From: Ostreococcus lucimarinus
Taxonomy: Eukaryota
DNA length: 64,000 nucleotides
Reading direction: 5' to 3' (one strand)
Assembly (NCBI GenBank): GCA_000092065.1
Contig: CP000601.1
Part shown: positions 1 to 64,000 of the stretch, piece after piece
How the letters are laid out: each line of letters starts with the position of its first letter
Numbering within the stretch: the first letter of the stretch is position 1
Translations under genes and position numbers: made by a program
Notes under the pieces: model-generated
What the model was told of the DNA's origin: nothing
Seen by the model: the letters and a program-made list of their open reading frames with translations, nothing else
Databases searched by the model: none

Positions 1-592
1 TTACGCGTCGCGCGCTCACGAGGACGGCTTGTTTCTGTGGGCCACTGGTATCGTGCTTCCGCCGAGCGCCACGCCTTGGCGAGGAGAAGATTGTGGTGAA
101 TTAATTGTAGACATAGAAGAGGGCGAGAAGTTTGCGCGCGTGCTCGCACGTTGCCAAGAACTCGCGTAGCGCATAGGCAATGTTTGTAGGAGAGCATCGG
201 AAGACGATGCAACGGTGTACGAACCATGTGACCTCATTTTGACGCACGCACGCTCGCTTCACGCTTCAAACCAAATCATGGCTTTTATCGTCAATCAACA
301 CAATCAACGCTTCGCTTACATCGCGCTGATCGTGTTATCTACCCTAGGGCAGTGCGCCGAGTGGTGTAAATACGTTCCCACCGGAGTTTGGGGCGAAGTC
401 GCGCGGTGTCGCGGCTGTTGAGTCCGGCAAGAATTCGTGAGCGCTCGCGCGCATCTCAAGACCATGAGTAGCTTCGAGACGATTCTTTGATGTTCTTTTA
501 ATGTTACTTTCGCACCAGTTGTACCTCGAATTACAAGAAAACAAGAAAGAATGAATATACAAGAAGTGTACAAGAGCGAGGCGGTTCGCGAA

Positions 593-2317
593 CTAATCTC
601 GCGTTCGGAAGCGACGCACAAAATTCGATCCCATCCTTCGAATTCTATGACTGAGACTGAAAGAGCGCGTGCTTAAAACGACTGCGGTAGAATCAGGCGC
701 GTTCACGTCCGTTGAAACCGCAAAGGCGGTGGCAGATCGGTTCACCGTCGTCTCGGCTCGTCCACTGCTGATGAGCTCAACGTTGTTCGCCGCATACTGC
801 CAATCTAATTCGTCCTTGATCGAATCGAGCGCTTCTCGCGAAATATTTGCCGCAGCAAATTTAGATGACAGGCTGTTTGGCGCGCGTTTTGTCGCCGGCG
901 CGGCTGACAGCGCTCTTTTCATGAAGTTAGCGTCGAAATCGAGAACGCTTCTCGGCGCGTTCGCGCGCGGTTCCCCAGACGAACCGAGCGAGACAATCCA
1001 AGGATGCTCTAACATTTCTTCCGGCTTCAATCTCGCGCTCGGGTCGAGAACGAGGCATTTGCGGATGAAATCGGCGCCGTGTTCGCTGACGAATGCAGGG
1101 ATCTTGAACGAACCTTGGAGAATCATATCGTACGCTTGCTGTCGACTCGTCGACTGAAACGGCGGAAACCCGACGACGAGCTCAAACGCCAAAGCGCCGA
1201 TGGCCCATAAATCCACAGCCTTGCCGTACCCAGCGCGATTCAATCGGAGGTATCGTTCTCGAAACTCTTTATCGCAGCGTACAACCTCCGGCGCCATGTA
1301 ATCCGTCGTTCCCAAACGCCCGAGCGGTTTGAACCACTCCAAATGTAACGCAAAGCCGAAATCCGTCAGCTTCGCTCTGCCGTCATCGGTGAGTACGACA
1401 TTTTCAGGCTTGATATCTCGGTGTATGACGTTCATCGCGTGCATGTGCGCGACGGCTTTGATGACCCATTTCATAACTCCCGTCACTGCTCGGCTTTCAC
1501 TAAACTTTCCTCCAACTCGCGCCAAAGCGTTGAAAACGTCGCCCCGGTTGTGAAGCTCGTGTATTAAATAATAGTTCCCAGTCGAAGTGTCGATGAACGA
1601 ACCAAAAAATCCCACGATGGCCGAGTGTTCCATGCTATGATGCACCGCAATTTCGTGCGCAATCTGTTCGTACACGTGCAGTTTCAACTTTGCCTTGATG
1701 TAGCACTTCAGCGCCACTTCAAAGTTCATCCTGCGATAAAACGCCTTGTATACCACGGAATATCGCCCGCGACCGATGACGTTGACGAGCTGAAAATCCT
1801 CCAGGCGAAATCTCCACCCGAACATCGACGCATTCAACACGTCCTCTGGTTTCGCCATTCCCAGCGGGTCGGGATCTGCGTCCCATTCCTCCGGGACCGC
1901 CCCCAACGCGCTCCTAAACGTCCCGCTCTGCGAGCTCGACGCGCTCGTCTCCGACAACCGTCCCGACCTCGTCGCATCGTCGTCCCGGTCGTCGTCCGCA
2001 TCGAGCGAACTCCCTATCCACGTTCCATCCTCTTTTCCATTCGCTCTCAGCTCACTCGGCGTCAACCTCCGACTCGCGCGCGCGTCGCCGATCAGCGTCG
2101 CCGTCCAGGCGAGCTTTGCGCCCTCCGACGCCTCCTGTCCCGCCTGCCCGAGACCCTCGCGAGAGCTCTGCGCTGACGATCGCGCGGATAGCGCGCTCAT
2201 CGGACTCGTCGCGCGGTCGTCCGCGCCCTTTCCCGCGTCCGTCGGCGTCGATTCCGTCGTCGTGTCGAAACTGCGGCGCGGCGTCCGAACGAGCGCGGCG
2301 TCGTCGTCGAGCGACAT
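593..2317 (-). CDS. Ser/Thr protein kinase (Aurora/CAMK-like catalytic domain, low-complexity N-terminus)
   Basis: The glycine loop reads GRGRYSVVYKA and is followed by VALK, HRDIKPENVVL, DFG, APE and DLWAIGALAFELVVGFPPF. The ATG at 2317 was confirmed in the sequence. Confidence 0.75.
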   Translation of the reverse strand: MSLDDDAALVRTPRRSFDTTTESTPTDAGKGADDRATSPMSALSARSSAQSSREGLGQAGQEASEGAKLAWTATLIGDARASRRLTPSELRANGKEDGTWIGSSLDADDDRDDDATRSGRLSETSASSSQSGTFRSALGAVPEEWDADPDPLGMAKPEDVLNASMFGWRFRLEDFQLVNVIGRGRYSVVYKAFYRRMNFEVALKCYIKAKLKLHVYEQIAHEIAVHHSMEHSAIVGFFGSFIDTSTGNYYLIHELHNRGDVFNALARVGGKFSESRAVTGVMKWVIKAVAHMHAMNVIHRDIKPENVVLTDDGRAKLTDFGFALHLEWFKPLGRLGTTDYMAPEVVRCDKEFRERYLRLNRAGYGKAVDLWAIGALAFELVVGFPPFQSTSRQQAYDMILQGSFKIPAFVSEHGADFIRKCLVLDPSARLKPEEMLEHPWIVSLGSSGEPRANAPRSVLDFDANFMKRALSAAPATKRAPNSLSSKFAAANISREALDSIKDELDWQYAANNVELISSGRAETTVNRSATAFAVSTDVNAPDSTAVVLSTRSFSLSHRIRRMGSNFVRRFRTRD

Positions 2318-2491
2318 CGCGCGCGACAGACGCGCGCGAGCGACGCGCGCGAGCGCGTCGCTTCGTCGCGCGCGAGGGGCGCGACGACGGACGCGCGTCT
2401 GCGACTGACGACGCCGGGCGCGCCGCGCCTGTGGAACTGCGCGAGGGACGGGACGGCGAGCGCGTCGCGGCGCGCGTCGTTATTACATCGA

Positions 2492-4603
2492 TCACATCCG
2501 TGATGCGGCGTCGAGAGCTCGAATGGCGTCTCGACTGGCGATGGCATCTTCGATTTCGACCTCGACGTCGACGATGCGGGCGTAGAAGTCGCGGAAGACG
2601 CGGGCGTTTCGCTCGGCTTCCGCCACCGGATCTTCGTTGAGAGGGAAGGTGTCAAAGTAGAGCACGCCGGCGTAGGATATGCGACGTAGCGCGCGGACTA
2701 ATTCCATGGCGGCGTGAGGATGGACGGAGGCGAACATCAAACCGTCTTCGGCGCCGAGACGGGTGTGACCGTCGCCGAGTTGGACGCCGAACAGAGCGTT
2801 TCTCGAAGCCGCCATCGCGATGGACTGGGCTGGATTCTCGCCCGCGGCGAGCGCGTGGCCGACGTCCAGTGTCAGGCCGAAGTTGGGCTCGCCCACGGCG
2901 TCGACGAGTAGGAGTGCGGCACCTGTGGTGGGGATGAAGCTGAAACGGCTCTTTTCGTCCGTCGGCTTGAATTCGACGCTCAACTTGAGCGAGCGACACT
3001 CTTCGCTCGAGGCCACTGCTTTGTAACCGACAATCATGTCCTCCCACGCCGTGGCGTAATCCGCTTGGAGATTGTAATCGTATCCATCGTAGCGAGGCCA
3101 TATGACGACTTCGTCTGCGTCGAGTGCGGTCGCAGTCGCGCACGCCTTGCGTGCCAAAGTCGCCGCGTGTTCGCGAATCACGCCATCGGGATTCGAGAAC
3201 GCGCCCAATCGAAACGGCTCCTCGGGAAATCGCACGCATACGGCGCCAGGGCGCAACTTCGCGGCAAGAATCTTGTCTCGCAATTCCACTGCCGCGAGCT
3301 CGTTGCCGTCTGGTCCGATGAAATGTTCGGGGTAGTTGAGAAACACCGAATGCACGCCCTGAACGCGTCCCATGCGCTTTATGAGGTTGAAGACTTCCGG
3401 AACGTCCGGTTCGGCATCCGTGAATAAGTCTGCGCGAGATTTCATGCTATTCAATCTACTGGCAAATCGAAGTGCCTCGATCGCCGCCTCACTGGACGAC
3501 GAAGACGACGAGATAGGGGACGTTCGGCACGGATCTGAAACGCCAAGAAATTCATCCACGTCGCTCCGAAATGGAAGGCTTGGCATCGCACCCAACTTCG
3601 TCACCGCCAAAGCCCCCGCGGCGCTGGCGAACTTCATGGCGTCGCGCTCGTTTTTATTTTCAGCCATCGCCACCGCGAACGCGGCGCGAAACGCATCACC
3701 AGCCGCGGTGGCGTCCACTTCTTTGGCGCCGGCCGGAAGTTCCATCGATTCGACTCTCGTGACGTCTTCGCCTCTCACGAGCAACGATCCTCGACTCCCC
3801 AGCGTGCACAGAACGGCGACGCGCGACGTTCCTGCGACGATTCTCGCCGCCTTAACGACCGCTTCGTCCCCAGAAGAAACCTCCTCCACGCGCATTCCCG
3901 CCATTCCCGCGAGTTCGCTCTCGTTCGGCGCGACGTAATCCACGAGCGCCAACAACGCCTCATCCGCCGCGTGAAACGAGCCTCCCGCGTCCAGCACGAT
4001 CGTTCGCACACCGATTTCCCTCGCAACCGTCGCCGCTATCACGTTCACGCGTTCCGGCACCTCCCGCTGCAGCATCACCGTCTTCGCGCCTCGCAGCGCC
4101 TCGCGAAACTCGCTCGCCAGCGCCTCGTCGTCCGCGTTCCATCCGAGCGCGTTCGCCCCCCCCACGACCACCGCGCTCGGCGATCCATCGTCCGTCAGCA
4201 TCACGAACCCCATTCCCGTCTCGATTCCGCTCCCTCGCGCCATCGTGACGCTCCCGGACACATCCGTCTCTCGCCGCAGCGCGCGTCGCAGCGTCGTCCC
4301 CGCCTCGTCCTCCCCGAATCGTCCCACGAACGCCGCCTTCCCGCCGCGCTCGCACGTCAATCGCGACGCCGCGACCGCTTGATTCGCTCCCTTCCCTCCG
4401 CACGCGCGCTCGACGCGCGCCGCCGTCGCCGCGCGCGTTTCTCCGCGGCGCGGGACCGATGTTCCGACGCGCGCGATGACGTCGGCGTTCACGCTCCCCA
4501 CGACGGCGATCGACGCGCGGTCGGCGCGCGCGAGCGCGACGCGCGCGAGCGCGGTCAGCGCGGCGCCGAGCGCGAGGCGCCGCGCGCGACGCGCGCGACG
4601 CAT
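2492..4603 (-). CDS. Bifunctional protein: N-terminal pfkB/ribokinase-family sugar kinase fused to a C-terminal xylose-isomerase-like TIM-barrel sugar isomerase
   Basis: The N-terminal half carries pfkB motifs (VGSVNADV, GGKGANQAVAASRL, DTTAAGDAFRAAF). The C-terminal half resembles xylose or L-rhamnose isomerase (SVEFKPTDE...DVGH...VQLGDGH...EDGLMF). It is a single continuous ORF with an ATG at 4603. Confidence 0.65.
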   Translation of the reverse strand: MRRARRARRLALGAALTALARVALARADRASIAVVGSVNADVIARVGTSVPRRGETRAATAARVERACGGKGANQAVAASRLTCERGGKAAFVGRFGEDEAGTTLRRALRRETDVSGSVTMARGSGIETGMGFVMLTDDGSPSAVVVGGANALGWNADDEALASEFREALRGAKTVMLQREVPERVNVIAATVAREIGVRTIVLDAGGSFHAADEALLALVDYVAPNESELAGMAGMRVEEVSSGDEAVVKAARIVAGTSRVAVLCTLGSRGSLLVRGEDVTRVESMELPAGAKEVDATAAGDAFRAAFAVAMAENKNERDAMKFASAAGALAVTKLGAMPSLPFRSDVDEFLGVSDPCRTSPISSSSSSSEAAIEALRFASRLNSMKSRADLFTDAEPDVPEVFNLIKRMGRVQGVHSVFLNYPEHFIGPDGNELAAVELRDKILAAKLRPGAVCVRFPEEPFRLGAFSNPDGVIREHAATLARKACATATALDADEVVIWPRYDGYDYNLQADYATAWEDMIVGYKAVASSEECRSLKLSVEFKPTDEKSRFSFIPTTGAALLLVDAVGEPNFGLTLDVGHALAAGENPAQSIAMAASRNALFGVQLGDGHTRLGAEDGLMFASVHPHAAMELVRALRRISYAGVLYFDTFPLNEDPVAEAERNARVFRDFYARIVDVEVEIEDAIASRDAIRALDAASRM

Positions 4604-4763
4604 CGCGACGACGAATGCGGCGAGCGGATTGGAATGGAATCGAATCGACGCCGCAGAGCGCGGCGTGCGGCGGCTTCGACGACGCTCGAGCGGCGACGAC
4701 GACGAACGCGACGCGACGCGCGGTCGGGCGAGCGACGGGGCGACGGCGAGGACGAGGCGCGCG

Positions 4764-5567
4764 ATGAAGGCGTCGCGAATCGCGGATTTGGAGGCGCGAA
4801 TGCGCGGGCGCGCTTCGCGCGAGACGGCGTCGAGCGCGGCGACGACGACGGCGCGGGACGCGGACGCGGATCCGACGACGTCGTATTACGCGCCGTCGAT
4901 CGGGGAGGACGAGGAGACGTTCGCGGGCGCGCGGGCGACGGCGCGCGAGGAGGCGGCGGCGCGGAGGGCGTACGCGGAGGCGTACGCGCGGCGAATGCTG
5001 GCGACGCGTCGACGAGGGACGAGCGCGGACGCGGAGGACGATTTGCGAGCGAAGCTGAGCGCGGATAAAGCGCTGGTGCTCGTGAATGATTGGGAGAGGG
5101 TGGTGGACGCGGGGGAGGCGCGAGCGCGGGAGCGGGAGAAGCGCTTCGCCGAGGCGCGCAGAGCGATGATGAGCAAAACGCGATTAAAGAGGGAAGGATT
5201 GTACGGATTGAGGCCGGAACAGTGTACGTGGAGCGCGTTTTCGAAATTGCGCGGGCTGTGGGAAAAGTACGCGCGGGCGCTGGTGAAGGACGCGAAGCGC
5301 GGCGAGGCTGAGGCGCGACTGACGCGCGGGCTCGACTTACACGGTTGCGTGCTCAAAGTCGTGCGTCACGCGCGCGCGCCCGATCTCGTCGGTCGCGAAG
5401 GTGTCGTTGCTTTTATCTCGTCGCGATGTCTCTGGCTCGTCGCGCGCAAGCGCGAGAAACCGATCAAAGTGCTCATCGACGGCGGCACGTTTGAGTTTGT
5501 TTTGGACGAGCGCGTCGTGCGTCTTTCGAGCGAGGACGTGTTGGCGTCCGCGCCGCGTCCGTCGTAG
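4764..5567 (+). CDS. POP4: RNase P/MRP protein subunit p29 (Rpp29/POP4)
   Basis: The C-terminal Rpp29 domain reads LDLHGCVLKVVRHARAPDLVGREGVVAFISSRCLWLV...KVLIDGGTFEFVLD. The track ORF begins at 4476, but that upstream part is Arg-rich and overlaps the neighbouring gene. The first internal ATG, at 4764, is the likely start. Confidence 0.5.
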   Translation: MKASRIADLEARMRGRASRETASSAATTTARDADADPTTSYYAPSIGEDEETFAGARATAREEAAARRAYAEAYARRMLATRRRGTSADAEDDLRAKLSADKALVLVNDWERVVDAGEARAREREKRFAEARRAMMSKTRLKREGLYGLRPEQCTWSAFSKLRGLWEKYARALVKDAKRGEAEARLTRGLDLHGCVLKVVRHARAPDLVGREGVVAFISSRCLWLVARKREKPIKVLIDGGTFEFVLDERVVRLSSEDVLASAPRPS

Positions 5568-5680
5568 CGGACAAAGTTTCATGTAAGACCCATTAGTGTT
5601 AGGCGATTCGCATCCCTGGATCACGAAATCCCCAAAGTCGTCCGCGCCGCGTGGCGCGCGCGGCGCCATAACTCGGCGCC

Positions 5681-7024
5681 ATGGCGTCGGCGGCGGATCG
5701 CATCGCCGCACTTCGCGCGAAAGTCGTGAGCGAGCGAGAAAAAGCGCGCGAGACCTCGCAAATCGCGTCCTCGTCCGCGCGGTCGTCCACAGAAGCGGAA
5801 ACGGTCGCGGATGCTTCCATAGATTTTGAACGAAAACTCGCCGAGTTTCGCGCCGACGCCGACGCGAAGCTGCGCGAGGCCGTCGCGCGAGCGGTCGAAA
5901 AAGAACAAGCGAAGACAGCGGCGATCGTGGAAGCGATGAACGAGGGAAGCGGGGCGACGGAAGGCGCGGATGGAGACGATGCGCGGGCACTGCGGCAAAG
6001 GGTGGCGGCGTTGACGGAGCGCGCGAGCGAGGCGGAACGAATGCGGGGGATGGATCTAGCGAGGAATGCGTCGAGGGAGGACGAACACAAGAAAGAGATC
6101 GCGACGTTGAGGAGTGAGCGCGACAAGATGGCGACGGAATTGAAGAAATTGAGGGCACATTTGTTGGCGCTGGAGGACGAAGAGGACGAGGTGGCGGAGG
6201 AACAGGAACGAGAAATAGACGAGGCGAGAGAGGAGGAAAGGCGAGAATACGAACGGCGTTTAAGCGACTTGAAGAAGAACATGAGTGGAAACGATGCCGA
6301 GGTCACGAGGTTGCGGGAGGTGATAAAGGCTCGAGACGAAGAGGTGGAAAATTTACAAAAGGCGCTCGGGGCATATTACGCTGAAATCGAGAGCGCGGAC
6401 GCGCAGCGCATTGAGTCGGCGAATCTACGACAAAAGCTAGCCGCACTCACCTCGCAGGCGACTGCTGATAGAGCAGCATGCATGGAAGCCAAAGAAAAGG
6501 CGAAGGAAGCGGAGGAAAGGTTGACTAAGTTTGAGGCTCACTTGAAAATCGCCAAGGAGGAATGCATCAAGGCCACGAGCGACGCGAGTAAGCTCAGGAA
6601 AGCGCTCCATCACGCCCTTCAAAAGAGCAGCGATATGATGGTAGAGAGTGAGAAATTGTTGGATAAGCGCATAGTGAGCGATTTATTCATCGCTTATCTC
6701 GAACGCGAACGAGCGGAGGACGTGCTCGATTTGCTCGCAAAAATGCTCGGCTTCACCGACAAACAAAAGGCACGGATGGAAGCTCTAAAGAGACGACAGA
6801 AAAAGCGAGGTGTGCTCGGAACGATCGCGCGCGCGCCCGTGAGCATTGCAGCTGGTGCGATAGGCGTCGCACTCGAAGTTACGGGCGCTACGGGCGAGAA
6901 CAAACCAGTACCAGTCGCAGACTTGTGGATTTCGTTTCTCGAGCAAAACGCAGCCAACGACGAAGAAGTAGAGAACAAAATTCCGTCGTCAAGCGAGCTC
7001 ATCTCAGCCGCGCGCGAATTGTAG
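5681..7024 (+). CDS. Long coiled-coil protein with a GRIP-like C-terminal segment (golgin-like)
   Basis: About 400 aa of heptad-rich E/K/R/A sequence. The C-terminus (IVSDLFIAYLERERAEDVLDLLAKMLGFTDKQK) resembles the GRIP domain, with the conserved Tyr present. Confidence 0.45.
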   Translation: MASAADRIAALRAKVVSEREKARETSQIASSSARSSTEAETVADASIDFERKLAEFRADADAKLREAVARAVEKEQAKTAAIVEAMNEGSGATEGADGDDARALRQRVAALTERASEAERMRGMDLARNASREDEHKKEIATLRSERDKMATELKKLRAHLLALEDEEDEVAEEQEREIDEAREEERREYERRLSDLKKNMSGNDAEVTRLREVIKARDEEVENLQKALGAYYAEIESADAQRIESANLRQKLAALTSQATADRAACMEAKEKAKEAEERLTKFEAHLKIAKEECIKATSDASKLRKALHHALQKSSDMMVESEKLLDKRIVSDLFIAYLERERAEDVLDLLAKMLGFTDKQKARMEALKRRQKKRGVLGTIARAPVSIAAGAIGVALEVTGATGENKPVPVADLWISFLEQNAANDEEVENKIPSSSELISAAREL

Positions 7025-7071
7025 AATAGCAATGTTAGGAATAGCAAAGATAGTAAATTACAAGCGCAGCG

Positions 7072-8277
7072 CTAGAGACGCGATTGCGCAACTTGCCACT
7101 GCTTCATCGCCTGTCTAACACCTAAATCGAGCATAATCTCCTCGCTCCCGCCCGGGATCGCATAAGCGCGAACATCGCGGTAGAGCCGCTCGATCTTTTC
7201 ACCTTGACCTCCCCGGACGTAAGAGGCCCCACCAAACACCTGAGCCGCTTCTCTGGCGCAAAATTCAAACACTTTGGTGCTCTGCACTTTGGCCAACGCG
7301 GTGATACCCGCAAGCGCTTTCGAAGATTCTTCCTTCGTCATGGTATTCATTTGATAGGTGATGGTCTCTAGCAAGTAATGCGTCGCCTCGACTTGTCGAA
7401 TCATCTCAGCGAGTTTGTGTCGAATCACTGGGTGCTCGATGAGTTTCTTACCAAACGTTCTTCGACGGTGCGCGTACTTGAACGATTCCTCATAGCACAC
7501 GCGTGCAAACCTATTCGCCTGAATCACAAACCCCCAACGTTCGTGATTGAAGTTGTGCATGATATACTTGAAGCCTTCGTTTTCTTTGCCGATCAAATTC
7601 TCGACTGGCACTTTCACGTCTTCAAAGGTGATGAACGTGGTGCCGCTCGCCCAAACGCCCATGCAGTCCATGCGGCGACAATCCACGCCAGGCATCGAAC
7701 GCTCGATGACTAGGAGCGAAATCCCACCCATGCCCGGCCCACCCGTGCGCACCGCGACGGTGAAATAATCTGCCCAAATCCCATTCGTGATCCATTTCTT
7801 CTCCCCCGTCACTCGATAAAACTTCCCGCTCGGATCCAACTTTGCCTCGCACCGAATGTTCGCCACGTCGCTGCCGGCGTACGGCTCCGTGATCGCCAGA
7901 CATATGATCCCTTCCCCTCGCAAGCACGGAGCTCCTACCCTTCGTCGCAAATCTTCGCTCCCAAAGTTCAAAACTGGTGGCAAACCGATGTGTATGCCCT
8001 CCAGTAGTCCCCAAAGTACGCCGCCGCTCCCGCACCGCGCGAATTCGTCAAAGACGATCAACTCATGAAAGTAATCAAAATGCTCCGGTTCCTCGCACTC
8101 GGGGACCAAATCCTTCGGCCACGGTTTTCCAACCACCGCGGGTAATATCCCAGCCGCGTACGTCGCTCTGTACACTTCTGGAGGTATGGTTTTCGTCTCG
8201 TCCCACTCGTGCACGTACGGCGCGATGTCCCGCTCCACGAACGCTCGCACCTTGTCTCGAAACTTCGCGTGCGACAT
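7072..8277 (-). CDS. Acyl-CoA dehydrogenase family protein
   Basis: ACAD fold motifs are present: GSDVANI, KKWITNG and the C-terminal FGGASYVRGGQGEKIERLYRDVRAYAIPGGSEEIM. The ATG at 8277 was confirmed. Confidence 0.8.
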   Translation of the reverse strand: MSHAKFRDKVRAFVERDIAPYVHEWDETKTIPPEVYRATYAAGILPAVVGKPWPKDLVPECEEPEHFDYFHELIVFDEFARCGSGGVLWGLLEGIHIGLPPVLNFGSEDLRRRVGAPCLRGEGIICLAITEPYAGSDVANIRCEAKLDPSGKFYRVTGEKKWITNGIWADYFTVAVRTGGPGMGGISLLVIERSMPGVDCRRMDCMGVWASGTTFITFEDVKVPVENLIGKENEGFKYIMHNFNHERWGFVIQANRFARVCYEESFKYAHRRRTFGKKLIEHPVIRHKLAEMIRQVEATHYLLETITYQMNTMTKEESSKALAGITALAKVQSTKVFEFCAREAAQVFGGASYVRGGQGEKIERLYRDVRAYAIPGGSEEIMLDLGVRQAMKQWQVAQSRL

Positions 8278-8654
8278 CGTGTAATACGGCGAATTAAACG
8301 TCGTGTACCACGACGGCTGTGATGACCATCGATTCGTACCGTCGTCAGTCCTCCGCGTCGCGTCGTCCGCGCGTCGCGTCGCGTCGATTCATTCGTTCCG
8401 TCGGGTTAGTAACCGTCCTCGGAATTCCATCGATTCGCGGCAGTCTCGTCGCGCGCGTCCGCGTCGTCCGCGCGCCCGATCGCGTCGCGTCGCGTCGCAT
8501 CGCACGCACGTCGCCGAAAGGCACGCCCTCGCCGAACGGCTCGCGCGTCGTCATGATTGAACGATTCGATCGATTGTGCCGTCGGCTTGAAGTGACGCGA
8601 CGCGACGACACACGCCGACGCCGACGCGGACGCGGACGCGAGGCGCGAGCACCG

Positions 8655-9731
8655 ATGGCGAGGCGCGCGCAGTGGCGGTCGTTCGCGCACGCGAAGTGCG
8701 ACGTCGACGACGCCCTCGCGACGACGTTCGCGCTCGCGAAATCGGTCGAGGTGGCGGTGCCGCGAGGACGGCGCGACGACGAGGACGCGATCGCGCGCGC
8801 GCTCGACGACGACGCGAATGCGATCGTCGGGACACATTTCGAGGCGGAGATGTCGATCGCGGACGCGCTGGACCCGCACTTCGTGCACGAACACGTGCGA
8901 CGGTGGACGGCGGCGAAGACGAAGACGCGCGACGCGGGCGCGACGTTTGGGCTGACGACGATCGACGCCGAGGTAGATTCGGACGATTGTTTTTGCGTGA
9001 CGCCGAAGGGACGATTCGTTGCGTCGCTCATGGCGGACGCAAAGGAAAGTTTGGGGATGCAAACGACGGAGGACGCGCGCGGGAAGGCGCTCGCGAGCGT
9101 GAATTTGACGCGAGAAGAGTTCAAGGTGGGGAATTGGTTTCACGATCGAATCGGGGCGTGTGCGCGGGCGTTTGAGCAGCGAACGGGAAAGTCAAAGGTA
9201 TTGTGCGCGTACATGGTGAGTGGTGCGCACGAGGAGGTCAAGTTTCCACGCACAGTGACGGCGGCGAGGCGCGCAGAGAGCGTCAAGACTTCGTCGCAAG
9301 TTCGCGTCAATTTGGTGAGTCAAAGTGCCGTGTTACTCGCGTCTGCGAGTCCACCGATGAGAGGCGAGGAAAAGGACATCGATGTTGATGATTTAGATCG
9401 GATTTTAGAATTTTGTGGGCGCATAAGTCTAGGAGACGCCTACATGGAGGGCGCCGAGGACGACCGAGGCGACATCGTCGAGACGCGTCGCTGGCGAGGT
9501 TTGATGTTGTATCCAGATACTCGACGCGTGATTGATATCGCGCGAAGGATCGTGAACGATGGGCTCGCACCGTGGGCCGTCGTCACTGTTTGGGCTTTCG
9601 CACACATGCCGAGCGAACTCACAGGTGAGCCGAGAAAGAAAATTGAGCGCGACTCATGCGCGCCAAAGATGGGCGCCGTGTTCACCATCGTCTTGTACCC
9701 CGACGACAAGTATTTGAAATTCGTAGCGTAG
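8655..9731 (+). CDS. Hypothetical protein with no recognisable domain
   Basis: The second half of ORF 8319..9731 is non-repetitive, while the first 112 codons are Arg-rich. The internal ATG at 8655 (MARRAQWRSFAHAKCD) is the likely start. Confidence 0.3.
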   Translation: MARRAQWRSFAHAKCDVDDALATTFALAKSVEVAVPRGRRDDEDAIARALDDDANAIVGTHFEAEMSIADALDPHFVHEHVRRWTAAKTKTRDAGATFGLTTIDAEVDSDDCFCVTPKGRFVASLMADAKESLGMQTTEDARGKALASVNLTREEFKVGNWFHDRIGACARAFEQRTGKSKVLCAYMVSGAHEEVKFPRTVTAARRAESVKTSSQVRVNLVSQSAVLLASASPPMRGEEKDIDVDDLDRILEFCGRISLGDAYMEGAEDDRGDIVETRRWRGLMLYPDTRRVIDIARRIVNDGLAPWAVVTVWAFAHMPSELTGEPRKKIERDSCAPKMGAVFTIVLYPDDKYLKFVA

Positions 9732-9878
9732 CGTAGGAAATAGTGTATAGCTTGTGTACTCGTACATATTATTAAAAAGTAGAATCTCGCCAATGTGAAA
9801 TTGTCCAGTGGAAGGTGGTGTGTGGTGTGTGGTACAATTAATCTGTTATCTTGAGACGTATTGAGAAAATTGTGTCCT

Positions 9879-11633
9879 TTACTTGGAGCCTTCGCCTTCG
9901 GCGCCGGAAGAACTTCGGGAGCCTTCTTTCGAACCTTCGTTCGAACCTTCGTTCGAGCCGTGACCGTACTCGTCCACTCCCTTGCCTTCGACTTCGCCGA
10001 CCTTGTTCGCCTCGCTCGCGTTGGTTTCGTTCGACTTTGGTTTGTTGTCCGATCCGTTTGAGACGTTTTCAGTCGTCGTCGTCGTCGTCGTCGTTTCATC
10101 GTTGTTTCGAGTGAACTGTCCGCGAACGCGAGGACGGGATTCCGAGAGCTTTTGTCGCGAAGGGTAAAGAACTTTCTTTTCGAAGTTCCTTTCCTTGCGC
10201 TTCTTCAAAAAGCGTCGAATCGCCGCGGCGCGATGCTCGGCGGCTTGGCTCGAGCTCGTCTGCTGGGTGTGATCGGCCGCAGTTTGTAAAACGTTGAAAA
10301 ACGGATTCGCCATATACGATTGATCCATCACTGAAGCGTCGACCGAAGACGCCGCCACCGCGGCGGCGGCGGCGGCGGCGGCGGAGAATTGGTTCATATC
10401 GGCGTACGGCGGCATCGGCGGCGGCACGGGCATTTCCATCTTCGGCATAATCGGTCCGTAAAATTTGGCGAAATCTGACGGTGGCATCATGGAAGACGCT
10501 TCATAAAACGAGTGATGCTGCTGCGTCAAGTCAACGCTCATCATTTGCACCGCGGTATCCTTGTTTTCGTTCTTAAGGTAGTTTTGAAACCCCTTGAACG
10601 CCGAACGCGAGTTTGATCGTCGAACGACGACGTGCTCAGACGCGTGCTCTGGTAAAGAGAGTTCGAGCATAGTCGTTGCCCCACCGTGCGCCTTGATGAG
10701 TTGCACGCTCAAGCCGCGGAACTTTTCGCCGTCGTTTGGATCACGCTGGCCCGACCCCGAGCCTTCGTGGGAGCCGCTACCGCTTCCCGTGCCTTGACCC
10801 GAGCCGCCCGAGCCGCAGTCTCCCGACCCACCCTCGCGACTGGCCCATCGATCGATCGCTTCGGCTTCGGCGCGTCTCGTGAGCGGTTTTTCGTTGTATT
10901 GATTATCGCTCCCCGAATCGTTTTGCCCACCGCCCGAGCCCCCCGCGACTTTTTCCCTGCTCGTGAGCTTGGTGAGCGACGACTTTGCGCTCCCGCCGAC
11001 GTTGTCGTTTGGATCCATGCAGTTCCCCGAACCCGAACCCTCACCTTCAACGCTACCACTTTCGTGGCTTTTTAACGCCCGCGTGTGCGCCAAGCTCTCC
11101 TTCAACTCGATGCGGTTCACCGGTTTCGTCAAGAAACCGGCGGCGCCCGAATTTTCAAATCGCGTCTTGCACGCCTTGCGCTCGTCCACGGTGGACATGA
11201 TGACGATCGGCACCCCGCGCAGGGTTTCGTTCGCCTTACACGCCTCCACCAGTTCGACTTCCCCGTCGAGTTCGGGCATCAACACGTCGAGCAAAATCAT
11301 ATCCACCGACGTGTCCTCCCTCGCGCTCTTCGGCGCCCCCCGCAAGACGTCCAAGACTTCGTTCCCATTCGTCGCCGCCACCACCTCCACCCCGAGCTCG
11401 CGCAGCATCGATTCCACCATCTTTCGCGTGTGCGCGTCGTCCGTCGCCAGCAGCACTCTCAAGTGCGCGCCCGCGTCGTTCAACCTCGGTCGCGCGCTCT
11501 TCCCATTCGTCTTCGCGCGCGCGCGTCCCGCGCGTCCCCCCCCCCCGCCCGCGTTTCTCGCGCTCGCGTCCTCGACCGCGTCCGCGAGCGCGTCCGCGAG
11601 TCGCGTCGCGCCCATCGCGTCGTCGTCCCGCAT
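9879..11633 (-). CDS. TOC1: TOC1-like pseudo-response regulator: N-terminal receiver domain plus C-terminal CCT motif
   Basis: The receiver reads LRVLLATDDAHTRKMVESMLRELGVEVVAATNGNEVL...DMILLDVLMPELDG...VPIVIMST...FLTKP. The C-terminal CCT motif reads RAAAIRRFLKKRKERNFEKKVLYPSRQKLSESRPRVRGQFTRN. The middle is low-complexity Gly/Ser with a poly-Thr run. The ATG at 11633 was confirmed. Confidence 0.75.
   Translation of the reverse strand: MRDDDAMGATRLADALADAVEDASARNAGGGGGRAGRARAKTNGKSARPRLNDAGAHLRVLLATDDAHTRKMVESMLRELGVEVVAATNGNEVLDVLRGAPKSAREDTSVDMILLDVLMPELDGEVELVEACKANETLRGVPIVIMSTVDERKACKTRFENSGAAGFLTKPVNRIELKESLAHTRALKSHESGSVEGEGSGSGNCMDPNDNVGGSAKSSLTKLTSREKVAGGSGGGQNDSGSDNQYNEKPLTRRAEAEAIDRWASREGGSGDCGSGGSGQGTGSGSGSHEGSGSGQRDPNDGEKFRGLSVQLIKAHGGATTMLELSLPEHASEHVVVRRSNSRSAFKGFQNYLKNENKDTAVQMMSVDLTQQHHSFYEASSMMPPSDFAKFYGPIMPKMEMPVPPPMPPYADMNQFSAAAAAAAAVAASSVDASVMDQSYMANPFFNVLQTAADHTQQTSSSQAAEHRAAAIRRFLKKRKERNFEKKVLYPSRQKLSESRPRVRGQFTRNNDETTTTTTTTENVSNGSDNKPKSNETNASEANKVGEVEGKGVDEYGHGSNEGSNEGSKEGSRSSSGAEGEGSK
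10072..10092. repeat. (GTC)7 coding microsatellite, encoding poly-Thr in the TOC1-like gene on the minus strand
   Basis: gtcgtcgtcgtcgtcgtcgtc read directly from the sequence. It translates as TTTTTTT within the ORF 9879..11633. Confidence 0.7.
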
Positions 11634-12057
11634 CGTCGCTCGCGCCCGTCGCCGCGCCTCCGTCGCGTCGTCGAGCGCGGTCCGGACGACGCGACGGACG
11701 CTGGTTTTCGCGCCGCGCCGCGCCGCGCCGCGCCGCGCGTCGATCGCGCCGCCGCGTCGATCGTCGCGCGCGTCGTGTGCCTGAGAATGCGGGGCGCGCG
11801 CGACGCGCGATCGACGAGTCGCGACCCGGCGCGGGGGGGCTCGAGCGAATCTTTTCGACGACGCTTTTTCGCCGCGAAAAAGCGAAACGCGGGATATTCG
11901 CAGACGTGTGATAAATGTACGTATTACACGCGTGTTGAAGGGTATGCAAAAGGGATCTCCCGCAATGATGCGTCCCGTTGAAAATATCTTCGAGCCGACG
12001 GCGGCGCGGTGGGCGGTCGGTCGCTCGGCGACGCCGGGCCGGGACGGGAAGGCGGAC

Positions 12058-13008
12058 TCACGCGCTCGAGGCGAGGGCGGCGGCGACGTCGGAGCCGAGG
12101 GCGGAGGCGAGATAATCGCCGATCGACGCGAACGGACGCGCGACGGCGAGGTCGAGGGCGAATAAGGCGAACCAAAACGCGCTGGGACGCGTCAAAAAGG
12201 CGCGGACGTAGTCGGCGTCCGACGAGACGACGTCGCGCGCGCGAAGTGAGGCGCCGAACGTGGACCAGTTCAGGAGCCAAATCAAACCAAACGTGCCGTG
12301 AGCCCATATCGTGGGGAGACCGGGTCTCGCGGCTTCGAGCGCGGCGACGGAGGCGACGTCGAGGACGCGCTGCGCCGGGAAAATTTGAGCTCCGAAACCG
12401 AGCGTGCCGAGCCACACCGCGAGCGCGGCGCGCTTGTCGTCCTTCGTGAACAGGACGATGTATGCCGACGTCATCGTTTGCCACACGAATGGCAACCACG
12501 CCAACCAAAGGGTGTCCAATCCGGGGACTCTGAGCGCGGGATCGACGACGCCCGCGAAGCGAACGCACTCCCACGTCAACACGAACTGAAACGCGATCGA
12601 TCGCGCGCTGAGCTCGGTTTTCCGCCAACCGCGGCTCTTTGAAAGTGGTAGTCCACTCAACGCGCACACCGTCGCCAGCGTGAGCGCGACGCCGGTCAAC
12701 GCGGGGTCCAGCCCCGGAGTCGCGCCGCCACCGCTCGTCAGCGCCGTCGCGTCGTCCAGCGCCCACTGGCCCATCATTCCCGCCCCTAGCGCGGTATATA
12801 ACGTTCCCGACACCGCGTGCGTGTGATACTTGTCCGCCTTGGTCCACATCCTGCGAAACGCGCGCTCGGGAGTCATTTCGTCGTCCTTTGAGCTCGTCGA
12901 CGCCTTCGCGCTCGTCGACGCCCGCGCGCGCGCGCTCGTCGACGCGCGCGCGCGTGGAGACGCGCATGACGACACTGTGTGCTTCGGCCACGCGTGGACG
13001 CGAGACAT
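12058..13008 (-). CDS. Hypothetical polytopic membrane protein
   Basis: 316 aa with several hydrophobic segments (LTGVALTLATVCALSGLPL, TLWLAWLPFVWQTMTSAYIVLF, GTFGLIWLLNW). I recognise no family. An Arg-rich ORF in another frame (11924..13057) was rejected. Confidence 0.35.
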   Translation of the reverse strand: MSRVHAWPKHTVSSCASPRARASTSARARASTSAKASTSSKDDEMTPERAFRRMWTKADKYHTHAVSGTLYTALGAGMMGQWALDDATALTSGGGATPGLDPALTGVALTLATVCALSGLPLSKSRGWRKTELSARSIAFQFVLTWECVRFAGVVDPALRVPGLDTLWLAWLPFVWQTMTSAYIVLFTKDDKRAALAVWLGTLGFGAQIFPAQRVLDVASVAALEAARPGLPTIWAHGTFGLIWLLNWSTFGASLRARDVVSSDADYVRAFLTRPSAFWFALFALDLAVARPFASIGDYLASALGSDVAAALASSA

Positions 13009-13130
13009 CGTCCGCGATGACGGTGCGCGCGCGCGTGTGCGGGGCGGCGCTATTCACACGTCGAGTATACAGAGCTACTTATTACGACACCCACACATCG
13101 GAGGCGCTACTAGGCGTGACTGCGCTGTGA

Positions 13131-15347
13131 TCACGACGTGTCCATCTTCACCGCCGCGTTGACTTTGATTTTATCGATGAAGTGAATTGTTTCGGCTTTG
13201 GAGACCAACAAGTTGCATGACGTGCGACCGCGCCAGCACGCGATGGCGAGGTCCGCCTTGCTGACGTTGATGGCGGCCAGATCTTCATCGCGAGGAACGA
13301 GAATGCAGCATCCCAAAGTGAGATCGAGCAAGGCTTTTTTGGTTTCGGCGCAAGAGATGACGGCGCGTTGCGGCGCCTCTGCGCTGTACTCAAACGCCAA
13401 CGTGCGACGTTCAAGGATGGCTTTAAAGTCGTCAAAAGTCGGGCGAATGATGCGCTTTCTCACGAACGGGAACATCATCGGTATTCCGTCTTGCGTGAGA
13501 CGGAAATCACACATCGCACCAGAAGTTTCTTCTTGTTCTTTGACTTCATCCTTGATTTCCTGGCGCTCGAACGCCTTGAGCCCGCACGACGTCACGCGAA
13601 GACTTTCGTTGACGTCGCACGCTAAGTACTGGCGCAAGGAGTCGGTGATGGTGTACACACGCTTCGGTCGTGAAGTGTCCGCAGTGCGTGTGACACAATT
13701 TTTGTGTAACGCAATGTCATCGCTTTCGATACCGTAGACACTGTAGATGCTATTGATCACCTTCGGATCGTTCACCGGAAGCACAGGATCGATGCCGAGC
13801 CATCGACTGCCCCCGTTCGGACCCGTCGCGCCTCTGTGTGGGAGCAAATACTCGCCTTTGTCGTCGACTTCCGGAGGTATAGACGCAGTCTGACCCTTGC
13901 GGGCCAACGTGATCACCTCATGTGACATCTCGATCTCGTTCTTCGCGTTCACGTTGAGCGAAAGGCGAACACGCTCCTTCACAGTTTGCTTCTTTGCGTT
14001 CACGTCTTCTTTGATCTCCATGGGCTTAACTTTCTGGAATACGGCGACAAAGAATCCACCAGTGTCTTGATGATGAGGCAAAAGTCGCAGACATCGCTCC
14101 AACGGCAGTTTCTTCGTCTCTTCGTCGGAGAACATCGTCTCGCAGAGCTTGAACATTTGCTCCTCGCCTCGAAAGCTTGGGTGATAGCCAAACTTATCCC
14201 ACACTTGCCAATCGCGCAATCCAGGGCTACGCTTCAAGTCTGGCAATTCGTCACTCACATCGAGAAGCTCCAAAGCACCATCGCATTCCTTCAACAACGC
14301 CGCCACGACAGCTTCGTTTTCAATCGGATTCAGCGAGCACGTGCTGTACACGAGACGACCGCCCACCTTGAGGAGCTGAGCACCGCGAGCAGCGATTCTA
14401 AGCTGTAAGGTATGCAAACCGTTACCATTACCAGGAGTCCATCTGTTCCAGATATCCGGTGCCTTGCGCATCGTCGCGTCGCCCGAGCACGGTACGTCGC
14501 ACAGGATGGCGTCAAAGTCGAAGAGTTCACCCTTTGGGCCTTTGATGATGGGATAGTTTTGCGCTTCATGATTGGTCACGAGTAACGTCGGTGAGTTCGC
14601 TCGCTTCGTTTGATGCGTCAGTAAGTTGCAACGCTTCAAATCGACGTCATTGGCGACGACGATTCCGGTGGGAAGCTTGGTGTTGCCGTCAAAATCACCG
14701 TGCATGCGTTCCAAAATCTGAAACGTCTTGCTTCCCGGCGACGCGCACATGTCCAAAATTCGATGATGCGGTTGCGCATCCAAGAAAAACGGAGGAATCA
14801 TCGATACTGCCTCTTGCCTAGAGATCGACCCGAGCTCGTTAGCGTTCTTGATGAAGTCGAAAATTCCTTGCAGCGCCGGCAACCGTCGCAACTGCGCTCG
14901 CGTATAACTACACTGCCACGCCAATCGCTCGGGATACCACGCCAACGGCTTCGGCGGCGGTAATTCATTTTGTTCCTCATCTTTCAATTCCTCTTTGAGC
15001 AATTCCGCGAACAGTGTCCCCTCCAATTGGTCTCGCATATCCGTCGCGAACTTTCCACTTCCATTGATTCTAAACGTCATCGGCAACGGCGACCGCATGC
15101 AGTCCAAAAACGTCTCCCACTCGCTCTCCGGGACGATATTCTGGGCTTTGTAGTACGTCTCAAACGCTTTGTTCGTCTTCTGGATGTCGTGATAGCCGTC
15201 GTGCGCGTTCCCTCGTTCACCTCGCGCATCCATGCCGCCGCCGCCGTCGCGTTTTTGTCGCTTGAAGTCGCGCGCGAAGGCGCCGCTTTGAGGACCGTTC
15301 CCGCGACCACCGCCTCCTCGACGCTTGTTAAATCGACCCCGACCCAT
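13131..15347 (-). CDS. NOL1/NOP2/Sun-family RNA (cytosine-5)-methyltransferase, NSUN2-like
   Basis: The SAM-binding motif (ILDMCASPGSKT) and both catalytic Cys motifs (DAILCDVPCSGDATMRK and LVYSTCSLNPIENE) are present. The ATG at 15347 was confirmed. Confidence 0.85.
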   Translation of the reverse strand: MGRGRFNKRRGGGGRGNGPQSGAFARDFKRQKRDGGGGMDARGERGNAHDGYHDIQKTNKAFETYYKAQNIVPESEWETFLDCMRSPLPMTFRINGSGKFATDMRDQLEGTLFAELLKEELKDEEQNELPPPKPLAWYPERLAWQCSYTRAQLRRLPALQGIFDFIKNANELGSISRQEAVSMIPPFFLDAQPHHRILDMCASPGSKTFQILERMHGDFDGNTKLPTGIVVANDVDLKRCNLLTHQTKRANSPTLLVTNHEAQNYPIIKGPKGELFDFDAILCDVPCSGDATMRKAPDIWNRWTPGNGNGLHTLQLRIAARGAQLLKVGGRLVYSTCSLNPIENEAVVAALLKECDGALELLDVSDELPDLKRSPGLRDWQVWDKFGYHPSFRGEEQMFKLCETMFSDEETKKLPLERCLRLLPHHQDTGGFFVAVFQKVKPMEIKEDVNAKKQTVKERVRLSLNVNAKNEIEMSHEVITLARKGQTASIPPEVDDKGEYLLPHRGATGPNGGSRWLGIDPVLPVNDPKVINSIYSVYGIESDDIALHKNCVTRTADTSRPKRVYTITDSLRQYLACDVNESLRVTSCGLKAFERQEIKDEVKEQEETSGAMCDFRLTQDGIPMMFPFVRKRIIRPTFDDFKAILERRTLAFEYSAEAPQRAVISCAETKKALLDLTLGCCILVPRDEDLAAINVSKADLAIACWRGRTSCNLLVSKAETIHFIDKIKVNAAVKMDTS

Positions 15348-15479
15348 TTCGAGGGAAGTTCCGTCGCGCGCGCGCGAGTGCGGCGGCGACTCGATCGCGA
15401 TTGCTTTGGCGGCCGTGAGGTCAAAAAGTCTCTGACAATCATCGCGAATACAATTTATTACAATTTGGCCGCAACCGCG

Positions 15480-17030
15480 CTAAGATAATATGAATACAAT
15501 GAACAGAGACAATGCAGTGCCGAGGAATATACCGGCGACGAGGGCAAAGCTGAGGACGACGCCCTCGGCTTGACGTTTTGAGAGCGGCGCGCGGCTGGCG
15601 CCGTGCATCATGGCGACGCTCGCGAGCCAACCATTCGTCACCGCGAGGGCGGATATGAAGAGGAAGGGGAAGAAGTCGGACGCAAACACGGTGGGCACGC
15701 GCCAGTTCGGCGTGGTGACGTTGCAGGCGGCGAGAAACGGGATGAAGGCGAATCGAAGCGTCGCCGCGCGCCGCAACGACGCGCCTCTCGGCGGCGTCTT
15801 GGGATACATTCCAGCCAGATGTCGGCCGAGAAAATCGCCCAAGTTGAAGAGTAAGAATAATACCGGCGACCAAAACGCTCCCATTGCGCCGTGCGAGCTC
15901 TCGATTGAGCTCGTGATTGCCGGAAACGCGCAGAGGCTGGCGATAAACGTCAACGCGACGGCGAGTCTATAATCGCGACTCTCGTCGCCGAAATCCTCCA
16001 CGCCTGTGGAAGCTCTCAACGGCGCGCCCTCGACGTCGCTGTCGTACTCATCGACGTCATCATCCCGTAGGAGCGCGTTCATCTCCGACCGGCGCCCATC
16101 TCGATGCCGCTCGACCCCAGTGAGCTCTTCGAATGCGGGCGTCTTGTCCAATCGCGCCGCCGTCGCCGCGCAACCCAGCACCACCGCCGCGGCGACGTAA
16201 AAATACGCCTGTGCGCCTTTCGCGGACGACGAGGACGAAACTGATCCCCCACCATACGCAGTCGTCGCCAGCGCCACCAAAGAAACCACCACCCCACTCA
16301 CCGCCTGCCCGCTCATCGCGCCCTGCGCGAACTCGGGCGGCAACCGACTCGCGAGCGCGAACCCCCCGGACTGCGCCACCGCCGTCGCCAATCCGACCAC
16401 CACGATCACCCCTAGCGTCTGCGCGAATACGACGTCCATTTTCACCCGTTCCACGCCCGCGACGACCCCACACGTCCATATCCCCACCGCCGCGATTCCC
16501 AGCGCGCTCGCCGTCGCTCGCGAACCCGTCGCCGCGCCGCGCGCGTCCCCATATTTCACCAACCCCGCGCATCCGATCAGATTGCTCAGCGCGTACGCGT
16601 TCGCGAACGTCCCTTCGAAATTCGCCGCGAAGAACGACCCATCGTTCGCGCCATCGTTCGCGAACCGTCGCGCGAAGTACGCGCGCTCGGTGATGAAGAC
16701 GTTCCACGGGAACAGCGTCCCCACGCCCACGGCGACGAAGCGCGCGTACAGCGCGCGCGCCGGCGTCATCGAGGCGCGCGTCGCTCGAGACGCGTTCGCG
16801 TCGTCGCCCGCGCGTCGGCGTCGCGCGTCGGCGTCGGCGTCGACATCGTTCGCGTCGTCGTCGTCGTTCGCGTCATCGACCGTCGGGACCGACGCGTCGG
16901 CGGCGGCGGCGGCGATCGCGTCGCGCGCGCCGCGCTCGGAGTCCCCGCTCGCGCGCGTCGCCGGCGTCGCGCGCATCGCGCCCGCGGCGAGGCGCGCTCT
17001 GCGGCGTCGCGCCATTCGTCGACGCATCAT
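15480..17030 (-). CDS. Equilibrative nucleoside transporter (ENT/SLC29 family)
   Basis: The ENT signature LFPWNVFITERAYF is present and there are about 11 hydrophobic segments. The ORF begins with ATGATG at 17030, but the real start may be one of several internal Met codons. Confidence 0.75.
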   Translation of the reverse strand: MMRRRMARRRRARLAAGAMRATPATRASGDSERGARDAIAAAAADASVPTVDDANDDDDANDVDADADARRRRAGDDANASRATRASMTPARALYARFVAVGVGTLFPWNVFITERAYFARRFANDGANDGSFFAANFEGTFANAYALSNLIGCAGLVKYGDARGAATGSRATASALGIAAVGIWTCGVVAGVERVKMDVVFAQTLGVIVVVGLATAVAQSGGFALASRLPPEFAQGAMSGQAVSGVVVSLVALATTAYGGGSVSSSSSAKGAQAYFYVAAAVVLGCAATAARLDKTPAFEELTGVERHRDGRRSEMNALLRDDDVDEYDSDVEGAPLRASTGVEDFGDESRDYRLAVALTFIASLCAFPAITSSIESSHGAMGAFWSPVLFLLFNLGDFLGRHLAGMYPKTPPRGASLRRAATLRFAFIPFLAACNVTTPNWRVPTVFASDFFPFLFISALAVTNGWLASVAMMHGASRAPLSKRQAEGVVLSFALVAGIFLGTALSLFIVFILS

Positions 17031-17041
17031 CGATCGAGACG

Positions 17042-17690
17042 ATGACGTTCGCGACGACGACGCGCGCGACGACGACGACGGCGCGATGCGCGACGACGCG
17101 ACGCGCGACGACGCGACGCGCGCGCGGCGTGTTCGCGGCCGCGCGGTCGAGCGCGACGCGCGCGCGCGCGACGACGAAGACGATGACGACGACGCGAAGG
17201 CTGGAATCGCCGCGCGTCGGGAAGACCACGCGCACGCGCGCGACGCCCGCGGACGATGAAGGCGACGTGCCGTTCGGGTACACGCGCGCGGACGTGATGC
17301 TGATCGGGACCGGGGTCACGGGCGCGGGATTCGCGGCGTACTACGGGTTGCAATCGTTCGCGGGGATGGATTCGACGAAGGCGGGCAACGCGGTGCAGTT
17401 GACGTTCGTGCTCGGATTGACGCTCGCGTGGGTGGGGTCGTACGTCATGCGAGTGTTCAATAAGGACATGACTTACGCGAAGCAGTTGAAGGATGTGCGT
17501 GCGAAGCGAACGAGGCGAGAGCGCGAGACGAAACGCGAAGGAGAAAGAAAACGCGAACCGAAGACTGACGCTCAGACGTTTCGTTTCGACGATGGTTAAA
17601 CAGTACGAAAACGCGGTGATGCAAAAGCGTTTGGAAGAAATGCCGGCGAGCGAGCTGGAGAAGATGATGGACGAATTGGACGAGAAGTGA
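17042..17690 (+). CDS. Small plastid-type membrane protein (DUF3007-like), two exons: join(17042..17494,17604..17690)
   Basis: Exon 1 carries a Thr/Arg/Ala-rich transit-like N-terminus, then GFAAYYGL...LGLTLAWVGSYVMRVFNKDMTYAKQLKD. The donor is GAT|GTGCGT, and the acceptor (aacag|TAC) joins in frame to YENAVMQKRLEEMPASELEKMMDELDEK. The spliced product matches my memory of the cyanobacterial/chloroplast DUF3007 pattern. Confidence 0.5.
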
Positions 17691-17731
17691 GTAGTGTTCT
17701 ATTGCAGTGTAAGTGCGGCGCTTTTATCAGT

Positions 17732-18742
17732 TTATCCTCTCGCCCTGGCGCGACGCGCCTCCTCTTCCCCGGCTAAACGATCGCTCACGCTCACCATCCC
17801 ACGACGGTCGAGGAACGGATACTCGCCCACCCAGACGTTAAGGAACGGAAAATACGCCTCGCGAACGGCTTGAAACGTGTAAAAGTACGGGTCGTCTGAT
17901 GTCACGATGAGCTCGACGTCGTCGCCTACGTTGATATCCGCGTACTCCGCTTTTAAAGGAACTTTCAGCGGTACTCGCGCCCCGGATCTATCTCCGACGA
18001 CTAGGTTAAACATCCAATCTACGCTCGACGTCCCGCGCGTCTCCACGGGCTCGACTGAGATGACTCTGGCGCGCCACAGGCCCGCGTATTTAGCGCTTCG
18101 CACCTTTGAGTTACGTCGCGCCGCTAACGCCACGGGTGCCCACAAAAAAAACGTGCTCGCGGGCACGGCGAGCGCCGGCGCCGCATTCGCGGTCAACACC
18201 GTCGTCAACAGCGACAACCCCACGCGTTGAAACGCGGTATCGTTATCCCCCCAAAAGTACCCGTATTGCTCCCCCGTCGCCGCGATGGGCAGCACGCGTT
18301 CGTAATCCCGCTGCGTCAGCACCAGCACGTTCGGTCGCGCTCCACCTCGATCCCGTCGCTCGTTTCGTCGCTCTCGCGGTTCCCTTCGCGCCGCTCGCCG
18401 TTGTCGCGTCGACGCCGACGCCGTCGCCCCTCGCGCGCGTCGCGCCTCGTCCTCGTCCAGCCACCGCGCGTCCTCGGCCGCGCGTCCCGACGCGCTCGCG
18501 CTCGCGTCGTCGTCGTCGTCGTCGTCCATCATAGCGTCGTCCGCGTCCGCACCGCGTCGAGCGACGCGAAGCGCGCGTCCGCGGCGCGTCGTCGAGCCGC
18601 CGCCGGAATTGAATGCCCGCGCGATTCCCTCGCGACTCCTTCGCCGCGCGCGCGCCGCGCCGTTCGTCGCCGCGCGCGTCGTCGCGCGCGATGTCCACCG
18701 CGTCGTCGGCGCGCGCGCGCGCGCGTCGACCGACGCGGACAT
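17732..18742 (-). CDS. Conserved-looking hypothetical protein, possibly organellar
   Basis: The C-terminal ~200 aa are non-repetitive (YGYFWGDNDTAFQRVGLSLLTTVLTANAA...YFPFLNVWVGEYPFLDRRGMVSVSDRL). The N-terminus is Arg-rich, and an internal Met (MMDDDD, ~18532) may be the true start. Confidence 0.4.
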   Translation of the reverse strand: MSASVDARARAPTTRWTSRATTRAATNGAARARRRSREGIARAFNSGGGSTTRRGRALRVARRGADADDAMMDDDDDDDASASASGRAAEDARWLDEDEARRARGATASASTRQRRAARREPRERRNERRDRGGARPNVLVLTQRDYERVLPIAATGEQYGYFWGDNDTAFQRVGLSLLTTVLTANAAPALAVPASTFFLWAPVALAARRNSKVRSAKYAGLWRARVISVEPVETRGTSSVDWMFNLVVGDRSGARVPLKVPLKAEYADINVGDDVELIVTSDDPYFYTFQAVREAYFPFLNVWVGEYPFLDRRGMVSVSDRLAGEEEARRARARG

Positions 18743-18795
18743 CGCGCGACGCCGCAGACGCCGGCGCGCGGCGCTGTGTCGCGCGACCGACGGTG

Positions 18796-19260
18796 ATGCG
18801 CGCGCGAATCGTCGCGCGCGCGCTCGCGCGGTCGTCCGCGGCGCGGCGCGGGATGTCCGCGACGTCGTCGACGCGCGCGGACGCGCTGCGCGAGCGCAGG
18901 ACGTTCACGGCGGACGATTGCGCGGCGTTCGCGCGGTTGACGGGCGATGAGAATCCGATTCACTTCGACGACGGCGCGGTGGGTGACGGCGAGAATCGAT
19001 TGCGAGGACGCGCGGTGCACGGAATGCTGGCGGCGAGCGCGTTCGGGGCGCTGCTGGCGCGCGCGAGGCCGGGGACGGTGTACGCGAGCCAAGAGTTGAA
19101 ATTCAGGGAACCGGTGCGCGTGGACGAGGAGCTGGAGATTGAGTTGAAATTGGTGAAACGATCGGGAACGAGGGCGCGGTACGAGACGGTGGTGCGGAAA
19201 GTGAAGTGTGGGACGGTGTGCGTCGATGGGCACGCGCTGGCGCTGTTGCCGGAGGAGTAG
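18796..19260 (+). CDS. MaoC-like (R)-hydratase / hot-dog fold dehydratase
   Basis: The hot-dog motif reads FTADDCAAFARLTGDENPIHFDDGAVGDGENRLRGRAVHGMLAASAF...ELEIELKLVKRSG. The track ORF starts at 18613, and I chose an internal Met because the upstream part overlaps the neighbouring gene and is Arg-rich. The exact start is uncertain. Confidence 0.55.
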   Translation: MRARIVARALARSSAARRGMSATSSTRADALRERRTFTADDCAAFARLTGDENPIHFDDGAVGDGENRLRGRAVHGMLAASAFGALLARARPGTVYASQELKFREPVRVDEELEIELKLVKRSGTRARYETVVRKVKCGTVCVDGHALALLPEE

Positions 19261-19318
19261 GCTGTCGTAGAGGGGTGTAATTTTATCTAGGCGCGCGAGC
19301 GATGTTGCAACAATATAT

Positions 19319-21406
19319 TCATTCATCCGAGAACGATTCACCGCCGCTGCTGCGGCGACCGAGGTTCGAGAACATGAAGTCGAGTTCGCTCACTTTGTCT
19401 CGACCAGTTCGCGAGAGCGGCGACCCGCGCGGTACGGCTCTTGCGGCGCTCGCTTGCGTGGCTTGGGCGAGACGGGCTTTTTGCGTCTCCCACCGTGCGC
19501 TCGCGGATTCCGGATCGGGATAGGTCGATAGCAGACCTCCTCGAGCGTCGTGCTCGACGTCGTTCCACTCGTTACTATTCGAAGCAATTGGCGGAAGCCT
19601 TTGCTCGCGAGGCGCAGTCTCAGAGACGAAAGATTCGTGCGAGCTTCCGATTTCGGCGCCGTCCATGACTTCGGCGCGTTCCCTGTCTACGATTGACTTT
19701 CCAGTTTCCGTGCTCTCATTCACGTCTTTGTCGCTATCGAATTTAAACCCCTCCACGTTGAGTACGCGTGCGATGCGGTCGAACCAGCCGAGGGCGATGG
19801 CGACGCAGTACAAGCCCAAAAACGTGGGCACGATGATGTTCAGCTCACCCGCGAGCTCTGGGACGTTGTTGGCCATCTTCCGTGAGAAGGTTGTCATCTT
19901 GCCACTCGCGCGAATAATGGGCAAAAGCATGAGAAAGTTGAAACTCAGCGGCGCTGAGTAACGGCATACCAGACTCGCGTTCACCAAGAGCGAAAACGCA
20001 TCCGTGTGTCGAGGCACGAGCGTGTAAAACGAAAACATGCCCAGCTTGTGGAGGGAATGAAACGTGCAAAGGCACATGTAAGCGAGCGGAAACGCCACGA
20101 CGACGTGCATGGAGGTCAAACCCGATGTCGAATCTTCAGCGTTTTCCAGCATCACGCTCAAAAGAGATATCTGATCCGCCTCTTCCCACAGTTTCCCGAT
20201 CCAAATACTGCTCTCTGCGATGATGATGGATACCGAAAAAAAGGCCAAACCAGTGGCGATGACTCTCAAGAGGACGGGCACGATGACGATCGACCACGTG
20301 TACTGCACATCATCCATACACTTTCCGAGCGAGCCGCTACGAGATACCGAGTTTGGCGGGCGATGCAATCGTCGAGTTGACGATGCCCGCGATTGCTCGG
20401 CGGCTTCCGCTTCAAACGCATCCTTCACCGCTATCACGTACTGCGCCTTAGTGCGATCGTACTGCCTCAGCGAACGGCGAACCGCGCGACGCAGCGCAAC
20501 TAAATCGTTCAACTCATCGTAATCGTAATCCAGCACGTCTTCCTCTGTCGCGTCCAACGCTTCATCTAAGCTTCCTCGGTGCATTTCTGAGAACTCTGGC
20601 GTCTCGTTTTCGATGACGCTCATCGCCCAACGCAAACTATGTCGCCGTGGCATCACTCGACTCGTCGTCGTTACCGCCACAACTTGCCGTGCCAAGCGCG
20701 CGTGAGCGTTACCGAGCGCCCGCGACACTCCGGCGACGCGCTTGTACGACCGCGTGAGACGATTATTAAACGCCGCTCGCCGCCAAATCGCCCGCGGCAC
20801 GTCCACCAAACCAAACCCCATGAGTAAAACCCCGGTCGAAATACCCCACACGTTCGCCACCACGATCCCATACGCGCGCATCGCGTCCAAAGACAGCGAC
20901 TCGGTCGCCAACAGCGCCGCCGCGCCCACGAACATCGCCGTCGCCGCGATTCCCAAAAACATCGCGTTCTCCCGCGCCGCTCTCTTCAATCGTCCCACGG
21001 ACGAAAAATCCGCCGCGTCCACGTAACACTGGTGCAGCGGCAGCACGATCCACGTCAGCGCGTACGTACTCCAGTACGCGACGTCCCACGTCGCGTCCAA
21101 CCCGCGCGGCGCCTCTCCCGCGCGCAGCGTCGCCGTCACATCCGTCGGCACGATCCCCACCATGATCAGCGCCAGCGTCCACGCGACGAAACAGTGCGCG
21201 CGCACGGCCGCGCCGACCCGACGATCGGCGAATCGCGCCACGGCGAGCGCCGCGACGCACGCCGCGACGACGAACACGGGCGTCGACCACGACGCGAAGA
21301 ATCCATCGTCCGCACCGCTCCCGGACGATGTTTCCGCCGCCGAGCGCGTCCAGCGCGCGCGCGTCGCGCGCGGGTCCGCGGCGACGTCGCGCGTCGTCCA
21401 CTCCAT
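19319..21406 (-). CDS. LMBR1-domain integral membrane protein (LMBR1/lipocalin-receptor-like)
   Basis: About 9 TM segments in an LMBR1-like arrangement (WDVAYWSTYALTWIVLPLHQCYVDA...). The track ORF starts at a GTG at 21490, and the first ATG (MEWTT) is at about 21406. Confidence 0.7.
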   Translation of the reverse strand: MEWTTRDVAADPRATRARWTRSAAETSSGSGADDGFFASWSTPVFVVAACVAALAVARFADRRVGAAVRAHCFVAWTLALIMVGIVPTDVTATLRAGEAPRGLDATWDVAYWSTYALTWIVLPLHQCYVDAADFSSVGRLKRAARENAMFLGIAATAMFVGAAALLATESLSLDAMRAYGIVVANVWGISTGVLLMGFGLVDVPRAIWRRAAFNNRLTRSYKRVAGVSRALGNAHARLARQVVAVTTTSRVMPRRHSLRWAMSVIENETPEFSEMHRGSLDEALDATEEDVLDYDYDELNDLVALRRAVRRSLRQYDRTKAQYVIAVKDAFEAEAAEQSRASSTRRLHRPPNSVSRSGSLGKCMDDVQYTWSIVIVPVLLRVIATGLAFFSVSIIIAESSIWIGKLWEEADQISLLSVMLENAEDSTSGLTSMHVVVAFPLAYMCLCTFHSLHKLGMFSFYTLVPRHTDAFSLLVNASLVCRYSAPLSFNFLMLLPIIRASGKMTTFSRKMANNVPELAGELNIIVPTFLGLYCVAIALGWFDRIARVLNVEGFKFDSDKDVNESTETGKSIVDRERAEVMDGAEIGSSHESFVSETAPREQRLPPIASNSNEWNDVEHDARGGLLSTYPDPESASARWETQKARLAQATQASAARAVPRGSPLSRTGRDKVSELDFMFSNLGRRSSGGESFSDE

Positions 21407-21536
21407 CGCTCGAGCGCGCGACGTGCGCTCGCGGACGCGCGCGCGCGTGTGCGGACGGCGTCGCGACGGCGCCGGGACGGCTCGGGACACCTCGACGCGC
21501 CCGCTCGACGACGACGCGCGCGAGCGACGACGCGCG

Positions 21537-22256
21537 ATGGCGAGCTCGACGACGACGTCCGCGACGACGCTGCGACGCGCGACGCGCGACGCGACGACGA
21601 CGCGACGCGCGACGCCGCGACGCGCCGCCGCGGTGCGAACGCCCTCGGGACGAAGACGCGTCGAGACGCGCGCTGGTGAGGACGAGTGGGGCGCGAAGCC
21701 GTGGGACGACGCGCGCGATGGGGCGGACCCGCTGTCGAACGAGGTGCTGCTGTCGATCGTGCGCTCGGAGCTCGCGGATGAGGAGGTGAACCGGCTGGTG
21801 TGGAACGCGCTGGGCTATCGCTCGCGCGTGGAGCTGGACGCGGAGACGCTCACGGCGAACGAGGTGTGGACGCCGGATGAGGTGTTTCCGAATTGGGCGA
21901 AAAGTTATCCCGAACCACCGGACGTGATCGGGGTGACGAGGAAGTACGATCCGAAGATTGACGCGCCGGTGAAGGTGGCGTGCGCGGCGTTGACGCGGTC
22001 GGTGCCGGAGGAACACAAGCAAGGGATTAAGACGACGCTCACGCCGTTGGGATGGAAAGGGTTTAAGATGGAAGGGTTGACGCCGAACATGACGCGTCGA
22101 GCGCAGGTGGCGAATTGGTTGTTGTTTTACAGGCGCGAGCTTCGAGGGGTGAGCATCGAAGAGTTGCGAGCGCGGCGCGACGCGCGCAAGGCAAAGGAAA
22201 TCGCCGAGGGCAAGCAGGATCGCCCGACGGGGACGACGAAACAAGGGGTGGTTTAG
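21537..22256 (+). CDS. Hypothetical protein with a Ser/Thr/Arg-rich organellar presequence
   Basis: The non-repetitive C-terminal ~180 aa read WGAKPWDDARDGADPLSNEVLLSIVRSELADEEVNRLVWNALGYR...LTPLGWKGFKMEGL. The internal ATG (MASSTTTSATT) lies just beyond the LMBR1 start, making a divergent pair. Confidence 0.4.
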   Translation: MASSTTTSATTLRRATRDATTTRRATPRRAAAVRTPSGRRRVETRAGEDEWGAKPWDDARDGADPLSNEVLLSIVRSELADEEVNRLVWNALGYRSRVELDAETLTANEVWTPDEVFPNWAKSYPEPPDVIGVTRKYDPKIDAPVKVACAALTRSVPEEHKQGIKTTLTPLGWKGFKMEGLTPNMTRRAQVANWLLFYRRELRGVSIEELRARRDARKAKEIAEGKQDRPTGTTKQGVV

Positions 22257-22278
22257 ATTTTTGATTTTATATTACGTA

Positions 22279-23556
22279 TTAATACGTAAACTCACCGTAT
22301 TCACTCTTCACCACGACTTCAGACTTGCCATCCTTGGCTTCGACTCTGCCGACGACGCGGGCGTCGATGTTAAAGCTCTGGCTAATATCGATAATCTTTT
22401 GCGCGTGTTCGGGGGAGCAGTAAAACTCGAGACGATGTCCGCAGTTGAACACTTTGTACATCTCGCTCCATTCGGTGTTGGAGCACTCCTGGATCAAGCG
22501 GAAGAGCGGGGGAATGGGGAACATGTTATCCTTGACGACGCGCAAGCCGTCGAGGAGAAAGTGTCCAACCTTGGACTGCGCGCCGCCGCTGCAGTGCACC
22601 ATGCCGTGAATATCCCTCACGTCCATGGCATCGAGCACGGCTTTCACCACGGGGGCGTACGTTCGCGTCGGACTGAGCACCAACTTGCCAACCGTCACGC
22701 CGGTTTCCGGCTCGACGTCGGTGAGCTGATACTTGCCGCTGTACACCAACGATTCGGGTACGTTCGGATCGAACGTTTCCGGATATTTTTCCGCCAAATT
22801 CTTCGCAAACACGTCGTGTCGAGCAGACGTCAATCCGTTGCTTCCCATTCCGCCGTTGTACTCGCTCTCGTACGTCGCTTGACCGAACGACGCCAAACCG
22901 ACGACGACGTCTCCGGCGCGAATGTTGTCGTTACTCACCACCGCGTCTCTTCGCATGCGCGCCGTGACCGTGGTGTCCACCACCACCGTGCGCACTAAAT
23001 CACCCAAATCCGCGGTTTCACCTCCCGTGGACTTCACCCCGACCCCACACTCGCGCAAAGTCTCCAAAACCTCCTCCGTCCCGTTGATGAGCGCGCTCAG
23101 CACCTCCCCCGGAATCAAAGCCTTATTCCTCCCGATCGTGCTCGAGACGAATATGTTATCCACGCACCCGACGCACAACAAATCATCCGTGTTCATCACG
23201 ATCGAATCCTGCGCGATTCCTCGCCACACTCCCAAATCTCCCGTCTCTCTCCAGTACGCGTACGCCAGGCTCGTCTTCGTCCCCGCGCCGTCCGCGTGCA
23301 TGCACGTGCAGTACGCCTCGTCCCCAGCGATGTCCTCCACGATCTTACAGAACGCCTTCGGGAACAATCCCTTGTCCACCTTCTTTATCGCCGCGTGCAC
23401 GTCCTCCTTGGACGCGCTCACGCCGCGCATCGCGTACCGCTCGTCCGCCGCCGCGCTCGCCCTCGCGTTCGCCCTCGCGTTCGTTCGCGTCGTCGCGCGC
23501 GCGCGCCATCGCGACGGCATCGCGCGCGCCGTCGTCGTCGTCGTCGCCGTCGCCAT
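22279..23556 (-). CDS. purM: PurM-like protein (AIR synthetase / phosphoribosylformylglycinamidine cyclo-ligase family)
   Basis: The PurM superfamily architecture is present: HADGAGTK, GGETADLGD, and a C-terminal MYKVFNCGHRLEFYCSPE that parallels E. coli PurM MYRTFNCGVGM. An N-terminal Arg/Ala-rich presequence precedes it. Confidence 0.65.
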   Translation of the reverse strand: MATATTTTTARAMPSRWRARATTRTNARANARASAAADERYAMRGVSASKEDVHAAIKKVDKGLFPKAFCKIVEDIAGDEAYCTCMHADGAGTKTSLAYAYWRETGDLGVWRGIAQDSIVMNTDDLLCVGCVDNIFVSSTIGRNKALIPGEVLSALINGTEEVLETLRECGVGVKSTGGETADLGDLVRTVVVDTTVTARMRRDAVVSNDNIRAGDVVVGLASFGQATYESEYNGGMGSNGLTSARHDVFAKNLAEKYPETFDPNVPESLVYSGKYQLTDVEPETGVTVGKLVLSPTRTYAPVVKAVLDAMDVRDIHGMVHCSGGAQSKVGHFLLDGLRVVKDNMFPIPPLFRLIQECSNTEWSEMYKVFNCGHRLEFYCSPEHAQKIIDISQSFNIDARVVGRVEAKDGKSEVVVKSEYGEFTY

Positions 23557-23777
23557 CGCGCGCGTCGGTGTCGCGCGCCGCGCGTCGGTCGGCGCCGGCG
23601 ACGCGCGAGGTCGATTTCGAAATCGAATTCGAAATCACACCCGCGCGCGGTGCCAATACACGACCGACCGCGACGTCGGACTGTTTACCCACACGACATC
23701 GACGCCTCGGAGGCGCGCGCGATCCGGTCGCCCCGCACACGCGCGCGCGCGACGACGCGACGCGACGCGATCGCGGC

Positions 23778-25457
23778 ATGACGAGGCCGATCACGACGAG
23801 TGCGTGAAGAACGACGCGAGCGACGCGACGCGACGCGACGCGAGACGACGCGACGCGCGAGACGACGCGACGAGGGCGATCGCGACGGTCGTCGGAAAGA
23901 TGTCCGGAAACCATCCGCGAGACGCGGCGACGACCGGAGACGCGACGACGGCGACGGGAGAGCGTTGGGACGGGCGCGAAAGATGGGAGAGCGCGCGACG
24001 GTGCGAATGGAGGCGCGCGAGGACGAAGGACTGACGACGCGCGCGGTTTCGGGGACGACGCAGTATGTTGCATCGGCGCGGGATACGTGGGCGGGCCGAC
24101 GATGGCGATGATCGCGAAGAAGTGCCCGCAGATCTCGGTCACGGTGGTGGACATCTCGCAGCCGAGGATCGACGCGTGGAACTCGAGCGAGCTGCCGATT
24201 TATGAGCCCGGGTTGGATGAGATCGTGTTCGAGTGCAGAGGGAAGAACTTGTTCTTTTCGACGGATGTCGAAGGGGCTATTCGAGACTGCGAGATGATTT
24301 TCGTCTCCGTGAACACGCCGACGAAGAAGACTGGTTTAGGAAAAGGTAAGGCGGCGGATTTGACGTACTGGGAGTTGGCGGCGCGCACCATCGCGGCGTG
24401 CTCCGAGAGTGATAAGATCATCGTTGAGAAGTCTACGGTGCCCGTGCGAACGGCGGAGGCCATTGAAAAGGTGCTCCAGCGCAACTGCCCGCACGACGGC
24501 GTGCGATTCGACATCTTGTCCAACCCAGAATTCTTGGCCGAAGGTACGGCCATTGTAGACTTGGATGCGCCCGATCGCGTGTTGATCGGGGGTAAGATTG
24601 AAAACGCCAAAGGTCAAGCGGCGGTGGACGCGCTCGTAGGCGTGTACTCCAACTGGGTACCGAAAGAGAACATTCTGACCGCTAACTTGTGGTCTGCCGA
24701 GCTCTCAAAGCTCGCTGCGAACGCATTCTTGGCGCAGCGCATTTCTTCCATCAACGCCATGAGCGCGCTTTGTGAAGCGACCGGCGCGGATGTCCAGCAA
24801 GTTTCGCACGCCATCGGCACCGACACGCGTATCGGCTCCAAATTTTTGAACGCCTCGGTCGGTTTCGGTGGCTCGTGCTTCCAAAAGGATATCTTAAACT
24901 TGGCATACATTTGTGAGTGCCACGGCTTGCCGGAAGTGGCGGAGTACTGGCACAGCGTTGTCGGCATGAACGACTACCAAAAGAGCCGCTTCGTCAAGCG
25001 CATGATTTCCGCCATGTTCAACACGATCAGCGGCAAGAAGATTTCAATGCTCGGTTACGCTTTTAAGAAAGATACGGGTGATACTCGTGAGTCTCCGGCT
25101 ATCGACGTCGGTCACGGCCTCATCGAAGACGGTGCGAAGCTCAATATTTATGACCCGAAGGTTGCTGCGGCGCAAATCGCGTTGGACATGGGCGAGGAAG
25201 CGATGAAATCCATCACGTGCTGCAAGACTCACACTGAGTCTTTGACTGGTGCGCACGCCGTGTGCATTATGACGGAATGGGACGAGTTCAAGACGTACGA
25301 CTGGGAAGCGATCTATGGCGTCATGCAAAAGCCGGCCTTTGTGTTCGACGGCCGCCTCATCTTGGACCACCAGAAGTTGAAGGACATTGGTTTCATTGTG
25401 TATGCGCTTGGGAAGCCTTTAGATCCTTTCCTTTGCTCCGCCGAAGGCGCACCGTAA
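23778..25457 (+). CDS. UGD: UDP-glucose 6-dehydrogenase, two exons: join(23778..23799,24064..25457)
   Basis: Exon 2 is essentially full-length UGDH ([14 protein letters not shown]...[12 protein letters not shown]...). There is no in-frame ATG: the track ORF starts at GTG 24087, and the frame is open back to 24064, which follows a cag acceptor. The upstream ATG at 23778 (MTRPITT) ends in A|GTGCGT. Splicing the two gives [18 protein letters not shown], restoring the conserved ICCIGAG N-terminus. Confidence 0.75.
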
Positions 25458-25542
25458 GTATGTACGTCGTGTGTCAGTAGTACGTCGCTAGTGATTGTAA
25501 CGTTTCTACCTAAAATCTCTAAGAATAACAAAGATTGCTGTC

Positions 25543-27159
25543 CTATTTGCGACCTATTCCGCTTATCTCAGCGTCGACCGCCGCTACGTAATCTTGGATT
25601 TGAAACTTTCTCTTGCAACCGGCGTAATTCATATACCGCACTTTACCGAACACCGCGCGCTCTTTCCATCCTTGATCGTGCACACCGGCAATGCTCCACA
25701 TACAACCAACGTAGCCGTTGGGATCGAGACCGTCTAACGCGTAAGCGTCGTTGAGTTGAATCGCCGTCTGCAGGGCCACCTCCGGCGACGGCGTCCACTC
25801 AAGAATCTTCTTCGCCCAGTACATTCTCATGAACCCATGCATTCGTCCGAGATGGTATAATTCTTTCTGAGCCGCGTTCCAAAGCTCGTCGTGCGTGTTG
25901 CCACGCTCGAGTGTTTTGTAATCGTACACGTACTCGCGAACGTCGCGGGCGTGCAAACTCAGTGAATCTTGCGCCCATTGACTCGCTCCTTGCAACGAGT
26001 CGTAATACGGATTGAAGAGACAATAGTTGTCTGATAATTCCCTTCGAACGATGAGCTCTTCCAAGTAGCTATCGATCGCCTCGTCGTCTACGATTCCCCG
26101 AAGTTGCGCAGCTTCCCACGCGGCGCGACGTGGCGACAGCTGGCCGTGATTCAAGTACGGCGAGAGGCGAGACACGGCGCGCGGCGACGTCGGCTTGTTT
26201 CGCTCCCCGTAGAGTGTCAATCGCTGTGGGAGGAAAGAGTCGACATTCGGATCGAGCAGCGCGGCTAAGGCGGCACGTTCACCCGGTTTGATCCAGTCAA
26301 CCTCTGGGACGTGCGCGCCCTTGACGCGCGCGGTGTCAATCAATGCGTCCCAATCCGTCTCACTTGGCGTCAACGCGTCCGGCGCGGCGATGAGATCATC
26401 TAACGCTTGCGGTGCGGTGAGAAAATCCCCGAGATTTCGATGAATCTTCGGCCGAATCGTTCTCGCCGCGTACTCTTGCTTATCGCTCGTCACCCACGCC
26501 GGCACGACGTTGTGCGCGTCCACTTCAATCACCGGAACCTCCACCACACGCGCCACCGCTTCCCTCGCCGCACGCCCCTCTCGCAACGGCGAAAAGTCAC
26601 ACACGACCGCACTCGCATTCAGCGTCTCGCACGTCTCCACGATTCCTCCCGCGACGTCGCTTCCCGTCGTCGTTCGCGTCGACACTCCTCGCGCTCGCAA
26701 ATCCTCATCCAATTCCTTCAACCCCTTCAGCGCGAACACCGCCCTGCGCGCGCCTCCGATGCCGCTCCCGCTCAAATCTGTCCCCACGTGCATCGCCACG
26801 ACGAGCGGGACGCGCCTTTCGTTCGCCAATTCCATCGCTCGTCCCAGCGCGTCGTTATTCGCGCACCGCCTGTCCCGGTCGCACCAGTACACCACCGGCC
26901 CCGCGCTCGCGCTCGCGCTCGCGCTCGCGCGCGCGCGCGCCGACGCATCCAACGCCGCCTTCGCCGCGTCGTTCATCCCTCGGCACCGTCGCGCGTCCAC
27001 GCCATCGCGCGCACCGCGCGTCGTCGTCGCCGTCGCTGTCGTCGTCGTCGCACCGCGCGCGCCCGTCGTCGCGCCCGCGCGCCGTCGCGCGAGCGCGCGC
27101 GCGAGTCGCGCGCGCGCGCCGTGCGCGCGCACGGCGTCTCGAATCGCGAGAGACGCCAT
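25543..27159 (-). CDS. PHR: Deoxyribodipyrimidine photolyase, class II (CPD photolyase)
   Basis: The class II C-terminal FAD-binding region is present (LGRMHGFMRMYWAKKILEWT...YVGCMWSIAGVHDQGWKERAVFGKVRYMNYAGCKRKF). The ATG at 27159 was confirmed. Confidence 0.8.
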   Translation of the reverse strand: MASLAIRDAVRAHGARARLARALARRRAGATTGARGATTTTATATTTRGARDGVDARRCRGMNDAAKAALDASARARASASASASAGPVVYWCDRDRRCANNDALGRAMELANERRVPLVVAMHVGTDLSGSGIGGARRAVFALKGLKELDEDLRARGVSTRTTTGSDVAGGIVETCETLNASAVVCDFSPLREGRAAREAVARVVEVPVIEVDAHNVVPAWVTSDKQEYAARTIRPKIHRNLGDFLTAPQALDDLIAAPDALTPSETDWDALIDTARVKGAHVPEVDWIKPGERAALAALLDPNVDSFLPQRLTLYGERNKPTSPRAVSRLSPYLNHGQLSPRRAAWEAAQLRGIVDDEAIDSYLEELIVRRELSDNYCLFNPYYDSLQGASQWAQDSLSLHARDVREYVYDYKTLERGNTHDELWNAAQKELYHLGRMHGFMRMYWAKKILEWTPSPEVALQTAIQLNDAYALDGLDPNGYVGCMWSIAGVHDQGWKERAVFGKVRYMNYAGCKRKFQIQDYVAAVDAEISGIGRK

Positions 27160-27253
27160 CGCGCGTCGTCTCGCGCGCGGCGCCGTCGCGCTGTGACGAA
27201 AGGTCGCGGAGCAGCGAAGGCGTCACATCGACGCGTCGTTCGCGCGCCAACGA

Positions 27254-30200
27254 ATGGCGCCGCGCGATGGAAACCTGCGCGTGAGCGTGCCCGCGCACGT
27301 GCACGACGCGCGACCGCGAACGCGGCGGTACCGCGTCGCGAACGCGGTCGGATTGATTCATCTGCCGTTCTTCGTGCTCTACGCGATCTCGCTGAAAAAG
27401 TGCTACGAAACGTCTGGAAACCCGTACAGGGCGGCGCTGGCGCATCACATCGACGCTGGATACGATCCCGCGGTGTTCGATGCGGTCGGGGTGGAGAAGA
27501 CGCGGGTTGGCGAAGGGCGAGTGCGAGACGAGTGGACGAGCGGGGACGGCGGGGACGACGCGAGCGGGGCGTGGGACGCGGGGGAGCCGGAAGCGAGCGA
27601 GGACGACGCTGGGGCCACGGTGGATGAAGAGGTCAAGTATGAAGTACCGCCGACGCTGCCCGCGCGATGGTTGCCGGACTTTCCCACGGTTTTGGCGTTC
27701 GCGTCCATCGCGACGGCGCACGCGTTGTTGCTCTTCGCGCAACATTGGAGCGTTCGTATTCGGTGCTTCGTGCAGTACAAACCCATCAACCGCGTGACCG
27801 AGGGGTCTTACTTTATCATTACTCCGCACGCGCATCAAGGGAAACCGGAAATCGTGCCGGTGTCGCGCTTACGAGTGTTTGACGCGGATGGTAGTTTACG
27901 AACAATGCTTTGGTGCGTGTTTCAGCGCCAGCGGTACGAGTACGTGGAGATTGAGTGGGACGAAGCTCGCGGCAAAGGTCAAGGCGAACTTCGCGAAATC
28001 GAGACGCCAAAAGATTTACCGCTTTCGCATTACGTCAAGTCGAGAGGTCTTTCCGGAGAAGAGGTACACCACAGTCATGAACGATACGGCGACAACGCGC
28101 TCCAAGTCAACATTCCCACGTTTTGGAACTTGTACAAAGAGCAACTCACGGGTCCGGTGACTGTTTTCCAAATCTTTACCGTACTCCTTTGGCTCATGGA
28201 TGAGTACTGGAAGTACGCCCTGTTCAGCGCGTTGAGCTTGTTGATCTTTGAAGGCACTACGGCGTTTTCGCGGCAGAGAAACATCGCCACTTTGCGGGGT
28301 ATGGGTCAAAAAGCTGGGCGCATCCTTGTGCGACGTGGTGGTGTATGGGAAGATCACTCAACTGAAGAGCTGTACCCTGGCGATATCATTTCCATTAAGC
28401 GTAACGGAGGCGAAGAAGTCCCGGTTCCTTGCGACTGCGTGCTCCTTGCCGGATCAGCTGTCGTCAACGAAGCGAGCTTGACCGGCGAAAGTGTCCCGCA
28501 AATGAAAGAGCACATCAACCCGGAGGTGTCGAAGGATGAAAGACTTGATATGAATGGCTTGCACAAAGTACACATTCTCTACAGCGGCACGACGTTGATG
28601 CAACACACCTCAAAGACAGAAAGCGAATCGTCGGCGCTCCAAGTGACCACGCCGGATGGCGGATGCTTGTGCTACGTCCTTCAAACGGGTTTCGCGTCTA
28701 CGCAAGGTAAATTGATGCGTATGATGGAATTTAGCAGTGAGCAAGTCACTGGAGACACAAAGGAAACGCTCGTTTTACTCTTCATTCTCCTCATCTTTGC
28801 TTTAGCGGCGAGTTACAACGTTTACGTCAAAGGCATTGCAGATGGGAAACGGAGTCAGTATGAACTCATCCTGCGATGCATTATGATCGTCACAAGTGTT
28901 GTGCCTCCGGATCTTCCGATGCAAACAGCGATGGCGGTAAACACGGCTCTCATTGCTTTGGTGAAAGCTTCCGTTTACTGCACAGAGCCGTTCCGCGTTC
29001 CCGTCGCCGGTAAGGTGGACTGCTGCTTATTCGACAAGACTGGCACCATCACGAGCGACCGTCTCGTTGCCGAGGGAGTCCTAAGTGATTTGACCAAGGG
29101 CGCTCCGCTTAAACAACCCGTAGAAGCGGACAAGAACGTATCCATTGTCATCGGTGGTTGTCACGCACTGCTTGAAATCGACGGAAAAACGTTTGGCGAC
29201 CCTCTCGAAAAGGCTGCTCTTTTGGGAATCAAATGGAAGTACGATCCCGCCACTCACTTAGGAACGCCAAAACTTGATGATAAGATTACTCGATCGTGGA
29301 CTGGCGCTGAGAACACTTCTGTGAAGATTTTGGTGCGCAATCACTTTGCGTCAGCATTGCAGCGAATGAGCGTCATTGCAGACGTCTCGAGTAATTCAAC
29401 CGTTAGTCGATGGTCTTTGGTGAAGGGTTCTCCAGAGATGATCAAATCACTGTTGAAGAACGTTCCGCAAGGTTATGATGCCGCGTACCGCGGCTTGGCC
29501 GAGCAAGGTATGAGAGTGATTGCTCTGGCGCACAAGGAATTGAGCGCCGAAGAGAGCGCTCGAGTTGGCTCCCAGTCCACACCTTTGACTCGGGATGAAG
29601 CGGAATCAGATCTCGTGTTTGATGGATTTTTTGCGTTCGCTTGCAAGGTCCGCGCTGACTCTGCTGAGATCATTCACGCACTACAGGCGAGTTCTAATAA
29701 TGTGATGATGGCGACAGGCGACGCAACGCTCACGGCGTTACACGTCGGTAACGAAGTTGGGATCGCTCGAGGTGGTCTCGATGGAGCGTTGATATTAGCA
29801 CGTGACCAGTTGGATAAATTGGAGTGGCAGAGCGCTCGAGTTGATGAGCACATGAAGCCTATGAAAGTTTTCCCATACGAAGAAACATCCATTCGCGAAC
29901 TTGCGAAAGAGTACAGTTTGTGCGTCACCGGTAAAAGCCTGAACGTCGCTCTCACGGCTTCCGGTACACTTTGGGATAACCTGGATCAAATTAGCATTTA
30001 CGCTCGTATGTCTCCTGACGACAAGGAGAGAGTTCTAAAACGTTTGAAGACGCAAGGAAAACATACCCTGATGTGCGGCGATGGCGCAAACGATGTCGGC
30101 GCACTCAAGCAAGCGCACGTCGGCGTCGCCTTGTTGAGCGGATTTGGTAGTGCAAACACGAAGAAGCAGGAAGGTGCCGCTACAATTGCCACAAAGACGG

Positions 30201-31519
30201 AAACTTTCGCCGAAAAGATGGCCCGCGTCAAGGAGCAAGCCGAAAAGATAAAGGCGGACAAGGAAAAGGAAAAGCTCGCGCAGGCGGCAGACCGTGCAGA
30301 ATTACAAGTACTTCAAACTCAATGGTACGAAGAGGAGTTGAAGGTTCGCTTAGAAGCTGGAGAAAAGTGGGCTCAATTGAACGCCATGAAAGTGGCGACG
30401 CAACGACTAGTACAAGAGGCAAAGCGTAGACAAGCTGCCAGATCAAAGGTTGCTGGGACTGGGCAGTCGCTGCAGCAAGTGTTTGCAGAGTTGGAAGAGA
30501 CGGACGGGGAAGTGCCGAAAGTTAAGCTTGGTGACGCCTCCATGGCTGCACCTTTCACGAGCAGAGCCCCGAGCATTAAAGCCACGGCTGATATCATCCG
30601 TCAAGGTCGATGCACGCTCGTCTCTGCCATTCAAATGCAGCAAGTGTTGATGTTGAGTTGCCTGATTTCCGCGTACTCTCTATCCGTGTTGTACTTGGAC
30701 GGTGTTCGCAACAGCGAAAGTCAAATGATGGCGGCTGGAACCGCGCTCACGGTAGCCGGGCTTGCGTTTTCGTACGCAACACCGGTCCACACGTTGAGCG
30801 AGGTTCGTCCTCTCCGCTCGATTTTCCACCCGGCAAACTTTTTGTCCCTCTTTGGCCAACTCGTCATCCACCTCGCCGCCATGGTTTACGCTGTACATCT
30901 TGTTAAGTCCGTGACTGGGGAAGAGCTTGCTTTCCCTACTGCTGAAAAGGTGGCTGTGGTGAGTCAGGAGGTTAAAAAAGCAGCGAACGAAACGCAGCGA
31001 AGCTTCTGGGAACAGGGACCGCCTTTTGAACCGTGCTTGCTGAACACCGTCGTGTTCCTCGTTGACACCGTGCAGCGAGTATGTGTCATGCTCGTCAACT
31101 ACAAAGGACGTCCGTTCATGCTCGGTGCGATGGAGAACAAATCTCTCATGGGATCGATGGCGTCTATGGTCATCGGCGCCTTCGTGTGCGCGTTCGAAGT
31201 CATCCCATGGTTGAACAAGAAGCTCCAACTCGTATCGATGCCGGACGACGCTTTTAGATACAAGGTGCTCGGTATTCTCGCGGGATCCGTCATCGGTACC
31301 GTGGGTTGGGATCAACTCATGCTGTTCATTTTCGCTAGGGACATTTTGTTCGCGTCTTATCGCGACACCATCACCGCCATGCCGACGATGCAAGACGCGC
31401 TTCCTTTCATACGCCGAGCCATCATATGGTCCATCATCGCCATCTGGTACGTTTGGAGTGAAGGTAGCGTGTTCATCATGGTTGGCGCGATTCAGGCGTA
31501 TCGACGAGGATACATTTAG
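27254..31519 (+). CDS. P5A-type P-type ATPase (Spf1/ATP13A1-like ER ATPase)
   Basis: DKTGTIT is present along with a PPDLP-containing M4, GDGANDVGALKQAHVGVALL, a long cytosolic loop with a coiled-coil insertion, and an N-terminal membrane domain typical of P5A. The ATG at 27254 was confirmed. Confidence 0.85.
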   Translation: MAPRDGNLRVSVPAHVHDARPRTRRYRVANAVGLIHLPFFVLYAISLKKCYETSGNPYRAALAHHIDAGYDPAVFDAVGVEKTRVGEGRVRDEWTSGDGGDDASGAWDAGEPEASEDDAGATVDEEVKYEVPPTLPARWLPDFPTVLAFASIATAHALLLFAQHWSVRIRCFVQYKPINRVTEGSYFIITPHAHQGKPEIVPVSRLRVFDADGSLRTMLWCVFQRQRYEYVEIEWDEARGKGQGELREIETPKDLPLSHYVKSRGLSGEEVHHSHERYGDNALQVNIPTFWNLYKEQLTGPVTVFQIFTVLLWLMDEYWKYALFSALSLLIFEGTTAFSRQRNIATLRGMGQKAGRILVRRGGVWEDHSTEELYPGDIISIKRNGGEEVPVPCDCVLLAGSAVVNEASLTGESVPQMKEHINPEVSKDERLDMNGLHKVHILYSGTTLMQHTSKTESESSALQVTTPDGGCLCYVLQTGFASTQGKLMRMMEFSSEQVTGDTKETLVLLFILLIFALAASYNVYVKGIADGKRSQYELILRCIMIVTSVVPPDLPMQTAMAVNTALIALVKASVYCTEPFRVPVAGKVDCCLFDKTGTITSDRLVAEGVLSDLTKGAPLKQPVEADKNVSIVIGGCHALLEIDGKTFGDPLEKAALLGIKWKYDPATHLGTPKLDDKITRSWTGAENTSVKILVRNHFASALQRMSVIADVSSNSTVSRWSLVKGSPEMIKSLLKNVPQGYDAAYRGLAEQGMRVIALAHKELSAEESARVGSQSTPLTRDEAESDLVFDGFFAFACKVRADSAEIIHALQASSNNVMMATGDATLTALHVGNEVGIARGGLDGALILARDQLDKLEWQSARVDEHMKPMKVFPYEETSIRELAKEYSLCVTGKSLNVALTASGTLWDNLDQISIYARMSPDDKERVLKRLKTQGKHTLMCGDGANDVGALKQAHVGVALLSGFGSANTKKQEGAATIATKTETFAEKMARVKEQAEKIKADKEKEKLAQAADRAELQVLQTQWYEEELKVRLEAGEKWAQLNAMKVATQRLVQEAKRRQAARSKVAGTGQSLQQVFAELEETDGEVPKVKLGDASMAAPFTSRAPSIKATADIIRQGRCTLVSAIQMQQVLMLSCLISAYSLSVLYLDGVRNSESQMMAAGTALTVAGLAFSYATPVHTLSEVRPLRSIFHPANFLSLFGQLVIHLAAMVYAVHLVKSVTGEELAFPTAEKVAVVSQEVKKAANETQRSFWEQGPPFEPCLLNTVVFLVDTVQRVCVMLVNYKGRPFMLGAMENKSLMGSMASMVIGAFVCAFEVIPWLNKKLQLVSMPDDAFRYKVLGILAGSVIGTVGWDQLMLFIFARDILFASYRDTITAMPTMQDALPFIRRAIIWSIIAIWYVWSEGSVFIMVGAIQAYRRGYI

Positions 31520-31569
31520 ATATATGCTACGTTTAATATAACAACTTCCTTCCCGAGTCGCGTTGCGCG

Positions 31570-31992
31570 TTACGCCGCCGCCGTTTTTTTTCTTCGCTTT
31601 TTCGACGAACTCTTCCGCTTCTTCGTCGACTTCATCTCGCTCGAAAGTTTCTTCAACGGTTTCCTCCCCAGCGGCGCCCCACCGAGAAGAGTTCCCACGG
31701 ACACTCTCCCGCTCATCACCGCCGCGCCCAGGCAACAGACGCCGGCGAGGAACAGCTTTACCAGATTATTCGACAGCGCCCCTCCCCCTCGTCTCTGCGG
31801 CATGTTCCCTCCTCGTTTCCACGCCTCCGGCATCGGGCGATCGCCAAACGGTCGTTTCGTTCGCGTTTCGATGAGCTGTGCCGCGATCTCGGGTCGCATC
31901 ACGTCGACTTCGGCGTCGAGATAATCCAAATCATCAACCAAAATCGCGCGCATGGCGTTCGTGATCATGAACTGCACCTTGGCGGACGACAT
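31570..31992 (-). CDS. Small hypothetical protein with one hydrophobic segment and a Lys-rich tail
   Basis: 140 aa with a single hydrophobic stretch (LVKLFLAGVCCLGAAVMSG). No family recognised. Confidence 0.3.
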   Translation of the reverse strand: MSSAKVQFMITNAMRAILVDDLDYLDAEVDVMRPEIAAQLIETRTKRPFGDRPMPEAWKRGGNMPQRRGGGALSNNLVKLFLAGVCCLGAAVMSGRVSVGTLLGGAPLGRKPLKKLSSEMKSTKKRKSSSKKRRKKTAAA

Positions 31993-32269
31993 CGCGCGCG
32001 TCGGCGTGTGGTGTTCGTCGATGTGTTACGCGTCGTCGTTCGTGAACGTGATGGTGCTCGGGGCGATGAGACGGCGATGTTGAGCGCGCGTCAATGAAAC
32101 GAACGCGAAATGCGGAATGCGAAATGCGAAATGCAGCGCGCCGGCGCGGTTGGCGCGGCTGGCGGCTGGCGGTGGGCGAATAATTAATGTAATGTACAGT
32201 ACATGATGAATACAAACAACAATGAGCGAGGCGACGTGCAGGAATGGTAATGAACGATCATCTCGTGCT

Positions 32270-34546
32270 TCACTTTTTCTTCGCCGATGGCTTCTTCGCG
32301 AGACCGCTCGGACGCGCGGACGACGGCGCGTGCGTCGAGACGCTCGAGCCGCGACGCTTGGCGGTTGATTTCGTCGACATCGGAGCGCTCGAGGGTAAGC
32401 CTGCGGGACGCGCGCGTCTCGTGCGAGGAGACTTTGTCGGAGAAGCGTCATTTTCGACGTCAGACGTCGCTTTTGAGTTCGGAGGCGGCTGCGAACCATC
32501 AGAAACTTTGAAGAGATTTTCCAACGCTTCGTAGTTGATTTTCGAGCTGCCCTTCTTTTTAGCTAAGACTTGACGCGCAGCTTCCGCGGGAGTCTCCGCG
32601 GGCAGCGTGTCGGGGGCTTTTCTATGCTTCTTTTTCGTCGGCGCGCTCGTGCGGCTGGCGGCTTGCTCTTTCAAGGCTTGGAATTCCAAGTACTCCTTGT
32701 TCATCTCAGACCAAACCAAACGACGAAGGTTGACTTCGTTTTCGTTGTGAATGTACGAATCGATTTCATCGTCGTCAACGTCCGAGAGCGTATCGATGAC
32801 TTCGTTATCCTCCTTGGCGACGAGACCGTCGCTTTCAACGACCGCAAGCGCGGCCTTCGATGACGTTTGCGATGGATCGAACGGCGTCGTTTGGAAAGCC
32901 TCGACGTCGTGCGGCGAATGCTTTGCCAACTGCGCCAGAGCTGAATCGTCGAAACACTTCGCGGCTATTAAAAAGTGTAAGACCAGCGCGTCCACTTGCG
33001 CGATGCGTTCACCTTCGTTGTTCACAAAGGTTTCGTAGTTTGGATGGAGCTCACACATATGCATCTTCGACAGTCGCGCCTTGGAGAGATCGCTTGTAAA
33101 CGGTAAGCAAACGAGTTCGGCCCATCGAGATCCGACGAGCAGGCGCAGGGCGTCCTCGGCGCGTCTCAAGAAATCAGCGTCGACCGGCTCGCGGCGACTA
33201 GTTTGAACGTGATGTTGCTGTTGCTGCTTTTGCCCCTTTTTCGTCATATTCCTCGCCGAAGTCGCGCGTTTCGACGAGCAAGGTAAGGCCAAGGGCTGAA
33301 CTGAATTCAACGGCGTAGGCGACGCGAGCAGCGCGCTCAAGTCTTGCTCGAGCGCCGAGTTAAATTCTTGCGTCAACGCGTCTTCGTCTCCCAATTCGCC
33401 CGACGACAGCGCGGGCAACAAAAGCTTTTGTTTTGCATCGATTTTCCGCTTCGCTTCTGCGCGCATGAACGCGGGCGGATCGGCGCCTCCCACCGAACCC
33501 CCCGAAATTCTAACGTAATCCACGTAACACGCGCGACACATTCCGTGCGCAAAGTGCGGAATGTTTTCGTTGTCTTTGTGCACACAGCTCAGCACCGACA
33601 TTGGGCTCGACGCTAGCGATTTTGTGTTTTTATTCGCTTCTTCTTCAGCCTCAAACGTGCGAGCTTGCGTGTCAAACTCCTCGATCGACAGCGCCGCGCT
33701 CGGCGTGTTTTCGAATTCGCTCAGACGCTTCTTCAGCGTCGATTCGCCGACGTGCACCACAGCCACGACATCGCGCTTGCTCGGACTGAATCCATGAATT
33801 TGAGCGGCGACCCACAACGCGGCACCACAAATTCCATTCGGACGACGACCAGTCTGCATCCAATCCCGCTTCATGGACGCCACGAGCCGCAGCGCCGTGT
33901 TCGCCACGGTGTGCATCCGTCGTCCCAAGTTCAACTTGTCCGCGAATCGATGAATGAACAGACTCGGATCGATCGGCTTTTGCATGAGCGGATGCTGCTC
34001 CAGTCGCAACAACCGACACAACTGTAAGAACACGCCCCCCAAAACGTACACGTTCGTCTGTAAAATATCCGCGAAATCAATCAACATGTACGGTCTCGAT
34101 TCCTGTCGACAGATGATGTACATGCACGCCCCCGCCACTTGCGAAATCCTTCGCCCTCGCGTAAAATTTCTCTGCACCGCGAGCTTATACAGCCGATGCG
34201 CCGCGTCCACGACGTCCTCCCTCGGTCGTATCCCCAACCGATCCGCCAACTGTTTAATCTCCAGCTTCCCTCGATACAGCGTGCGCTCGTGCGAGTCCAA
34301 CTGCACGCCGTACAGTCTTCCGCCTCGCGTCGCCCGTATCACCCCGTGCGCCACCCCGCTCTCCGGCACGTAGTGTCCATCCGGCACGGACGCTCCCTGC
34401 GCGTTCTTCACGAACGTCGCGTCCGCGCTGAACGCCGCGCGCTCGTCTAAAATCTTCCCGCACGTCGTGCAGCACGTGAACCCGTTCGCCTCGTTCGTCT
34501 CCGCCGCGACCCGTTTCCCGCACGTCTCGCACCACCGGTGCACCAT
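32270..34546 (-). CDS. BRF1: Transcription factor IIIB subunit Brf1 (TFIIB-related, RNA polymerase III)
   Basis: The N-terminal Zn-ribbon reads MVHRWCETCGKRV...FTCCTTCGKIL, followed by two cyclin-like repeats and an acidic/Lys-rich C-terminus. The track ORF runs back to 35611, but its first 355 codons are Arg/Ala/Ser low-complexity and include translated DNA tandem repeats. The ATG at ~34546 was confirmed. Confidence 0.75.
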   Translation of the reverse strand: MVHRWCETCGKRVAAETNEANGFTCCTTCGKILDERAAFSADATFVKNAQGASVPDGHYVPESGVAHGVIRATRGGRLYGVQLDSHERTLYRGKLEIKQLADRLGIRPREDVVDAAHRLYKLAVQRNFTRGRRISQVAGACMYIICRQESRPYMLIDFADILQTNVYVLGGVFLQLCRLLRLEQHPLMQKPIDPSLFIHRFADKLNLGRRMHTVANTALRLVASMKRDWMQTGRRPNGICGAALWVAAQIHGFSPSKRDVVAVVHVGESTLKKRLSEFENTPSAALSIEEFDTQARTFEAEEEANKNTKSLASSPMSVLSCVHKDNENIPHFAHGMCRACYVDYVRISGGSVGGADPPAFMRAEAKRKIDAKQKLLLPALSSGELGDEDALTQEFNSALEQDLSALLASPTPLNSVQPLALPCSSKRATSARNMTKKGQKQQQQHHVQTSRREPVDADFLRRAEDALRLLVGSRWAELVCLPFTSDLSKARLSKMHMCELHPNYETFVNNEGERIAQVDALVLHFLIAAKCFDDSALAQLAKHSPHDVEAFQTTPFDPSQTSSKAALAVVESDGLVAKEDNEVIDTLSDVDDDEIDSYIHNENEVNLRRLVWSEMNKEYLEFQALKEQAASRTSAPTKKKHRKAPDTLPAETPAEAARQVLAKKKGSSKINYEALENLFKVSDGSQPPPNSKATSDVENDASPTKSPRTRRARPAGLPSSAPMSTKSTAKRRGSSVSTHAPSSARPSGLAKKPSAKKK

Positions 34547-34671
34547 CGCGCGCCGCACCGCGCACCTCGCGCACCTCGCGCACCTCGCGTCCCGCGCGCA
34601 CCGCGCCGTCCTCTCCCGTCGTCGCGCGTCGCGAGCCCAATCCTCGTCGCCCAATCGTCCCGCGCCGACTC

Positions 34672-34791
34672 GACGAAAAACAACCCTCGTATGGCGATCC
34701 CGGACGGACGAAAAACACCCTCGTGTGGCGATCCCGGACGAAAAATACCCTCGTATGGCGATCCCGGACGAAAAACACCCTCGTGTGGCGA
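34672..34791. repeat. Tandem array of four ~30-bp units (GACGAAAAAYACCCTCGTRTGGCGATCCCG) between the divergent Brf1 and DCAF8-like genes
   Basis: Read directly from the sequence. There are four head-to-tail copies with 1-2 substitutions each, about 125-245 bp upstream of the Brf1 ATG. Coordinates are approximate. Confidence 0.8.
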
Positions 34792-34988
34792 CGTCCAGCG
34801 CGGTCGCCGGCCGACGGGCCGCGTCAGCGCGCGCGACGCGGACGCGGACGCGCGCGACGCGCGGCAGTCGGCGGCGCGCGTCGGCCGGGCGATCGCGACG
34901 CGCGCGCTGACGCGGACCGTCGGCCGCGACGCGAGGCGCGACGCGAGGCGACCGACGAAGGACCGACGGGGCGACGGACGCGGTGGTT

Positions 34989-35020
34989 GACGGACGGACG
35001 GACGGACGGACGGACGGACG
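34989..35020. repeat. (GACG)8 tetranucleotide microsatellite
   Basis: gacggacggacggacggacggacggacggacg read directly from the sequence. Confidence 0.8.
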
Positions 35021-35081
35021 CGCGACGACGCGCGACGACGGGACGACGGGACGACGGGACGAGGCGACGAGGCGAACGTCG

Positions 35082-36860
35082 ATGGACGACGGCGCGAGAA
35101 GCGCGCGCGCCAGAGCGCGGACGAAGACGGCGCGGGACGAGGACGAAGACGGCGCGGGACGAGGCGCGGAGGCGGCGCGCGACGACGGGGCGGCGACGAC
35201 GACGCGAACGACGCGGATGGACGAGGACGGCGCGGGAGGATTCGCGCGACGGAGTCGAAATATATTCGCCGACGCGCAGCGACGGCAGTGGTGCAGAGAG
35301 CGGCAGATCGGGGAGCGACGGGGAGGCGCGGCGAGCGCGAAGACGGGGGCGACGGCGCTGCGGTGCTCGAATAAGCGCTTCGTGGAGGAATTGAGGCTGA
35401 GGGAGACGCTGGAGAAGCACGGTGGGTGCGTGAATTGCGTGAGTTGGAACGACGATGCGTCGCTGTTGATCTCTGGGAGCGATGATATGACGGTGTGCGT
35501 GTGGGGGTGCGGGGCGAAGATGCCGCTGAAGGGGTCGGCGTTCACGGGGCACACGCACAACGTCTTCGCGAGCGAATTCGTGCCGCAATCGAACAGCGCG
35601 TACTGCGTCACGACGTCCGCGGATGGAGACGTGCGGTTGGTGGATTTAGAGCGTGGGTTTCGAGGGCCCGCGCCCGCGCATTACGGTTATCGCCTGCGCG
35701 GGGCGAATCAACCGAATTCCGAGTGCAGTCGCTCGCTCTGGCACGGTCGAGGCGCGGGGATGGGGTTCGGCATGACGTTCGTGCCGAACGAACCGAATAC
35801 GTTTTTGTCGTGCCATCAAGACGGTCGCGTTCGTTTGTTCGACTTGAGGCAAAGTCACGGTGGTTTCGAAGGAAACTCACACGAAATCGTCGTCGATTTG
35901 AGCGCGTGCGGGCCGACGTCGGAAATCGTGTTCGACCCGACGGCGCCTACGACGTTCGCCGCGTGCTCGGACGATCCTCACGTGCGCGTGTTTGATCTCA
36001 GACACGTCAAGAGTAACCGGCGAGAAGCGGCGCGCGAATGTCCAGCGGCACCGAGTCCGAGCACGTCGCCCACGGGTCAACCGATGTTTCTGAGATCGCC
36101 TCGGCCTTCGATGAATCACGACATTCCGTGCGTCATGATGCTCAGTCCGCTCGAGCTCGGTCGAGGCGTGCGAAGCCCGGGCTTTGAGGGTATATCTGGC
36201 CTGGCTTACTCGTCCAAGGGCGAACTCGCGATTAACTGCAAAGGCGACGACGTGTACCTGTTGGACACTCGCCGAGCGGCGGCGAATATCAATTCTGAGG
36301 AACGTATTTTTAAGTCGTTCTCCGTGCCGTGGGAAATGCCGATCACGCATCAGGCGGCGAAGAGGTACGTCGGACGCAGAAATGTGAAAACCTTCTTAAA
36401 GGGTGTCGCTTTTATGTGCGACGATGAGTACGTCACGACGGGTGGTGACGATGGCAACGTATACGTCTGGCACAAAGATACGTGCGAGCTCGTGTGCAAA
36501 ATGCAAGCAGACAGTCAGGTGGTGAACACCGTTTTGCCGCACCCGCACTTGCCGACCATCGTGTGCTGCGGTATAGACAATCACGTGCGCGTCTTCGAAG
36601 CTGGTGATGGTGGAGTGCATCTCGGCACCCCTCCCATGCGCGATGAACACGACGCTTGGGGATTTGACGAAGAAGATGACGAGGAAGAAGAAGATACGGA
36701 TGAAGACGATGAAGACGAAGCGAGCACCGATAGCGACGACGACCACCGCGGCGAAAATCTCGCGAGATGGTCTCGAGCGCTCGTCGATGCTGCGGATGCG
36801 CCAGAAGAGGATGACGACGATGATGCCGACTTTGAACCTGATTCGATGCGCGAAAACTAA
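35082..36860 (+). CDS. WD40-repeat protein, DCAF8/WDR22-like (DDB1-CUL4 associated factor family)
   Basis: RFVEELRLRETLEKHGGCVNCVSWNDDASLLISGSDDMTVCVWG is followed by several WD repeats and an acidic DE-rich C-terminal tail. The start is uncertain: ATGs at ~35082 and ~35217 are both possible, and the track ORF begins at 34983. Confidence 0.6.
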   Translation: MDDGARSARARARTKTARDEDEDGAGRGAEAARDDGAATTTRTTRMDEDGAGGFARRSRNIFADAQRRQWCRERQIGERRGGAASAKTGATALRCSNKRFVEELRLRETLEKHGGCVNCVSWNDDASLLISGSDDMTVCVWGCGAKMPLKGSAFTGHTHNVFASEFVPQSNSAYCVTTSADGDVRLVDLERGFRGPAPAHYGYRLRGANQPNSECSRSLWHGRGAGMGFGMTFVPNEPNTFLSCHQDGRVRLFDLRQSHGGFEGNSHEIVVDLSACGPTSEIVFDPTAPTTFAACSDDPHVRVFDLRHVKSNRREAARECPAAPSPSTSPTGQPMFLRSPRPSMNHDIPCVMMLSPLELGRGVRSPGFEGISGLAYSSKGELAINCKGDDVYLLDTRRAAANINSEERIFKSFSVPWEMPITHQAAKRYVGRRNVKTFLKGVAFMCDDEYVTTGGDDGNVYVWHKDTCELVCKMQADSQVVNTVLPHPHLPTIVCCGIDNHVRVFEAGDGGVHLGTPPMRDEHDAWGFDEEDDEEEEDTDEDDEDEASTDSDDDHRGENLARWSRALVDAADAPEEDDDDDADFEPDSMREN

Positions 36861-37090
36861 ACGAATGTTCTAGCATACTGTACTGTACAACGATGGAGCT
36901 CGGAAAAACGACGCTGGCGACGACGAAGGATGACAACCGCGGTCTGGGATGATTGCGAGATGACGACGACGACGACGACGACGCTACCGAGCGAAAGAAT
37001 ATCCAATTTTTAATTTCAGCAATTAAACTGATGACGATGAAGTAGACGCGCGATGTTTAAGATGCGAAACTTCTTTTATTTAGATACGCG

Positions 37091-37762
37091 CTACTTCACG
37101 AACCTCGTAATGATGACCACAACTACGCCGACGACGACCAAAAAGAGCAAGAGCATGATGCACTTATCCGTCGCTAACCCACGGGTGATGTCCTTCAGCA
37201 CGCCAAACGACTTTTTCAACGAAAAGTGGATTTCATCGAGATCATCTACGATTTTCTCCAGTTGTTTTGTCTGCCCGCGCAACGCCTCGGCGGTTTGCGT
37301 CCCTATTTGAATCGTCTCCTCAACCACCGCTTCGCTTCGCATGATGCTCTTATCCGTTTGGTCCATGACGTTCCTACCGTGATCAATCAAATCCCCAGCC
37401 TCCATGAGTTGCAACTGCTCATCCTCTACAATCTCCCCCTTTGGCTTTGGCCGGAACGCCGGCAACGTAAACGCCGTCGACGTAGCCGTCGTCGACGTCG
37501 TCACCCCTCCCGACGTGCTCGCTTCCCCGCCCTGACTACCAACCTCGCTCTTCCTCTCTTCTTGTTTCTCCGCGATCGCAATCTGCGCCTCCTTCTTCAT
37601 CTGCACAAACTTGTTCAACCTCGACACGTATTCCTTCTTCGCCGCCGCCAACGCGTTCGCGTCCATGGCCCCTTCGCTCAGCGCCCGTCTCTCAAACTCC
37701 TTGATCAGCTTTTTACTCTCCGCCATTTTATTGGTCAACTTTTTCAAGTGTCCGCTCGACAC
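37091..37762 (-). CDS. VTI1: Vti1-family Qb-SNARE with C-terminal transmembrane anchor
   Basis: The SNARE motif IDHGRNVMDQTDKSIMRSEAVVEETIQIGTQTAEALRGQTKQLEKI matches the Vti1 pattern. The C-terminal TM reads IMLLLFLVVVGVVVVIITRF. Confidence 0.7.
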   Translation of the reverse strand: MSSGHLKKLTNKMAESKKLIKEFERRALSEGAMDANALAAAKKEYVSRLNKFVQMKKEAQIAIAEKQEERKSEVGSQGGEASTSGGVTTSTTATSTAFTLPAFRPKPKGEIVEDEQLQLMEAGDLIDHGRNVMDQTDKSIMRSEAVVEETIQIGTQTAEALRGQTKQLEKIVDDLDEIHFSLKKSFGVLKDITRGLATDKCIMLLLFLVVVGVVVVIITRFVK

Positions 37763-38247
37763 CGACGTCTCGCGGCTCTCGAGAACGTCCTTACGCTTGA
37801 ATCCGTCCCTGCGCCGACGCGTCGCGAGCTCGCTCCGTCAGTCCCGTCCCTCGCGCGTATTCCGTCTCGTCGCGTCGCTCGCGTCGCTCGAATCCCATCC
37901 CATCGCATCGCGCGACGCACTCTAACTCCGCGAACGCCGTCCGCAGCTGATCTCGCGTCGCCTGCGCGCTCATCGCGTCGTCGTCGACCGTCGATCGCGC
38001 CACGTGTTGTCGGTCGTCGTCGCCCCGCGCGCCCGTCGCGACGACTCACGCCCGATCGCGCGTCGGCGATCGCGCCGTCGTCGCGTTCTCGCCGTCGACC
38101 GATCGCGATCGCGCGATCGCGTCGAGACGTCGCGTCGAGACGTCGTCGAATTGTGGCGTCGACGCGCGCGCGCATTCGCGTCGTCGCGTCGACTCGCGAG
38201 CGATTAGAATGACTCGTTCGTTACAAACTCGCGCCCGTCGTCGTCGC

Positions 38248-38676
38248 TCAAAACAATCCGAACAGTTTCTTCTTCGGCGCCTCCTCCTTCCCGCCCTTCC
38301 CGCCCTTCCCGCTCGTCGTCTTCGTCTTGCTCGACGTCGTCCCCGCGGCGACGCCGCCCCCCGGCATCGTCCGTCCCGCGCGCGACGGTCTCGCGCTCGA
38401 GATCGTCCTCTGAAACTCCCTTCGCGCCCCGAACGCGGTCGACGCCTCCTTCGCGCCCCGCGCCTTGCGCTTGTTCTCGTCGATCTTTCGCTGCTTCTCC
38501 GCCATGCGTCGTTGAATCTCCTTCGCGTCGATGTTCGGCCCGAACCCACCGAGGCTTTCGATCTTCGGGCGCGTCGCGCGCGCGCGTCGCGTCGTCGCCG
38601 TCCCTCTTCGCGTCGTCACGCGCGTCGCGACGAGCGCGCGCGAGCGCGTCATCGTCATCGCGCGCGGCGTCGCCAT
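38248..38676 (-). CDS. Hypothetical small basic protein (transit-peptide-like N-terminus)
   Basis: 142 aa, with KIESLGGFGPNIDAKEIQRRMAEKQRKIDENKRKARGAKEA and a Gly/Lys tail. It may be genuine or a GC-driven ORF. Confidence 0.25.
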   Translation of the reverse strand: MATPRAMTMTRSRALVATRVTTRRGTATTRRARATRPKIESLGGFGPNIDAKEIQRRMAEKQRKIDENKRKARGAKEASTAFGARREFQRTISSARPSRAGRTMPGGGVAAGTTSSKTKTTSGKGGKGGKEEAPKKKLFGLF

Positions 38677-38960
38677 CGCGTCGTGCTTCGCGTCGTCGCG
38701 TTGTGTCGCGACGCGTCGCGTCCGCGCGCGTTCGGGGTCCGCGCGGCGCGGCGCGCGCGCGGAGGGCGCGCGCGCGAGGGCGCGCGCGCGAGGACGGTCT
38801 CAATCGGACGGTCTCGTCGAACGGAAGGCGCGAGCGCGGGCGGCGCGGGCGCGCGGGCGGTCGGACGGACGACGAACGACGCCATCGAGCGACGCGCGGC
38901 GGCGATGCGGTGACGACGCGCGCGAATCGGGCGAGGAAACGACGCGCGCGCGCGTCCGGG

Positions 38961-41900
38961 ATGCGCGCGCGCGGACGCGGGCGCGAGCGCGCGACGGGGG
39001 CGCGCGAGGAGGCGACGCGACGACGCGCGGGATGTCGTTGGGGACACTCGACGCGCGCGCTGACGGCGCTCGCGCCGGCGCTGTGCGTCACGCTCGGCAG
39101 CGGGGGGGAGACGATGGTGACCGTGGTCGCGATCGGGGCGAGCGCGGCGCGCGGGATGGACGCGATGGGGAACGGAGAGGGGGCGCTGGGCGCGATTTGG
39201 ACGACGGCGACGGCGGCGCTCGGGACGCTGCTGACGAGAGGGAGCTGGCGGACGAGCGCGACGGTCGGGACGTCGTGCGCGCTGCTCGCGGTGAATGGGG
39301 TGAATTTGTTTTTATTTTGCTCGTGGTGCACGCTGCAATTTCGGTGGATACACGAGTCGCACGCGGGCGCGGCGGCGACGTGCGAGCGTTTGATTTTCGC
39401 GCTGTGTCCGCCGACGACGACGACGATTCTGACGTGGGCGTTCGCGAGCGCGAGCGCGGGAGCTGAGAGAGCGGCGTTTTACGGCTCGGTCGTGTCGTTG
39501 ATCACGCATCGGATGTTTTTGTTTCCGTGCGCGAGCGCGTGCGCGGCGGTGACGAAGACGAACGGGCCTCCGTCGGACAAGCGCTCGGCGTTGACCGAGA
39601 GCGACGCCGAGTACGCCACCGTGGCCACGCTCGGCTTACCCGTCGCGTTGTATTTATGGACGAACCTCGACACACTGTTCAAGTCCCTCGATCACGTCTT
39701 CGCGTGTGGGGCGTTGGTGACGGTCCCGGTGTTGTATTTAATAGCCGCCGGCACGGAGAAGTCGTTGTGGTGGCGCGCGCGCGGCGTCGACGTGGCGTCG
39801 AAAAGGATGGAAACCGCCGTGCTCCTCTTCGCACTCACTGGATTTGCGGTGAGCGTTGAAGGTGGAATAATATTTAGTGAATTTGCCGAGTACATCGAAA
39901 TCATGGCTCCTTTGAATTACATCATGGTGACGGTTTCCGTCCACAGCGCGCTGGCAGTTTTCGCCGCGTGCTACGCAAACGCCGTCGGCGACGGCGTCCC
40001 GACGGGTGCGGTGAAGGCGACGTTGGCTCTGTCTACGTCGACCGCAATTTGTGCTTTGGGTGCACCTCTGTGGATGATTCCGATCCCCATCGCCGGATCA
40101 TCGTCATTCGTCAAATATTATTACGAGGACCGAGAGCCGAAGGATTACGGCGTGTTTGCCGCGAGTTGCGTCGGATGCTTTTCGTGGTTTCTTTCGAAGA
40201 ATTTCTGGTCACTCGATGTGCGCGTGGGAGCTTTCGACGTCAAACAATTGTGTGTCGCCATATTACTCCTCGCCGTGGCGGCTTTGGCTTTGCCAGCGGT
40301 GTTGAATACGAAAAGCGCGCGCGCGCCGACGGTTGGCGTCCTCGTCGTCTGTTACGTCTCGGCGCTCGCAACGATTGAACAAATCCTGAGTCAAGCGACG
40401 CATGACGACGATTCTTTGATTTATCCACCATATTTGGTCATCGTCACTTCCATCAGCGGCTTCTTGGCGAGTCGAGGCCTCGTCATCAGCGGGAGAATCA
40501 GTCGCGAATTTGGCTGGGTGATGCAGAGCGTGTGCGGCGCAAAGCTCTCCATGCTCTTTGTTCGCGGTTTGAAGGAAATGTTCAGCGTCTTGGTGGTCGT
40601 GCTCGCCATCACCGCTCCGCACGCGATGTCACGGCGAATGACTCAATTATCTCCGGGCGCGAGCGTTGGTTATTGCGTCGCTTTGGTGTTCTCTTTGGTA
40701 TTCGCTCGGTTTGCGATGTTTGACGTTATATTTGAACTCTCGGGTCACCGACCGACGGACGCGACGCTCTTCGGTGGACTCCTCCTGATCACGGGGGCGA
40801 GCTTGGCGTCCGTGGTAACGCGACAAAGTTACGGTGATGACATGTTTAGCAAACGATTGATGATGCTCTTGAGTTTCTGTGGCGTCTTTCTCATCACCTT
40901 CCGACCGCCGATGCCTTGGAAGGGCGAGGTGGGCATGTGGTATGACGCCGAACACGTTCCCGACTCTGAAGAAGACGAAGCGAGAATGTACGGCGTGCGC
41001 GAGAACGCGCATCATGGATGGCCGAGCTGGTTGCTGATGTTAGCCGCGCTCACCGCGATATTCGCCGTCTCGTCTCCACGACAACAGACAAAATCAACGT
41101 CAACGATTCGAATCGCCTTAAGCGCCGTGTGCGGTGGGAGCGTTGGTTTATATATGGCGCTGGAATTCTTCGTCCAGCAAGTGGCGCTGACGGCACTACT
41201 ATTTGTCGCGTGTGCGCTGGTGGGAGTGTTCTTGTCTTTCACGTACAGCCCTTCGCCGAAGTCTTCGCGCTGGTTGCCTTACGTGTATTTATCGTTCGTC
41301 TCCGTTCTCGGCTTGGCGTACGTCACACAAATGGGTGGCTCAGACGAGACTGTGGACGACCATCAGGCGAGAATGGAAGGAAAATTCGGTGTCGTCGGCG
41401 TTTTCGCCGGGACTTCGCTGCAAATCGCGTTTGCTCTGAAGTTGAGAATCAAAACGAGCCTGGAGAGCGTGCAACATCGACGACGTCAAGGCGGTACTTC
41501 ACCGTTCCTTCCCGCCACTGGTCGCAGTCGTCCGGAATATTTCCGCGGTGTCGCGAGCAGAAACGAGCACAGAGAACTCAAGGCAAAGGCGATCGCTTGG
41601 ATGCCAATCATCGGGAACATCGCCACGCTCACGTCCTTTCTCGCGTGCGTGGTGCTGAGCGATGAGTTGGCCGATGGCTCCGCGTTTTCGGTCTTCGTCC
41701 TCGCGCCCATTCTGCTTCTTCTTCACCAAGACTCGGTGATATTTCCTATACTGGAAGACAGCCAACGATACGCTCCACCGCTCGCGATGATCGTGGGTAA
41801 GATGTGCTGGGACGCCGTCGCCGCCATCCTCGCCGGCCCGAACCGAGTTCACGTTCTCGCCGCGACCGCCTCCAAGTTGCCGTGGATGACGCTCAACGCG

Positions 41901-42131
41901 TTGAGTCTGCTCCTCGCTTCGGTGAATAGCATCAATTTGGTGCACTACCTCGCCACGAGCGTTCGCACGGACGGGATGACGCTCATCTTGACCGCCCCGC
42001 TCGCCGTCGTGGCGCCGTTTCTTTCAAAAATTCCCTCCGTGCGCGCGCTCGCCTTCACCAGTCTCATCGCCGTCGTCACCCAGCACACCCTCCAGCGTCG
42101 AGCGAAGATCGTCGGGCTGAAGTATTTATAG
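38961..42131 (+). CDS. Large polytopic membrane protein (about 20 predicted TM helices)
   Basis: About 1050 aa of alternating hydrophobic segments after an Arg-rich leader. The track ORF starts at 38703, and internal ATGs at ~38961 and ~39114 are the plausible starts. Confidence 0.5.
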   Translation: MRARGRGRERATGAREEATRRRAGCRWGHSTRALTALAPALCVTLGSGGETMVTVVAIGASAARGMDAMGNGEGALGAIWTTATAALGTLLTRGSWRTSATVGTSCALLAVNGVNLFLFCSWCTLQFRWIHESHAGAAATCERLIFALCPPTTTTILTWAFASASAGAERAAFYGSVVSLITHRMFLFPCASACAAVTKTNGPPSDKRSALTESDAEYATVATLGLPVALYLWTNLDTLFKSLDHVFACGALVTVPVLYLIAAGTEKSLWWRARGVDVASKRMETAVLLFALTGFAVSVEGGIIFSEFAEYIEIMAPLNYIMVTVSVHSALAVFAACYANAVGDGVPTGAVKATLALSTSTAICALGAPLWMIPIPIAGSSSFVKYYYEDREPKDYGVFAASCVGCFSWFLSKNFWSLDVRVGAFDVKQLCVAILLLAVAALALPAVLNTKSARAPTVGVLVVCYVSALATIEQILSQATHDDDSLIYPPYLVIVTSISGFLASRGLVISGRISREFGWVMQSVCGAKLSMLFVRGLKEMFSVLVVVLAITAPHAMSRRMTQLSPGASVGYCVALVFSLVFARFAMFDVIFELSGHRPTDATLFGGLLLITGASLASVVTRQSYGDDMFSKRLMMLLSFCGVFLITFRPPMPWKGEVGMWYDAEHVPDSEEDEARMYGVRENAHHGWPSWLLMLAALTAIFAVSSPRQQTKSTSTIRIALSAVCGGSVGLYMALEFFVQQVALTALLFVACALVGVFLSFTYSPSPKSSRWLPYVYLSFVSVLGLAYVTQMGGSDETVDDHQARMEGKFGVVGVFAGTSLQIAFALKLRIKTSLESVQHRRRQGGTSPFLPATGRSRPEYFRGVASRNEHRELKAKAIAWMPIIGNIATLTSFLACVVLSDELADGSAFSVFVLAPILLLLHQDSVIFPILEDSQRYAPPLAMIVGKMCWDAVAAILAGPNRVHVLAATASKLPWMTLNALSLLLASVNSINLVHYLATSVRTDGMTLILTAPLAVVAPFLSKIPSVRALAFTSLIAVVTQHTLQRRAKIVGLKYL

Positions 42132-42570
42132 TTCATAGCGTCGTCGCCGATTGTAGAGCGCCCGAGCGACCGACTTCCTCTCGACGCGCGCGCGCGCGCC
42201 GATCGAGTCCCCACTCCTTGAGTCACGAACGCTCGCATCAACCCTGGCCCACGGGGTCGGGTTCGATTTCGCCGCGCGTTCGCTCGAACGACGTCGAGCT
42301 CGGCCCGCGCCCATCCGTCTCTTTTCGACGCCCCGCCGTCGACGACCCGGACTCGGCCGATCTTTGCGCGCGCTCCACGCACGTAAACGTCACGCACGCG
42401 CGTTCGATCGATTCACCGCACGCCTCGCGCGCACGGACGCGCGCGACGGACGCGCGAAGAAAGTTCTAGGGTCTTCAGTTTGAACGACGCCGAAATCGCA
42501 TTCATCCGCGACTCGTCCTCGATCGAGGGACTGCGTAAAGTTTTAGACACGCGAGCGTCGTAAACGCACG

Positions 42571-42999
42571 ATGCCGAAGAGTAACTCCAAGGGAAAGGGA
42601 GGGAAGAACCGTCGTCGCGGGAAAGGGGGCGGCGAAGACGAGAAGCGCGAACTCATCTTCAAAGAGGACGGTCAAGAGTACGCGCAAGTGTTGCGCATGC
42701 TCGGGAACGGGCGCTTAGAGGCGCAGTGCATCGATGGGGTGAAGCGTTTGTGTCACATTCGCGGTAAAATGCGGAAAAAGGTTTGGGTGAACACCGGGGA
42801 CATCATCCTGTTGGGCTTGCGGGACTTTCAAGACGAAAAGGCGGACGTCATCTTGAAGTACTTGGCCGACGAGGCGCGCTCGTTGAAGGCGTACGGGGAA
42901 CTCCCGGACACTTTCCGCGTGAACGATACGGATACGTTCGAAGAAGAGCGCGACGAGAACGATGACTTCTTCGATTTCGACGACATTAATGACATTTAA
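42571..42999 (+). CDS. EIF1A: Eukaryotic translation initiation factor 1A (eIF1A)
   Basis: The sequence runs [19 protein letters not shown]...[57 protein letters not shown]... with an acidic C-terminal DFDDI. The ATG at 42571 was confirmed. Confidence 0.9.
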
Positions 43000-43070
43000 G
43001 CGCGCGCGCTTGAAAATTGTGTAGCATCATCAATCACCCGTGGCTAATTTGTGAGTTGTTCAATAAAAAT

Positions 43071-44291
43071 CTACGTCAATCTAGCCTCGAACATGTTTGC
43101 ATAAAATCTCATCTGCGCAGGTCCGTCGTCTCGACACAAAACGCCTCGGCTTTCTGCCATGTAGAGGTACTCGAGCGCTATTTCGGGCGTCGTCGCTAAT
43201 ATTTGCGCCGCCTCGTACGAATCGATTGAATGCTCGTAAGACGGCAATCGCGCGAGCAATCGCGCGCACGCTTCCTCGTCTGTGCGTTCTACGGTATGAA
43301 TCACCATCACTCCGCTTTCAAATTTACGCAAGTGCAAATCGACCCCGAGCGACTCCCACGATTCGCTCGCGCGAAGCATGTCTTGCGGGGAAACTAACTC
43401 CGTGCCTCGCGCGCGATTGAACAAACAGAACGCATCGGTGACGGTAATGATGCCGTTCGATTTTTGCACCACGGGCGTTATCCAATCCGCTAATTGTTTA
43501 CCTAATTCTCGATGAAACTCTGCCCCCGCGTTCGCGCGCGTCACCGGACTCGTAATCCCGAGACTGAGCACGAGACGCTGAAGCTCTGAACTTTCCCCTT
43601 TCCCGTCCATCGACTCCGCGAGCCGCTCGGCGAGCGTCACCATCTCTCCAGCCTTCGCCATGAGCGCTCTGAGATCGGTAAACGCCTCGTCCATCGTCTT
43701 ATTCGTCGCCTCCGCGCGTTCGAGCTGTCGATTCACCGCGCCGCCGACGCCCGCCGTCGCCGCCGACGCGCCGCTCGCCCGCCGCCTCGCATCCTCCCGC
43801 GTCGTCTCCACCGCCGCCGTCGCTTTCTGTCTCTTATACTTTACGATCGCGTTCTCGATTTTCCCGCACACCTCCTCCGCGCTCGCCCCTCGCGCGCCGA
43901 TCGTCACCCGTCTCCCGCTCGTCAAAACCAGCGCCACCCCGCGCTCGCGCCTCCTGAACAACCCACCCAGCGTCGACCGCGACTCCTGCGCTCGTTCGCA
44001 CGCCGCCACGTCGTCGTACTCGATCACCGTCCCACCCTCGGCCGCGCTCCCCGCCGCCGCCGCCGTCGCCGTCGTCTCGAACGTCAAAATCAACCGTCGC
44101 GTCGTCGCCCGCGCGACCGCGTCTCGCCGCGCGCGCGCGCCGTCGTCCGCCACGACCACGCGCGCGCGCTCGACGAGCGCGATCTCGTCCCGCATGCGCG
44201 TCACGCCCCCGACGCCGTCTCCCGTCCCGTCGCGCGCGTCGACCGCGACGCCCGACGGACGACGCGCGTCGAGCGAAAAAGTCGTCCACAC
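43071..44291 (-). CDS. VPS36: ESCRT-II subunit Vps36 (EAP45)
   Basis: The C-terminal winged-helix region reads ...ILATTPEIALEYLYMAESRGVLCRDDGPAQMRFYANMF. The N-terminal VWTTFSLD parallels the human Vps36 N-terminus FVWTSGLLE. The track start is a GTG and I found no in-frame ATG, so a tiny 5' exon or a non-AUG start is possible. Confidence 0.65.
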   Translation of the reverse strand: MWTTFSLDARRPSGVAVDARDGTGDGVGGVTRMRDEIALVERARVVVADDGARARRDAVARATTRRLILTFETTATAAAAGSAAEGGTVIEYDDVAACERAQESRSTLGGLFRRRERGVALVLTSGRRVTIGARGASAEEVCGKIENAIVKYKRQKATAAVETTREDARRRASGASAATAGVGGAVNRQLERAEATNKTMDEAFTDLRALMAKAGEMVTLAERLAESMDGKGESSELQRLVLSLGITSPVTRANAGAEFHRELGKQLADWITPVVQKSNGIITVTDAFCLFNRARGTELVSPQDMLRASESWESLGVDLHLRKFESGVMVIHTVERTDEEACARLLARLPSYEHSIDSYEAAQILATTPEIALEYLYMAESRGVLCRDDGPAQMRFYANMFEARLT

Positions 44292-44429
44292 GAGAAAAAA
44301 ACGATCAACTCAATGGTTCGCAAGTGGCCGTCGAACGCGATTTTATGGTCTCGGCGACCGACCGCGCCTTTGCCGACGACGAATTACGGGCGCGCGACGT
44401 CACTGGACGTCCCCGCGGGCGACGGCGCG

Positions 44430-46190
44430 ATGATGTCGCGCGCGTCCGTGGACGCGGTGCGCGGCGCGCGACTCGGCGCGCGACTCGGTGCGCTCGCGAT
44501 GCGGGCGAGAGCGACGCCGGGAGCGATCAAACACGCGCGGAGCGCGCGCGCGGTGGCGACGCGGGCGACGTACGGACGACCCGAGCGCATCGCGCGCGTG
44601 AAGGGAAACGACGGGGGGGCGTCGCGCGTGGGCGAGGCGTTGGAACTGCGAGGGTGGGCGCGATCGGTGCGGACGCAGAAGGGAATGGCGTTCATCGACC
44701 TGAACGATGGGAGCGCGATCTCGGGGATGCAAGCGGTGGTGAACGAGGGAAGCGCGGCGTGGGACGCGCTCGACGCGGGCGGCGTCTCCACGGGGGCGGC
44801 GCTCAGGGTGAAGGGGAAACTCGTGGCGAGTCCGGGAGGGAAGCAAGCGGCGGAATTGGCGGTGGAGGAGATTGATGTCATCGGAACGGCGGATCCGGAG
44901 ACGTATCCGCTGCAAAAGAAGCGACACACGCTGGAATATCTTCGAAGCATCGCGCACTTGCGACCTCGCACAAACACCATCGGCGCCGTGGCTCGCGTGC
45001 GCAATCAGTTGGCGTACGCGACGCACACGTTCTTTCAAGAGCATGGGTTTTTATACGCCAACACGCCGATCATCACCGCGTCGGATTGCGAAGGCGCTGG
45101 GGAACAGTTTCAAGTGACGACGCTGTTGAACGGCTTCGGCGCCGGCGAGTGGACGACGCCGGCCTCGGTCGTGGACGAGCAAGAAGCCATGGTGAAGGCA
45201 CAGGGTGACGCGGTGAAGGCCCTGAAGGAGGCGAAGAAAGCGGGAGACGCGACGAAAGAGCAAGTTGATGAGGCCGTGGCGAAGCTTTTAGATCTCAAGG
45301 CGAGCGTCGAGGCGCTGAAGAACAATCGCCCGTCGTCCGACTTGCCGAAGAATAAGGATGGTTCCATCGACTATTCTCAAGACTTCTTCGGCAAACCGTC
45401 TTATTTGACCGTGTCTGGGCAATTGAACGGTGAAATCATGGCTTGCGCGGTCAACGACATCTACACCTTCGGTCCGACGTTCCGCGCGGAGAATAGCAAC
45501 ACGTCGCGCCACCTGGCTGAGTTTTGGATGGTAGAGCCCGAACTCGCGTTCGCGGATTTGAACGACGACATGGATTGCGCAGAAGCGTACTTGAAGTATT
45601 GCCTGAACCACGTCCTCGAGCACTGCGACGAAGATCTTGAATTCTTCGAGAAGAACATCTCCAAAGACAACCTGAGAGAGCGACTTCGAAACGTCGCGTC
45701 GCAAGAGTTTGCGCGCATCACGTACACCGAAGCCGTCGAGCACGTGTTGAACGCGAAGAAGAAGTTTGAGTTCCCAATCGAATGGGGATCGGATCTTCAG
45801 AGCGAGCACGAGCGGTACATCTCAGAAGAAGTCTTCAAAGATCGCCCCGTGATCGTGCGCGATTATCCGAAAGATATCAAGGCGTTCTACATGCGTCTCA
45901 ACGACGACAACAAAACCGTCGCCGCAATGGACGTCTTGGTGCCCCGCGTTGGTGAGTTGATGGGTGGTAGCCAAAGAGAAGAACGCCTTGATGTCTTGGA
46001 GCGCCGAATCGAAGAGGTTGGTTTGGAAAAGGAGTCGTACTGGTGGTACTTAGATTTGAGACGATACGGTTCGCAGCCGCACGCCGGTTTCGGCCTCGGT
46101 TTTGAACGCCTCGTTCAGTACGTCACAGGTGTGGAGAACATTCGTGACGCCATTCCTTTCCCCCGTTACCCGGGTAGCGCTGAGTTCTAG
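44430..46190 (+). CDS. Asparaginyl-tRNA synthetase (class IIb) with an inserted WHEP-TRS-like helical domain and an organellar-type presequence
   Basis: An anticodon-binding OB fold is followed by the class II motifs FRAENS, GGSQREERLDVL and GFGLGFERL. The insert AVKALKEAKKAGDATKEQVDEAVAKLLDLKASVEALK looks like WHEP. The first ATG (MMSRASVDAV) is at 44430, and the track ORF begins at 44313. Confidence 0.85.
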   Translation: MMSRASVDAVRGARLGARLGALAMRARATPGAIKHARSARAVATRATYGRPERIARVKGNDGGASRVGEALELRGWARSVRTQKGMAFIDLNDGSAISGMQAVVNEGSAAWDALDAGGVSTGAALRVKGKLVASPGGKQAAELAVEEIDVIGTADPETYPLQKKRHTLEYLRSIAHLRPRTNTIGAVARVRNQLAYATHTFFQEHGFLYANTPIITASDCEGAGEQFQVTTLLNGFGAGEWTTPASVVDEQEAMVKAQGDAVKALKEAKKAGDATKEQVDEAVAKLLDLKASVEALKNNRPSSDLPKNKDGSIDYSQDFFGKPSYLTVSGQLNGEIMACAVNDIYTFGPTFRAENSNTSRHLAEFWMVEPELAFADLNDDMDCAEAYLKYCLNHVLEHCDEDLEFFEKNISKDNLRERLRNVASQEFARITYTEAVEHVLNAKKKFEFPIEWGSDLQSEHERYISEEVFKDRPVIVRDYPKDIKAFYMRLNDDNKTVAAMDVLVPRVGELMGGSQREERLDVLERRIEEVGLEKESYWWYLDLRRYGSQPHAGFGLGFERLVQYVTGVENIRDAIPFPRYPGSAEF

Positions 46191-46253
46191 ATTTAGTCTA
46201 ACGCGGCTGTAACTAAACTACTTAATCTACGCTAGTCTACGTCTACGGTGTCT

Positions 46254-47735
46254 CTACAGTAACGCCTTGCTAAGCGCTTTGAACGTGTAAAGTGATCCCG
46301 TCACGACCACGACAATCTCGTCGTCGCCGCGCGAGAGCGCTCCTTTCAAGGCCTTCTCGAAATCATCTTCTGAGGTGGGAGTCGGACCATGCGCTGGGCC
46401 GATATAAGCCTTCGCGAGCGTCTTCGCGGGCGTCGTTCGAGACGATGCGCCGGCGACTTGCATTTGAGTGCACACCACACCGACGGGATCCGCCCTGTAC
46501 AGCTCTTCAATAAATCCTCCGTGATCCTTGTCGTCCGCCATCGCTACGACGAACAAAAGTTTTCGGTCGGGATAAACCTCACGAATCGTGTTCACGAGAA
46601 CTCGAGCGGAACCTTTGGTGTGCGCGCCATCAGCAATCATCGTGGGCCCTCCACTCGTCTCAAATACTTCAAAGTTCCCCGGACTGCGCGTCGTTTCCAA
46701 GCCTCTTCGAATATCTTCCAGAGATGCGTCGATTTTGTTTTGAGCGCGAAGCCACCACAGAACACGAAGCGCAAGACTTATGTTCTCGCGCTGGTGCGGC
46801 CCAGCGAGAGGAATTCGAACGTTCGAAAGGGTGGACGCTATTTTACCATCCACTTTGATGTCGATGTCGACGTCCTGCGAAGCGATCGAGTCTTCCACGT
46901 GATACCGCACGAGACGCGTGTCTACGCATACGTTATCGATAACGTTCGCCCCACGCGCGCGGAGCGCAGTTTTCAACATTGTTGTTATTCGTTCGTCCAC
47001 GTTTGGGGCACAAAACACCGGACGACCTTTATGCGCGATGCCAGCTTTTGCGTCTACGATTGTCTCAATCGAACCGCCGAGCGCTTCGAGGTGTTCCTCA
47101 CCTATGTGTGTGATCACCGCTGCTTCTAGATTTTCTGCCGCGAGTACGTTTGTGGCGTCTCGACTTCCCCCGAGACCGACTTCCACGAGCGCTAAATCGA
47201 CGTTTGCCTTTTTAAAGTATGCAAAGGCGAGCGCCGTGAGGACTTCAAAGTACGACAACTGACCGCCCTCACGCTGTTGTGCAGACTTTATCTCTCGCTC
47301 TAAATCGCGCAGTACGTCGAGAACTTGTGCAGACGCATCACTTTCGCTACTCCGAATCCTTTCCGCCACGGTATACACGTGAGGGCTCTTATACGTGCCG
47401 ATTCGTAATCCAGCGGCGCGCAGGACGCTCGCGAGCACGGAAACCGTCGTTCCTTTCCCCTTCGTTCCCGACACGTGTATCGTGTTATACGCCCTGTGTG
47501 GATCGTCAAAGTCTCGCAACAATCTATGCATGCGTCCGAGATCGAATCCGTCCGTCGTATCCGTCCCAGCGTTTCGCGGGACGCCGCTCTTTTCGTGATT
47601 GACGAAGTCCCGCAACGCTTCGTCCACCGTCGCGAATGCGGTCGATGTGCGGGCTCGTGCGCGCGCTCTGTGCGCGAACGAGAACAAATTCTCACAGAGC
47701 TCGCGGTGTTGGCGCGAACACGCCGAGCGTCGCAT
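46254..47735 (-). CDS. FPGS: Folylpolyglutamate synthase / dihydrofolate synthase family
   Basis: The P-loop HVSGTKGKGTT is followed by VEVGLGG, DGAHT and a C-terminal Mur-ligase-like domain. Confidence 0.8.
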   Translation of the reverse strand: MRRSACSRQHRELCENLFSFAHRARARARTSTAFATVDEALRDFVNHEKSGVPRNAGTDTTDGFDLGRMHRLLRDFDDPHRAYNTIHVSGTKGKGTTVSVLASVLRAAGLRIGTYKSPHVYTVAERIRSSESDASAQVLDVLRDLEREIKSAQQREGGQLSYFEVLTALAFAYFKKANVDLALVEVGLGGSRDATNVLAAENLEAAVITHIGEEHLEALGGSIETIVDAKAGIAHKGRPVFCAPNVDERITTMLKTALRARGANVIDNVCVDTRLVRYHVEDSIASQDVDIDIKVDGKIASTLSNVRIPLAGPHQRENISLALRVLWWLRAQNKIDASLEDIRRGLETTRSPGNFEVFETSGGPTMIADGAHTKGSARVLVNTIREVYPDRKLLFVVAMADDKDHGGFIEELYRADPVGVVCTQMQVAGASSRTTPAKTLAKAYIGPAHGPTPTSEDDFEKALKGALSRGDDEIVVVVTGSLYTFKALSKALL

Positions 47736-47961
47736 GGTAGCGACGCACCGAGACGCGCGTGCGAAGCGCGGTCTGCGGTCACTCGTCGGGCGAGCAGAAG
47801 AGCGGCTGCGAAGTCGGCGAGCTCTCGTTGGCTCCTCGCACCGCTCGAATCGTGCGAAGAATGATGAGTACTAATGAGAAAGGTGGTAATAAAAAGTCCT
47901 AAACTCGACCGCGTCGCTCGCCCGCCGGCACGACGACGACGTGGTCTTCAAAACGCATTCG

Positions 47962-48576
47962 CTAGCGAGGAGGCGCTGGGGAGTTTTCCAAAATCACTCC
48001 GCCGACCTCGACGCGAGAACCACGCCCTGTGATTATCGTGTTTCTAACATTGTCTGCTATTCTGGGATCCAGTCCTGCACCATCCGCGCACGTCACTCGA
48101 CTCGATCGCGTCTCTTCCGATCCAGCCGTTCTGAAATCTCCCCAATACTCCTTGTCCCCCGGTCCGTCCGCGGAGCCAAAGTTGACGTACACCGGACTGT
48201 CAAACAACTCTGGATACGTCGCCAGTAGCTCTCTCTCGGCGTAACGCAACGTATCTAACACCAACGGTAATTTTTGACGAAACACGACCGAACGAAGGGG
48301 CGCCGCCCATCGTATCCACCAAGCCTCCTTCGCGCTCACCTGACAAAACACGTGCAAGCCGTCCTCGCGCCACTCCGCGAGCACCTCGTCTCTGAGCAAT
48401 CTCGTGTACCATATCGACGTTTGATCGTCGTTGAACGCGTCGCCTACCGTGAGCGTCAAATTCCTCGTCACATCGTTGTGCGTCAGCGTGTAACGCCGCT
48501 GCAATAAAGACTCCGGTTCCACCCGCGTCGAGCTCGCGTCGAACGCCACCGACACTCTGTCCGGGTCAAACTTCAA
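47962..48576 (-). CDS. SGR: Stay-Green (SGR) family protein, putative Mg-dechelatase
   Basis: RRYTLTHNDVTRNLTLTVGDAF corresponds to plant SGR RTYTLTHSDITAKLTLAIS. LAEWREDGLHVFCQVS corresponds to VAEWKK..SLHVHCHIS, and YPELF to YPELQ. The track start is TTG and there is no in-frame ATG, so an upstream transit-peptide exon is likely. The land-plant Cys-rich C-terminal motif is absent. Confidence 0.65.
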   Translation of the reverse strand: MKFDPDRVSVAFDASSTRVEPESLLQRRYTLTHNDVTRNLTLTVGDAFNDDQTSIWYTRLLRDEVLAEWREDGLHVFCQVSAKEAWWIRWAAPLRSVVFRQKLPLVLDTLRYAERELLATYPELFDSPVYVNFGSADGPGDKEYWGDFRTAGSEETRSSRVTCADGAGLDPRIADNVRNTIITGRGSRVEVGGVILENSPAPPR

Positions 48577-49171
48577 GGCGTCGAAAACCGCGTTCGTCGT
48601 CGTCTGCGCGCGCGCGATCGCCGTCGGTCAGTGTCACGATTCCATCGAGTCGCACTCGCGCCTTTCTCGCGCGTCGCTCGCGGTTTTAGACGTCGCCGTC
48701 CCCCCCCATCGCGCGAAAACCGCGCCTCGGACGTCCCGTCCCGTCCCGATCGACGCGCGTCGCGCGCGCGTCGCGTCGCGTCGGTCGCCGCGCACCTTCC
48801 CCCGTCCGCGCCCCTTCGCCGGCCGTCCTCGCGCGCCGGGTCCCGGTCGCCGTCCGCTCGCGTCGCGCGTCGACGTCGACGTCGACGCCCCGCTCGCGCG
48901 CGCGCGCGTCGCGAGCGCCCTATCCAGCGCCATGGCGTCGACGGCGCGCGCGTCGCGTTCGCGCGTCGACGACGCGCGCGCGTCGACGACGCTCGCGACT
49001 CGTCGACGACGACGTCGACGACGACGACGCGCGTCGCTGTGCCGGGCGTCGTCGCGTCGTCGGATCGTCGTCTCGTCGTCGTCCCGCGGCGTCCCGCGCG
49101 TCCGCCTCGAGCGCGAGCGCGAGCGGTCGCGAGCGGTCGCGATCGGACGATGCGACCGATGGTGCGATTGA

Positions 49172-51037
49172 ATGGATACACACGGACCACACCGATCCCA
49201 TCGACGAGTCTCGACTCGAGAACGAGTCCCTCGACGCCCGACGCGCCCCGACCGACGTCACGCGATCCGATCCGCGCGCGGCGTCGTCGCGTCGGCGTCG
49301 TCGCGTCGGCTCGTCACAGCGCGCGTCCGGGACAGCGAGCGCTCGAACGCCCGAACGCGCGAAGCGCCCGAGACGGATCCGAACGCCACGAATCCGCGCC
49401 GAGCGATCGAGCCCGCCATGCGCACCGTCGCGCGCGCGTTCGCGACGACGACGACGTCGAGCGCGAGGTGTGATTATCGCCGTCGAGCGACGACGACGCG
49501 CGCGACGACGAGCGCGGTGCGCGCGGACGCGCGGCGCGCGCGATCGGGGAGGTATGCGATCGTTCCGCGATCGATCGAGGGCGAAGGGAACGCCGCGGTC
49601 GTCGAAAGAAGCGTCGAGGGCGAGGAGGGGGAGAAGATGATGTCCCTGGAGGCGAGACGCGAGGCGCTGAGGTTGCCGCGCCCGGACGTCGCGGCGCCGG
49701 GGATGGAGGATCCGTGGAACGATGAGAAGTGGCAAAAGGTGAAGTGGACGGTGTTTCGAGACGTGGCGTACGACCTCGGACCGTTCTTTGAGAAGCATCC
49801 GGGCGGGAACTGGTTGTTGAACCTCGCCATCGGTCGCGACTGCACGGCGCTCATGGAATCCTATCACTTGCGACCAGAGGTGGCGACGGCGCGCTTCAGG
49901 ATGTTACCCAAGCTCGAGGGGTTCCCGGTCGACGCCGTGGCGAAGTCACCGAGACCGAACGATTCGCCGCTGTACAACAACATCCGCAATCGCGTTCGCG
50001 AGGAACTTTTCCCGGAAGAAGGGAAGAACAAACACAGAATGGGTGGCGACCACGCGACGATAACGATTTTGTCTTTCGCCGCGTTTGCGTACGGTGTGTA
50101 CGCCACCATCCCGGGCTTTCTCTCGGGTTGCCTCCTTGGCTTAGCTGGTGCGTGGATCGGGCTCACGATTCAGCATTGCGCCAATCACGGGGCGATGTCA
50201 CCGTCGCCCGCCGTCAACGGCGTCCTCGGTTTGACGAACGATCTCATCGGCGGCTCGTCTTTGATGTGGCGATACCACCACCAGGTGAGCCACCACATTC
50301 ACTGCAACGACAATGCTATGGATCAAGACGTGTACACCGCCATGCCTCTCTTGCGTTTCGACGCTCGTCGTCCCAAGGCGTGGTACCACCGCTTCCAGCA
50401 CTGGTACATGTTCTTGGCCTTTCCGTTGTTGCAGGTGGCGTTCCAAGTCGGCGACATCGTCGGTTTGTTCACTCGCGATACCGAAGGCGCAAAGCTCCAC
50501 GGGGCGACCACTTGGGAACTTGCCACCGTAGTTATCGGCAAGTTTGTGCACTTCGGTTTGTTGGCTGCACCTTTGATGAGCCACGCGGCTTCCGCCGTCG
50601 TCGCCGGCATCGTCGGTTTCATGGCGTGCCAAGGAGTCGTCCTCGCGTGTACGTTCGCGGTGAGTCACAACGTGCCCGAGGCCAAACTCCCTGAAGATAC
50701 CGGTGGAGAGGCGTGGGAAAGAGATTGGGGCGTGCAGCAGTTGGTGACTAGCGCTGACTGGGGTGGAAAGATTGGAAACTTTTTCACCGGCGGTCTGAAC
50801 TTGCAAGTCGAGCATCACCTGTTCCCGGCGATTTGCTTTGTGCACTACCCCGCGATCGCGAAAATTGTCGCGGAAGAAGCGGCGAAGATGGGCATTCCTT
50901 ACTCGTCATACAGAACACTTCCCGGCATTTTCGTCGCGTTCTGGAAATTCGTCAGAGACATGGGCACGGCGGAGCAAATCGACGACGTTTTACTTCCGAA
51001 GTTCGCGAACCCGCAACTTTCGCCAGCCATCAATTAG
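49172..51037 (+). CDS. Front-end fatty-acid desaturase with N-terminal cytochrome b5 domain (delta4-desaturase-like) and an Arg/Thr-rich presequence
   Basis: The cyt b5 heme motif reads EKHPGGNWLLNLAIGRDCTALMESYH. Three His boxes are present (HCANHG, HHQVSHHIHCN, QVEHHLFP). The first ~150 aa look like a transit peptide. Confidence 0.8.
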   Translation: MDTHGPHRSHRRVSTRERVPRRPTRPDRRHAIRSARGVVASASSRRLVTARVRDSERSNARTREAPETDPNATNPRRAIEPAMRTVARAFATTTTSSARCDYRRRATTTRATTSAVRADARRARSGRYAIVPRSIEGEGNAAVVERSVEGEEGEKMMSLEARREALRLPRPDVAAPGMEDPWNDEKWQKVKWTVFRDVAYDLGPFFEKHPGGNWLLNLAIGRDCTALMESYHLRPEVATARFRMLPKLEGFPVDAVAKSPRPNDSPLYNNIRNRVREELFPEEGKNKHRMGGDHATITILSFAAFAYGVYATIPGFLSGCLLGLAGAWIGLTIQHCANHGAMSPSPAVNGVLGLTNDLIGGSSLMWRYHHQVSHHIHCNDNAMDQDVYTAMPLLRFDARRPKAWYHRFQHWYMFLAFPLLQVAFQVGDIVGLFTRDTEGAKLHGATTWELATVVIGKFVHFGLLAAPLMSHAASAVVAGIVGFMACQGVVLACTFAVSHNVPEAKLPEDTGGEAWERDWGVQQLVTSADWGGKIGNFFTGGLNLQVEHHLFPAICFVHYPAIAKIVAEEAAKMGIPYSSYRTLPGIFVAFWKFVRDMGTAEQIDDVLLPKFANPQLSPAIN

Positions 51038-51156
51038 AATTATAACTTACCTTACGCGCTTGTTGACTTCAAACGAGCAAACGACAGAAATACGATTATT
51101 GTGATATACTTACACCTCCGCCTCATCATTGTTTTGATCTAATTCTAACTTACAAA

Positions 51157-52191
51157 CTACACACGAATTCTCAAGTTGAGCAACTCTCGCTCGGCGCTCG
51201 TTCGATTAAACGTCACACTTTGTCCGATACTCACCGGCTCCGGGGGTGCACCACCCTCTTCGTATGCCTCGTAACTTCTTAAAGTCCCATCAGGACCGGC
51301 ATACGCGCCGTCGACGTAAGAATGGCAGTTGTGCAAACCGGCGTCTGAAAGCAGCTGCTTCGCCCACGCCGCGGAACTACTGCTTCGGCTATGCAACAAG
51401 ATGAGATTATCCGACGTCGGCTTGTGAAATCGGAACATCCGCACCCACTCTTCATCGTTCATATGCACTGCTTTGGGCAGATGATCCACCGGGACGTGCG
51501 TTGACCCCTCGAGTGTTCCGTAAAGCGCGCGCTCGTCAAACCTTCGAATGTCCAAAATCACTAGTCCCAGCGCATTGCCGTCGTCTCTCACCGTTTCCAG
51601 GAGAAGTAACACCGCGTCGAAGCTCAGAGCTCGATCTTTCCCTGATGAAAACACAGCGGGTTCGTCGAAGTGTGCTAGAGGTACCGCCGCGGCGAGTCCG
51701 CCGTCCACGATGGAGCACCGCGTGAATCCCAGGCTCGTCGCGAGCGCCGCGGCGTGCGACGAGCTATGCCCGTGCGTGCTCACAAAAATCATCGTCGTCC
51801 TTAAACTCGGCACGGGAATGTTTGGAAATCTCTTCTTCCACAGTGTGTTACGATTGCGCAACAAGTTCGCCAACTCTTCCGGTAAGATGTGCGTCACGGC
51901 GAGTCTGTCGCTCAGCTTCGTCACCGCCGTCGCCCCCCCGTCCTCGCTCTTCGGTCTGACGTCTAATAGCAAGTATTTCACCGGTTTCGTTTGAACCAAC
52001 ATCCAAAACGCTTTCGCACTCAGCACCCCGTACGTCTGTTTGTTCAATTTCACCGTCGGTTGCGAGCTCGACGTCGTTCGCTGTCTCGCTCGATCTCTGT
52101 GCTTGGCGCTTCGCAAGACGCGCACGGACCAGGCGATGAGAGACAGACACACGGCGGTGGTTAACGAACCGCCGACGTTGGTGACGTGCAT
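51157..52191 (-). CDS. Membrane-anchored protein with two rhodanese-like domains lacking the catalytic Cys
   Basis: An N-terminal TM (LTTAVCLSLIAWSV) is followed by rhodanese-like modules (LLDVRPKSE...THGHSSSHAA and ILDIRRFDERALYGTLEGSTHVP...LLHSRSSSSAAWAKQL). The active-site Cys is replaced by Ser/His in both. The ATG lies 15 nt inside the GTG track start. Confidence 0.6.
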   Translation of the reverse strand: MHVTNVGGSLTTAVCLSLIAWSVRVLRSAKHRDRARQRTTSSSQPTVKLNKQTYGVLSAKAFWMLVQTKPVKYLLLDVRPKSEDGGATAVTKLSDRLAVTHILPEELANLLRNRNTLWKKRFPNIPVPSLRTTMIFVSTHGHSSSHAAALATSLGFTRCSIVDGGLAAAVPLAHFDEPAVFSSGKDRALSFDAVLLLLETVRDDGNALGLVILDIRRFDERALYGTLEGSTHVPVDHLPKAVHMNDEEWVRMFRFHKPTSDNLILLHSRSSSSAAWAKQLLSDAGLHNCHSYVDGAYAGPDGTLRSYEAYEEGGAPPEPVSIGQSVTFNRTSAERELLNLRIRV

Positions 52192-53021
52192 GATATTCGT
52201 CCGCACGCGCGCCGCGCGCGTCCGTCTGCGGGCGCACCGCCGATCACGCGCGCGGTCGACGTGGACGCGCGTCGAGTCGATTTCGAACGAACGAACGCCA
52301 AAACGAACGCGCGTCGAGCGATTTCGTGGGCGTCTCGAGGGCGCGCAACCCTACGAAATCGTCGTCGAAAAATCACGCACTCAAAGACAATTTAGAACTA
52401 TCTGCAAACACGGTACGCGCGCGATAAACGCCGCGTCGGCCCCCGCGCGCCGCGCGCGCGAACGAAGCGACGTTCGTGGCGACCGTTGAAGCGCCGAACC
52501 AGAGCGCGAGACCGCGCGCGCGTCACAGCGCGCGGCGAAATTTGCGAAAGCGTCCACACGAACATGCTCTCGGTTTCGACGTCGTCGCGATCGCTCGCGA
52601 GCGCACCGACGGCGCGCCGAGGATGGCGTGGGCGTCGCGGCGGGAGCAGGTTAGAAACGGTTCGACGGGCGCAAATCGGCGTCGATCTCGTCGACGCGGC
52701 GAGAAACGGGTTGGAGACGTTCGTTCAAAGGGTACGTTATCGACAAGCGCGAGATTCGGACCTAAAATCGATCGGTGCGCGCCGACAGAGCGATGTCAAG
52801 AGTGGTTTTGTTGCCTCTCGCCGCACGCTCTCGGTGAAGCAAACGAGCGCAAACGCGACGAAGATTGAGGCTGACCGATTTATTTTCATTCGTAGGCATC
52901 GAAGGCGTTACCAATACTGCTTGGACACGACGATACTGTCGAAATCGAGCGGGAAAACGAGTCGTTAGACGCCGCGAAGACAAACTCGAGAACGCGAGCC
53001 GCAGAGCTCACCCAGGCGCGC

Positions 53022-54396
53022 GTGGAGAGTTTGCTTAAGCCCGACGCGGGAAGAGATGATATATTCCACGCCGCGGGTCAAGGGTTAGCTGGTGTCGGAG
53101 GCGACGTCGTAGCGATTGGTTGGTGGGACTCACGCGGGGTAGAAGGCACGTCCCCGCAACTTGAATTGCAGGCGCTCAACGACGGCGCCAGGGCACAACT
53201 CATAGGGGTGGTGCTCTTGGCGCTTAAAGAAGGGCTCGAGAACATAGAAGAGAGCAACGGAAGCTTGCGTGAACTCATTCAAACAGTGGCTAGGGTCTCC
53301 GCGAATGATTGGATGAATTCGATGGCGCTTGACATCGGCGCCAAGGAGCGGTGCGCTCGGGTGGTTCGCGTGGCCGGAGACGTGGCCGATGAAAAAATTT
53401 GGCAGAACGGTACGTATGATCTCGCTTTCGTCTTCGACCGAGCTGATCGCGTTTTTCACAGGAGAAATACTTGAAGGAAGTAAGATGGCTTTGTATGCCG
53501 GAGTGATGATGTATTTGGCCAAGGTACGTCTAACTTTCGCTGAGCTTCACAAATATTTATTTAATTATTCTGAATTATTTCAATCATCGCAGAACTCCAA
53601 TCGAACGGACAATATTTCCGAAAGCGTTCAAGTCGTTGAGAAATCGACGAAAATTAACACTCAAGACGTCGAACCGGTGCTGGAATTCTTCAATTCTCCT
53701 ATGGCTTCGGTGTGCGTTTCGGTTTTGCAGGACGTGGTATTAAATATTGCCGACTCCGTGGCGTGTGCTTACGTGACGTGTGCGCGTGAAAGCGGGCTAC
53801 AAGCGCCTGTAAATGGTGGAGTCGCACGTACGGAGGACACAGGAGCGGTCGTGCGCATTCCACCGTTCAGAGACGCGTTGAGCGTTCGCTTGAAGAGCAC
53901 ACGTTCGTTGGAAAAATTTCGAAATGAAACATCATTGCGCACGTGGCTTGCACGCAATTATTACGACGTGGTCGCGATGTACGAAGATTGGCATAAATTG
54001 TGGGGCATGAATGCAAACGGCGAGGTACGTATCTCCGCGCGACGGCGCGTTTGAATTAATTTTTTAATTTGTCGCTGAAATTAATTATTTTTCACACAGC
54101 TCGTGACGAGGAAAATTCACGTTTGTCGCCAGCCAGAGCTCGCAAAGGTGAAGGGATTTCGTTTAGCTGTTTCTATGATAATAGAACTCGCTGATGTGAG
54201 CCTTCCCTTGTTCAGAAGCGCACTGAACAACTGCAGCCGGGTGGCTTCTTGGTTACTGGTGACATTAATTGGTGCGTTTGAAATTAATTATTTTGTGCAT
54301 CGACTTACTCTCTCTAACGCAGGCCGTTCGCTTGGATTGGTGTATCGTGGAATCAAAGAAAGCATGGACCCTCAAAACAGAGTGAAATTCACGTAG
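53022..54396 (+). CDS. Multi-exon gene (at least 4-5 exons) encoding a hypothetical protein, in a local low-GC patch
   Basis: Candidate introns with GTACGT/GTGCGT donors and YAG acceptors lie at about 53409..53463, 53526..53590, 54028..54107 and 54272..54321. Each joins the flanking ORFs in frame. The exons translate to ...IWQN|GEILEGSKMALYAGVMMYLAK|NSNRTDNISES...WGMNANGE|LVTRKIHVCRQPELAKVKGF...LLVTLIG|AGRSLGLVYRGIKESMDPQNRVKFT. The track start is a GTG, so the 5' end is uncertain. No family recognised. Confidence 0.45.
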
Positions 54397-54514
54397 TAGA
54401 CGACAGGCAGCACGGGGCGATCGCTTCTACGCTGGGGAAAAAATTAATAATAAATGACTCCCGTCATATGTCACTACAGCACTGTAAAATCTAATGAGGA
54501 GAAAACGTCTCATG

Positions 54515-56161
54515 CTAATCGTCTTCCTCGCTATCCTCTTCCTCGTCGTCTTCCTCGTCCTCGTCTTCGTCGTTATCGTCGGTTTCGTAATCTACTTCAT
54601 CGTCCTCCTCGTCTTCCTCCTCGTCTGCGCTGGCTGACTTTTTCGGCGCAGGTTCGGAGTCTTCATCCTCACCTGGGTTCACGAAGCCGTCTTCCAACAC
54701 CCAGCCGTGCTGTAGGAGTAACTCATACACACGAATAGCCTTGAGTGGGTCTACTTTGAACATATTCCGAACGTGATTTCTGTTGAGCGGCTTTTCGGAC
54801 TTGAGACCCTCTCGCATCAACTCCACCTTCATCGAGAGATACTGCACAGGCAATAAGCGACAGCTCCTGCACAACTCCTTTTCGTCGTCGTTCAAAAGGT
54901 CTACGCCTGGAAGATCGGCGAGATCAAGTGACAAGTACATTCGACGGCGAGGACCTAAGCTCGACGTACGAGGCGTCGGGATCACGGATACCGTCTTGTC
55001 TTCGTCGTTCATGCGAGTCAACTGCTCATTGATTTGTGTGGCATCTCGCACGATGAACTTGTTCGCTCTGGCTATGTTCTTGCTAGTTGGATGCTCGATC
55101 GCGTGTAGACGAGCGAACTCCGTCTCACGACGACGCTTCTCCAAATCGTAATCCTCGCCCTCTGCGATGGTATGAATACCATTGCGTCTGTACTCTTTCA
55201 GTTCGGTGATGCGGGTTCGGATTCGGTGCTCCGCGGCGAGACCCTCGAGCAAGACGTCGTACTCGGTACTCGTGAGAAAGCGTGCAAATATACGCATGGT
55301 GCCGTGTAAGTCGCGCTCGTATTGTGAACGCTTCTTTTCCACGTTTTGTTGCTTTTTCACGTTCAGCAGATTGCGTTCGAGAATGAATTGTTTTCTTCTC
55401 GCTCGTTCTTGAAGCCGGCTGTTGTAGATTTCAATCATTCGCAGCTTCATCTGGACGTCTTCTTCGGTGTCGTTTTCGCGAAATTCCATCTCCGCCAGGG
55501 GAAGTTCGGCATCCATGTCGTATTCGGGATCGAACTCATTGCGCTTGATGTTGTAACCTGTGAGTTCCTGCACGTTGCCCTCCGTCTTCACTGCGTTCGG
55601 GTTAGCAAGCGATTCGAGAAGCTTCTCCTCCTCCTCCACATCCTTATTTTCGTTCGCCTTTTGCTCCGCCTCCGCTTTGAGCTCGTCTGATGTCATACGC
55701 GCGACGCCTTTTCCTAAAATCTTCGACATATCCGGTAACGGCGCGCAAGGAGACTTGACGTAGACTTCAAAATAGTGCGCGTGACACTGCGCGCGCGTCT
55801 TCGTCCCGACGTGTTCGCTCACCTCGGTCCAGTTCCCCAACCCGAACATCTCCACTGCCTCCAGCAATAACAACTCTTCGTCAGCCCCCCAATCTCGCGT
55901 GAACAGCGGAAACGACATGTTGTCGATGACGTGATACTGATGATACGCCTTGTGCGGGTGCGGCTCCACGCCGACCGCGAAGCACTCCGTGCACAGATCC
56001 ACGTTTGCGCACTCCGCGCACCGTACGCGCACCACGTTCGAGATGTCCTTTTGGCAATAGTTACAGTTAAACAGTGCGCACGACTCCCCGTTCCCACTCA
56101 GCTTCGTCATCGCGTTTTCCGTCGCCACCCGTCGCCGTTTCGGCACGAGCGCGCTCGCCAT
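54515..56161 (-). CDS. ADA2: Transcriptional adaptor ADA2 (ZZ zinc finger + SANT + SWIRM)
   Basis: The ZZ finger reads CNYCQKDISNVVRVRCAECANVDLCTECF. The SANT domain reads WGADEELLLLEAVEMFGLGNWTEVSEHVGTKTRAQCHAHY. A C-terminal SWIRM domain and a poly-acidic tail follow. Confidence 0.85.
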   Translation of the reverse strand: MASALVPKRRRVATENAMTKLSGNGESCALFNCNYCQKDISNVVRVRCAECANVDLCTECFAVGVEPHPHKAYHQYHVIDNMSFPLFTRDWGADEELLLLEAVEMFGLGNWTEVSEHVGTKTRAQCHAHYFEVYVKSPCAPLPDMSKILGKGVARMTSDELKAEAEQKANENKDVEEEEKLLESLANPNAVKTEGNVQELTGYNIKRNEFDPEYDMDAELPLAEMEFRENDTEEDVQMKLRMIEIYNSRLQERARRKQFILERNLLNVKKQQNVEKKRSQYERDLHGTMRIFARFLTSTEYDVLLEGLAAEHRIRTRITELKEYRRNGIHTIAEGEDYDLEKRRRETEFARLHAIEHPTSKNIARANKFIVRDATQINEQLTRMNDEDKTVSVIPTPRTSSLGPRRRMYLSLDLADLPGVDLLNDDEKELCRSCRLLPVQYLSMKVELMREGLKSEKPLNRNHVRNMFKVDPLKAIRVYELLLQHGWVLEDGFVNPGEDEDSEPAPKKSASADEEEDEEDDEVDYETDDNDEDEDEEDDEEEDSEEDD

Positions 56162-56288
56162 GGCGCCGAATGCGATGCCGAACGCCGATGCCGATGCGTC
56201 GCGTTACCTCCGCGTCCGCGTTCCCGTCGCGCGCGTCCTCGACGGTCGTGCGCGCGCTCACTCGCGTGCGTTCACGCGCGACTCGCGC

Positions 56289-56290
<2 letters not shown>

Positions 56291-56332
<42 letters not shown>
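56291..56332. repeat. (GTC)14 trinucleotide microsatellite in the ADA2/RACK1 divergent intergenic region
   Basis: A perfect gtc x14 repeat read directly from the sequence, between the ADA2 start (56161) and the RACK1 ATG (56480). Confidence 0.8.
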
Positions 56333-56338
<6 letters not shown>

Positions 56339-56479
56339 TGAAACGACCGCGCGCGTCGGGACGTCGTGAGACCGCCCGCGGTGTCAAACACACGGACCAT
56401 CACAATCACCCGCGCGCGCGACCGGGTGGATGGCGCGCGCGACGACGTCCGCCTCTACGCGACGCGTTCGACGCGCGAC

Positions 56480-57753
56480 ATGGCGACTCAAATGCAGCTC
56501 AGAGGCGTGCTCAAGGGGTGCGTCGCGCGAATCGATGATCCGAGCGCGCGTCGCGTCGCGTCGACGGCGAACGCGCGGCGAACCGATCGTTCGTGGAATA
56601 GGGTCTGCGCCATCGAACGAGGCGGACGTTGACGCTCGCGGCGGCGGCGCGCGGCGATGGGACGCGCGACGACGGCGACGCGTTCGTGCGATGATTATTT
56701 CACGCGTCGAACGCGCGTCGTCTCGAGCGCGTGACCGTTCACGCGAAACGGACTCGAGCTCGACGAGCTCGATCACGACGTCGAACGACGACACTAACCC
56801 ACACGTTTTTTTCATTTCCGCGCAGGCACGAAAACTGGGTCACGTCCATCGCGACTCCGTTGGATAACTCTGACATTCTCTTGTCGTCCTCGCGAGACAA
56901 GACGGTGATCCTTTGGAACCTGACGCGCGAGGAAGAGAACTACGGTTACCCGCGCCGATCGCTTCACGGACACTCGCACTTCGTGCAAGACGTCGTCATC
57001 TCCTCGGACGGGCAATTCGCGCTCTCGGGGTCTTGGGACGGCACCCTTCGATTGTGGGACCTTAACACCGGTACCACCACCCGACGCTTTGTCGGACACA
57101 CCAAGGATGTCCTTTCGGTGGCTTTCTCCGTGGACAACCGCCAAATCGTCTCCGGCTCCCGGGATAAGACGATCAAGTTGTGGAACACGCTCGGCGAGTG
57201 CAAGTACACGATTCAAGACGCCGACGCGCACTCCGAGTGGGTGTCGTGCGTGCGCTTCTCCCCGGTCACCTCCAACCCGATCATCGTGTCTGGGGGCTGG
57301 GATAAGCTCGTCAAGGTCTGGAACCTCACCAACTGCAAGATTCGCACCAACCTTGTTGGTCACACCGGCTACATCAACGCCGTCACCGTCTCTCCGGACG
57401 GTTCCTTGTGCGCCTCCGGCGGCAAGGATGGCGTCGCCATGCTTTGGGATCTCGGCGAGGGCAAGCGATTGTACTCCCTCGATGCGGGTGACATCATTTA
57501 CGGCTTGTGCTTCTCCCCCAACCGCTACTGGTTGTGCGCGGCGACCGAGTCCTGCGTCAAGATTTGGGACCTCGAATCCAAGTCCATCGTCGACGAGCTC
57601 CGCCCGGAGTTCCCGCCGGTTGGCAAGAAGTCCCAACAACCGTACTGCACCTCCCTCCAATGGTCGGCGGACGGTTCCACCCTCTACACGGGCTACACCG
57701 ATAACGTCATTCGCGTTTGGTCGGTCGGTTCCGTGGGCACCGGCATGATGTAA
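56480..57753 (+). CDS. RACK1: RACK1 (guanine nucleotide-binding protein subunit beta-like, receptor for activated C kinase), two exons: join(56480..56517,56826..57753)
   Basis: Exon 2 holds the seven WD repeats ([29 protein letters not shown]...). The conserved N-terminus [13 protein letters not shown] is encoded 300 nt upstream and ends at GG|GTGCGT. The acceptor (cgcag|G) joins in phase to [12 protein letters not shown], which parallels RGTLKGHNGWVTQIAT. Confidence 0.85.
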
Positions 57754-57901
57754 GCGGCTCACGCTTACTGGCTTTCGTTCACGTTCTTAGCAAATAGCGA
57801 GACTGTGTAATTGAACGAAGCAACGCCTGCTCAAACCAAATTCCTAAACGCGCATTCAACTAAAATTACACATCATCGCGCCGCATCTAATCGTGACGTA
57901 G

Positions 57902-58678
57902 CTATCGTCTTCGTTTCACGCCCGTGCTCGGACCGTCCTCGTCCATGTCCTCGTCCTCGTCGACGCGCTCGGCGACGTCCGGCTCGGCGGCTTTGAGTTG
58001 TTTCTTCGTCTCCTCTATCGCGGCGTTGAGCTCGTCCTCGCGCGCCAGTGATTCCGCTTTTTCACTCGACACGTACGCAATTTGCTCATTCAAACTCGCC
58101 AACATCGTTTCCGTTATCGCGTGCCACCGCGAGACGTCCGCGATGACGCCGTCGAGCGCGCTCGCTCGCGCGTCTCTCGCCTTCGCGCGTCGAACCCGTA
58201 AAACTTTATTTTTCGGATCGAGCCTTCCCCACACGATTTCTCCCAGGCACTCGTCGACGATGAACTTTTCCATCGCGCGTTCGCTCGTGAACTCCAGCTC
58301 TCGCATCAATCGTACGTACGCGATCGTCCCTCCCTCCGCGCACAGCGCGCACGTCGACAGTCGCTTCAGTTTCGCCTCCTCGCGCGTCGTCAGCGTCGGC
58401 AACTTTTCGTTTGCCGCTCGCGCGCGATATTCGCGCAGCGTGCCGTGCGCGAATATTTCCACCATCGCGCGCACCTCCGCCGCGCACTCGAACCCCTCCG
58501 TGCGCTCCATGGCGTGCAGTATCTTCGTCACGCGCATCGCGTCGCGCGCCTCGAGCGCCTCGCCGAGCGCGTCGCGATCGAGCGTCTTCGTCGTCGCGAT
58601 CGACGTCGCGCACCGCGTCACCGCGCCGTCGTCGGGCGTCATCGACGCCATCGCATCGTCCTCGTCGTCGGCGCGCAT
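57902..58678 (-). CDS. CSN7: COP9 signalosome subunit 7 (CSN7, PCI domain)
   Basis: FAHGTLREYRA...LPTLTTREEAKLKRLSTCALCAEGGTIAYVRLMRELEFTSERAMEKFIVDECLGEIVWGRLDPKNKVLRV follows the CSN7 PCI pattern. A coiled-coil acidic C-terminus follows. Confidence 0.6.
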   Translation of the reverse strand: MRADDEDDAMASMTPDDGAVTRCATSIATTKTLDRDALGEALEARDAMRVTKILHAMERTEGFECAAEVRAMVEIFAHGTLREYRARAANEKLPTLTTREEAKLKRLSTCALCAEGGTIAYVRLMRELEFTSERAMEKFIVDECLGEIVWGRLDPKNKVLRVRRAKARDARASALDGVIADVSRWHAITETMLASLNEQIAYVSSEKAESLAREDELNAAIEETKKQLKAAEPDVAERVDEDEDMDEDGPSTGVKRRR

Positions 58679-58810
58679 CGCGAGCGAACGACGCGCGCGA
58701 GTGTCGATCGATCGGCCCCGAATCCCAATCGCGCCATCTGTTCATCCATCCATCCACGCATCCATTCTTCTCTCCGCGGTCACATCGCGACGTCGGCGCG
58801 GTCGAGGGCG

Positions 58811-61414
58811 ATGCGAGGCGGACGACGCGACGCGATGCGCGCGCTCGCGCGACGATGCGCGGGCGCGACGACGGGCGCGACGACGGGCGCGACGACGACG
58901 ACGACGACGACGACGACGGCGCGGCGGTTACCGCGCGCGCGCGAGCGACGGGTCGAGCGGGACGCGGGACGCCGCGCGCTGGCGACGCGGGCGGCGCGGG
59001 ACGTCGAACTGACGTGCGCCGCGTTCGCGGTGTGGGGGGCGAACACCGCGGTCGGGAAGACGCTGGTGTCGGGAGGACTGGCGCGCGCGGCGCGGAGCGC
59101 GGAGGCGGGGACGCTCTTCGTGAAACCCGTGCAGACGGGATTCCCAGAAGATTCAGACGCCGCGTTCGTGGCGCGCGTGAGCGGTGGCGTGGAGAGCATG
59201 GGCGAACACGCGGCGGTGGCGGCGGGAGAAACGGCGAGGAAAGGATTAGAGGGCGATCGAGGGGCGTGGGCGCACACCGAGTTTGCGTGGCGACGCCCCG
59301 CGGGGCCGCACGTGAGCGCGGCGGAGGAGGGGAGAGGCGTTTTAGACGATGACATCGTGCGAGCGACGTCGAGATATTTGAGAGAATTCGCGGAAAAAAT
59401 GCGAGCGAACGAATCGGGGCAGCAGCGAGCGTTGGCGCTCGTCGAAACCGCGGGAGGGGTGGCGAGTCCGGGGCCGTCGGGAACGCTGCAATGCGAGCTT
59501 TTGCGCGGGCTACGATTGCCAGCCATACTCGTGGGTGACGGGCGTTTGGGCGGGATATCTGCCACCACGGCCGCGTACGAATCACTGCACGCGAGAGGGT
59601 ACGACATCGTCGCCATCGTCATGGCGGACGATGATGGTTTGGCCAATCACAAAGCCATGGCAAAGATTTTGCCGAGCGAAACCCGCGTCTGGGCGCTTCC
59701 GCCTCTGCCCCCAGAAGGACAAGCGGACGCTTGGCTCGAAGACTCAAAGCACACGTTCGACGATTTACTGAAATACATCACAAAATGGCACGACGATCGC
59801 ATCAAAACTCTGCAAAGTCTTCCAGACGAGGCTCTGACGAAGATTTGGTGGCCGTTTACGCAGCACGCGATGGTGGAGCGCGACGCCGTCACGGTGATCG
59901 ATGGGAGATATGGTGAAGATTTCGCAATCTACGCCCAAAACACGCACTCATCGAAAGATGGCTCCATAGTACTTCGCTTTGATGGTTCAGCGAGTTGGTG
60001 GACGCAAGGTTTGAGTCCAGAATTGCAGCAAGAGTTGGTTCGCACCGCGACGCATGCGGCGGGACGATTCGGGCACGCGATGTTTCCAGAAAACGTGCAC
60101 CAGCCCGCCGTGGACGCGACGACGGCATTATTAGAAGGACCTGGGAAAGGTTGGGCAGCTAGAGCATTTTATTCCGACAACGGATCGACTGCGACAGAGG
60201 TTGGGTTGAAAATGGCTTTTCGCAAGTTTTACGTCGACGCAGGCTTTGTGTCTAAAGACGGCAATCAGAGAGCGAAAGATCTCGTCAACAAAGGAGCCGA
60301 TGACTTACCTCCGCTGCGAATAATAGCATTGGATGGTTCGTATCACGGTGATACTCTCGGTGCGATGGATATGCAATCACCGAGCGTTTTTACGGGTCCA
60401 ATGCAAACGCCCTGGTACCAACCTCGCGGACTGTTCCTTCAGCCTCCGAGTTTAGCGATCAGAGAAGGACGTTGGAACGTGGCGTTGCCGCGTGATGGAT
60501 TATTGAACGACGGCGATCGACTCTTCCGCGAAGGCAAAGATGTGGATGAGAACACCAGTTGGACTAGCAAGGAGGCGGCTTTCAACATCGCTGCGCGTCT
60601 CGACAGCCCGCTCGCAAAAGAATACAAAATTGCGATCGACAAAGTCTTAGAACGCGCCGCGAAAGACGCCAAGGATAATAACATGGGTCACGTCGGGGCT
60701 TTAATCATGGAACCCGTGCTTCACGGTGCAGGTGGGATGGTTTTGATTGATCCGTTGTTTCAAAACATTCTCATGAAGTCGTGCCGCGAGCGAAAGATTC
60801 CAGTCGTCTTGGACGAGGTATTTGCTGGCATTTGGCGATTAGGCACGGAAGGTGCGTGGGAAATCATAGGCGAAAAACCCGATATTTCGTGCTACGCAAA
60901 ACTTCTCACTGGTGGGCTCATTCCCATGTCAGCCACGCTCGCGACGGCGGATGTCTTCGACGCTTTTTACGGCCCTGGAAAAGCCCAGGGCTTGTTACAC
61001 GGGCACTCGTACACGGCATACCCCATGGGATGCGCCGTGGCGGCGAAAGCGCTTTCTATGTACAAAGACCCCGCGAAAAATCGCAACGTGATCGTCTCAA
61101 AGTCTTCGAGTACGGGCGAGCCTACGTCGGTGCTTCGCGAGCTCTGGGACGAGGACGCGTTGAAGAAAATTTCCACTTTGAGCAACGTTCGCCGAGTCAT
61201 CGGTCAGGGTTGTGTCCTCGCCGTCGAGCTCGAGGTCGAAGGTGAAGGTGGTTATAGCTCCAACGCCGCTCGAGACGTCGTCATGCGTCTTCTTCCCCAC
61301 TCCATCCAAGCGCGTCCTCTGGGTAACGTCGTCTACCTCATGTGCGCGCCGACGACGTCCAAAGACGCGTGCGACGTCCTCTTGAGCGCGCTCGCGACAG
61401 AGCTCGCGGCGTGA
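58811..61414 (+). CDS. BIO3-BIO1: Bifunctional dethiobiotin synthetase / 7,8-diaminopelargonate aminotransferase (BIO3-BIO1 fusion) with mitochondrial-type presequence
   Basis: The N-terminal BioD domain has the P-loop VWGANTAVGKT and VKPVQTG. The C-terminal class III aminotransferase has DEVFAGIWRLGTEGAWE and the PLP Lys in CYAKLLTGG. The track ORF starts at 58445, antisense to CSN7. The internal ATG at 58811 (MRGGRRDAMRALARR) was confirmed. Confidence 0.85.
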   Translation: MRGGRRDAMRALARRCAGATTGATTGATTTTTTTTTARRLPRARERRVERDAGRRALATRAARDVELTCAAFAVWGANTAVGKTLVSGGLARAARSAEAGTLFVKPVQTGFPEDSDAAFVARVSGGVESMGEHAAVAAGETARKGLEGDRGAWAHTEFAWRRPAGPHVSAAEEGRGVLDDDIVRATSRYLREFAEKMRANESGQQRALALVETAGGVASPGPSGTLQCELLRGLRLPAILVGDGRLGGISATTAAYESLHARGYDIVAIVMADDDGLANHKAMAKILPSETRVWALPPLPPEGQADAWLEDSKHTFDDLLKYITKWHDDRIKTLQSLPDEALTKIWWPFTQHAMVERDAVTVIDGRYGEDFAIYAQNTHSSKDGSIVLRFDGSASWWTQGLSPELQQELVRTATHAAGRFGHAMFPENVHQPAVDATTALLEGPGKGWAARAFYSDNGSTATEVGLKMAFRKFYVDAGFVSKDGNQRAKDLVNKGADDLPPLRIIALDGSYHGDTLGAMDMQSPSVFTGPMQTPWYQPRGLFLQPPSLAIREGRWNVALPRDGLLNDGDRLFREGKDVDENTSWTSKEAAFNIAARLDSPLAKEYKIAIDKVLERAAKDAKDNNMGHVGALIMEPVLHGAGGMVLIDPLFQNILMKSCRERKIPVVLDEVFAGIWRLGTEGAWEIIGEKPDISCYAKLLTGGLIPMSATLATADVFDAFYGPGKAQGLLHGHSYTAYPMGCAVAAKALSMYKDPAKNRNVIVSKSSSTGEPTSVLRELWDEDALKKISTLSNVRRVIGQGCVLAVELEVEGEGGYSSNAARDVVMRLLPHSIQARPLGNVVYLMCAPTTSKDACDVLLSALATELAA
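58861..58917. repeat. Three copies of a 12-mer (GGGCGCGACGAC) followed by a (GAC)n run, inside the BIO3-BIO1 presequence coding region
   Basis: Read directly from the sequence. It encodes the GATTGATTGATTTTTTTTT stretch. Confidence 0.7.
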
Positions 61415-61656
61415 TGTAACATTATACTATTTTTGTGTTGTCATCGCGTCGTTTTCGCTCCACTCTCTCCCCCCTCGACGACTTCATCGCGTCGTTTGTC
61501 GAGCACAGTCTCTAAAATCTCGTCCCGGTGCCGAGCGCGGTTCGCGAACCTCGACCGACGTCCCATCGCGAGGTCGTTAAAAATAATCGCGATCGGATTG
61601 CGGCGCGTGTTCGTCGTCATAACGCGTCGTCGTGCGTCGTCAGACTCGCCGTCGAC

Positions 61657-63420
61657 ATGGCTGATCAAGTCATCGTCATCGGCGGTGGTCTCGCGGGCCT
61701 GTCCGCGGCGCACACCGTCATCGAACACGGCGCGCGCGTCGTGTTGCTCGACAAATGTTCCTTCCTGGGCGGGAACAGCACGAAGGCGACGAGTGGGATT
61801 AACGGAGCGTTGACGAAGACGCAGGCGCGGTTGAACATTCCCGACAGCGCTGATAAGTTTGAAGATGATATCATCAAGGGCGCGGCGGGCGTCGGGCACA
61901 CCGAAGCGCCGGCACACACGGTGCCGCTCGCAAAGGTGCTGGCGCAAGGAAGCGGTTCGAGCGTGGATTGGTTGATGGAAAAGTTTAACCTTGACTTGTC
62001 CCTCGTCGCGCAGCTCGGTGGGCACTCGTTCCCGCGAACGCATCGAGGCAAAGAGCGGTTCCCAGGGTTCACGATCACGTACGCCCTGATGGAGGGGTTG
62101 GAGAAGATTATGGAGGAGACGAATGGGGAAATTGCGCGAATCGTGACCAAAGCCGAGGCAAAGCGGTTGCTAAAGGACGGAAGTGGTACCGTGATCGGGG
62201 TGGAATACGAGAAGGGTGGCGCTTTACATCAAGAGTACGGTCCAGTCGTCATCGCTACCGGTGGTTTCGGTGCGGATTACCAGTCAGACTCGTTGTTGAA
62301 AAAGTACCGACCCGACTTGCAGGCGCTGCCGACGACGAACGGTGACCACTGCACGGGGGATGGAATCAAGATGGCCTTGGCCGTCGGAGCGGATACGATC
62401 GATATGGAGTCTGTGCAAGTGCATCCTACCGGATTAGTCAACCCTTCAGAGCCAGATTCCAAGGTGAAGTTCTTAGCCGCCGAGGCGCTTCGAGGCGTCG
62501 GAGGCATCCTCCTGGACGCAGACGGGAACAGATTCGCCGATGAGCTCGGTCGACGAGACTACGTCAGTGGTGAAATGAACAGAAACAAAGGGCCTTTCCG
62601 TTTGATTCTGAACGGCAAGGCTTCAAAGGAGATCGAATGGCACTGCAAGCATTACGTCGGGCGAGGCATCATGAAGCGTCACGATACGGGTGCCGAAGTT
62701 GCAAAAGAAATGGGCATCAGTCCACAAAAGCTCGCCGACACCTTTGCCAAGTACAACGAAGCCGCTCGAACGAAGAAGTGTCCGTTCGGTAAAAAGTTTT
62801 TCACCAACGCTCCGTTCGAAATGAATGATTTCTTTCACTCCGCCATCGTGTGCACCGTCGTGCACTACACCATGGGTGGACTCGCCATCAACACTGATTC
62901 GCAAATCGTCGGGTCGTCAGGACCGATTCCTGGTTTATACGGTGCGGGCGAGGTCGTTGGGGGTATTCACGGCCGTAACCGACTCGGTGGTAACTCTCTG
63001 TTGGATTGCGTCGTCTTTGGTCGCGTCGCGGGTGCCTCAGTTTCTCGACACCTCATGGCGACGGCTATCAAGGCGCTTAGATCTGGTCAATCCGTCGCTC
63101 TTAATCGCGTCGCTAACTTGAACGACAAGATCAACCCATCCATGAGCACGGCGTCCGCCGCGCCAGTGTCTAGCGGTGGCGGTGCTCGCGCTATCACCAT
63201 GGATGAAATCGCGAAGCACAACTCCGAGGGCGACCTCTGGGTCATCATCGAGGGCGCCGTTTACGATCTCACGACTTTCTTGCCCGATCATCCAGGTGGA
63301 AAGAAAGCGATCATGCTCTTCGCCGGAAAGGATGCCACTGAAGAGTTCAACATGCTCCACCCTCCGAACGTCTTGAAGAAATATCTCTCTCCAGACGCGA
63401 AGATTGGAACCGTCGCGTGA
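61657..63420 (+). CDS. Soluble FAD-dependent fumarate reductase (flavocytochrome, Osm1/Frd-like) fused to a C-terminal cytochrome b5 domain
   Basis: The FAD-binding motif reads QVIVIGGGLAGLSAAHTVIEHGARVVLLDK. A succinate-DH/fumarate-reductase flavoprotein fold follows (HYTMGGL, GLYGAGEVVGGIHGRNRLGGNSL). The C-terminal cyt b5 heme motif reads DLWVIIEGAVYDLTTFLPDHPGGKKAIMLFAGKDATEEF. The track start is GTG 61528, and the ATG at 61657 was confirmed. Confidence 0.8.
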   Translation: MADQVIVIGGGLAGLSAAHTVIEHGARVVLLDKCSFLGGNSTKATSGINGALTKTQARLNIPDSADKFEDDIIKGAAGVGHTEAPAHTVPLAKVLAQGSGSSVDWLMEKFNLDLSLVAQLGGHSFPRTHRGKERFPGFTITYALMEGLEKIMEETNGEIARIVTKAEAKRLLKDGSGTVIGVEYEKGGALHQEYGPVVIATGGFGADYQSDSLLKKYRPDLQALPTTNGDHCTGDGIKMALAVGADTIDMESVQVHPTGLVNPSEPDSKVKFLAAEALRGVGGILLDADGNRFADELGRRDYVSGEMNRNKGPFRLILNGKASKEIEWHCKHYVGRGIMKRHDTGAEVAKEMGISPQKLADTFAKYNEAARTKKCPFGKKFFTNAPFEMNDFFHSAIVCTVVHYTMGGLAINTDSQIVGSSGPIPGLYGAGEVVGGIHGRNRLGGNSLLDCVVFGRVAGASVSRHLMATAIKALRSGQSVALNRVANLNDKINPSMSTASAAPVSSGGGARAITMDEIAKHNSEGDLWVIIEGAVYDLTTFLPDHPGGKKAIMLFAGKDATEEFNMLHPPNVLKKYLSPDAKIGTVA

Positions 63421-63632
63421 TTTGACACGTAACTCGGTCGCCTTAAAACTCGCATCTTGCGCTTATAACAACACTCCATTTACTGTACGTACATCACGGT
63501 TCGATAGCGGTTTTGTCAAATAAAATTCGGACTCACTTTCACGTTATCATTAGCGTGCGTTAAGTTTACAATAACTACTAATTGAAGCGCGTTGCAGATG
63601 TATACTTGATGGGTGCCCGCGCGCGCGGGCAT

Positions 63633-64000
63633 CTACACTTGAGGTCGCGTTTGAACGATGTAGAGCTGCCCATCTTCAGATATCGCGCCCTCAATGTCTT
63701 GAGGAGACCCACAAAGTGTCTCAATCTCTAGTGCAACCTTGGAGATGGTCGCTAAAAGCTTTTGTCGCTTGGTTTCGTCCGTAATGAGGCTGTCGGTGGA
63801 GTAGTCGACGTTTTTCAACGTTGCCTCCTCCATGGTGATGCTATCGTACAAGCCCGCACCGGCGAACCCTTCCAGGTCTTCGCCGTTACTATCGGATCGG
63901 AAAATAAGTGAATCTTGCTCCATGAAAAGTCCTTTTGACTTCGAAGGGAACCCGACGACGGTCGGATTATCCAAATTGCTCTTGGATGTCTTGAATGACA
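63633..64000 (-). CDS. C-terminal end of an alpha-glucan/phosphoglucan water dikinase (GWD/PWD-like, PEP-utilising enzyme family); the gene continues beyond the window
   Basis: The terminal ...GSPQDIEGAISEDGQLYIVQTRPQV* matches the conserved GWD C-terminus (QDIEGV..DGK.YVVQTRPQM). The ORF is open to the window edge. Confidence 0.55.
   Translation of the reverse strand, partial: SFKTSKSNLDNPTVVGFPSKSKGLFMEQDSLIFRSDSNGEDLEGFAGAGLYDSITMEEATLKNVDYSTDSLITDETKRQKLLATISKVALEIETLCGSPQDIEGAISEDGQLYIVQTRPQV

Follow-up and report, generated by a model that had tools for sequence, protein, structure and literature searches.

A probable ribose-salvage fusion of ribokinase with a xylose-isomerase-fold domain in Ostreococcus lucimarinus and other algae

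In land plants, ribokinase (RBSK) is a stand-alone plastid enzyme and supplies ribose-5-phosphate (R5P) to plastid metabolism (PMC12589546); in bacteria other than those considered below, genes for ribokinase and R5P isomerase cluster together (PMC5131533). The plant enzyme (At1g17160, structure 6ilr) and bacterial RbsK (1rkd/1gqt) align from end to end with the N-terminal domain of the protein described here (residues 32–353), at 36–38% identity and with the same fold, and their ribose, Mg/phosphate and catalytic-base residues are identical to those of that domain. The algal protein adds to them a hydrophobic N-terminus of ~30 residues and, at its other end, an isomerase domain of 350 residues. 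It is encoded in a window of 64,000 nucleotides, the whole stretch of O. lucimarinus contig CP000601.1 that was analysed. Its N-terminal hydrophobic helix is followed by a ribokinase domain, then by a disordered Ser-rich linker and finally by a bimetal TIM barrel of the xylose-isomerase fold. The two catalytic domains are probably a plant-type ribokinase and a metal-dependent aldose-ketose isomerase that carry out consecutive steps in salvaging ribose or a sugar very like it.

Gene model and extent of the fusion

2492..4603, minus strand: complete coding sequence, 703 codons and a stop in a single exon (O. lucimarinus CCE9901)
4523..4600, minus strand: N-terminal extension, residues 2–27 (RRARRARRLALGAALTALARVALARA), with a basic start, a hydrophobic core and small residues
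3470..3544, minus strand: inter-domain linker, residues 354–378, Ser-rich (SPISSSSSSSE), pLDDT <50 at residues 361–369

The open reading frame listing gave a frame with an ATG start, a lone stop of TGA/TAA type at 2492–2494 and zero internal stops. A preliminary description of this DNA had claimed an uninterrupted fusion in a single frame, and this held for all 703 amino acids, with no stop between the halves. Both domain types that it named were recovered with Pfam, as PfkB at residues 30–344 (E 1e-40) and as AP_endonuc_2, the 'xylose isomerase-like TIM barrel' family, at residues 467–671 (E 4.5e-16). Its domain limits lie near those found here, alignments with solved ribokinases covering residues 29–354 and the barrel beginning at residue 379, the start of strand β1 in the AlphaFold2 model. 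The motifs GGKGANQAV (residue 69), FKPTDE (545), DVGH (580), VQLGDGH (607) and EDGLMF (619) are present as it quoted them, but one other was misquoted, the sequence having DATAAGDAFRAAF at residue 297 and not DTTAAGDAFRAAF.

The deposited O. lucimarinus protein (NCBI XP_001420964.1) is 100% identical to the translation over residues 1–356 and ends at residue 356, thus comprising the kinase half only; the reference annotation needs correcting. Full-length copies, 99.6% identical, are carried by environmental contigs. Orthologues align end to end through the domain junction, the syntenic O. tauri locus is one 699-amino-acid gene (listed in UniProt as 'Ribokinase'), and the transcriptome-derived (MMETSP) proteins P0017, P0074 and P0091 have both domains in one ORF. 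We conclude that the fusion is not a read-through artefact. The neighbours in the window, which are syntenic in O. tauri, encode a protein kinase, an RNase P p29-like protein, a GRAB-domain coiled-coil protein, an acyl-CoA dehydrogenase and Rpp40; no sugar-metabolism gene was found among them.

The supposed novelty of the architecture did not hold up. It recurs in over 100 protein clusters, drawn from green algae, diatoms, pelagophytes, chrysophytes and dinoflagellates, and the NCBI name 'ribokinase xylose isomerase' is already in use for proteins of Chloropicon, Raphidocelis, Scenedesmus and Monoraphidium. Kinase preceded isomerase in every longer homologue. When other fusion partners were sought for the C-terminal domain, none emerged: all longer matches were the same fusion or fragments of it.

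The N-terminal extension was modelled as a single helix (pLDDT 67–85), and a comparable hydrophobic segment was present in 84 of the 98 full-length homologues that have an extension. Its sequence would fit a signal peptide, a membrane anchor or an algal transit peptide. Alignment of the homologues showed that the linker differs between them in sequence and length.

The ribokinase half

3545..4516, minus strand: ribokinase (pfkB) domain, residues 30–353 (Pfam PfkB 1e-40; 6ilr; Foldseek)
4379..4399, minus strand: GGKGANQ, residues 69–75, ribose contacts G41/G42/K43/N46 in E. coli RbsK numbering
3914..3925, minus strand: NXXE motif, N227–E230, the Mg/phosphate site of pfkB kinases
3689..3715, minus strand: DATAAGDAF, residues 297–305, anion hole and catalytic base D303 (RbsK D255)

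The best PDB match of the protein was Arabidopsis ribokinase 6ilr (176.6 bits, residues 32–353), and Foldseek with the full-length model returned ribokinases as 49 of the 49 top matches, at TM 0.85–0.92. The ribose-contact set N39, D41, G69, G70, K71, N74 and E181 corresponds to RbsK N14, D16, G41, G42, K43, N46 and E143, and the Mg and base residues N227, E230 and D303 to N187, E190 and D255. In 103 algal homologues the ribose contacts are invariant except at the N46 position (90 N, 13 T). The NXXE motif is invariant in 103 algal sequences and in 54 of 55 bacterial partner kinases (described below), and the anion hole and base A300-A301-G302-D303 match the GAGD pattern of ribokinases. Arabidopsis RBSK was the best partner in pairwise searches (BLAST 180, phmmer 176.6 bits), bacterial partner kinases scoring at most 129 bits, and it nested among the algal kinase domains in a neighbour-joining tree calculated without support values. 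Curated equivalog cut-offs were missed (TIGR02152, 197.5 versus 299.65 bits; NF008353, 180.5 versus 341 bits), a shortfall to be expected of a eukaryotic orthologue because both models were built for bacterial proteins. By fold and by residues, the N-terminal half is probably a plant-type ribokinase, with a predicted specificity for D-ribose.

These results bear on the reaction scheme of the preliminary description, in which the C-terminal domain makes a ketose from an unphosphorylated aldose such as rhamnose, xylose or fucose and the N-terminal domain phosphorylates that ketose. The full aldofuranose contact set is kept and the kinase groups with the proven plant ribokinase, which makes the scheme doubtful. 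Moreover, xylulose, rhamnulose and apulose kinases belong to the FGGY family, as is seen directly in the apiose operon. In favour of the scheme, the isomerase of that operon feeds a kinase.

The isomerase half

2495..3469, minus strand: xylose-isomerase-fold (β/α)8 barrel, residues 379–703, of an unnamed subfamily, here called ISO
3446..3457, minus strand: RLNS (R383, N385, S386) at the end of strand β1, replacing xylose isomerase (XI) G14/W16/T17; subfamily signature
3323..3337, minus strand: NYPEH (N423, P425, H427) after strand β2, invariant
3230..3232, minus strand: R458 at the end of strand β3, an invariant Arg; N92/L93 in XI, E82 in apiose isomerase
2954..2974, minus strand: EFKPTDE, residues 544–550; E544 equivalent to XI ligand E181, K546 to XI catalytic K183
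2855..2866, minus strand: DVGH, residues 580–583; D580 equivalent to XI E217 (bridging metal ligand), H583 to XI H220
2741..2782, minus strand: QLGDGHTRLGAEDG, residues 608–621, flexible metal-site loop
2642..2659, minus strand: YFDTFP, residues 649–654; D651 equivalent to XI metal ligand D287

The fold search for the C-terminal domain was run on a separate model of it; the full-length model returned ribokinases only. The closest solved relatives were D-apiose isomerase 3ktc, the L-rhamnose isomerase of Pseudomonas stutzeri and xylose isomerases, and the barrel, with ~310 alignable residues, is more distant from the epimerase and endonuclease IV branches than from the isomerases. The assignment of this half to the isomerase branch held; endonuclease IV, with its trinuclear Zn site, is not its closest structural or sequence neighbour.

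Alignment to the S. rubiginosus XI with hhalign (probability 99.3%) placed E181, K183, E217, H220, D255 and D287 on invariant residues. In the loop at residues 608–621, E619 is the equivalent of D255. The ligand positions D245 and D257 are not kept, being occupied by Q608 (Q or H in the subfamily) and G621 respectively, and adjacent to them lie D611, which is invariant, and D620, which is invariant in algae; pLDDT falls below 50 at residues 614–621. By sequence, the ISO metal site appears rearranged relative to that of XI, and two-metal binding is plausible. In the sugar sandwich of XI, W16 is replaced by N385, F94 is kept as F459 and W137 as W502. R383 and N385 are invariant (109 of 109 algal and 55 of 56 bacterial sequences), as is R458 (109 algal, 55 of 56 bacterial). 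H427, by its strand position and spacing, is a candidate equivalent of the ring-opening His54 of XI; MAFFT did not align the two residues, and no alignment gave this equivalence.

Two established identities fitted poorly. The xylA equivalog scores were far below cut-off (61.3 versus 447 and 21.5 versus 533 bits) and W16 is replaced, which speaks against D-xylose isomerase (EC 5.3.1.5), and the RhaI score (26.5 versus 531 bits) likewise speaks against L-rhamnose isomerase (EC 5.3.1.14). Within the xylose-isomerase fold, ISO is probably an uncharacterised subfamily whose sister is D-apiose isomerase. It comprises more than 800 clusters at 50% identity, from many bacterial phyla and many algae, and its stand-alone members bear generic names only in the source records. 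A Commensalibacter entry named 'D-apiose isomerase' was taken as an automated transfer, its signature residues and operon being different. Literature searches turned up no publication about either the fusion or the ISO subfamily, nor biochemical data for any ISO member.

The closest characterised relatives (3ktc, the P. stutzeri enzyme and the xylose isomerases) use free aldoses, as the scheme of ketose formation followed by ketose phosphorylation requires, and ISO leads the Firmicutes operons described below. Against it stand the exchange of the hydrophobic W16 for Asn, the two invariant Arg and the XI and RhaI scores (61 versus 447; 26.5 versus 531). Taken with the properties of the kinase, these make that scheme quite improbable.

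Bacterial operons and the order of the reactions

Bacterial genomes were scanned with an alignment of five ISO sequences, and 80 loci were examined. A pfkB kinase lay within 8 kb of the stand-alone ISO gene in 58 of them. About 25 loci had the order ISO–SBP–ATPase–permease–pfkB–DeoR, and in many others pfkB followed ISO directly; in Firmicutes operons ISO is the first gene. The transporters that accompany ISO and the ribokinase-like kinase are sugar ABC transporters of the Rbs/Als type. The partner kinases scored 200–296 bits on the ribokinase model TIGR02152, and half of them have His at the position of RbsK N14. We conclude that the algal fusion mirrors a conserved two-enzyme module.

In the minimal operon ISO and the kinase are the sole enzymes, without RpiB, AlsE or transketolase. 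Searches of the 80 loci by tblastn with E. coli RbsD, RpiB and AlsE gave no matches, which counts against the classical allose route. The operon binding proteins are nearer to the allose binder AlsB than to the ribose binder RbsB, and unlike both at positions 89, 90 and 235, which suggests that the bacterial substrate may not be ribose. Alphaproteobacterial islands also carry genes for a UxaA-type dehydratase, FAA hydrolase, SDR, AKR, Amidohydro_2 and FGGY proteins, mostly in divergent orientation; these accessory genes identified no substrate.

The operons also bear on whether the two domains are metabolically coupled at all. Chance fusion would fit the pTM of 0.65, which shows no confident inter-domain interface, and the disordered linker. 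It is nevertheless highly improbable, because the fusion has been kept across distant algal lineages and the two families are independently linked in bacterial operons of many phyla. The two-step salvage module of the preliminary description is partly supported, but its order, isomerase and then ketose kinase, is doubtful. A further reason for doubt is the invariant Arg pair on the catalytic face, which is missing from neutral-sugar isomerases.

Xylose isomerases catalyse ring opening, and the C-terminal domain might be an accessory that opens rings or handles anomers, a functional analogue of the ribose pyranase RbsD that delivers the furanose to ribokinase. ISO comes first in its operon, like rbsD in E. 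coli rbsDACBK, and Pfam found RbsD/FucU in just four of the 80 ISO loci. This role is most improbable, since K546 (XI K183) and most bimetal ligands, which mutarotation does not need, are strictly conserved, and since ISO and RbsD/FucU occur together in Verrucomicrobia.

An isomerase acting first could also convert a free ketose or epimeric sugar, such as D-ribulose, to D-ribose, which ribokinase would trap as R5P. This fits the unmodified ribokinase site, the two-enzyme operon without further enzymes and the use of unphosphorylated sugars by all characterised relatives, and the SDR, AKR and FGGY genes of the alphaproteobacterial islands are typical of polyol and pentulose metabolism. However, it leaves the invariant R383 and R458 unexplained, the transporter binding proteins look like binders of aldopyranoses (allose/ribose type), and free ribulose is not known to be abundant as a nutrient or algal metabolite. 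We regard it as unlikely.

We tentatively favour the reverse order, with the kinase working first and the isomerase then converting its phosphorylated product. The preference stems from the invariant R383 and R458, the two-enzyme operon, the co-clustering of ribokinase and R5P isomerase genes elsewhere and the role of plant ribokinase. The N-terminal domain would transfer the γ-phosphate of ATP to the furanose 5-OH, with D303 as base and the NXXE motif as Mg site, and with GGKGANQ, N39, D41 and E181 contacting the sugar. The C-terminal domain would then perform a bimetal 1,2-shift isomerization with K546, H583, E544, D580, D611, E619/D620 and D651. The reaction would be of the type R5P to ribulose-5-phosphate, feeding the pentose-phosphate pathway or the Calvin cycle. 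The subfamily-specific R383 and R458 may hold the phosphate; in the AlphaFold2 model they lie at the C-terminal ends of strands β1 and β3, on the catalytic face, and where they would sit with respect to a bound substrate is deduced from these strand ends and the alignment. Against kinase-first order, the apiose, rhamnose and xylose isomerases, the nearest relatives to have been characterised, all use free sugars upstream of a kinase. Algae already have conventional R5P isomerases, and a second one would need a rationale.

That ISO as a family is a hitherto unrecognized enzyme of the xylose-isomerase fold, whose substrate is the sugar phosphate made by a ribokinase-like kinase, seems somewhat unlikely. 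If it is, it could represent a third type of R5P (or allose-6-phosphate) isomerase, non-homologous to the others. More speculatively, ISO could rearrange the carbon skeleton of a branched pentose phosphate, for example hamamelose-5-phosphate directly to fructose-6-phosphate, which would explain both the two-enzyme operons and a pocket in the binding proteins seemingly larger than that for ribose. On this reading the algal enzyme would, in addition, follow an N-terminus resembling a signal peptide or an anchor and might lie outside the plastid stroma, the site of land-plant ribokinase.

In many algae, then, ribokinase is permanently joined to a second catalytic domain from an orphan family common in bacteria, whose carriers include Erwinia, Pantoea, Priestia, Oenococcus, Staphylococcus equorum and gut Lachnospiraceae. 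A 'Rosetta-stone' link, provided jointly by the fusion and the conserved operon, narrows the substrate of this family to a ribose-like sugar or its phosphate and makes the family directly testable by a few assays. A new phosphosugar isomerase, if confirmed, would mean an extra pentose-salvage step in marine phytoplankton and would put a name to one gene of thousands of sugar operons in bacteria.

Among known isomerases, D-apiose isomerase of Pectobacterium atrosepticum (3ktc; name from UniProt) was rejected as an orthologue. Its identity to ISO is ~25%. Its G12/W14/E82 correspond to R383/N385/R458 of ISO, and its D229/D240 to Q or H and to G. An FGGY kinase and a split transketolase are encoded in its operon, whereas ISO loci have a pfkB kinase and no transketolase. 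Class I xylose (glucose) isomerase (S. rubiginosus, 1mnz/1xib) shares with ISO a bimetal hydride-shift fold at ~23% identity, with E181, K183, E217 (as Asp), H220, D255 (as Glu) and D287 kept, but ISO lacks its C-terminal helical extension, D245 and D257 are not in place and W16 is Asn. The L-rhamnose isomerase of P. stutzeri (2hcv), 17–18% identical to ISO, also interconverts D-allose and D-psicose; ISO operons have no allulose-6-phosphate 3-epimerase. The closest parallels in gene organization are E. coli rbsDACBKR and alsBACEK with rpiB, which follow the same logic of binding protein, ATPase, permease, kinase and repressor, with homologous transporter and kinase; in ISO operons, the xylose-isomerase-fold protein is present in place of RbsD, AlsE and RpiB.

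An uninterrupted kinase-isomerase reading frame

A single reading frame on the minus strand encodes a ribokinase (PfkB) domain followed by an isomerase barrel, bearing out a fusion first proposed from the sequence alone. The frame and its neighbours in the window are:

593-2317, minus strand: Ser/Thr protein kinase of 574 aa (Pkinase, 4.6e-56), whose long N-terminal region is of low complexity; downstream neighbour of the fusion
2492-4603, minus strand: fusion, 703 codons, ATG start, no internal stops
4476-5567, plus strand: putative RNase P/MRP p29-like subunit (PF01868, E = 0.001, a weak match below cut-off)
5681-7024: GRAB-domain coiled-coil protein, between the p29-like and Rpp40 genes
7072-8277, minus strand: acyl-CoA dehydrogenase, also between these two genes
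8319-9731, plus strand: putative RNase P/MRP subunit Rpp40 (PF08584, 4.3e-12)

Pfam assigned residues 30-344 of the fusion to the PfkB carbohydrate kinases (E = 1e-40) and residues 467-671 to AP_endonuc_2, the 'xylose isomerase-like TIM barrel' (E = 4.5e-16). Both matches are far beyond chance, and the preliminary description had assigned the two domains correctly. The motifs it quoted were all at the expected places, but one had been misread, the sequence being DATAAGDAFRAAF, not DTTAAGDAFRAAF.

The deposited O. lucimarinus gene model ('predicted protein, partial', 356 aa; XP_001420964.1 / XP_001422930.1) ends with the kinase half, and residues 1-356 of the fusion are 100% identical to NCBI XP_001420964.1 of O. 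lucimarinus CCE9901. The isomerase half (window 2492-3544, minus strand) is absent from this model. The same 356-aa sequence is deposited under two accession pairs, on two contigs. Environmental contigs of up to 237 kb hold full-length copies of the fusion (99.6% identity), and the syntenic O. tauri locus has one called gene, of 699 aa, with both Pfam domains. Both domains were also found in transcriptome-derived MMETSP proteins (P0017, P0074 and P0091). Alignment was end to end across the domain junction for 15 homologues and then for 53 (alignments A1 and A5). The full-length AlphaFold2 model (mean pLDDT 91.5) has two confident domains joined by a Ser-rich linker, disordered at residues 361-369.

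A search of 5.8 billion proteins gave 170 matches at E ≤ 1e-10; of the 120 listed, virtually every one carried PF00294 and PF01261. The architecture occurs, among other sources, in green algae (O. tauri, Chloropicon primus, Chlorella, Micractinium, Raphidocelis, Scenedesmus, Tetradesmus, Monoraphidium, Chlamydomonas species and Edaphochlamys), diatoms (Thalassiosira and Cyclotella), dinoflagellates (Effrenium and Alexandrium), one pelagophyte and one chrysophyte. In an exhaustive HMMER search, all longer or shorter relatives had the kinase-then-isomerase order or were fragments of it. Several NCBI records are named 'ribokinase xylose isomerase', and the O. tauri orthologue is 'Ribokinase' in UniProt; the architecture is therefore already catalogued, and was known to the sequence databases before this analysis. 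Full-text literature searches found no paper discussing it, so the preliminary view that the fusion was undescribed holds for the searchable literature but fails for the databases.

The two putative RNase P/MRP subunits lie no more than 5 kb apart, and the order p29-like, GRAB, acyl-CoA dehydrogenase, Rpp40 is kept in O. tauri (L083). Between 2000 and 6000 the window has 63-69% GC and many overlapping Arg/Ala/Gly-rich ORFs of 150-365 aa, read from the other strand or in alternative frames, for example 3971-5068 (plus strand) and 2652-3239 (minus strand); they resemble shadow ORFs produced by the high GC rather than genes.

Residues 2-27 of the fusion form one helix in the AlphaFold2 prediction, basic at its start and hydrophobic in its core. 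Such a signal-peptide- or anchor-like segment (window 4523-4600, minus strand; homologues P0002-P0120) is unexpected for a ribokinase. Ahead of the first kinase strand, 98 full-length homologues have 15 residues or more; in these the extension has a median length of 36 aa and a median 11-residue Kyte-Doolittle value of 2.66; 84 have a hydrophobic N-terminal segment, green algae and secondary-plastid algae alike. In diatoms and chrysophytes the segment adjoins the kinase fold (Cyclotella has MLLSLSLLLLLALTPSSHA and then SILIAGSLN), so a bipartite plastid signal would find no space for its transit peptide. Basic residues follow the segment in several species, a pattern that would fit an enzyme anchored to a membrane from the cytosolic side. 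The Arg/Ala-rich N-terminus of Ostreococcus is possibly a green-algal transit peptide. The ribokinase of land plants is a plastid enzyme (PMC12589546).

Kinase and isomerase halves

The kinase half aligned with solved ribokinases over residues 29-354, best with Arabidopsis RBSK (6ilr, 176.6 bits; E. coli RbsK, 140 bits). The top 49 of 49 Foldseek matches to the full-length model were ribokinases, with target-normalized TM-scores of 0.76-0.92. In E. coli numbering, the ribose contacts N14, D16, G41, G42, K43, N46 and E143, the NXXE motif (N187/E190) and the catalytic D255 are all present, and are invariant or almost so among 103 algal sequences. Ribokinase specificity is thus strongly suggested, though the score of 197.5 bits against the bacterial ribokinase equivalog model falls below the cut-off of 299.65. 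BLAST scores, and a rough neighbour-joining tree lacking support values, group the algal kinase domains with Arabidopsis RBSK and set them apart from bacterial RbsK and the partner kinases of stand-alone isomerases. The tree is only suggestive of this grouping, by which the kinase half seems to be the host's own enzyme, of plant type, and not a transferred bacterial partner.

Searched exhaustively with phmmer, the C-domain matched 836 representative clusters. Its best non-fusion relatives are stand-alone proteins of 309-330 aa (35-43% identity), which share the motifs FA(S/T)RLNS, NYPEH, E(F/Y)KP, LDxxH, ENPA, LNDG, DDGL and YFDTFP; together they form the subfamily that we call ISO. The solved protein closest in sequence is 3ktc (4.3e-30; class I xylose isomerases, ~1e-11 to 1e-14), named 'D-apiose isomerase' in UniProt. 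Its Pectobacterium operon (ABC transporter, split transketolase, FGGY kinase, isomerase, SorC-type regulator) is the published apiose route. Residues 368-703 were modelled alone by AlphaFold2 (pLDDT 90.1, pTM 0.89). The best 50 of 50 Foldseek matches were apiose, rhamnose or xylose isomerases, which sets the domain apart from the AP-endonuclease branch of the fold and agrees with the isomerase reading proposed initially.

Comparison of the C-domain with known proteins (figures as given)
3ktc (D-apiose isomerase): 38.9
P. stutzeri L-rhamnose isomerase: 34.6
Class I xylose isomerase: 34.5
Class II xylose isomerase: 31.9
B. halodurans L-rhamnose isomerase: 28.6
Ketose 3-epimerases, IolI, YgbM: 28 or less
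Endonuclease IV: 20-23

The class I xylose isomerase of S. rubiginosus (XI) was aligned to the ISO profile (probability 99.3%); the XI sequence used is identical to 1mnz over 388 residues. Conservation was scored over 109 algal and 56 bacterial sequences.

Isomerase-half residues at XI positions
E544 = XI E181: invariant
K546 = XI K183: invariant
D580 = XI E217: invariant
H583 = XI H220: invariant
Q608 at XI D245: Q or H; invariant D611 three residues further
E619 = XI D255: E in algae, D in bacteria
G621 at XI D257: G; D620 adjoins
D651 = XI D287: invariant

As judged from the algal and bacterial sequences, three further changes define the subfamily: R383 (G14 in XI, G12 in apiose isomerase), N385 (W16 and W14) and R458 (N92/L93 and E82). 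In the AlphaFold2 model R383, N423, R458, W502, E544, D580, D611 and D651 are at or beside the C-terminal ends of barrel strands 1-8, and thus on the modelled catalytic face; how R383 and R458 would lie relative to substrate we infer from strand ends and alignment. G610 (window 2741-2782, minus strand) occupies the XI N247 position, in the LND motif beside the metal site. This residue is Asn in XI, in apiose isomerase and in every one of the 56 bacterial ISO proteins, and Gly in Ostreococcus and 46 other algae (within algae, 56 N, 47 G and 5 S).

Bacterial ISO loci

With one genome scanned per bacterial species, stand-alone ISO members turned up at no fewer than 574 loci in many phyla, of which 80 were retained. 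Local tblastn with the algal kinase domain detected a pfkB kinase within the 8-kb flanks of 58 of the 80. When all adjacent ORFs were clustered and representatives annotated, the picture was regular. About 25 loci, mainly in Firmicutes, have the order ISO, binding protein, ABC ATPase, permease, pfkB kinase, DeoR regulator; in Alphaproteobacteria and Thermomicrobiales pfkB directly follows ISO. Verrucomicrobia have RpiR, SIS, binding protein, ATPase, permease, Amidohydro_2, ISO, SDR, pfkB and sometimes RbsD/FucU, which suggests a more elaborate pathway round the same pair. In these Verrucomicrobia loci (L011, L017, L018, L026 and L050), which hold a variant ISO operon, the SIS-domain protein is small and the Amidohydro_2 protein lactonase-like. 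Because the ISO-pfkB pair recurs in these loci, the algal fusion is a Rosetta-stone counterpart to a conserved bacterial gene pair.

Scored with the ribokinase model, the partner kinases reach 200-296 bits; they retain D16, K43, N46, E143 and D255. At ribose contact N14, 28 of 55 (L003-L082) have His, whereas the algal fusion kinases all have Asn; this split may reflect differing sugar specificities inside the bacterial family. RpiB, AlsE and transketolase were not found among the 80 loci. RbsD/FucU was present in only four, and an RbsD-like ring-handling role is one alternative for the C-domain itself.

Substrate and order of steps

Binding proteins of ISO operons match E. coli AlsB (117-186 bits) better than RbsB (93-136 bits). 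At the ligand contacts of RbsB described for 2DRI, they retain N13, R141, N190 and D215; F16 and F164 are Trp, as in AlsB, R90 is Asp in 29 of 30 (Glu in AlsB), and Q235 is Ser or Glu. On this evidence bacteria import a ribose- or allose-like sugar, though probably one other than plain ribose. The minimal operon has only two enzymes, and their product must therefore be a central metabolite. One speculative reading is that the branched sugar hamamelose is 5-phosphorylated and then rearranged to fructose-6-phosphate; this fits both the two-enzyme logic and the larger pocket of the binding proteins, but land plants, from which hamamelose is known, are without an ISO domain.

The preliminary description had the isomerase act before the kinase (aldose to ketose to ketose phosphate), and this order, with its substrates, was its weakest part; another alternative is that the isomerase makes ribose out of a different free sugar. 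We lean, at somewhat less than even confidence, towards kinase action first: the sugar would be 5-phosphorylated in an unmodified aldofuranose site, and a phosphosugar isomerase step of the ribose-5-phosphate to ribulose-5-phosphate type would follow. This order is favoured by the two invariant arginines and the Trp-to-Asn pocket change of the isomerase, by the unmodified aldofuranose site of the fusion kinase, and by the fact that the ketose kinases paired with XI, RhaI and ApiI are FGGY enzymes.

ISO is an abundant, unnamed subfamily with a distinctive arginine-bearing active site, tied to ribokinase by fusion. That tie, rather than the fusion in itself, is the point of interest; the reaction order is a proposal, held with slightly more doubt than belief. 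Clustering of ribokinase and ribose-5-phosphate isomerase genes has a precedent in the ribK/ribA clusters of Oenococcus (PMC5131533).

Follow-up and report, generated by a model that had tools for sequence, protein, structure and literature searches.

Does the clock gene TOC1 of Ostreococcus lucimarinus encode a receiver domain that could still accept phosphate, and how closely do its remaining parts follow those of its better-known relatives? Ostreococcus TOC1 is the textbook case for a minimal clock in the green lineage, and also for a pseudo-response regulator (PRR) still resembling a true response regulator, and an earlier note on the 64-kb stretch of O. lucimarinus DNA analysed here (the window) had proposed that one of its open reading frames (ORFs) specifies a phospho-competent, ancestral-type TOC1. 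The locus as a whole is best explained, with a probability of roughly 0.9, as one of two identical O. lucimarinus TOC1 copies and as the single PRR-type clock gene, with an authentic-looking receiver, CCT motif and Evening Element and with an oscillator and phosphorelay role that we infer from the O. tauri literature. The features on which this reading rests are collected in Table 1.

Table 1. Predicted features of the O. lucimarinus TOC1 locus, in window coordinates.
Feature	Position	Strand	Details
TOC1 coding sequence	9879..11633	(-)	584 aa + stop, ATG start, apparently intronless
Evening Element AAAATATCT, predicted CCA1-type binding site	11981..11989	(+)	348-356 bp upstream of first ATG, opposite orientation to gene
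Receiver (REC), Pfam PF00072	11091..11456	(-)	aa 60-181
Beta1-alpha1 loop T64-D65-D66, predicted metal-binding acidic pocket	11436..11444	(-)	LLATDD, aa 61-66
D116 codon GAC, predicted phospho-acceptor Asp	11286..11288	(-)	CheY D57 equivalent (BLASTP); within ILLDVLMPELDG
S147-T148, end of beta4	11190..11195	(-)	CheY T87/A88 region; motif IVIMST
F167-L-T-K170-P171 (FLTKP)	11121..11135	(-)	F167 = CheY Y106 equivalent, aromatic switch; K170-P171 = CheY K109-P110, after beta5
Conserved linker motif FRGLSVQLIKAHGGATTMLELSLP	10650..10721	(-)	aa 305-328; ends in LELSL (LxLxL, EAR-like), aa 323-327
Conserved linker motif RRSNSRSAFKGF	10587..10622	(-)	aa 338-349; counterpart of ...SAFSRY in Riccia PRRs
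(GCG)8.3 microsatellite	10360..10384	(.)	poly-Ala aa 418-425, inter-domain region
CCT motif, Pfam PF06203	10104..10232	(-)	aa 468-510
(GTC)7.7 microsatellite	10072..10094	(.)	poly-Thr aa 514-521 (T514-T521), just after CCT

The coding sequence is a single uninterrupted frame of 584 aa, and no in-frame ATG, GTG or TTG occurs within the 110 codons upstream of it. The NCBI model of O. lucimarinus TOC1 takes the second Met (M7, codon 11613-11615) as its start, for a length of 578 aa; the entries in question (XP_001420962.1 and XP_001422932.1, O. lucimarinus CCE9901) are an exact substring of the 584-aa ORF. Exact-sequence look-up found the 584-aa product on record and returned no record for the 578-aa NCBI-type product. 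The identical 584-aa protein has been called on many independent marine metagenome contigs, and six metagenome contigs are 99.5-99.8% identical to the window across ~21.6 kb. Among near-identical metagenome proteins, codon 32 and the poly-Ala run differ, the latter varying in length within the same 90% cluster; this variation may be less well known. In contrast to O. tauri, O. lucimarinus has TOC1 in duplicate, as two CDSs with 100% nucleotide identity (PMC12704426).

On sequence evidence, the ORF is the O. lucimarinus orthologue of TOC1. Both defining domains score well above their Pfam thresholds, Response_reg PF00072 with 57.2 bits (cutoff 30.2, E=2.2e-15) and CCT PF06203 with 55.8 bits (cutoff 28.4, E=4.6e-15), so that the HMM checks proposed in the earlier note, and its assignment of the receiver plus CCT architecture to TOC1/PRR, are both borne out, the latter also by the collinearity of related proteins. 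Arabidopsis TOC1/PRR1 and PRR3/5/7/9 share this layout of an N-terminal receiver-like domain and a C-terminal CCT, along with a clock function. The closest named relatives in the homologue search were 'pseudo-response regulator 1' and the O. tauri 'APRR-like protein'. The ORF is collinear with ~70% identical relatives, one of which matches an O. tauri protein: the full-length O. tauri-like protein P0003, 71% identical and collinear throughout, has a receiver region corresponding approximately residue for residue to the O. tauri APRR-like protein (P0009). Orthology to the functionally characterised O. tauri TOC1 (OtTOC1, GenBank AY740079) is supported by this ~71% identity via P0003 and by the full collinearity; the two agree in their REC-linker-CCT architecture and their linker motifs, and LLATDD, ILLDVLMP, IVIMST and FLTKP are identical in both. 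In published phylogenies, algal TOC1 branches as the sister of the land-plant PRR family as a whole and not specifically of land-plant TOC1 (PMC3017809; PMC3041508).

Two other accounts of the ORF can be set aside with little hesitation. Membership in a different family with a CCT or a receiver, for example the CONSTANS-like/CMF proteins or the type-B ARRs, is very improbable. The CCT motif is by itself common to CO/COL/CMF proteins, and Mamiellales also possess REC-GARP and REC-DOF regulators (PMC12704426), but REC and CCT alone exceed the Pfam thresholds here, with no B-box, GARP/Myb or DOF domain, and the nearest named relatives are of the PRR1/APRR-like type. Beyond the algae, moreover, the eukaryotic matches were confined to REC + CCT proteins, which is the PRR architecture (P0028 and P0029 of the liverwort Riccia; P0031), and one CCT-only match (P0047), the remaining matches within P0030-P0046 being hybrid histidine kinases and response regulators that aligned through the receiver only. 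Still harder to credit is an artefact in which a stand-alone response regulator has been fused to a separate CCT protein, or in which the ORF is mis-framed. Such an artefact might be suspected from the linker, a low-complexity region of ~280 aa between REC and CCT that has Gly/Ser-rich stretches and is predicted to be disordered (AlphaFold), and from public models that are truncated or partial (474 aa in the NCBI model of O. tauri; no Pfam CCT match in P0010). However, the frame is unbroken, the REC-linker-CCT order and the conserved linker motifs recur in full-length Ostreococcus, other Mamiellales-like and liverwort relatives, and the same 584-aa product appears on many independent contigs. 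Two separate genes, an outcome that the earlier note had allowed would undo its proposal, or a mis-joined ORF, are rejected on the strength of the one frame and of the collinearity of receiver, linker motifs and CCT in related full-length proteins.

Given that the gene is TOC1, the question turns to its receiver. The AlphaFold model has a (beta-alpha)5 fold at aa 59-189 in the order b1-a1-b2-a2-b3-a3-b4-a4-b5-a5, with pLDDT mostly 80-95, and the best Foldseek matches to it are genuine receivers (RR468, PhoB, CheY, SLN1 and AtARR1; target-normalised TM 0.83-0.88, rmsd ~2 A). BLASTP against CheY (28% identity) places D65, D116 and K170 opposite D13, D57 and K109. In the modelled secondary structure, beta3 spans aa 112-116 and D116 occupies its C-terminal end. 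Conservation was scored in an alignment of 28 homologues, in which the D116 column holds Asp in 27, the exception being a Glu in P0031. The replacement of the phospho-acceptor Asp that makes a receiver 'pseudo' is therefore not seen in O. lucimarinus TOC1, where D116 stands opposite CheY D57, and the retention of the central Asp claimed at the outset holds. K170, P171 and an aromatic residue (F or Y) at position 167 are present in all 28 homologues, at positions that agree with the strands of the model. As for the Thr of the IVIMST motif, T148 is present and aligns with CheY T87 by BLASTP, but the hydroxyl residue at the end of beta4 that is invariant in the family is the adjacent S147 (28/28, against 25/28 for T148); either can be argued to be the beta4 hydroxyl residue.

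The acidic pocket requires a more qualified description. BLASTP against CheY, phmmer against SLN1 and the AlphaFold secondary structure all agree on a register in which T64 corresponds to CheY D12, D65 to CheY D13 and D66 to the CheY F14 position. The loop thus consists of T-D plus an extra adjoining carboxylate, D66, rather than of D-D in strict register. The earlier statement that the D-D-T-K residues are all present is accurate for the motifs LLATDD, ILLDVLMPELDG, IVIMST and FLTKP, but the first acidic position is occupied by Thr64. Among the 18 homologues that cover position 64, Glu is found in 7 and Thr in 9; Thr64 is characteristic of O. lucimarinus, the O. tauri-like sequences and their close relatives, and Glu of other Ostreococcus lineages and Riccia. 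From its position, Thr in place of CheY D12 could weaken Mg2+ binding. This residue distinguishes O. lucimarinus TOC1 from the CheY-like receivers of the same fold (CheY, PhoB, RR468, SLN1-R1 and AtARR1), as do 13 residues inserted between alpha2 and beta3 (aa 99-111, lower pLDDT) and an output that consists of a CCT reached through a disordered linker in place of a bacterial DNA-binding domain.

The proposal of phospho-competence has a history. In 2009, Corellou and colleagues reportedly noted in Plant Cell that Ostreococcus TOC1 retains the phospho-acceptor Asp. Statements by Corellou et al. 2009 on OtTOC1 are quoted in three later papers (PMC3130137, PMC3041508, PMC12704426), and O. tauri TOC1 is described in the literature as keeping both the DDK motif and this Asp. 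That the phospho-acceptor Asp, the Ser/Thr and the Lys are all retained supports the hypothesis of a phospho-competent, ancestral-type TOC1, but this hypothesis, with input from LOV-HK or HPt, had been published for O. tauri TOC1 and is not new to the literature (Corellou 2009; Satbhai 2011; Troein 2011; ISME J 2025). The companion claim, that land-plant PRRs have lost the Asp, proved too broad. Loss is documented for angiosperms, whose PRRs have Glu for the phospho-acceptor Asp and a diverged first DDK position (PMC3041508; PMC9486492) and so differ from O. lucimarinus TOC1; P0031 displays the same Glu state in our alignment. Bryophyte PRRs (Physcomitrella PpPRR2/3/4; Riccia P0028 and P0029), in contrast, combine REC and CCT with a retained phospho-acceptor Asp, as in O. 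lucimarinus TOC1. The Riccia proteins carry VLTDVVMP, MMSS and LVKP in the receiver and have the LELSL...SAF linker motifs in common with O. lucimarinus TOC1; bryophyte PRRs differ in their length (~1000 aa) and in having E-D-D rather than T-D-D in the beta1-alpha1 loop, and receiver identity is ~37%.

It is conceivable, though we consider it unlikely, that O. lucimarinus TOC1 works as a pseudo-receiver despite its Asp, the domain serving solely as a module for interaction or dimerisation, in the manner of angiosperm PRRs, and the catalytic residues persisting as structural relics. Neither PMC12704426 nor PMC3041508 reports a demonstration of phosphotransfer to algal TOC1, and the former, dating from 2025, still words a phosphorelay onto TOC1 as 'suggesting'. 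The Thr64 substitution would also suit such a module, as would the behaviour of moss PpPRR1, whose DDK motif is partly diverged (the first Asp is replaced by Tyr) and which gave no in vitro phosphotransfer (PMC3041508). Yet moss PpPRR2, with a full DDK motif and the Asp kept, is phosphorylated in vitro (PMC3041508), and the beta1-alpha1 loop of O. lucimarinus TOC1 still offers two carboxylates, D65 and D66. Conservation of D116, S147, K170, P171 and F/Y167 in 27-28 of 28 homologues, from Mamiellales to liverworts, is a better fit to selection on catalysis than to selection on the fold alone, and Mamiellales genomes encode a minimal HK-HPt set with few candidate receivers (PMC12704426). Phosphorylation of D116 stands as a hypothesis.

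Between receiver and CCT, two short motifs of the linker are strongly conserved, ...GGATTMLELSLP and RRSNSRSAF. No Pfam family matches the motif at aa 305-328. Its EAR-like LELSL is found in 27 of 28 homologues, liverwort PRRs among them, and may be less well known. The LELSL and SAF motifs resemble the EAR region of Arabidopsis PRR5/7/9. The repression (EAR) region of PRR5/7/9 has been described (PMC9486492). The earlier note had pictured a long inter-domain region with Gly/Ser low complexity and a poly-Thr run encoded by (GTC)7; the Gly/Ser stretches and the microsatellite are real, but the poly-Thr lies C-terminal to the CCT. A separate resemblance, noticed by eye, of the linker segment GLSVQLIKAHGGATTMLELSLP to a C-terminal remnant of a histidine-kinase ATPase was rejected: no HATPase_c match was obtained at Pfam E<=10 with the window segment or the homologous segment of P0014, nor with the full-length protein at E<=0.1, and the region is unstructured in the AlphaFold model.

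The CCT motif aligns without gaps to the solved chains of rice HD1 (7c9o) and Arabidopsis CO (7cvo), and by this analogy it is a motif of the type through which HD1 and CO bind DNA jointly with a histone-fold dimer of NF-YB and NF-YC. The CCT string quoted in the earlier note was confirmed in the translation. At three near-invariant positions of the 28-homologue alignment, it departs from its relatives by the lineage-specific substitutions R489L, A491P and A497S: O. lucimarinus has L489, P491 and S497 where the O. tauri-like sequences and almost every other homologue have R, A and A. These O. lucimarinus-specific changes may be less well known. We take A497, by residue count, to be the Ala altered in Arabidopsis toc1-1. 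Judging from these residues, DNA or NF-Y binding by the O. lucimarinus CCT may differ from that of O. tauri TOC1. Both identical gene copies carry R489L, A491P and A497S.

Upstream of the gene, the Evening Element AAAATATCT occurs as the sole copy in the window, with 0.08 expected by chance. Counted from the M7 start, its position matches the -375(-) published for O. lucimarinus TOC1 (PMC12704426), and the element is common to the promoters of O. tauri and O. lucimarinus TOC1 (PMC12704426 table; window scan). No histidine kinase or HPt gene was found by Pfam among 20 long window ORFs or among the precomputed Pfam labels of the genes called on matching metagenome contigs; the survey was systematic only for ORFs of ~300 aa and more, so that a small HPt gene could have escaped it. 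Linkage of HK or HPt genes to a receiver gene is not expected in a eukaryote. LOV-HK, Rhod-HK, HPT and CCA1 are present in all Mamiellales genomes examined, O. lucimarinus included (PMC12704426). By extension from the O. tauri literature, CCA1 would repress TOC1 via the Evening Element and TOC1 would in turn act on CCA1 by way of its CCT domain, the two forming the core oscillator. Light perceived by LOV-HK (blue) or rhodopsin-HK (green) would be relayed through a single HPt protein to D116 by a His-Asp phosphorelay, and phosphorylation there would alter the activity or stability of TOC1.

Current Ostreococcus clock models assume that TOC1 is an activator. More speculatively, and with odds that we regard as clearly unfavourable, the single PRR of Mamiellales might combine a phosphorylatable receiver with a PRR5/7/9-type EAR-like LELSL to act as a phosphorelay-gated, corepressor-recruiting repressor of CCA1, its clock output arm being altered in O. 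lucimarinus by R489L/A491P/A497S.

Because the underlying idea was in print by 2009 and a 2025 paper already catalogues the TOC1 of O. lucimarinus (PMC12704426), the window yields no new concept. Ostreococcus TOC1 would connect the oscillator directly with photoreceptor histidine kinases, as the literature has held since 2009, and to this picture sequence analysis contributes the exact residues, namely D116 and a T64-D65-D66 loop whose first position is non-acidic. It also marks the O. lucimarinus CCT as atypical, and the conserved EAR-like linker motif bears on the question of whether algal TOC1 acts as an activator or a repressor.

The TOC1 gene is a single unbroken ORF of 584 codons that opens with ATG, and no alternative in-frame start codon is present within 110 codons upstream. 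The database cluster that matches it best holds 125 nearly identical proteins. One of them, the 578-aa "predicted protein" of O. lucimarinus CCE9901 (XP_001420962.1 / XP_001422932.1), is contained without mismatch in the window ORF, beginning at its second Met, M7. The identical 584-aa product is called on many marine metagenome contigs; six of them share 99.5-99.8% identity with the window over ~21.6 kb and have the same gene neighbours. Related Ostreococcus proteins are collinear with TOC1 at 55-71% identity. For O. lucimarinus TOC1, a survey of clock genes in Mamiellales published in 2025 records two CDS copies of 100% nucleotide identity and, on the strand opposite the gene, an Evening Element, AAAATATCT, at position -375 (PMC12704426). 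In the 64-kb window this element occurs once (0.08 copies expected by chance), 374 bp above the M7 start. Because the NCBI match is exact and the Evening Element lies at its published place, sequence comparison identifies the ORF as O. lucimarinus TOC1.

The 578-aa protein is filed under its two accessions on two contigs, consistent with the reported duplication (PMC12704426). The stretch that separates the start codon from the Evening Element, presumably the TOC1 promoter or 5' leader, contains six perfect tandem copies of CGCGC as well as GC-rich repeats of 16 and 24 bp that overlap. In the N-terminal tail, the codon for residue 32 falls in a G homopolymer, and nearly identical metagenome proteins that belong to the same 90% cluster as TOC1 have G, R, P or E at this position. 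The O. tauri "APRR-like protein" P0009, a truncated NCBI model of 474 aa missing the first half of the receiver, agrees over the receiver with the O. tauri-like homologue P0003; part of its linker sequence differs from that of P0003, which, from the sequences, looks like a frame error. Many distant homologues among P0014-P0026 (34-40% identity) begin at MNGK and so are without receiver beta1-alpha1-beta2, and an uncalled intron or wrong start may be responsible.

Features of TOC1 and its surroundings (residues numbered from the first ATG; secondary structure from the AlphaFold2 model)
Feature	Residues	Window position	Strand
TOC1 ORF		9879-11633	-
Pfam Response_reg	60-181		
Receiver beta1	59-63		
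Receiver alpha1	67-79		
Receiver beta2	83-87		
Receiver alpha2	90-98		
Receiver beta3	112-116		
Receiver alpha3	124-134		
Receiver beta4	143-147		
Receiver alpha4	152-161		
Receiver beta5	164-169		
Receiver alpha5	174-189		
Both linker blocks	305-349	10587-10721	-
Linker block FRGLSVQLIKAHGGATTMLELSLP	305-328		
Linker block RRSNSRSAFKGF	338-349		
(GCG)8.3 repeat (linker poly-Ala)		10360-10384	
Pfam CCT	468-510	10104-10232	-
(GTC)7.7 microsatellite (poly-Thr)	T514-T521	10072-10094	
Codon of residue 32	32	11538-11540	
GC-rich repeats		11709-11775	
Evening Element AAAATATCT		11981-11989	opposite to TOC1
316-aa ORF		12058-13008	-
336-aa ORF		17732-18742	-
538-aa ORF		25543-27159	-
1142-aa ORF		38703-42131	+

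The architecture proposed from sequence alone in the earlier note, a receiver followed by a C-terminal CCT motif, is borne out, as is the presence in the ORF of every motif quoted there: Response_reg (57.2 bits, cutoff 30.2, E=2.2e-15) and CCT (55.8 bits, cutoff 28.4, E=4.6e-15) are the two domains that exceed curated Pfam thresholds. An AlphaFold2 model built from an alignment of 28 sequences has pLDDT values of ~80-95 across residues 59-189, and its top Foldseek matches in the PDB are all genuine receiver domains (RR468, PhoB, CheY, SLN1 and AtARR1; target-normalised TM 0.83-0.88, rmsd ~2 A). By both BLASTP and the model, D116, which ends beta3, is the counterpart of CheY D57; the column is D in 27 of 28 aligned homologues, the exception being the REC+CCT protein P0031 with Glu, so the central Asp is not substituted. 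S147 ends beta4 and is adjoined by T148, K170-P171 directly follow beta5 opposite CheY K109-P110, and F167 holds the aromatic switch position; S147, K170, P171 and F/Y167 are each conserved in 28/28.

The claim that all D-D-T-K residues are present therefore stands for D116, S147/T148 and K170, but in strict register the first acidic position is T64. BLASTP against CheY, phmmer against the SLN1 receiver and the strand/helix boundaries of the model agree in placing T64, D65 and D66 opposite CheY D12, D13 and F14. In CheY, PhoB and Spo0F, the metal-binding Asp lies 16 residues from the conserved Gly after alpha1, a spacing that fits D65 and not D66. Strictly, the predicted pocket is T-D plus an adjoining D, whereas other Ostreococcus lineages and the liverwort Riccia have E-D-D in this loop. 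The essential D13 equivalent is kept as D65, and TOC1 qualifies as a receiver with an ambiguity at T64, which may reduce the affinity for metal unless D66 makes up for it.

The linker, ~280 aa long and disordered by prediction, contains two blocks that are conserved across all Mamiellales-type homologues and match no Pfam family. Their LELSL and SAF cores reappear in liverwort PRRs as LELSLKR...SAFSRY, and LELSL matches the LxLxL consensus of the EAR repression motif. In angiosperms, the corresponding region of PRR5/7/9 bears a repression motif, and these proteins recruit TOPLESS (PMC9486492). A full-text literature search found no EAR motif tied to Ostreococcus TOC1. Current models treat Ostreococcus TOC1 as an activator of CCA1. 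Two variants from the 90% cluster of near-identical metagenome proteins, P0053 and P0054, have one alanine fewer in the linker poly-Ala run. The poly-Thr microsatellite, previously assigned to the region between the domains, exists but lies directly past the CCT.

The CCT aligns without gaps to those of rice HD1 and Arabidopsis CO, for which NF-Y/DNA complexes are solved. It reads KKVLYPSRQKLSESRPR, where nearly all relatives have KKVRYASR..LAE.RPR: L489 and S497 replace residues that are R and A, respectively, in 26/28 homologues, and P491 occupies an otherwise variable position that is A in 20/28. At all three the window sequence is the sole deviating intact CCT, and recurrence of the same protein sequence on many metagenome contigs argues against sequencing error. 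By residue count, the alanine at 497 would correspond to Arabidopsis TOC1 A562; this residue, altered in toc1-1 and toc1-3 (A562V), is said to be conserved in every sequence (PMC2292679). Homologue P0010 loses its CCT after RKERK, which fits the report of a CCT truncation in Ostreococcus sp. RCC809.

TOC1 is flanked by housekeeping genes (RNase P p40-like, acyl-CoA dehydrogenase, NSUN2-type methyltransferase, nucleoside transporter, LMBR1-like and others), and no histidine kinase or HPt was found among the window ORFs scanned. Immediately upstream of TOC1, on the same strand, comes the 316-aa ORF, which like the 336-aa and 1142-aa ORFs matches nothing in Pfam at E<=1e-5. The 538-aa ORF, ~14 kb away from TOC1, has an N-terminal DNA_photolyase domain (E=1.5e-30), and no FAD_binding_7 match at E<=1e-5; its sequence marks it as a photolyase/cryptochrome family member.

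For TOC1 itself, the domain set, catalytic residues (with the Thr64 caveat), predicted fold and promoter element are observed. Work on O. tauri describes a core feedback loop made up of TOC1 and CCA1, in which CCA1 acts through the Evening Element to repress TOC1, and proposes a His-Asp phosphorelay that would carry light information from LOV-HK (blue) and rhodopsin-HK (green) through a single HPt to TOC1. These two are the only histidine kinases, and O. lucimarinus is reported to have every gene of this set (PMC12704426, PMC3130137). Phosphorylation of D116 might then alter TOC1 activity or stability; we found no published phosphotransfer onto an algal TOC1 (PMC3041508).

TOC1 is homologous to the pseudo-response regulators but fails the "pseudo" criterion, since its Asp is kept. 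The contrast drawn earlier with land plants holds for angiosperms, in which Glu substitution of the phospho-acceptor Asp is documented, but not for all land plants: the liverwort PRRs P0028 and P0029 keep Asp in our alignment, as does moss PpPRR2, which is phosphorylated in vitro (PMC3041508). In published phylogenies the algal proteins branch as sister to the entire PRR family (PMC3017809, PMC3041508). The reading of a phospho-competent, ancestral-type TOC1 appears, from sequence and model, correct, yet is already the published view, put forward in more than one paper. The TOC1 feature is real, correctly interpreted and already known; the atypical O. lucimarinus CCT, the EAR-like linker motif and the Thr that occupies the first position of the acidic pocket count as modest leads and not as findings.

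Follow-up and report, generated by a model that had tools for sequence, protein, structure and literature searches.

The stretch of Ostreococcus lucimarinus DNA under study (64 kb, hereafter the window, whose numbering is used throughout) almost certainly harbors the annotated two-exon UDP-glucose 6-dehydrogenase (UGDH) gene of this alga, with a 22-nt first exon and a canonical 264-nt intron. According to this model, transcription would begin at or upstream of 23764, the 22-nt coding micro-exon would open with the first AUG (23778), and a U2-type spliceosome would excise the 264-nt phase-1 intron using the GTGCGTG donor, the CAG acceptor, and, 29 nt before the end of the intron, the branch site GACTGACG. 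Ile8 would then be read from the last A of exon 1 together with the TA of exon 2, and translation would yield a 471-aa enzyme in which the first β-strand (ITTICC) and the GAGYVGG NAD-binding loop are both intact. We infer that AUG 23778 is the one used by ribosomes. A preliminary description of this DNA, made from the sequence alone, had placed the exon at 23778–23799, the donor at 23800, a 264-nt intron, and the acceptor at 24064, and each of these turned out to be correct to the base. The splice and the N-terminus that it proposed are borne out by the junction found in an intron-less contig (L005), by micro-exons in related genomes, and by an exactly matching deposited protein.

Gene Structure and Genomic Context

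Once 23799 and 24064 are joined, the CDS measures 1416 nt, contains a single stop, at its end, and encodes 471 residues that end in ...SAEGAP; the final A of exon 1 together with the TA of exon 2 forms the Ile8 codon. The features of the locus are collected in table 1, along with the corresponding first exons of related genomes. The intron has a G+C content of 70% against 56% in exon 2, and a (CGACG)n simple repeat was detected with TRF in its 5' part (23812–23872). If left unspliced, the ATG at 23778 lies in the UGDH frame and reaches a TGA at 23805–23807 after nine codons, giving MTRPITTSA followed by the stop. The continuous UGDH frame contains no ATG upstream of 24099 (MAMIAK), and the list of open reading frames starts this frame at the GTG at 24087. 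The ATG at 23778 is the first on the plus strand after the divergent start codon of the AIRS gene (23556), from which it is separated by a shared upstream region of 221 nt; the three further plus-strand ATGs that precede 24064 are intronic, and their unspliced frames differ from that of UGDH. A single UGDH copy is present in the 64-kb window.

The neighboring ORFs on either side, one for AIRS and one for a class II photolyase-like protein, have exact matches in the protein collection; together with the exact match of UGDH, they identify the window as nuclear DNA of O. lucimarinus. The segment downstream of the UGDH stop (25458–25822) extends into the last part of the photolyase gene (25543–27159, minus strand), so that its contiguity with the CDS in L005 reflects either the UGDH 3' UTR or a merging with the transcript of the convergent photolyase gene. 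An Rfam scan of 23500–24200 detected no family in the intron and returned one chance-level miRNA match outside it (E = 0.89).

Two further features of this region are recorded here in their own right. A palindromic tandem motif, TCGAATTCGAAA / TTCGAAAT, was found by TRF at 23611–23636 in the divergent upstream region of AIRS and UGDH; it contrasts with surroundings of ~70% G+C and could be a promoter element. Additionally, two long Arg/Ala-rich ORFs, of 370 aa at 22922–24034 (plus strand) and 269 aa at 23345–24154 (minus strand), cross the intron and the intergenic region or run antisense to AIRS. These are not genes; they are by-products of non-coding sequence that is high in G+C and poor in stops.

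Table 1. Features of the UGDH locus, with the homologous first exons and mid-intron patch of related genomes (a slash separates exon from donor or acceptor from exon)
Feature	Position	Strand	Sequence or product	Evidence or remark
AIRS/PurM (phosphoribosylformylglycinamidine cyclo-ligase), divergent neighbor	22279..23556	-		ORF; exact protein match
UGDH 5' UTR, minimal	23764..23777	+		Matches L005 nt 31-44 at 100%; predicted transcription start at or before 23764
UGDH exon 1, coding part, 22 nt	23778..23799	+	ATGACGAGGCCGATCACGACGA; MTRPITT plus first base of Ile8	
UGDH intron, spliceosomal, 264 nt, phase 1	23800..24063	+		Absent from L005
5' splice site	23800..23806	+	GTGCGTG	Species consensus of O. 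lucimarinus; unchanged across 10 environmental contigs
Branch-site motif	24029..24036	+	GACTGACG	Presumed branch A 24034, 29 nt before last intron base
3' splice site	24061..24063	+	CAG (intron end ...gacgcag)	L005 junction; cag or tag in relatives
UGDH exon 2	24064..25457	+	Starts TATGTTGCATCGG; residues 8-471 plus TAA stop	Pfam and human UGDH matches
Downstream of UGDH stop	25458..25822	+		Contiguous with CDS in L005 (nt 1461-1825)
First exon, L004 (94% relative)			ATGACGCGAGAGATTAAGAAGA / GTGCGT; MTREIKK-I	Acceptor tag / TATGCTGC
First exon, L001 (90% relative)			ATGGTGGAGATTAAGAAGA / GTGCGT; MVEIKK-I	Acceptor cag / TATGCTGC
First exon, L006 (O. tauri type)			ATGGTCACCGTCACGAAGA / GTGCGT; MVTVTK-I	Acceptor cag / TATGCTGC; equals annotated N-terminus of CEG00125.1
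First exon, L008 (Bathycoccus prasinos)			ATGGTCAAGATTACCAAAA / GTACGC; MVKITK-I	Acceptor ttcag / TTTGCTGC; 270-nt intron
First exon, L020 (80%-identical Mamiellales contig)			ATGACGAAGATTACTTCCA / GTGAGT; MTKITS-I	Acceptor acag / TCTGCTGC
Mid-intron patch, relatively A/T-rich	Window 23886-23915; L001 ~5930-5950; L004 ~4697-4716; L006 ~2848-2860		ggaaagatgtccggaaacc / ggaaaatcttccgga / ggaagattttccgcg / gttccggagg	Weakly alignable

An Intron-Less Contig Joins the Two Exons

L005 is a contig of 1825 nt from the Logan assembly of the public run SRR17229554. According to BLAST, its nt 31–66 correspond to window positions 23764–23799 at 100% identity and its nt 67–1825 to positions 24064–25822 at 99.94%, so that precisely the 264 nt comprised between GT and AG are missing and 23799 is joined directly to 24064. 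This is the junction that the preliminary description had singled out as the observation by which its model could be checked. The ORF called on L005 is the exact 471-aa spliced protein, and the first ATG of the contig, at nt 45, is the AUG at 23778, in frame; no ATG lies upstream of the match at nt 31–44. The interpretation of L005 as a spliced transcript rests on this precise absence of the GT..AG intron, the library type of SRR17229554 being unverified and a literature search on the run having returned no mention of it.

The first 30 nt of L005 (ggtgccaagtcccctgaattggcaaagaag) are foreign to the window. They gave no match in the 64-kb window with up to three mismatches or with a 14-mer core, nor any in the JGI metagenome contigs. 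This imperfection of the contig speaks for a reading in which another upstream 5' exon provides the start codon, L005 being an artefact of assembly; to this reading we assign only a very slight probability. The window reads GC at 23762–23763, and since no AG precedes 23764, the foreign segment does not adjoin a canonical acceptor and was not joined on by canonical splicing of an upstream exon; a chimera formed during assembly is its probable explanation. Against the same reading, no ATG other than that at 23778 lies between the start of the divergent AIRS gene and the intron, the junction in L005 falls exactly at GT..AG with consensus signals, and a homologous ATG-bearing micro-exon occurs in the same phase in five independent related genomes. 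Outside L005, the spliced junction was sought in the JGI metagenome contigs with the degenerate pattern ATYAMGAMGATATGYTGCATCGG, which covers the window, L001, and L004; there were 0 matches.

The First Exon Completes the NAD-Binding Domain

The spliced protein matched three Pfam families, the NAD-binding N-terminal domain (PF03721, 9.7e-62), the central domain (PF00984, 1.8e-32), and the UDP-binding C-terminal domain (PF03720, 1.7e-30), all of them far above the curated cut-offs. Based on ~62–68% identity to characterized eukaryotic UGDHs, the protein is predicted to carry out the NAD+-dependent two-step oxidation of UDP-glucose to UDP-glucuronate. When aligned with human UGDH chains (E = 1.6e-181), residue 5 of the spliced protein was paired with human residue 4, which agrees with the earlier proposal that the reconstructed Ile-Cys-Cys restores the N-terminus of eukaryotic UGDH.

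The contribution of the micro-exon becomes apparent at the edge of the PF03721 profile, which is matched from position 2 (residue 7) in the spliced protein and from position 16 in the unspliced ORF that begins at the 24099 ATG (MAMIAK...). The first β-strand and the GxGxxG dinucleotide-binding loop are complete in the spliced product only. The GAGYVGG loop lies within exon 2, ahead of every in-frame ATG of that exon, and it is therefore the micro-exon that provides the initiator along with the start of strand β1 (ITTICC).

These observations bear directly on the reading that there is no intron and that translation begins within the long ORF, either at GTG 24087 or at ATG 24099 (MAMIAK...), which we consider as improbable as an alternative 5' exon. 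In its favor, a 451-aa MAMIAK product is emitted by gene callers on many metagenome contigs (P0121, P0131, P0004, and P0005). However, a start at this sole downstream ATG would remove the GxGxxG NAD-binding motif and the first strand, and the resulting protein lacks PF03721 positions 1–15, to which the first β-strand and the GAGYVGG loop correspond. The codons for this strand and loop, upstream of the 24099 ATG, are conserved in every relative, and L005 carries AUG 23778 in frame as its first AUG. Additionally, the homologs from transcriptomes or transcript-like contigs all start ~6–8 residues before ICCIGAG, and the 456-aa product of the GTG start is absent from a collection of ~15 billion proteins. 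The sequences in question, from the MMETSP transcriptome project or from JGI transcript-like contigs of ~1.5 kb, begin with MVKITTICC, MNNITKICC, MVVVKTICC, and MGKIKVTSICC.

Conservation of the Micro-Exon in Mamiellales and in Natural Populations

The two-exon arrangement recurs in the relatives of O. lucimarinus. In the large collection, P0002 and P0003 come closest to the protein, with 94% and 90% identity, respectively, and the gene order AIRS (minus), UGDH (plus), photolyase (minus) is common to the window, the contigs of these two proteins (L001 and L004), and the O. tauri-type contig L006. A micro-exon of 19 or 22 nt, opening with ATG and ending one base into an Ile codon, was identified in L001, L004, L006, L008, and L020 (table 1), and either TACTGAC or TACTAAC is found in the relatives at the position equivalent to the GACTGACG branch site. 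Apart from the splice signals, the intron sequences of the relatives hardly align. Given these homologous micro-exons at the same codon, the position of the UGDH intron is old and conserved.

The same comparison bears on an origin of the intron as a recently inserted repeated element of the "introner" type described for Micromonas. Repeated intron families ("introners") are known in Micromonas, and the UGDH intron is GC-rich, carries simple (CGACG)n repeats, and belongs to a Mamiellales genome. This origin, which we hold to be extremely improbable, was rejected: no second copy of the intron exists within the 64-kb window, the intron sequences align poorly outside the splice signals, and the orthologous phase-1 site is occupied by an intron in each of five related genomes, those of O. 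tauri, Bathycoccus, two other close relatives, and L020. The intron accordingly predates the divergence of these lineages.

Variation within natural populations was examined in ten environmental genomic contigs with an identical 451-aa ORF, aligned to window positions 23600–24110. None of them differs in the donor, the branch site, or the acceptor, and the intron exhibits SNPs along with a 10-nt, hence non-triplet, indel at about 23899. In the micro-exon, the only changes are A23790G (I5V) and C23797A (T7K), the latter introducing the Lys that precedes ICC in relatives and in human UGDH.

Separately, an intron at the equivalent position was observed at 1600–1960 of L021, a 265-kb pilon-polished long-read contig from another Mamiellales alga. 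This contig has ATA in place of the expected ATG of the micro-exon and a frameshift in exon 2, both of which are likely residual assembly errors.

Splice Signals

The consensus of O. lucimarinus introns consists of a GTGCGTG donor and a GACTGACG branch site (Irimia and Roy 2008; PMC2483917). In the same study, EST-confirmed introns located outside chromosome 2 exhibited very strong 5' splice sites, with ACTGAC present in 87% of them and GACTGACG in 66.5% (PMC2483917). The UGDH intron agrees with the U2-type canonical class of this species in its GT..AG borders with GTGCGTG, in its (G)ACTGAC(G) near the 3' end, and in its precise removal, presumably from RNA, as indicated by the 23799/24064 junction of L005. 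It is an ordinary O. lucimarinus intron that follows the short initiator exon of a housekeeping gene.

Motif occurrence was evaluated over the whole window. GTGCGTG was observed 24 times against 15.9 expected, GACTGACG six times against 4.3 expected, and a loose scan for donor, branch site, and acceptor gave six matches against 5.1 expected from shuffles. Since the motifs are weakly enriched, or not at all, in this GC-rich window, motif counting was dropped as evidence, and the weight rests on the intron-less contig and on the comparative data. The preliminary description had further pointed out that the UGDH intron has the same GTGCGT donor as introns of RACK1 and of a DUF3007-like gene. The donor is indeed the same, but it creates no special link between these introns, because GTGCGTG is the genome-wide consensus of the species (PMC2483917).

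Other introns of this kind were noted in the window. One that combines GTGCGT and GACTGACG lies at 17495–17575 (plus strand, 81 nt) and interrupts an ORF for a DUF3007-like membrane protein (17042–17599) after ...AKQLKD. Another, of 112 nt, lies at 37920–37809 (minus strand), a short distance upstream of an ORF for a SNARE-like protein (37091–37762, minus strand). On the minus strand, GTGCGTG (8503–8509) is also paired with GACTGACG (8343–8350), which suggests a third further intron.

Possible Function of the Intron

A start-proximal micro-exon and a phase-1 intron have been kept at one codon of UGDH in Ostreococcus and its close relatives, in Bathycoccus, and in a further Mamiellales lineage. 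Mamiellales genomes are extremely compact and intron-poor. That the intron might be retained for a function, as a boost to expression or export or as a regulatory site, is a tentative proposal drawn from this pattern, and we hold it to be rather unlikely. It has been proposed that O. lucimarinus introns boost the export or the expression of highly expressed genes (Lanier et al. 2008; PMC2367439), and that work holds nothing specific on 5'-proximal introns or on UGDH.

A relatively A/T-rich patch was observed in the middle of the intron (table 1). Besides the splice signals, nothing else aligns among the four Ostreococcus-type introns, and two environmental contigs (L010 and L014) carry a 10-nt duplication, TCCGGAAACC, located exactly at this patch. 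As a possibility, this GGAA..TCCGG patch, weakly common to the four loci, may be a candidate regulatory site.

Deposited Models and the Output of Gene Callers

An exact look-up among ~15 billion proteins retrieved the 471-aa spliced product from its first to its last residue. It has been deposited twice, as ABO99397.1 / XP_001421104.1 and as ABP01209.1 / XP_001422850.1, in each case under the name "predicted protein [Ostreococcus lucimarinus CCE9901]", and its UniRef name is UDP-glucose 6-dehydrogenase. The two-exon UGDH model is thus already known, and the public O. lucimarinus annotation contains exactly the same one. A literature search combining Ostreococcus and UDP-glucose dehydrogenase returned nothing on the structure of the UGDH gene.

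The preliminary description had called the first exon invisible to ORF finding, which holds for plain ORF finding and fails for annotation, the exact protein being present in GenBank and RefSeq. Its further statement that such micro-exons are systematically missed applies to prokaryote-type callers run on metagenome contigs and does not extend, for this gene, to the eukaryotic reference annotation of either O. lucimarinus or O. tauri. On metagenome contigs, such callers produced truncations of the MAMIAK type in P0121, P0131, P0004, P0005, and P0013–15, and false N-termini read through from the intron in P0002, P0003, P0128, P0132, and P0133. Many truncated or read-through UGDH entries (MAMIAK..., MCWIDSWLFSRVVCC..., and MITRSDDTDDEFSRAVCC...) are found in public protein collections.

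The case illustrates how prokaryote-style ORF calling on metagenome contigs of picoeukaryotes generates truncated and read-through N-termini, and it indicates that the correct eukaryotic gene model, 22-nt initiator exon included, is recoverable from raw sequence. Beyond such quality control, the finding has little consequence: because the reference annotation already holds the model, nothing changes for the biology of O. lucimarinus.

Two observations on deposited models stand apart from the above. One 471-aa protein has two accession pairs in O. lucimarinus, and the window contains one UGDH copy, for which reason another part of the genome may contain a second, identical UGDH locus or a duplicate of the gene model. 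In Bathycoccus prasinos (GCA_964199525.1; L008, 2001–5314), the deposited UGDH model, P0009, is 692 aa in length; it contains the micro-exon codons, preceded by ~220 residues without counterpart in the 468–470-aa homologs with which it was compared, and these homologs start with MVKIT(K/T)ICC. The N-terminus of P0009 is probably over-extended or part of a fused gene model.

Comparison with Known Systems

Four known systems can be set beside the gene described here. The first is the deposited O. lucimarinus protein itself (XP_001421104.1 / ABO99397.1), which is identical to the spliced product over 471 residues, MTRPITTICC included, with no detectable difference; as the identity covers all 471 residues, the deposited model, judged from its protein, must use the 22-nt exon and the intron. 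The second is human UGDH (PDB 2q3e, 3tdk, and others), an enzyme from another kingdom in which the segment of the catalytic Cys aligns identically with the spliced protein. We take the catalytic Cys of this UGDH motif to be the counterpart of human Cys276.

The third is the canonical class of O. lucimarinus introns located outside chromosome 2 (PMC2483917), to which the UGDH intron conforms exactly in both GTGCGTG and GACTGACG and in being GC-rich; its 264 nt exceed the median length reported for the whole set of predicted introns in this alga, 111 nt (PMC2483917), and no other difference was found.

The fourth is the UGDH of O. tauri (CEG00125.1 / XP_022840214.1, "Nucleotide sugar dehydrogenase", 469 aa), whose N-terminus, MVTVTKICC, is that obtained by joining the L006 micro-exon to exon 2. 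The O. tauri gene resembles that of the window in gene order, in the phase-1 intron within the Ile codon, in the GTGCGT donor, in the ACTGAC branch motif, and in the CAG acceptor. It differs in the length of the micro-exon (19 nt, i.e., six codons plus one base, vs. 22 nt) and of the intron (~200 vs. 264 nt), and the two intron sequences are largely unalignable.

Follow-up and report, generated by a model that had tools for sequence, protein, structure and literature searches.

The Stay-Green locus and its surroundings

We analysed a 64,000-nt stretch of DNA from Ostreococcus lucimarinus (the window) and characterised a Stay-Green (SGR) locus on its minus strand. Positions 47962..48933 very probably make up a two-exon nuclear gene for the SGR Mg-dechelatase of O. 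lucimarinus CCE9901, with the activity itself predicted from its relatives (Table 1). Joining exon 1 (48933..48796) to exon 2 (48603..47962) gave a protein of 259 aa, and an exact-sequence look-up showed that all 259 residues are identical to those of XP_001420948.1/ABO99241.1. The two-exon model is therefore the published one, and both the intron and the family assignment are already known. The public names are "predicted protein [Ostreococcus lucimarinus CCE9901]" at NCBI and "Staygreen protein domain-containing protein" in UniRef.

Table 1. Features of the SGR gene, with positions numbered along the window
Feature	Position	Strand	Remarks
Exon 1, coding part	48796..48933	-	ATG at 48933-48931, context gccATGg, plus 45 codons: MALDRALATRARASGASTSTSTRDASGRRPGPGARGRPAKGRGRGK; putative chloroplast targeting peptide
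Donor AAG/GTGCGCGG	GT at 48795-48794	-	
Spliceosomal GT-AG intron, 192 nt	48604..48795	-	Conserved signals; spliced contigs; annotated protein
CTGAC, likely branch-point motif	48627..48631	-	A at 48628, 24 nt upstream of acceptor G
Acceptor CGCAG/ACG	AG at 48605-48604; "cag" at 48606-48604	-	
Exon 2, coding part	47962..48603	-	213 codons + TAG (47964-47962); Staygreen domain and C-terminal tail of ~55 residues
Staygreen (PF12638) domain	48127..48573	-	Residues 19-167 of the 221-aa open frame
H88-N89-D90 (CAC AAC GAT)	48472..48480	-	H88 and D90 are the equivalents of H32 and D34, which are catalytic in AbSGR-h
D118 (GAC)	48388..48390	-	Corresponds to catalytic D62 of AbSGR-h
3' UTR, at least 75 nt	47887..47961	-	Contig L003 matches at 100% down to 47887, then diverges

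A homolog search returned 326 proteins, among them green-algal ones of 190-370 aa and bacterial ones of ~153-160 aa, and some of the JGI relatives were labelled 'magnesium dechelatase'. The literature search for SGR in Ostreococcus returned incidental mention only and no experimental work on XP_001420948.1; Ostreococcus is absent from the main text of an evolution paper on the family (PMC9306834). When the 259-aa protein was searched against the window by tblastn, a single locus was found, with no second copy. The identical sequence is also deposited as ABP01305.1/XP_001422946.1, and these two NCBI accession pairs in O. lucimarinus, recorded on 2 contigs, suggest that the genome contains the gene a second time, in identical form, at another place.

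For comparison we used two orthologous metagenome loci, L001 and L002 (85% and 98% protein identity, respectively), a genomic scaffold from a sister clade (L005), and a Logan contig of run SRR31183261 (L004), which was 99.3-99.9% identical to window positions 51568..45462. The order cytochrome-b5 fatty-acid desaturase (divergent), SGR, folylpolyglutamate synthase and asparaginyl-tRNA synthetase (convergent) was found in the window (44313-51037), L001 and L005, and is thus kept across Ostreococcus clades ~15% apart in SGR protein sequence. In L001, as in the window, the desaturase lies on one side of SGR and the two synthetase genes on the other. A different neighbour was seen in L002 (1-6000), where a zf-MYND gene lies upstream of SGR in the place taken by the desaturase in the window (49172-51037), L001, L004 and L005; the difference could stem from rearranged DNA in a close relative, or L002 could be the second-copy locus.

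The SGR ATG is separated from the first ATG of the opposite-strand desaturase ORF by ~240 nt with ~75% GC (48934-49171). In L005, the spacer upstream of SGR carries (GGTC)n followed by (GACCC)n tandem repeats (1381-1470), which are absent from the spacer of the window. The first ~130 codons of the 621-aa desaturase ORF (49172-49600) are of low complexity and rich in Arg, Ala and Thr, which leaves the desaturase's true start, or its targeting peptide, in doubt. Several long ORFs on both strands between 48600 and 49900 look like high-GC artefacts.

Staygreen domain, catalytic residues and C-terminal tail

The preliminary description of this DNA had identified an SGR homolog here from the motifs RRYTLTHNDVTRNLTLTV, LAEWREDGLHVFCQVS and YPELF, and all three were found in one minus-strand open frame. 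The family assignment was borne out by the Pfam Staygreen profile PF12638, which matched along profile positions 1-146 of 147 with 127.6 bits (curated cut-off 27) and E=4.3e-37, well outside what chance would give. A HMMER search also matched the sequence of PDB entry 7Y5Y (E=2e-25), the crystallographic structure for AbSGR-h, a homolog from Anaerolineae (PMC11006732). In this alignment, H32, D34 and D62 of AbSGR-h fell on H88, D90 and D118 of the Ostreococcus protein, and these three columns showed no variation in two alignments, one of 15 sequences and one of 46. The preliminary description had named missing catalytic residues as evidence against its reading; the alignment, bacterial homologs included, showed all three to be present.

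Mutagenesis of AbSGR-h gives these positions their meaning: the D34N and D62N proteins were soluble but inactive and H32A was weakly active, while R26, Y28, T29 and D114 were required for structure (PMC8531759). The structural residues R26, Y28 and T29 correspond to R82, Y84 and T85, which are identical, and D114 corresponds to E169, a conservative exchange that keeps the charge and also occurs in other green algae. We then compared folds, using an AlphaFold model built on the exon-2 product. The model had a pLDDT of 77.7, with a confident core and values below 50 for the last ~40 residues. When this predicted model was searched against the PDB with Foldseek, the only match below 1e-3 was 7y5y_A (E=4e-14, target-normalised TM 0.88, rmsd 1.9 Å, 39% identity).

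To characterise the C-terminus, we searched the 259-aa protein for the land-plant Cys-rich motif P-X3-C-X3-C-X-C2-F-P-X5-P, both in its strict form and as a loose C..C..CC pattern, and neither matched. The protein contains only two cysteines, C133 and C218, indicating by sequence that it is not of the SGR1/SGR2 type. The preliminary description had likewise noted that a C-terminal motif of plant SGR is missing, but it wrote the motif as CX3CX2CC, and the published plant form is C-X3-C-X-CC (PMC7511501). The motif is also absent from plant SGRL and Chlamydomonas SGR and was acquired in land plants (PMC7511501), so its absence here is an expected feature rather than a new one.

In place of the motif, Ostreococcus proteins have a tail (residues ~205 to 259; window 47965-48130) with a conserved C(A/T)DGAGLDPRI(A/S)DNVR block, which reads CADGAGLDPRIADNVRN here. 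The extreme C-terminus has the form (A/S/T/K)PR, being PPR in Ostreococcus and KPR in more distant relatives, which are probably other Mamiellales. Most of the tail was disordered or of low confidence in the predicted model. The tail of the Mamiellophyceae might be an independent, lineage-specific module for regulation, oligomerisation or thylakoid docking, although we regard this as rather unlikely. If true, the problem of controlling a dechelatase that is potentially destructive would have been solved a second time, in an alga without senescence.

The tail and the missing motif also bear on function. A protein with the SGR fold might have chlorophyllide a as its preferred substrate, like plant SGRL, or might recruit catabolic enzymes without being a catalyst itself. 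Such a reading could draw on the lineage-specific tail and on the Cys-rich motif, which is lacking here as in SGRL and is reported to be indispensable for the activity of Arabidopsis SGR1 (PMC7511501). However, Chlamydomonas SGR prefers chlorophyll a without the motif (PMC7511501), the bacterial enzyme is highly active without it (PMC11006732), and the Ostreococcus protein has kept every catalytic or pocket-forming residue that was tested in AbSGR-h. We therefore consider a different function improbable and favour a chlorophyll a Mg-dechelatase.

First exon and intron

The minus-strand open frame that holds the Staygreen domain (48627..47962) extends from a TGA at 48630-48628 to the TAG at 47964-47962. 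Its translation contained no Met codon, in agreement with the preliminary description, which had reported an ORF with no in-frame ATG starting at a TTG directly after an in-frame stop. The TTG (48576-48574) is indeed the first start-like codon, but among the codons that follow the stop it is the 18th, not the first; a stop is present as described, but there are two, the second TGA lying upstream at 48636-48634. The upper limit given for the ORF, 48700, proved wrong, since it falls ~70 nt beyond the open frame and ~97 nt inside the intron.

The missing ATG is explained by exon 2 having been read on its own. The preliminary description had proposed that the true N-terminus sits on an upstream exon, and this exon has now been located at 48933..48796: it is conserved in the orthologs, and its spliced product is XP_001420948.1. 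There is no minus-strand ATG between 49200 and 48934, and the first one downstream of 49201 is that at 48933. The frame opened by this ATG runs for 99 codons in the same genomic frame as the Staygreen domain, from which it is separated by TGA-CAC-TGA. Both TGAs lie within the intron.

To define the intron, we enumerated all GT/GC...AG introns that join the ORF of ATG-48933 to the SGR frame. Dozens were formally possible, so enumeration alone decides nothing. A scan of the whole window for the pattern GTGCG...CTGAY...YAG returned 32 candidates, fewer than the 57 that Markov-shuffled sequence gave on average; since this loose pattern is not enriched, splice signals by themselves carry little weight. 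The choice of intron was made on conservation, on the exact database match and on a spliced contig.

The alignment of the window with L001 and L002 showed a conserved start, donor (AG/GTGCGCG), CTGAC and acceptor (CGCAG/), with freely diverging sequence between them, and the stretch from donor to acceptor diverged much faster than the exons. When GTGCG-type donors were combined with the CAG acceptor, an open frame resulted in each of the three loci from AG/GTGCGCG alone. The resulting proteins and introns measured 259 aa and 192 nt in the window, 265 aa and 188 nt in L001, and 259 aa and 187 nt in L002. CTGAC was retained in all three amid the diverging intron sequence, ~24-30 nt before the acceptor, and was present in L005 as well. 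The general branch-point consensus is CTRAY, by which CTGAC is the likely branch point.

Direct evidence for splicing came from L003, a contig assembled from the reads of run ERR9850558 (Logan assembly). L003 matched window 48824..48796 and then directly 48605..47887, both at 100%, and the 2-nt overlap between the matches is as expected of an AG/...AG/ junction. The protein that it encodes, P0130, belongs to the same 90% cluster and reads ...RPAKGRGRGK/TTTNAVFDAL..., the predicted junction. The ends of L003 (1-234 and 981-1063) matched nothing in the window, L001 or L002 and look chimeric around a genuine spliced SGR core; the divergence past 47887 is put down to such an end. L003 thus proves the junction, and the "cag" acceptor that the preliminary description had pointed out at the 5' boundary of the ORF is established by this contig together with the exact match of the product to XP_001420948.1. 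L003 does not prove the start: it covers the last 29 nt of exon 1, so in O. lucimarinus the use of ATG-48933 is supported by conservation and annotation.

The sister clade showed the same organisation. The genomic scaffold L005 carries a 171-nt intron, AAAG/GTGCGT...CTGAC...CACAG/ACG, and two contigs from different runs, L006 (SRR28369142) and L007 (SRR28369174), lack exactly these 171 nt. Both are of transcript type by their structure, with ~107 nt of 5' UTR followed by the ATG and a complete exon 1 that runs directly into exon 2. The start ATG(GCG)CTGGATAGGGCG was conserved in L001, L002, L005, L006 and L007. Spliced-type N-termini were also found in P0154 (O. mediterraneus, UniRef A0A6U0E8P7) and P0175.

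These data also bear on two other readings of the locus. One is an intronless gene with a non-AUG start inside the open frame, which would begin at TTG 48576 and yield ~204 aa without a targeting peptide. A mechanical ORF list does contain a 204-aa TTG-initiated ORF, and the bacterial homologs start near the corresponding point. Against this, the spliced junction was directly observed in L003, related loci preserve the exon-1 ATG as well as the splice signals, the transcript-type contigs of the sister clade begin upstream of exon 1, and conservation reaches upstream of the TTG (TTTNAVFDA). Moreover, a nuclear-encoded plastid enzyme requires a targeting sequence. We regard a TTG start as extremely unlikely.

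The other is a pseudogene or an assembly error, in which the TGAs at 48636 and 48630 would have broken a formerly continuous frame from ATG 48933; although the ATG and the Staygreen domain share a genomic frame two stops apart, and the equivalent stretch is open in one clade, where gene callers read through it (P0142), this reading is extremely unlikely given that the TGA at 48630 lies inside the conserved CTGAC, that donor-to-acceptor sequence diverges much faster than the exons, that the spliced contigs L003, L006 and L007 exist, that the exon 2 protein is 84-98% identical to undisrupted orthologs, and that the exons of L001 and L002 stand in different genomic frames, so that a continuous ORF is not ancestral. 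Intron lengths in two of the three loci (188 and 187 nt) are not multiples of 3 and shift the frame; the shared frame in the window is therefore a coincidence and not the remnant of a once-continuous ORF. The two-exon gene with a 192-nt intron remains the reading that we adopt.

The intron has left its mark on metagenome protein catalogues. Prokaryote-style gene calls on genomic contigs, P0002 and P0140-P0144 (L001 6001-6819; L005 1501-2475), translate into or through the SGR intron, and in the clade of L005, where the 171-nt intron is in frame and stop-free, a 324-aa read-through protein is on record. Many Ostreococcus SGR catalogue entries (P0002, P0140-P0144) thus have translated-intron N-termini that are not real protein sequence. 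For other ATG-less ORFs in Ostreococcus DNA, it is advisable to look for a short, very GC-rich first exon and a small intron.

One contig departs from this structure. L004 lacks 290 nt (window 48895..48606; L004 2650-2660), corresponding to the entire intron together with the greater part of exon 1, and the gap is joined inside flanking (CG)6-7 runs in a stretch of 73-80% GC. The number 290 is not divisible by 3, which puts the ATG of exon 1 out of frame in L004. The gap may be either a real strain deletion or a high-GC artefact; if the deletion is real, that strain has no in-frame ATG.

Proposed role and comparison with known systems

In the alignment, the algal protein has an N-terminal extension of ~46-50 residues (1 to ~50) that the bacterial enzymes lack. 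Exon 1 codes for 46 residues, of which 12 are basic and 2 acidic (net charge ~+10) and 78% are A, S, T, G or R, a composition that fits a chloroplast targeting peptide, as judged from sequence. For SGRs of algae and plants alike, a plastid location is predicted (PMC7511501).

Putting these results together, we propose the following course. Transcription would start in the ~240-bp GC-rich spacer shared with the divergent cytochrome-b5 desaturase gene, and translation would begin at the first AUG (48933). Removal of the 192-nt GT-AG intron (48795..48604) would take out both in-frame TGAs and leave the frame for the 259-aa protein, which would be imported into the plastid via the exon-1 peptide. 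In the mechanism proposed for AbSGR-h, D34 coordinates the Mg of chlorophyll a, and H32 and D62 carry out proton transfer (PMC11006732). By analogy, D90 would coordinate and destabilise the central Mg of chlorophyll a, with H88 and D118 in proton transfer, and the reaction at this site would convert chlorophyll a to pheophytin a. In Chlamydomonas, SGR removes Mg preferentially from chlorophyll a and does so for the formation of photosystem II, not for senescence (Chen et al., cited in PMC7511501); by analogy, the role in Ostreococcus may be the supply of pheophytin a for photosystem II, chlorophyll turnover, or both.

Beyond bookkeeping, these results carry little weight, as the gene, its intron and its family are already in the databases. 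The novelty implied by the preliminary description did not hold, since the gene model is part of the public annotation and the absence of the Cys motif from algal SGR and plant SGRL had already been described (PMC7511501). An SGR knockout in Ostreococcus could show whether supplying photosystem II with pheophytin is what SGR originally did in algae, a question that the present finding does not specifically raise.

Among known systems, the closest is XP_001420948.1/ABO99241.1, which is the same gene with the same intron and zero sequence difference, under a public name that states no function. AbSGR-h shares with the Ostreococcus protein the catalytic residues H32/D34/D62, the structural residues R26/Y28/T29 and, according to the predicted model, the fold. 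It differs in being ~155-160 aa long, with neither an N-terminal extension nor a C-terminal tail, in having D114 where Ostreococcus has Glu, in its broad substrate range (PMC11006732), and in coming from a non-photosynthetic host. The SGR of Chlamydomonas reinhardtii (CrSGR), compared here by its published description, is likewise a green-algal SGR without the land-plant Cys-rich motif; unlike CrSGR as so described, the Mamiellales proteins have a C-terminal tail of their own ending in (A/S/T)PPR. Land-plant SGR1/SGR2 (NYE1/NYE2) and SGRL contain the same Staygreen domain and follow the same general plan, in which a transit peptide precedes the SGR domain and the C-terminus varies (PMC7511501). 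SGR1/SGR2 carry the P-X3-C-X3-C-X-C2-F-P-X5-P motif, whereas the Ostreococcus protein lacks it and in that respect resembles SGRL.

Follow-up and report, generated by a model that had tools for sequence, protein, structure and literature searches.

A plastid-type cytochrome b5-fused front-end desaturase gene of Ostreococcus lucimarinus, predicted to introduce the delta4 bond of 16:4

An uninterrupted open reading frame (ORF) of 621 codons plus a stop codon was identified at 49172..51037 on the plus strand of the window, i.e., the whole stretch of 64,000 nucleotides analysed in the present study. From the Met at 49640 onward (residues 75-539 of the 539-aa protein defined below), the encoded protein matched XP_001422856.1 of O. 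lucimarinus CCE9901 over 465/465 residues (100% identity), and because of this match the locus is identified, at the sequence level, as O. lucimarinus nuclear DNA. The RefSeq label of XP_001422856.1 is "predicted protein" only. The upstream neighbour is a Staygreen-domain gene and the downstream neighbour a rhodanese-domain gene, both located on the opposite strand, and the same Staygreen-desaturase-rhodanese gene order was also observed in contigs of the sister clade and of more distant Ostreococcus.

Three candidate starts of the protein were considered, namely the beginning of the longest ORF (49172), ATG 49418, and the RefSeq start (49637/49640). The stretch at 48600-49700 has a GC content of 70-81% and is composed of CpG-rich short tandem repeats, in which several frames hold long ORFs, and the open frame upstream therefore carries no weight; across the first 82 codons (49172-49417), all six frames are open. 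Codon-position GC content likewise failed to place the start codon, as the whole of 48.6-49.7 kb is CpG-rich, with a non-coding appearance limited to the first 30 codons. Comparison of the window with three contigs (L001-L003) of a 96%-identical sister clade showed that, downstream of ATG 49418, the DNA is 91% identical and differs by only one indel (3 nt), against 66% identity with eight indels directly upstream of it (5, 12, 1, 7, 3, 3, 8, and 2 nt, six of the eight being scored as not multiples of three). The ATG at 49418 was conserved in the sister clade, and environmental gene calls from the same or the sister species started with MRTVARAF or MRVVARAF, yielding proteins of 538 aa (P0121) and 540 aa (P0002). 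Since both the coding constraint and the conserved ATG begin at 49418 relative to the sister clade, and the environmental calls agree, the true desaturase coding sequence (CDS) is most likely 49418..51037 on the plus strand (539 aa plus stop, no intron), most likely complete, with conservation and in-frame indels from ATG 49418 onward.

The 5' extension of the mechanical ORF (49172..49417, plus strand) combines the low identity, the eight indels, a GC content of 70-73%, and the CpG tandem repeats, and its counterpart was translated in another frame in P0131, a variant from the same cluster. It is probably non-coding (5'UTR or divergent promoter), meaning that the first 82 codons of the longest ORF are probably not protein. 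A start at 49172, lying 246 bases upstream of the likely one, was rejected owing to the 66% identity and the frame-breaking indels. At the other end, the ATGATG at 49637..49642 (plus strand), which holds the RefSeq start of XP_001422856.1 (Met 49640; MSLEARR) and truncates the presequence, is not kept: the sister clade reads AAT AAG ATT at this site, and other strains of the same 90% cluster read EKIS. A start at 49640 was thus rejected because this Met is not conserved in the sister clade or the other strains, and comparison with these sequences suggests that the RefSeq model is most likely truncated by 74 residues.

The N-terminal presequence (aa 1-74; 49418..49639, plus strand) comprises a putative chloroplast transit peptide (the first ~45 aa) and an acidic linker, as suggested by its composition, its low pLDDT, and the extension kept in orthologs. 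Residues 1-45 of the 539-aa protein contain 53% Ser/Thr/Ala, with 12 R, 10 T, and 10 A, no Glu, and a net charge of +10, and residues 46-95 are acidic and lead up to the conserved PRPD...DPWND segment at which the folded part begins. Residues 1-74 were predicted to be disordered (pLDDT <50). The sequence of the presequence is not conserved among orthologs, yet the extension is always present: the HPGG motif lies at residue 84-156 in the clade members examined, compared with residue ~50 in the ER paralogue, corresponding to 35-105 extra residues. In the window protein, HPGG occurs at residue 127 and the leader is ~75 aa longer than the N-terminus of the ER paralogue. The initial annotation had described a ~150-aa Arg/Thr-rich leader; the composition holds for the first ~45 aa, which are rich in Arg, Thr, and Ala, but the true length is ~75-95 aa, about half of that claimed. 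A 2020 study on the plastid delta6 desaturases of O. tauri predicted cTPs for all desaturases except two named others. Taken together, the composition and the extra length of the leader fit a chloroplast transit peptide, suggesting that the protein may be targeted to the plastid.

Two Pfam domains were detected downstream of the leader, namely a cytochrome b5-like heme-binding domain (PF00173 Cyt-b5, E 9e-09; core match at 49742..49879, plus strand) and a membrane fatty-acid desaturase domain with hydrophobic helices (PF00487 FA_desaturase, E 1e-33; 50111..50911, plus strand). Both matches exceed the curated cut-offs, and the domain assignment is therefore far beyond chance. Conservation of the key residues was scored in an alignment of 45 homologues, with residue numbers referring to the 539-aa protein. 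In the b5 domain, H127, P128, and G130 of the HPGG heme-ligand motif (49796..49807, plus strand) were invariant in all 45 homologues, as was the His of ESYH (H150; 49865-49867, plus strand), the expected second axial heme ligand. In the desaturase domain, the invariant residues were H253, N256, and H257 of His box 1 (HCANHG, HX3H; 50174..50191), H287, H288, H292, and H293 of His box 2 (HHQVSHH, HX3HH; 50276..50296), and H466 and H467 of His box 3 (QVEHH, QX2HH, the front-end hallmark; 50804..50818), all on the plus strand, with Q463 of the third box kept in at least 90% of the homologues. The ORF and the four motifs proposed in the initial annotation (HPGG and the three His boxes) were thus all located in frame, and its front-end signature was borne out by an N-terminal cytochrome b5 joined to a desaturase domain in which Gln replaces the first His of box 3.

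Structure prediction pointed in the same direction. The AlphaFold (AF2) model built from the 45-homologue alignment had a mean pLDDT of 79 and a pTM of 0.78, with confident b5 and desaturase domains, and its long helices (residues 211-256 and 322-417) surrounded the His boxes and occurred in the same places as the hydrophobic 19-mers. A profile of the 45 homologues searched against PDB sequences matched b5 domains, down to E 3e-10, and nothing other than b5 domains. The closest folds found by Foldseek against the PDB were desaturase-like subunits (of the Chlamydomonas Ycf2/Orf2971-FtsHi motor, 17% identity), AlkB, and isolated b5 domains. The Foldseek matches were all remote, and no solved structure was informative on specificity. 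On the grounds of its b5 domain, three His boxes, and predicted fold, the protein is a cytochrome-b5-fusion front-end membrane desaturase, for which front-end bond insertion is predicted.

Homology searches revealed that the best matches were Mamiellophyceae orthologs, with identities of 96% for the sister-clade Ostreococcus, 87-92% for an O. tauri-like cluster, and at least 80% for O. mediterraneus. Bathycoccus and two further clusters (one perhaps from Micromonas) showed 68-79% identity in the first search and 77-81% over the trimmed alignment, over which other chlorophytes reached 47-65%, with Edaphochlamys, Volvox, and Pleodorina at 60-62%. In the searches made, each Mamiellophyceae lineage was represented by one ortholog cluster. 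As for the names carried by these relatives, the chlorophytes at 57-65% include two proteins named "fatty acyl delta4 desaturase" (Haematococcus and Monoraphidium), the first search also matched proteins named "acyl-lipid (7-3)-desaturase", and members of the cluster have already been named delta-4 desaturase by JGI pipelines, while one protein of the same clade, from Chlamydomonas sp. ICE-L (P0046), is named "chloroplast delta-6 fatty acid desaturase". Identity to the window protein was 43% for the O. lucimarinus ER C22-delta4 desaturase (XP_001415743.1) and Ost809D4, 27-28% for the Pavlova delta4 enzymes, 24-25% for those of Isochrysis and Emiliania, and 21-22% for the acyl-CoA delta6 enzymes (OtD6, Ost809D6, and MpD6), which formed the outgroup branch.

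In the neighbour-joining (NJ) tree, the window protein fell within a pan-chlorophyte clade that includes the Volvocales homologues, inside its Mamiellophyceae subclade, with the ER C22-delta4 pair as the sister group. Bootstrap support was 100/100 for the plastid clade and for its Mamiellophyceae subclade, and likewise for the separation from the ER paralogue. The outgroup references were taken by transcription from the OCR text of a supplementary alignment in PMC3877907; they have errors and a missing C-terminal block, and are adequate for clade placement, not for fine branch lengths. In this tree, CrD4FAD of Chlamydomonas reinhardtii is represented by its Volvocales relatives, and the reference enzymes covered are the ER C22-delta4, haptophyte delta4, and acyl-CoA delta6 desaturases; orthology with CrD4FAD is thus based on these relatives together with published trees. 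Searches with the window protein and the Edaphochlamys homologue and cluster look-ups of ten matches did not recover the CrD4FAD sequence. The phylogenetic check proposed in the initial annotation thus placed the protein, among the sequences included, in the green-algal plastid clade and not with the ER C22-delta4, haptophyte delta4, or acyl-CoA delta6 enzymes. An identity as a Mamiellophyceae acyl-CoA delta6 desaturase was rejected in view of the 21-22% identity and the separate branch.

The O. tauri ortholog has been named before. In the 2020 plastid delta6 desaturase study, O. tauri CEG00114.1 / Ot13g01600 was labelled "D4p, Ot13.2", a putative delta4 desaturase of the plastid for which a cTP is predicted, and a 2021 temperature study treated it as a plastidial delta4 desaturase (p-delta4-Des) and reported its transcript levels. 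For the qPCR primers of this direct ortholog (p-delta4-Des; PMC8018280 supplement), the matching sites in the window lie at 50413-50432, with 4 mismatches, and at 50477-50496, with 1 mismatch, and the homologous region (50413..50496, plus strand) spans exactly 84 bp, identical to the 84-bp O. tauri amplicon. The protein cluster at 87-92% identity is presumably O. tauri or a near relative, and differs from the O. lucimarinus protein in having a shorter leader (HPGG at residue 93 versus 127). The other O. tauri front-end desaturases have been assigned as an acyl-CoA delta6, two plastid delta6 (CEF97803.1 and CEF99426.1), a sphingolipid delta8, a delta5 (CEF99964.1), and an ER delta4 (CEF96519.1) enzyme. 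Among them, the two plastid delta6 desaturases have been demonstrated and belong to another clade of front-end desaturases, whose His-box consensus motifs differ, and the sphingolipid enzyme SLD8, itself characterised separately, is encoded by another gene (Ot15, CEG01739.1). Because these other enzymes are assigned elsewhere, the present one is left for the formation of 16:4.

On this basis, the gene is quite probably the O. lucimarinus ortholog of the CrD4FAD-type plastid "delta4" front-end desaturase, an acyl-lipid (7-3)-desaturase, with its activity predicted from sequence. The plastid-type b5-fused delta4 desaturase put forward in the initial annotation is accordingly the reading favoured by the domains, the tree, and the O. 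tauri D4p amplicon, with the activity itself still a prediction. Because of the orthology with the CrD4FAD type, the protein is expected to be imported into the chloroplast and to make 16:4 there, and we infer its location, electron path, substrate, and bond position as follows. The leader would direct chloroplast import and then be cleaved. The fused b5 heme, with its ligands in HPGG and ESYH, would pass electrons one at a time to a di-iron centre held by the His boxes, and with O2 two hydrogens would be removed between the carboxyl end and the delta7 bond of 16:3(7,10,13) at the sn-2 position of MGDG. The predicted product, 16:4(4,7,10,13), is the signature fatty acid of chlorophyte galactolipids, which are lipids of the thylakoids. 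In Mamiellophyceae, 16:4 is a major sn-2 acyl group of MGDG. In Ostreococcus, 16:4n-3 makes up 5% of the fatty acids of RCC809 and has also been reported for O. tauri.

Other substrates and another cellular location were weighed against this reading. The protein could instead be, or additionally act as, a plastid C18 delta6 desaturase converting 18:2 to 18:3n-6 and 18:3 to 18:4n-3, as the two reactions would place the new bond at an equal distance (12 carbons) from the methyl end and three carbons ahead of the first existing double bond. High levels of 18:4n-3 are present in Ostreococcus, the name of the Chlamydomonas sp. ICE-L protein of the same clade points to delta6, and of the Chromochloris homologues, CzFAD3B desaturates C18 at delta6, with a trace of delta6 activity in CzFAD3A. 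However, O. tauri already possesses the two demonstrated plastid delta6 desaturases of the other front-end clade, whereas the delta4 bond of 16:4 still needs a maker, for which this gene is the only remaining plastid-type candidate, and the searches made, in which every Mamiellophyceae lineage contributed a single ortholog cluster, also argue against a delta6 enzyme; such a role is considered unlikely. A further alternative is a plastid delta3 desaturase, as a sole or additional role, which would convert the galactolipid 18:4(6,9,12,15) to 18:5(3,6,9,12,15). To our knowledge, no gene for the delta3 step from 18:4n-3 to 18:5n-3 is known in any organism. Labelling in Emiliania indicates that the 18:5 step is a plastid desaturation on galactolipids, none of the only seven front-end desaturases in O. 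tauri is assigned to it, and the "(7-3)" logic of the family extends formally to "(6-3)". Against this, Bathycoccus lacks 18:5 yet has a ~80% identical ortholog, Chlorophyceae carrying the ortholog also lack 18:5, the substrate differs in chain length and in distance from the carboxyl end, and plastid delta6 or delta5 desaturases are the candidates preferred by the authors of the O. tauri work, making a delta3 role very improbable. The same low probability is given to the idea that the enzyme is not strictly delta4-specific but always inserts the new bond three carbons ahead of the first existing one, and that in the 18:5-producing Mamiellophyceae it would also perform the long-sought delta3 conversion of galactolipid-bound 18:4n-3 to 18:5n-3.

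It is more improbable again that the leaderless RefSeq model is the true protein and that the gene encodes an ER C22 delta4 desaturase making DHA. XP_001422856.1 does start at 49640 without the presequence, and the nearest outgroup is indeed the ER C22-delta4 pair (XP_001415743.1 and Ost809D4). Yet the C22 delta4 enzyme that has been characterised is the product of another gene, falls in a separate clade, and shares only 43% identity, an N-terminal extension is present in every clade member examined, and it is ATG 49418 with the downstream coding constraint, not Met 49640, that is conserved.

This gene type is already known: the gene is contained in the 2007 reference genome, and the O. tauri ortholog is named plastidial delta4 desaturase in the literature. 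The view that the enzyme is worth characterising holds insofar as the literature searched contained no functional assay of a clade member from Mamiellophyceae, but the enzyme type had been recognised already. The useful corrections concern the gene model, whose start most likely lies at 49418 and not at 49172 or 49640, and cloning of the gene should accordingly use ATG 49418, as the longest ORF over-extends and the RefSeq model is devoid of the presequence. The practical value of these points is modest, and what else is gained is a correct functional reading of a gene that RefSeq calls "predicted protein". Additional delta3 (18:5n-3) activity of the enzyme, unlikely on the evidence, is the one thing that would give the gene greater importance.

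Among the other known desaturases compared, the haptophyte delta4 enzymes (Pavlova, Isochrysis, and Emiliania) and the Mamiellophyceae acyl-CoA delta6 enzymes likewise combine a fused b5 domain with a front-end desaturase whose third His box is of the Q type, but with 24-28% and 21-22% identity to the window protein, respectively, they form clearly separate branches. The Ostreococcus ER C22 delta4 enzymes (XP_001415743.1 and Ost809D4), which convert 22:5n-3 to DHA in yeast, constitute the sister clade and have very similar box contexts (QHTANHGG / WRYHH.VSHH / QIEHH) and a very similar HPGG...GRD...ES.HLRPEV context; however, the ER enzyme is only 43% identical, is encoded elsewhere in the genome, and lacks the N-terminal extension (HPGG at residue ~50).

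The closest functional model is CrD4FAD (CrFAD3; acyl-lipid (7-3)-desaturase) of Chlamydomonas reinhardtii, reportedly the subject of Zauner et al. 2012. According to papers describing it, CrD4FAD is located in the plastid and adds the delta4 bond to 16:3(7,10,13) at sn-2 of MGDG to give 16:4, MGDG increases when the enzyme is over-expressed, and the b5 domain of CrD4FAD shows redox activity in vitro. CzFAD3A and CzFAD3B of Chromochloris zofingiensis, which carry a b5 domain at the N-terminus, are reported to be closely homologous to CrD4FAD. In a cyanobacterial host, CzFAD3A made 16:1 delta4, with a trace of delta6 activity, whereas CzFAD3B acted as a delta6 desaturase on C18. Because such close homologues differ between delta4 (C16) and delta6 (C18), caution over regiospecificity is justified, in agreement with the caveat of the initial annotation that this property cannot be read from sequence. 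The window protein differs from CrD4FAD in its leader, the two leaders being unrelated in sequence, and shares a clade with the Volvocales relatives of CrD4FAD (Edaphochlamys, Volvox, and Pleodorina), through which the comparison was made. Like CrD4FAD, it has the architecture of a leader followed by cytochrome b5 and a three-His-box desaturase domain, and the expected product, 16:4(4,7,10,13) on MGDG, occurs in both organisms.

The RefSeq model of the desaturase gene (XP_001422856.1, 465 aa) takes as its start an internal Met that is not conserved (49637-49642) rather than the most likely ATG (49418), and therefore lacks a 74-residue presequence, meaning that the putative transit peptide would be missed if cloning or localisation predictions used XP_001422856.1. 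The desaturase linker (49634-49645) was also polymorphic between strains, reading EKMMSLEA in the window, the one-codon-shorter EKISLEA in other members of the same 90% cluster, and ENKISLEA in the sister Ostreococcus clade.

Sequence composition analysis revealed a ~1.1-kb stretch (48600-49700) with a GC content of 70-81%, composed of CpG-rich tandem repeats of 2-17 nt (CGTCG, CGA, CGCGCGTCGACGACGCG, and others). Both strands of this stretch carried open ORFs of 99-315 codons, and mechanical ORF calls within it are unreliable. Upstream of the desaturase, a Staygreen-domain ORF on the minus strand (47962-48576) had no ATG at its 5' end, and an Arg/Ala/Thr/Gly-rich ORF of 99 codons (48634-48933, minus), with its ATG at 48933, was in frame with it but separated from it by two stop codons on that strand. 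This arrangement suggests that the Staygreen gene (47962-48933, minus) contains a short in-frame intron and a first exon encoding a transit peptide. With ATG 48933 as its start, ~480 bp of divergent spacer would lie between it and the ATG of the desaturase.

Downstream, a rhodanese-domain gene (51157-52206, minus) lies tail-to-tail with the desaturase, and in the ~120-bp spacer between them (51038-51156) the GC content drops to 42-48%, in contrast to the very GC-rich 5' spacer. The Staygreen/desaturase/rhodanese order was kept in the other Ostreococcus contigs compared (L001-L004).

For the desaturase domain of the AlphaFold model (m0ef91b039b34), the closest solved folds in the PDB were 8xqw_M and 8xks_K (17% identity, E ~1e-4), each a subunit of the Ycf2/Orf2971-FtsHi chloroplast import motor in Chlamydomonas. 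The motor complex therefore includes a membrane-desaturase-like protein.
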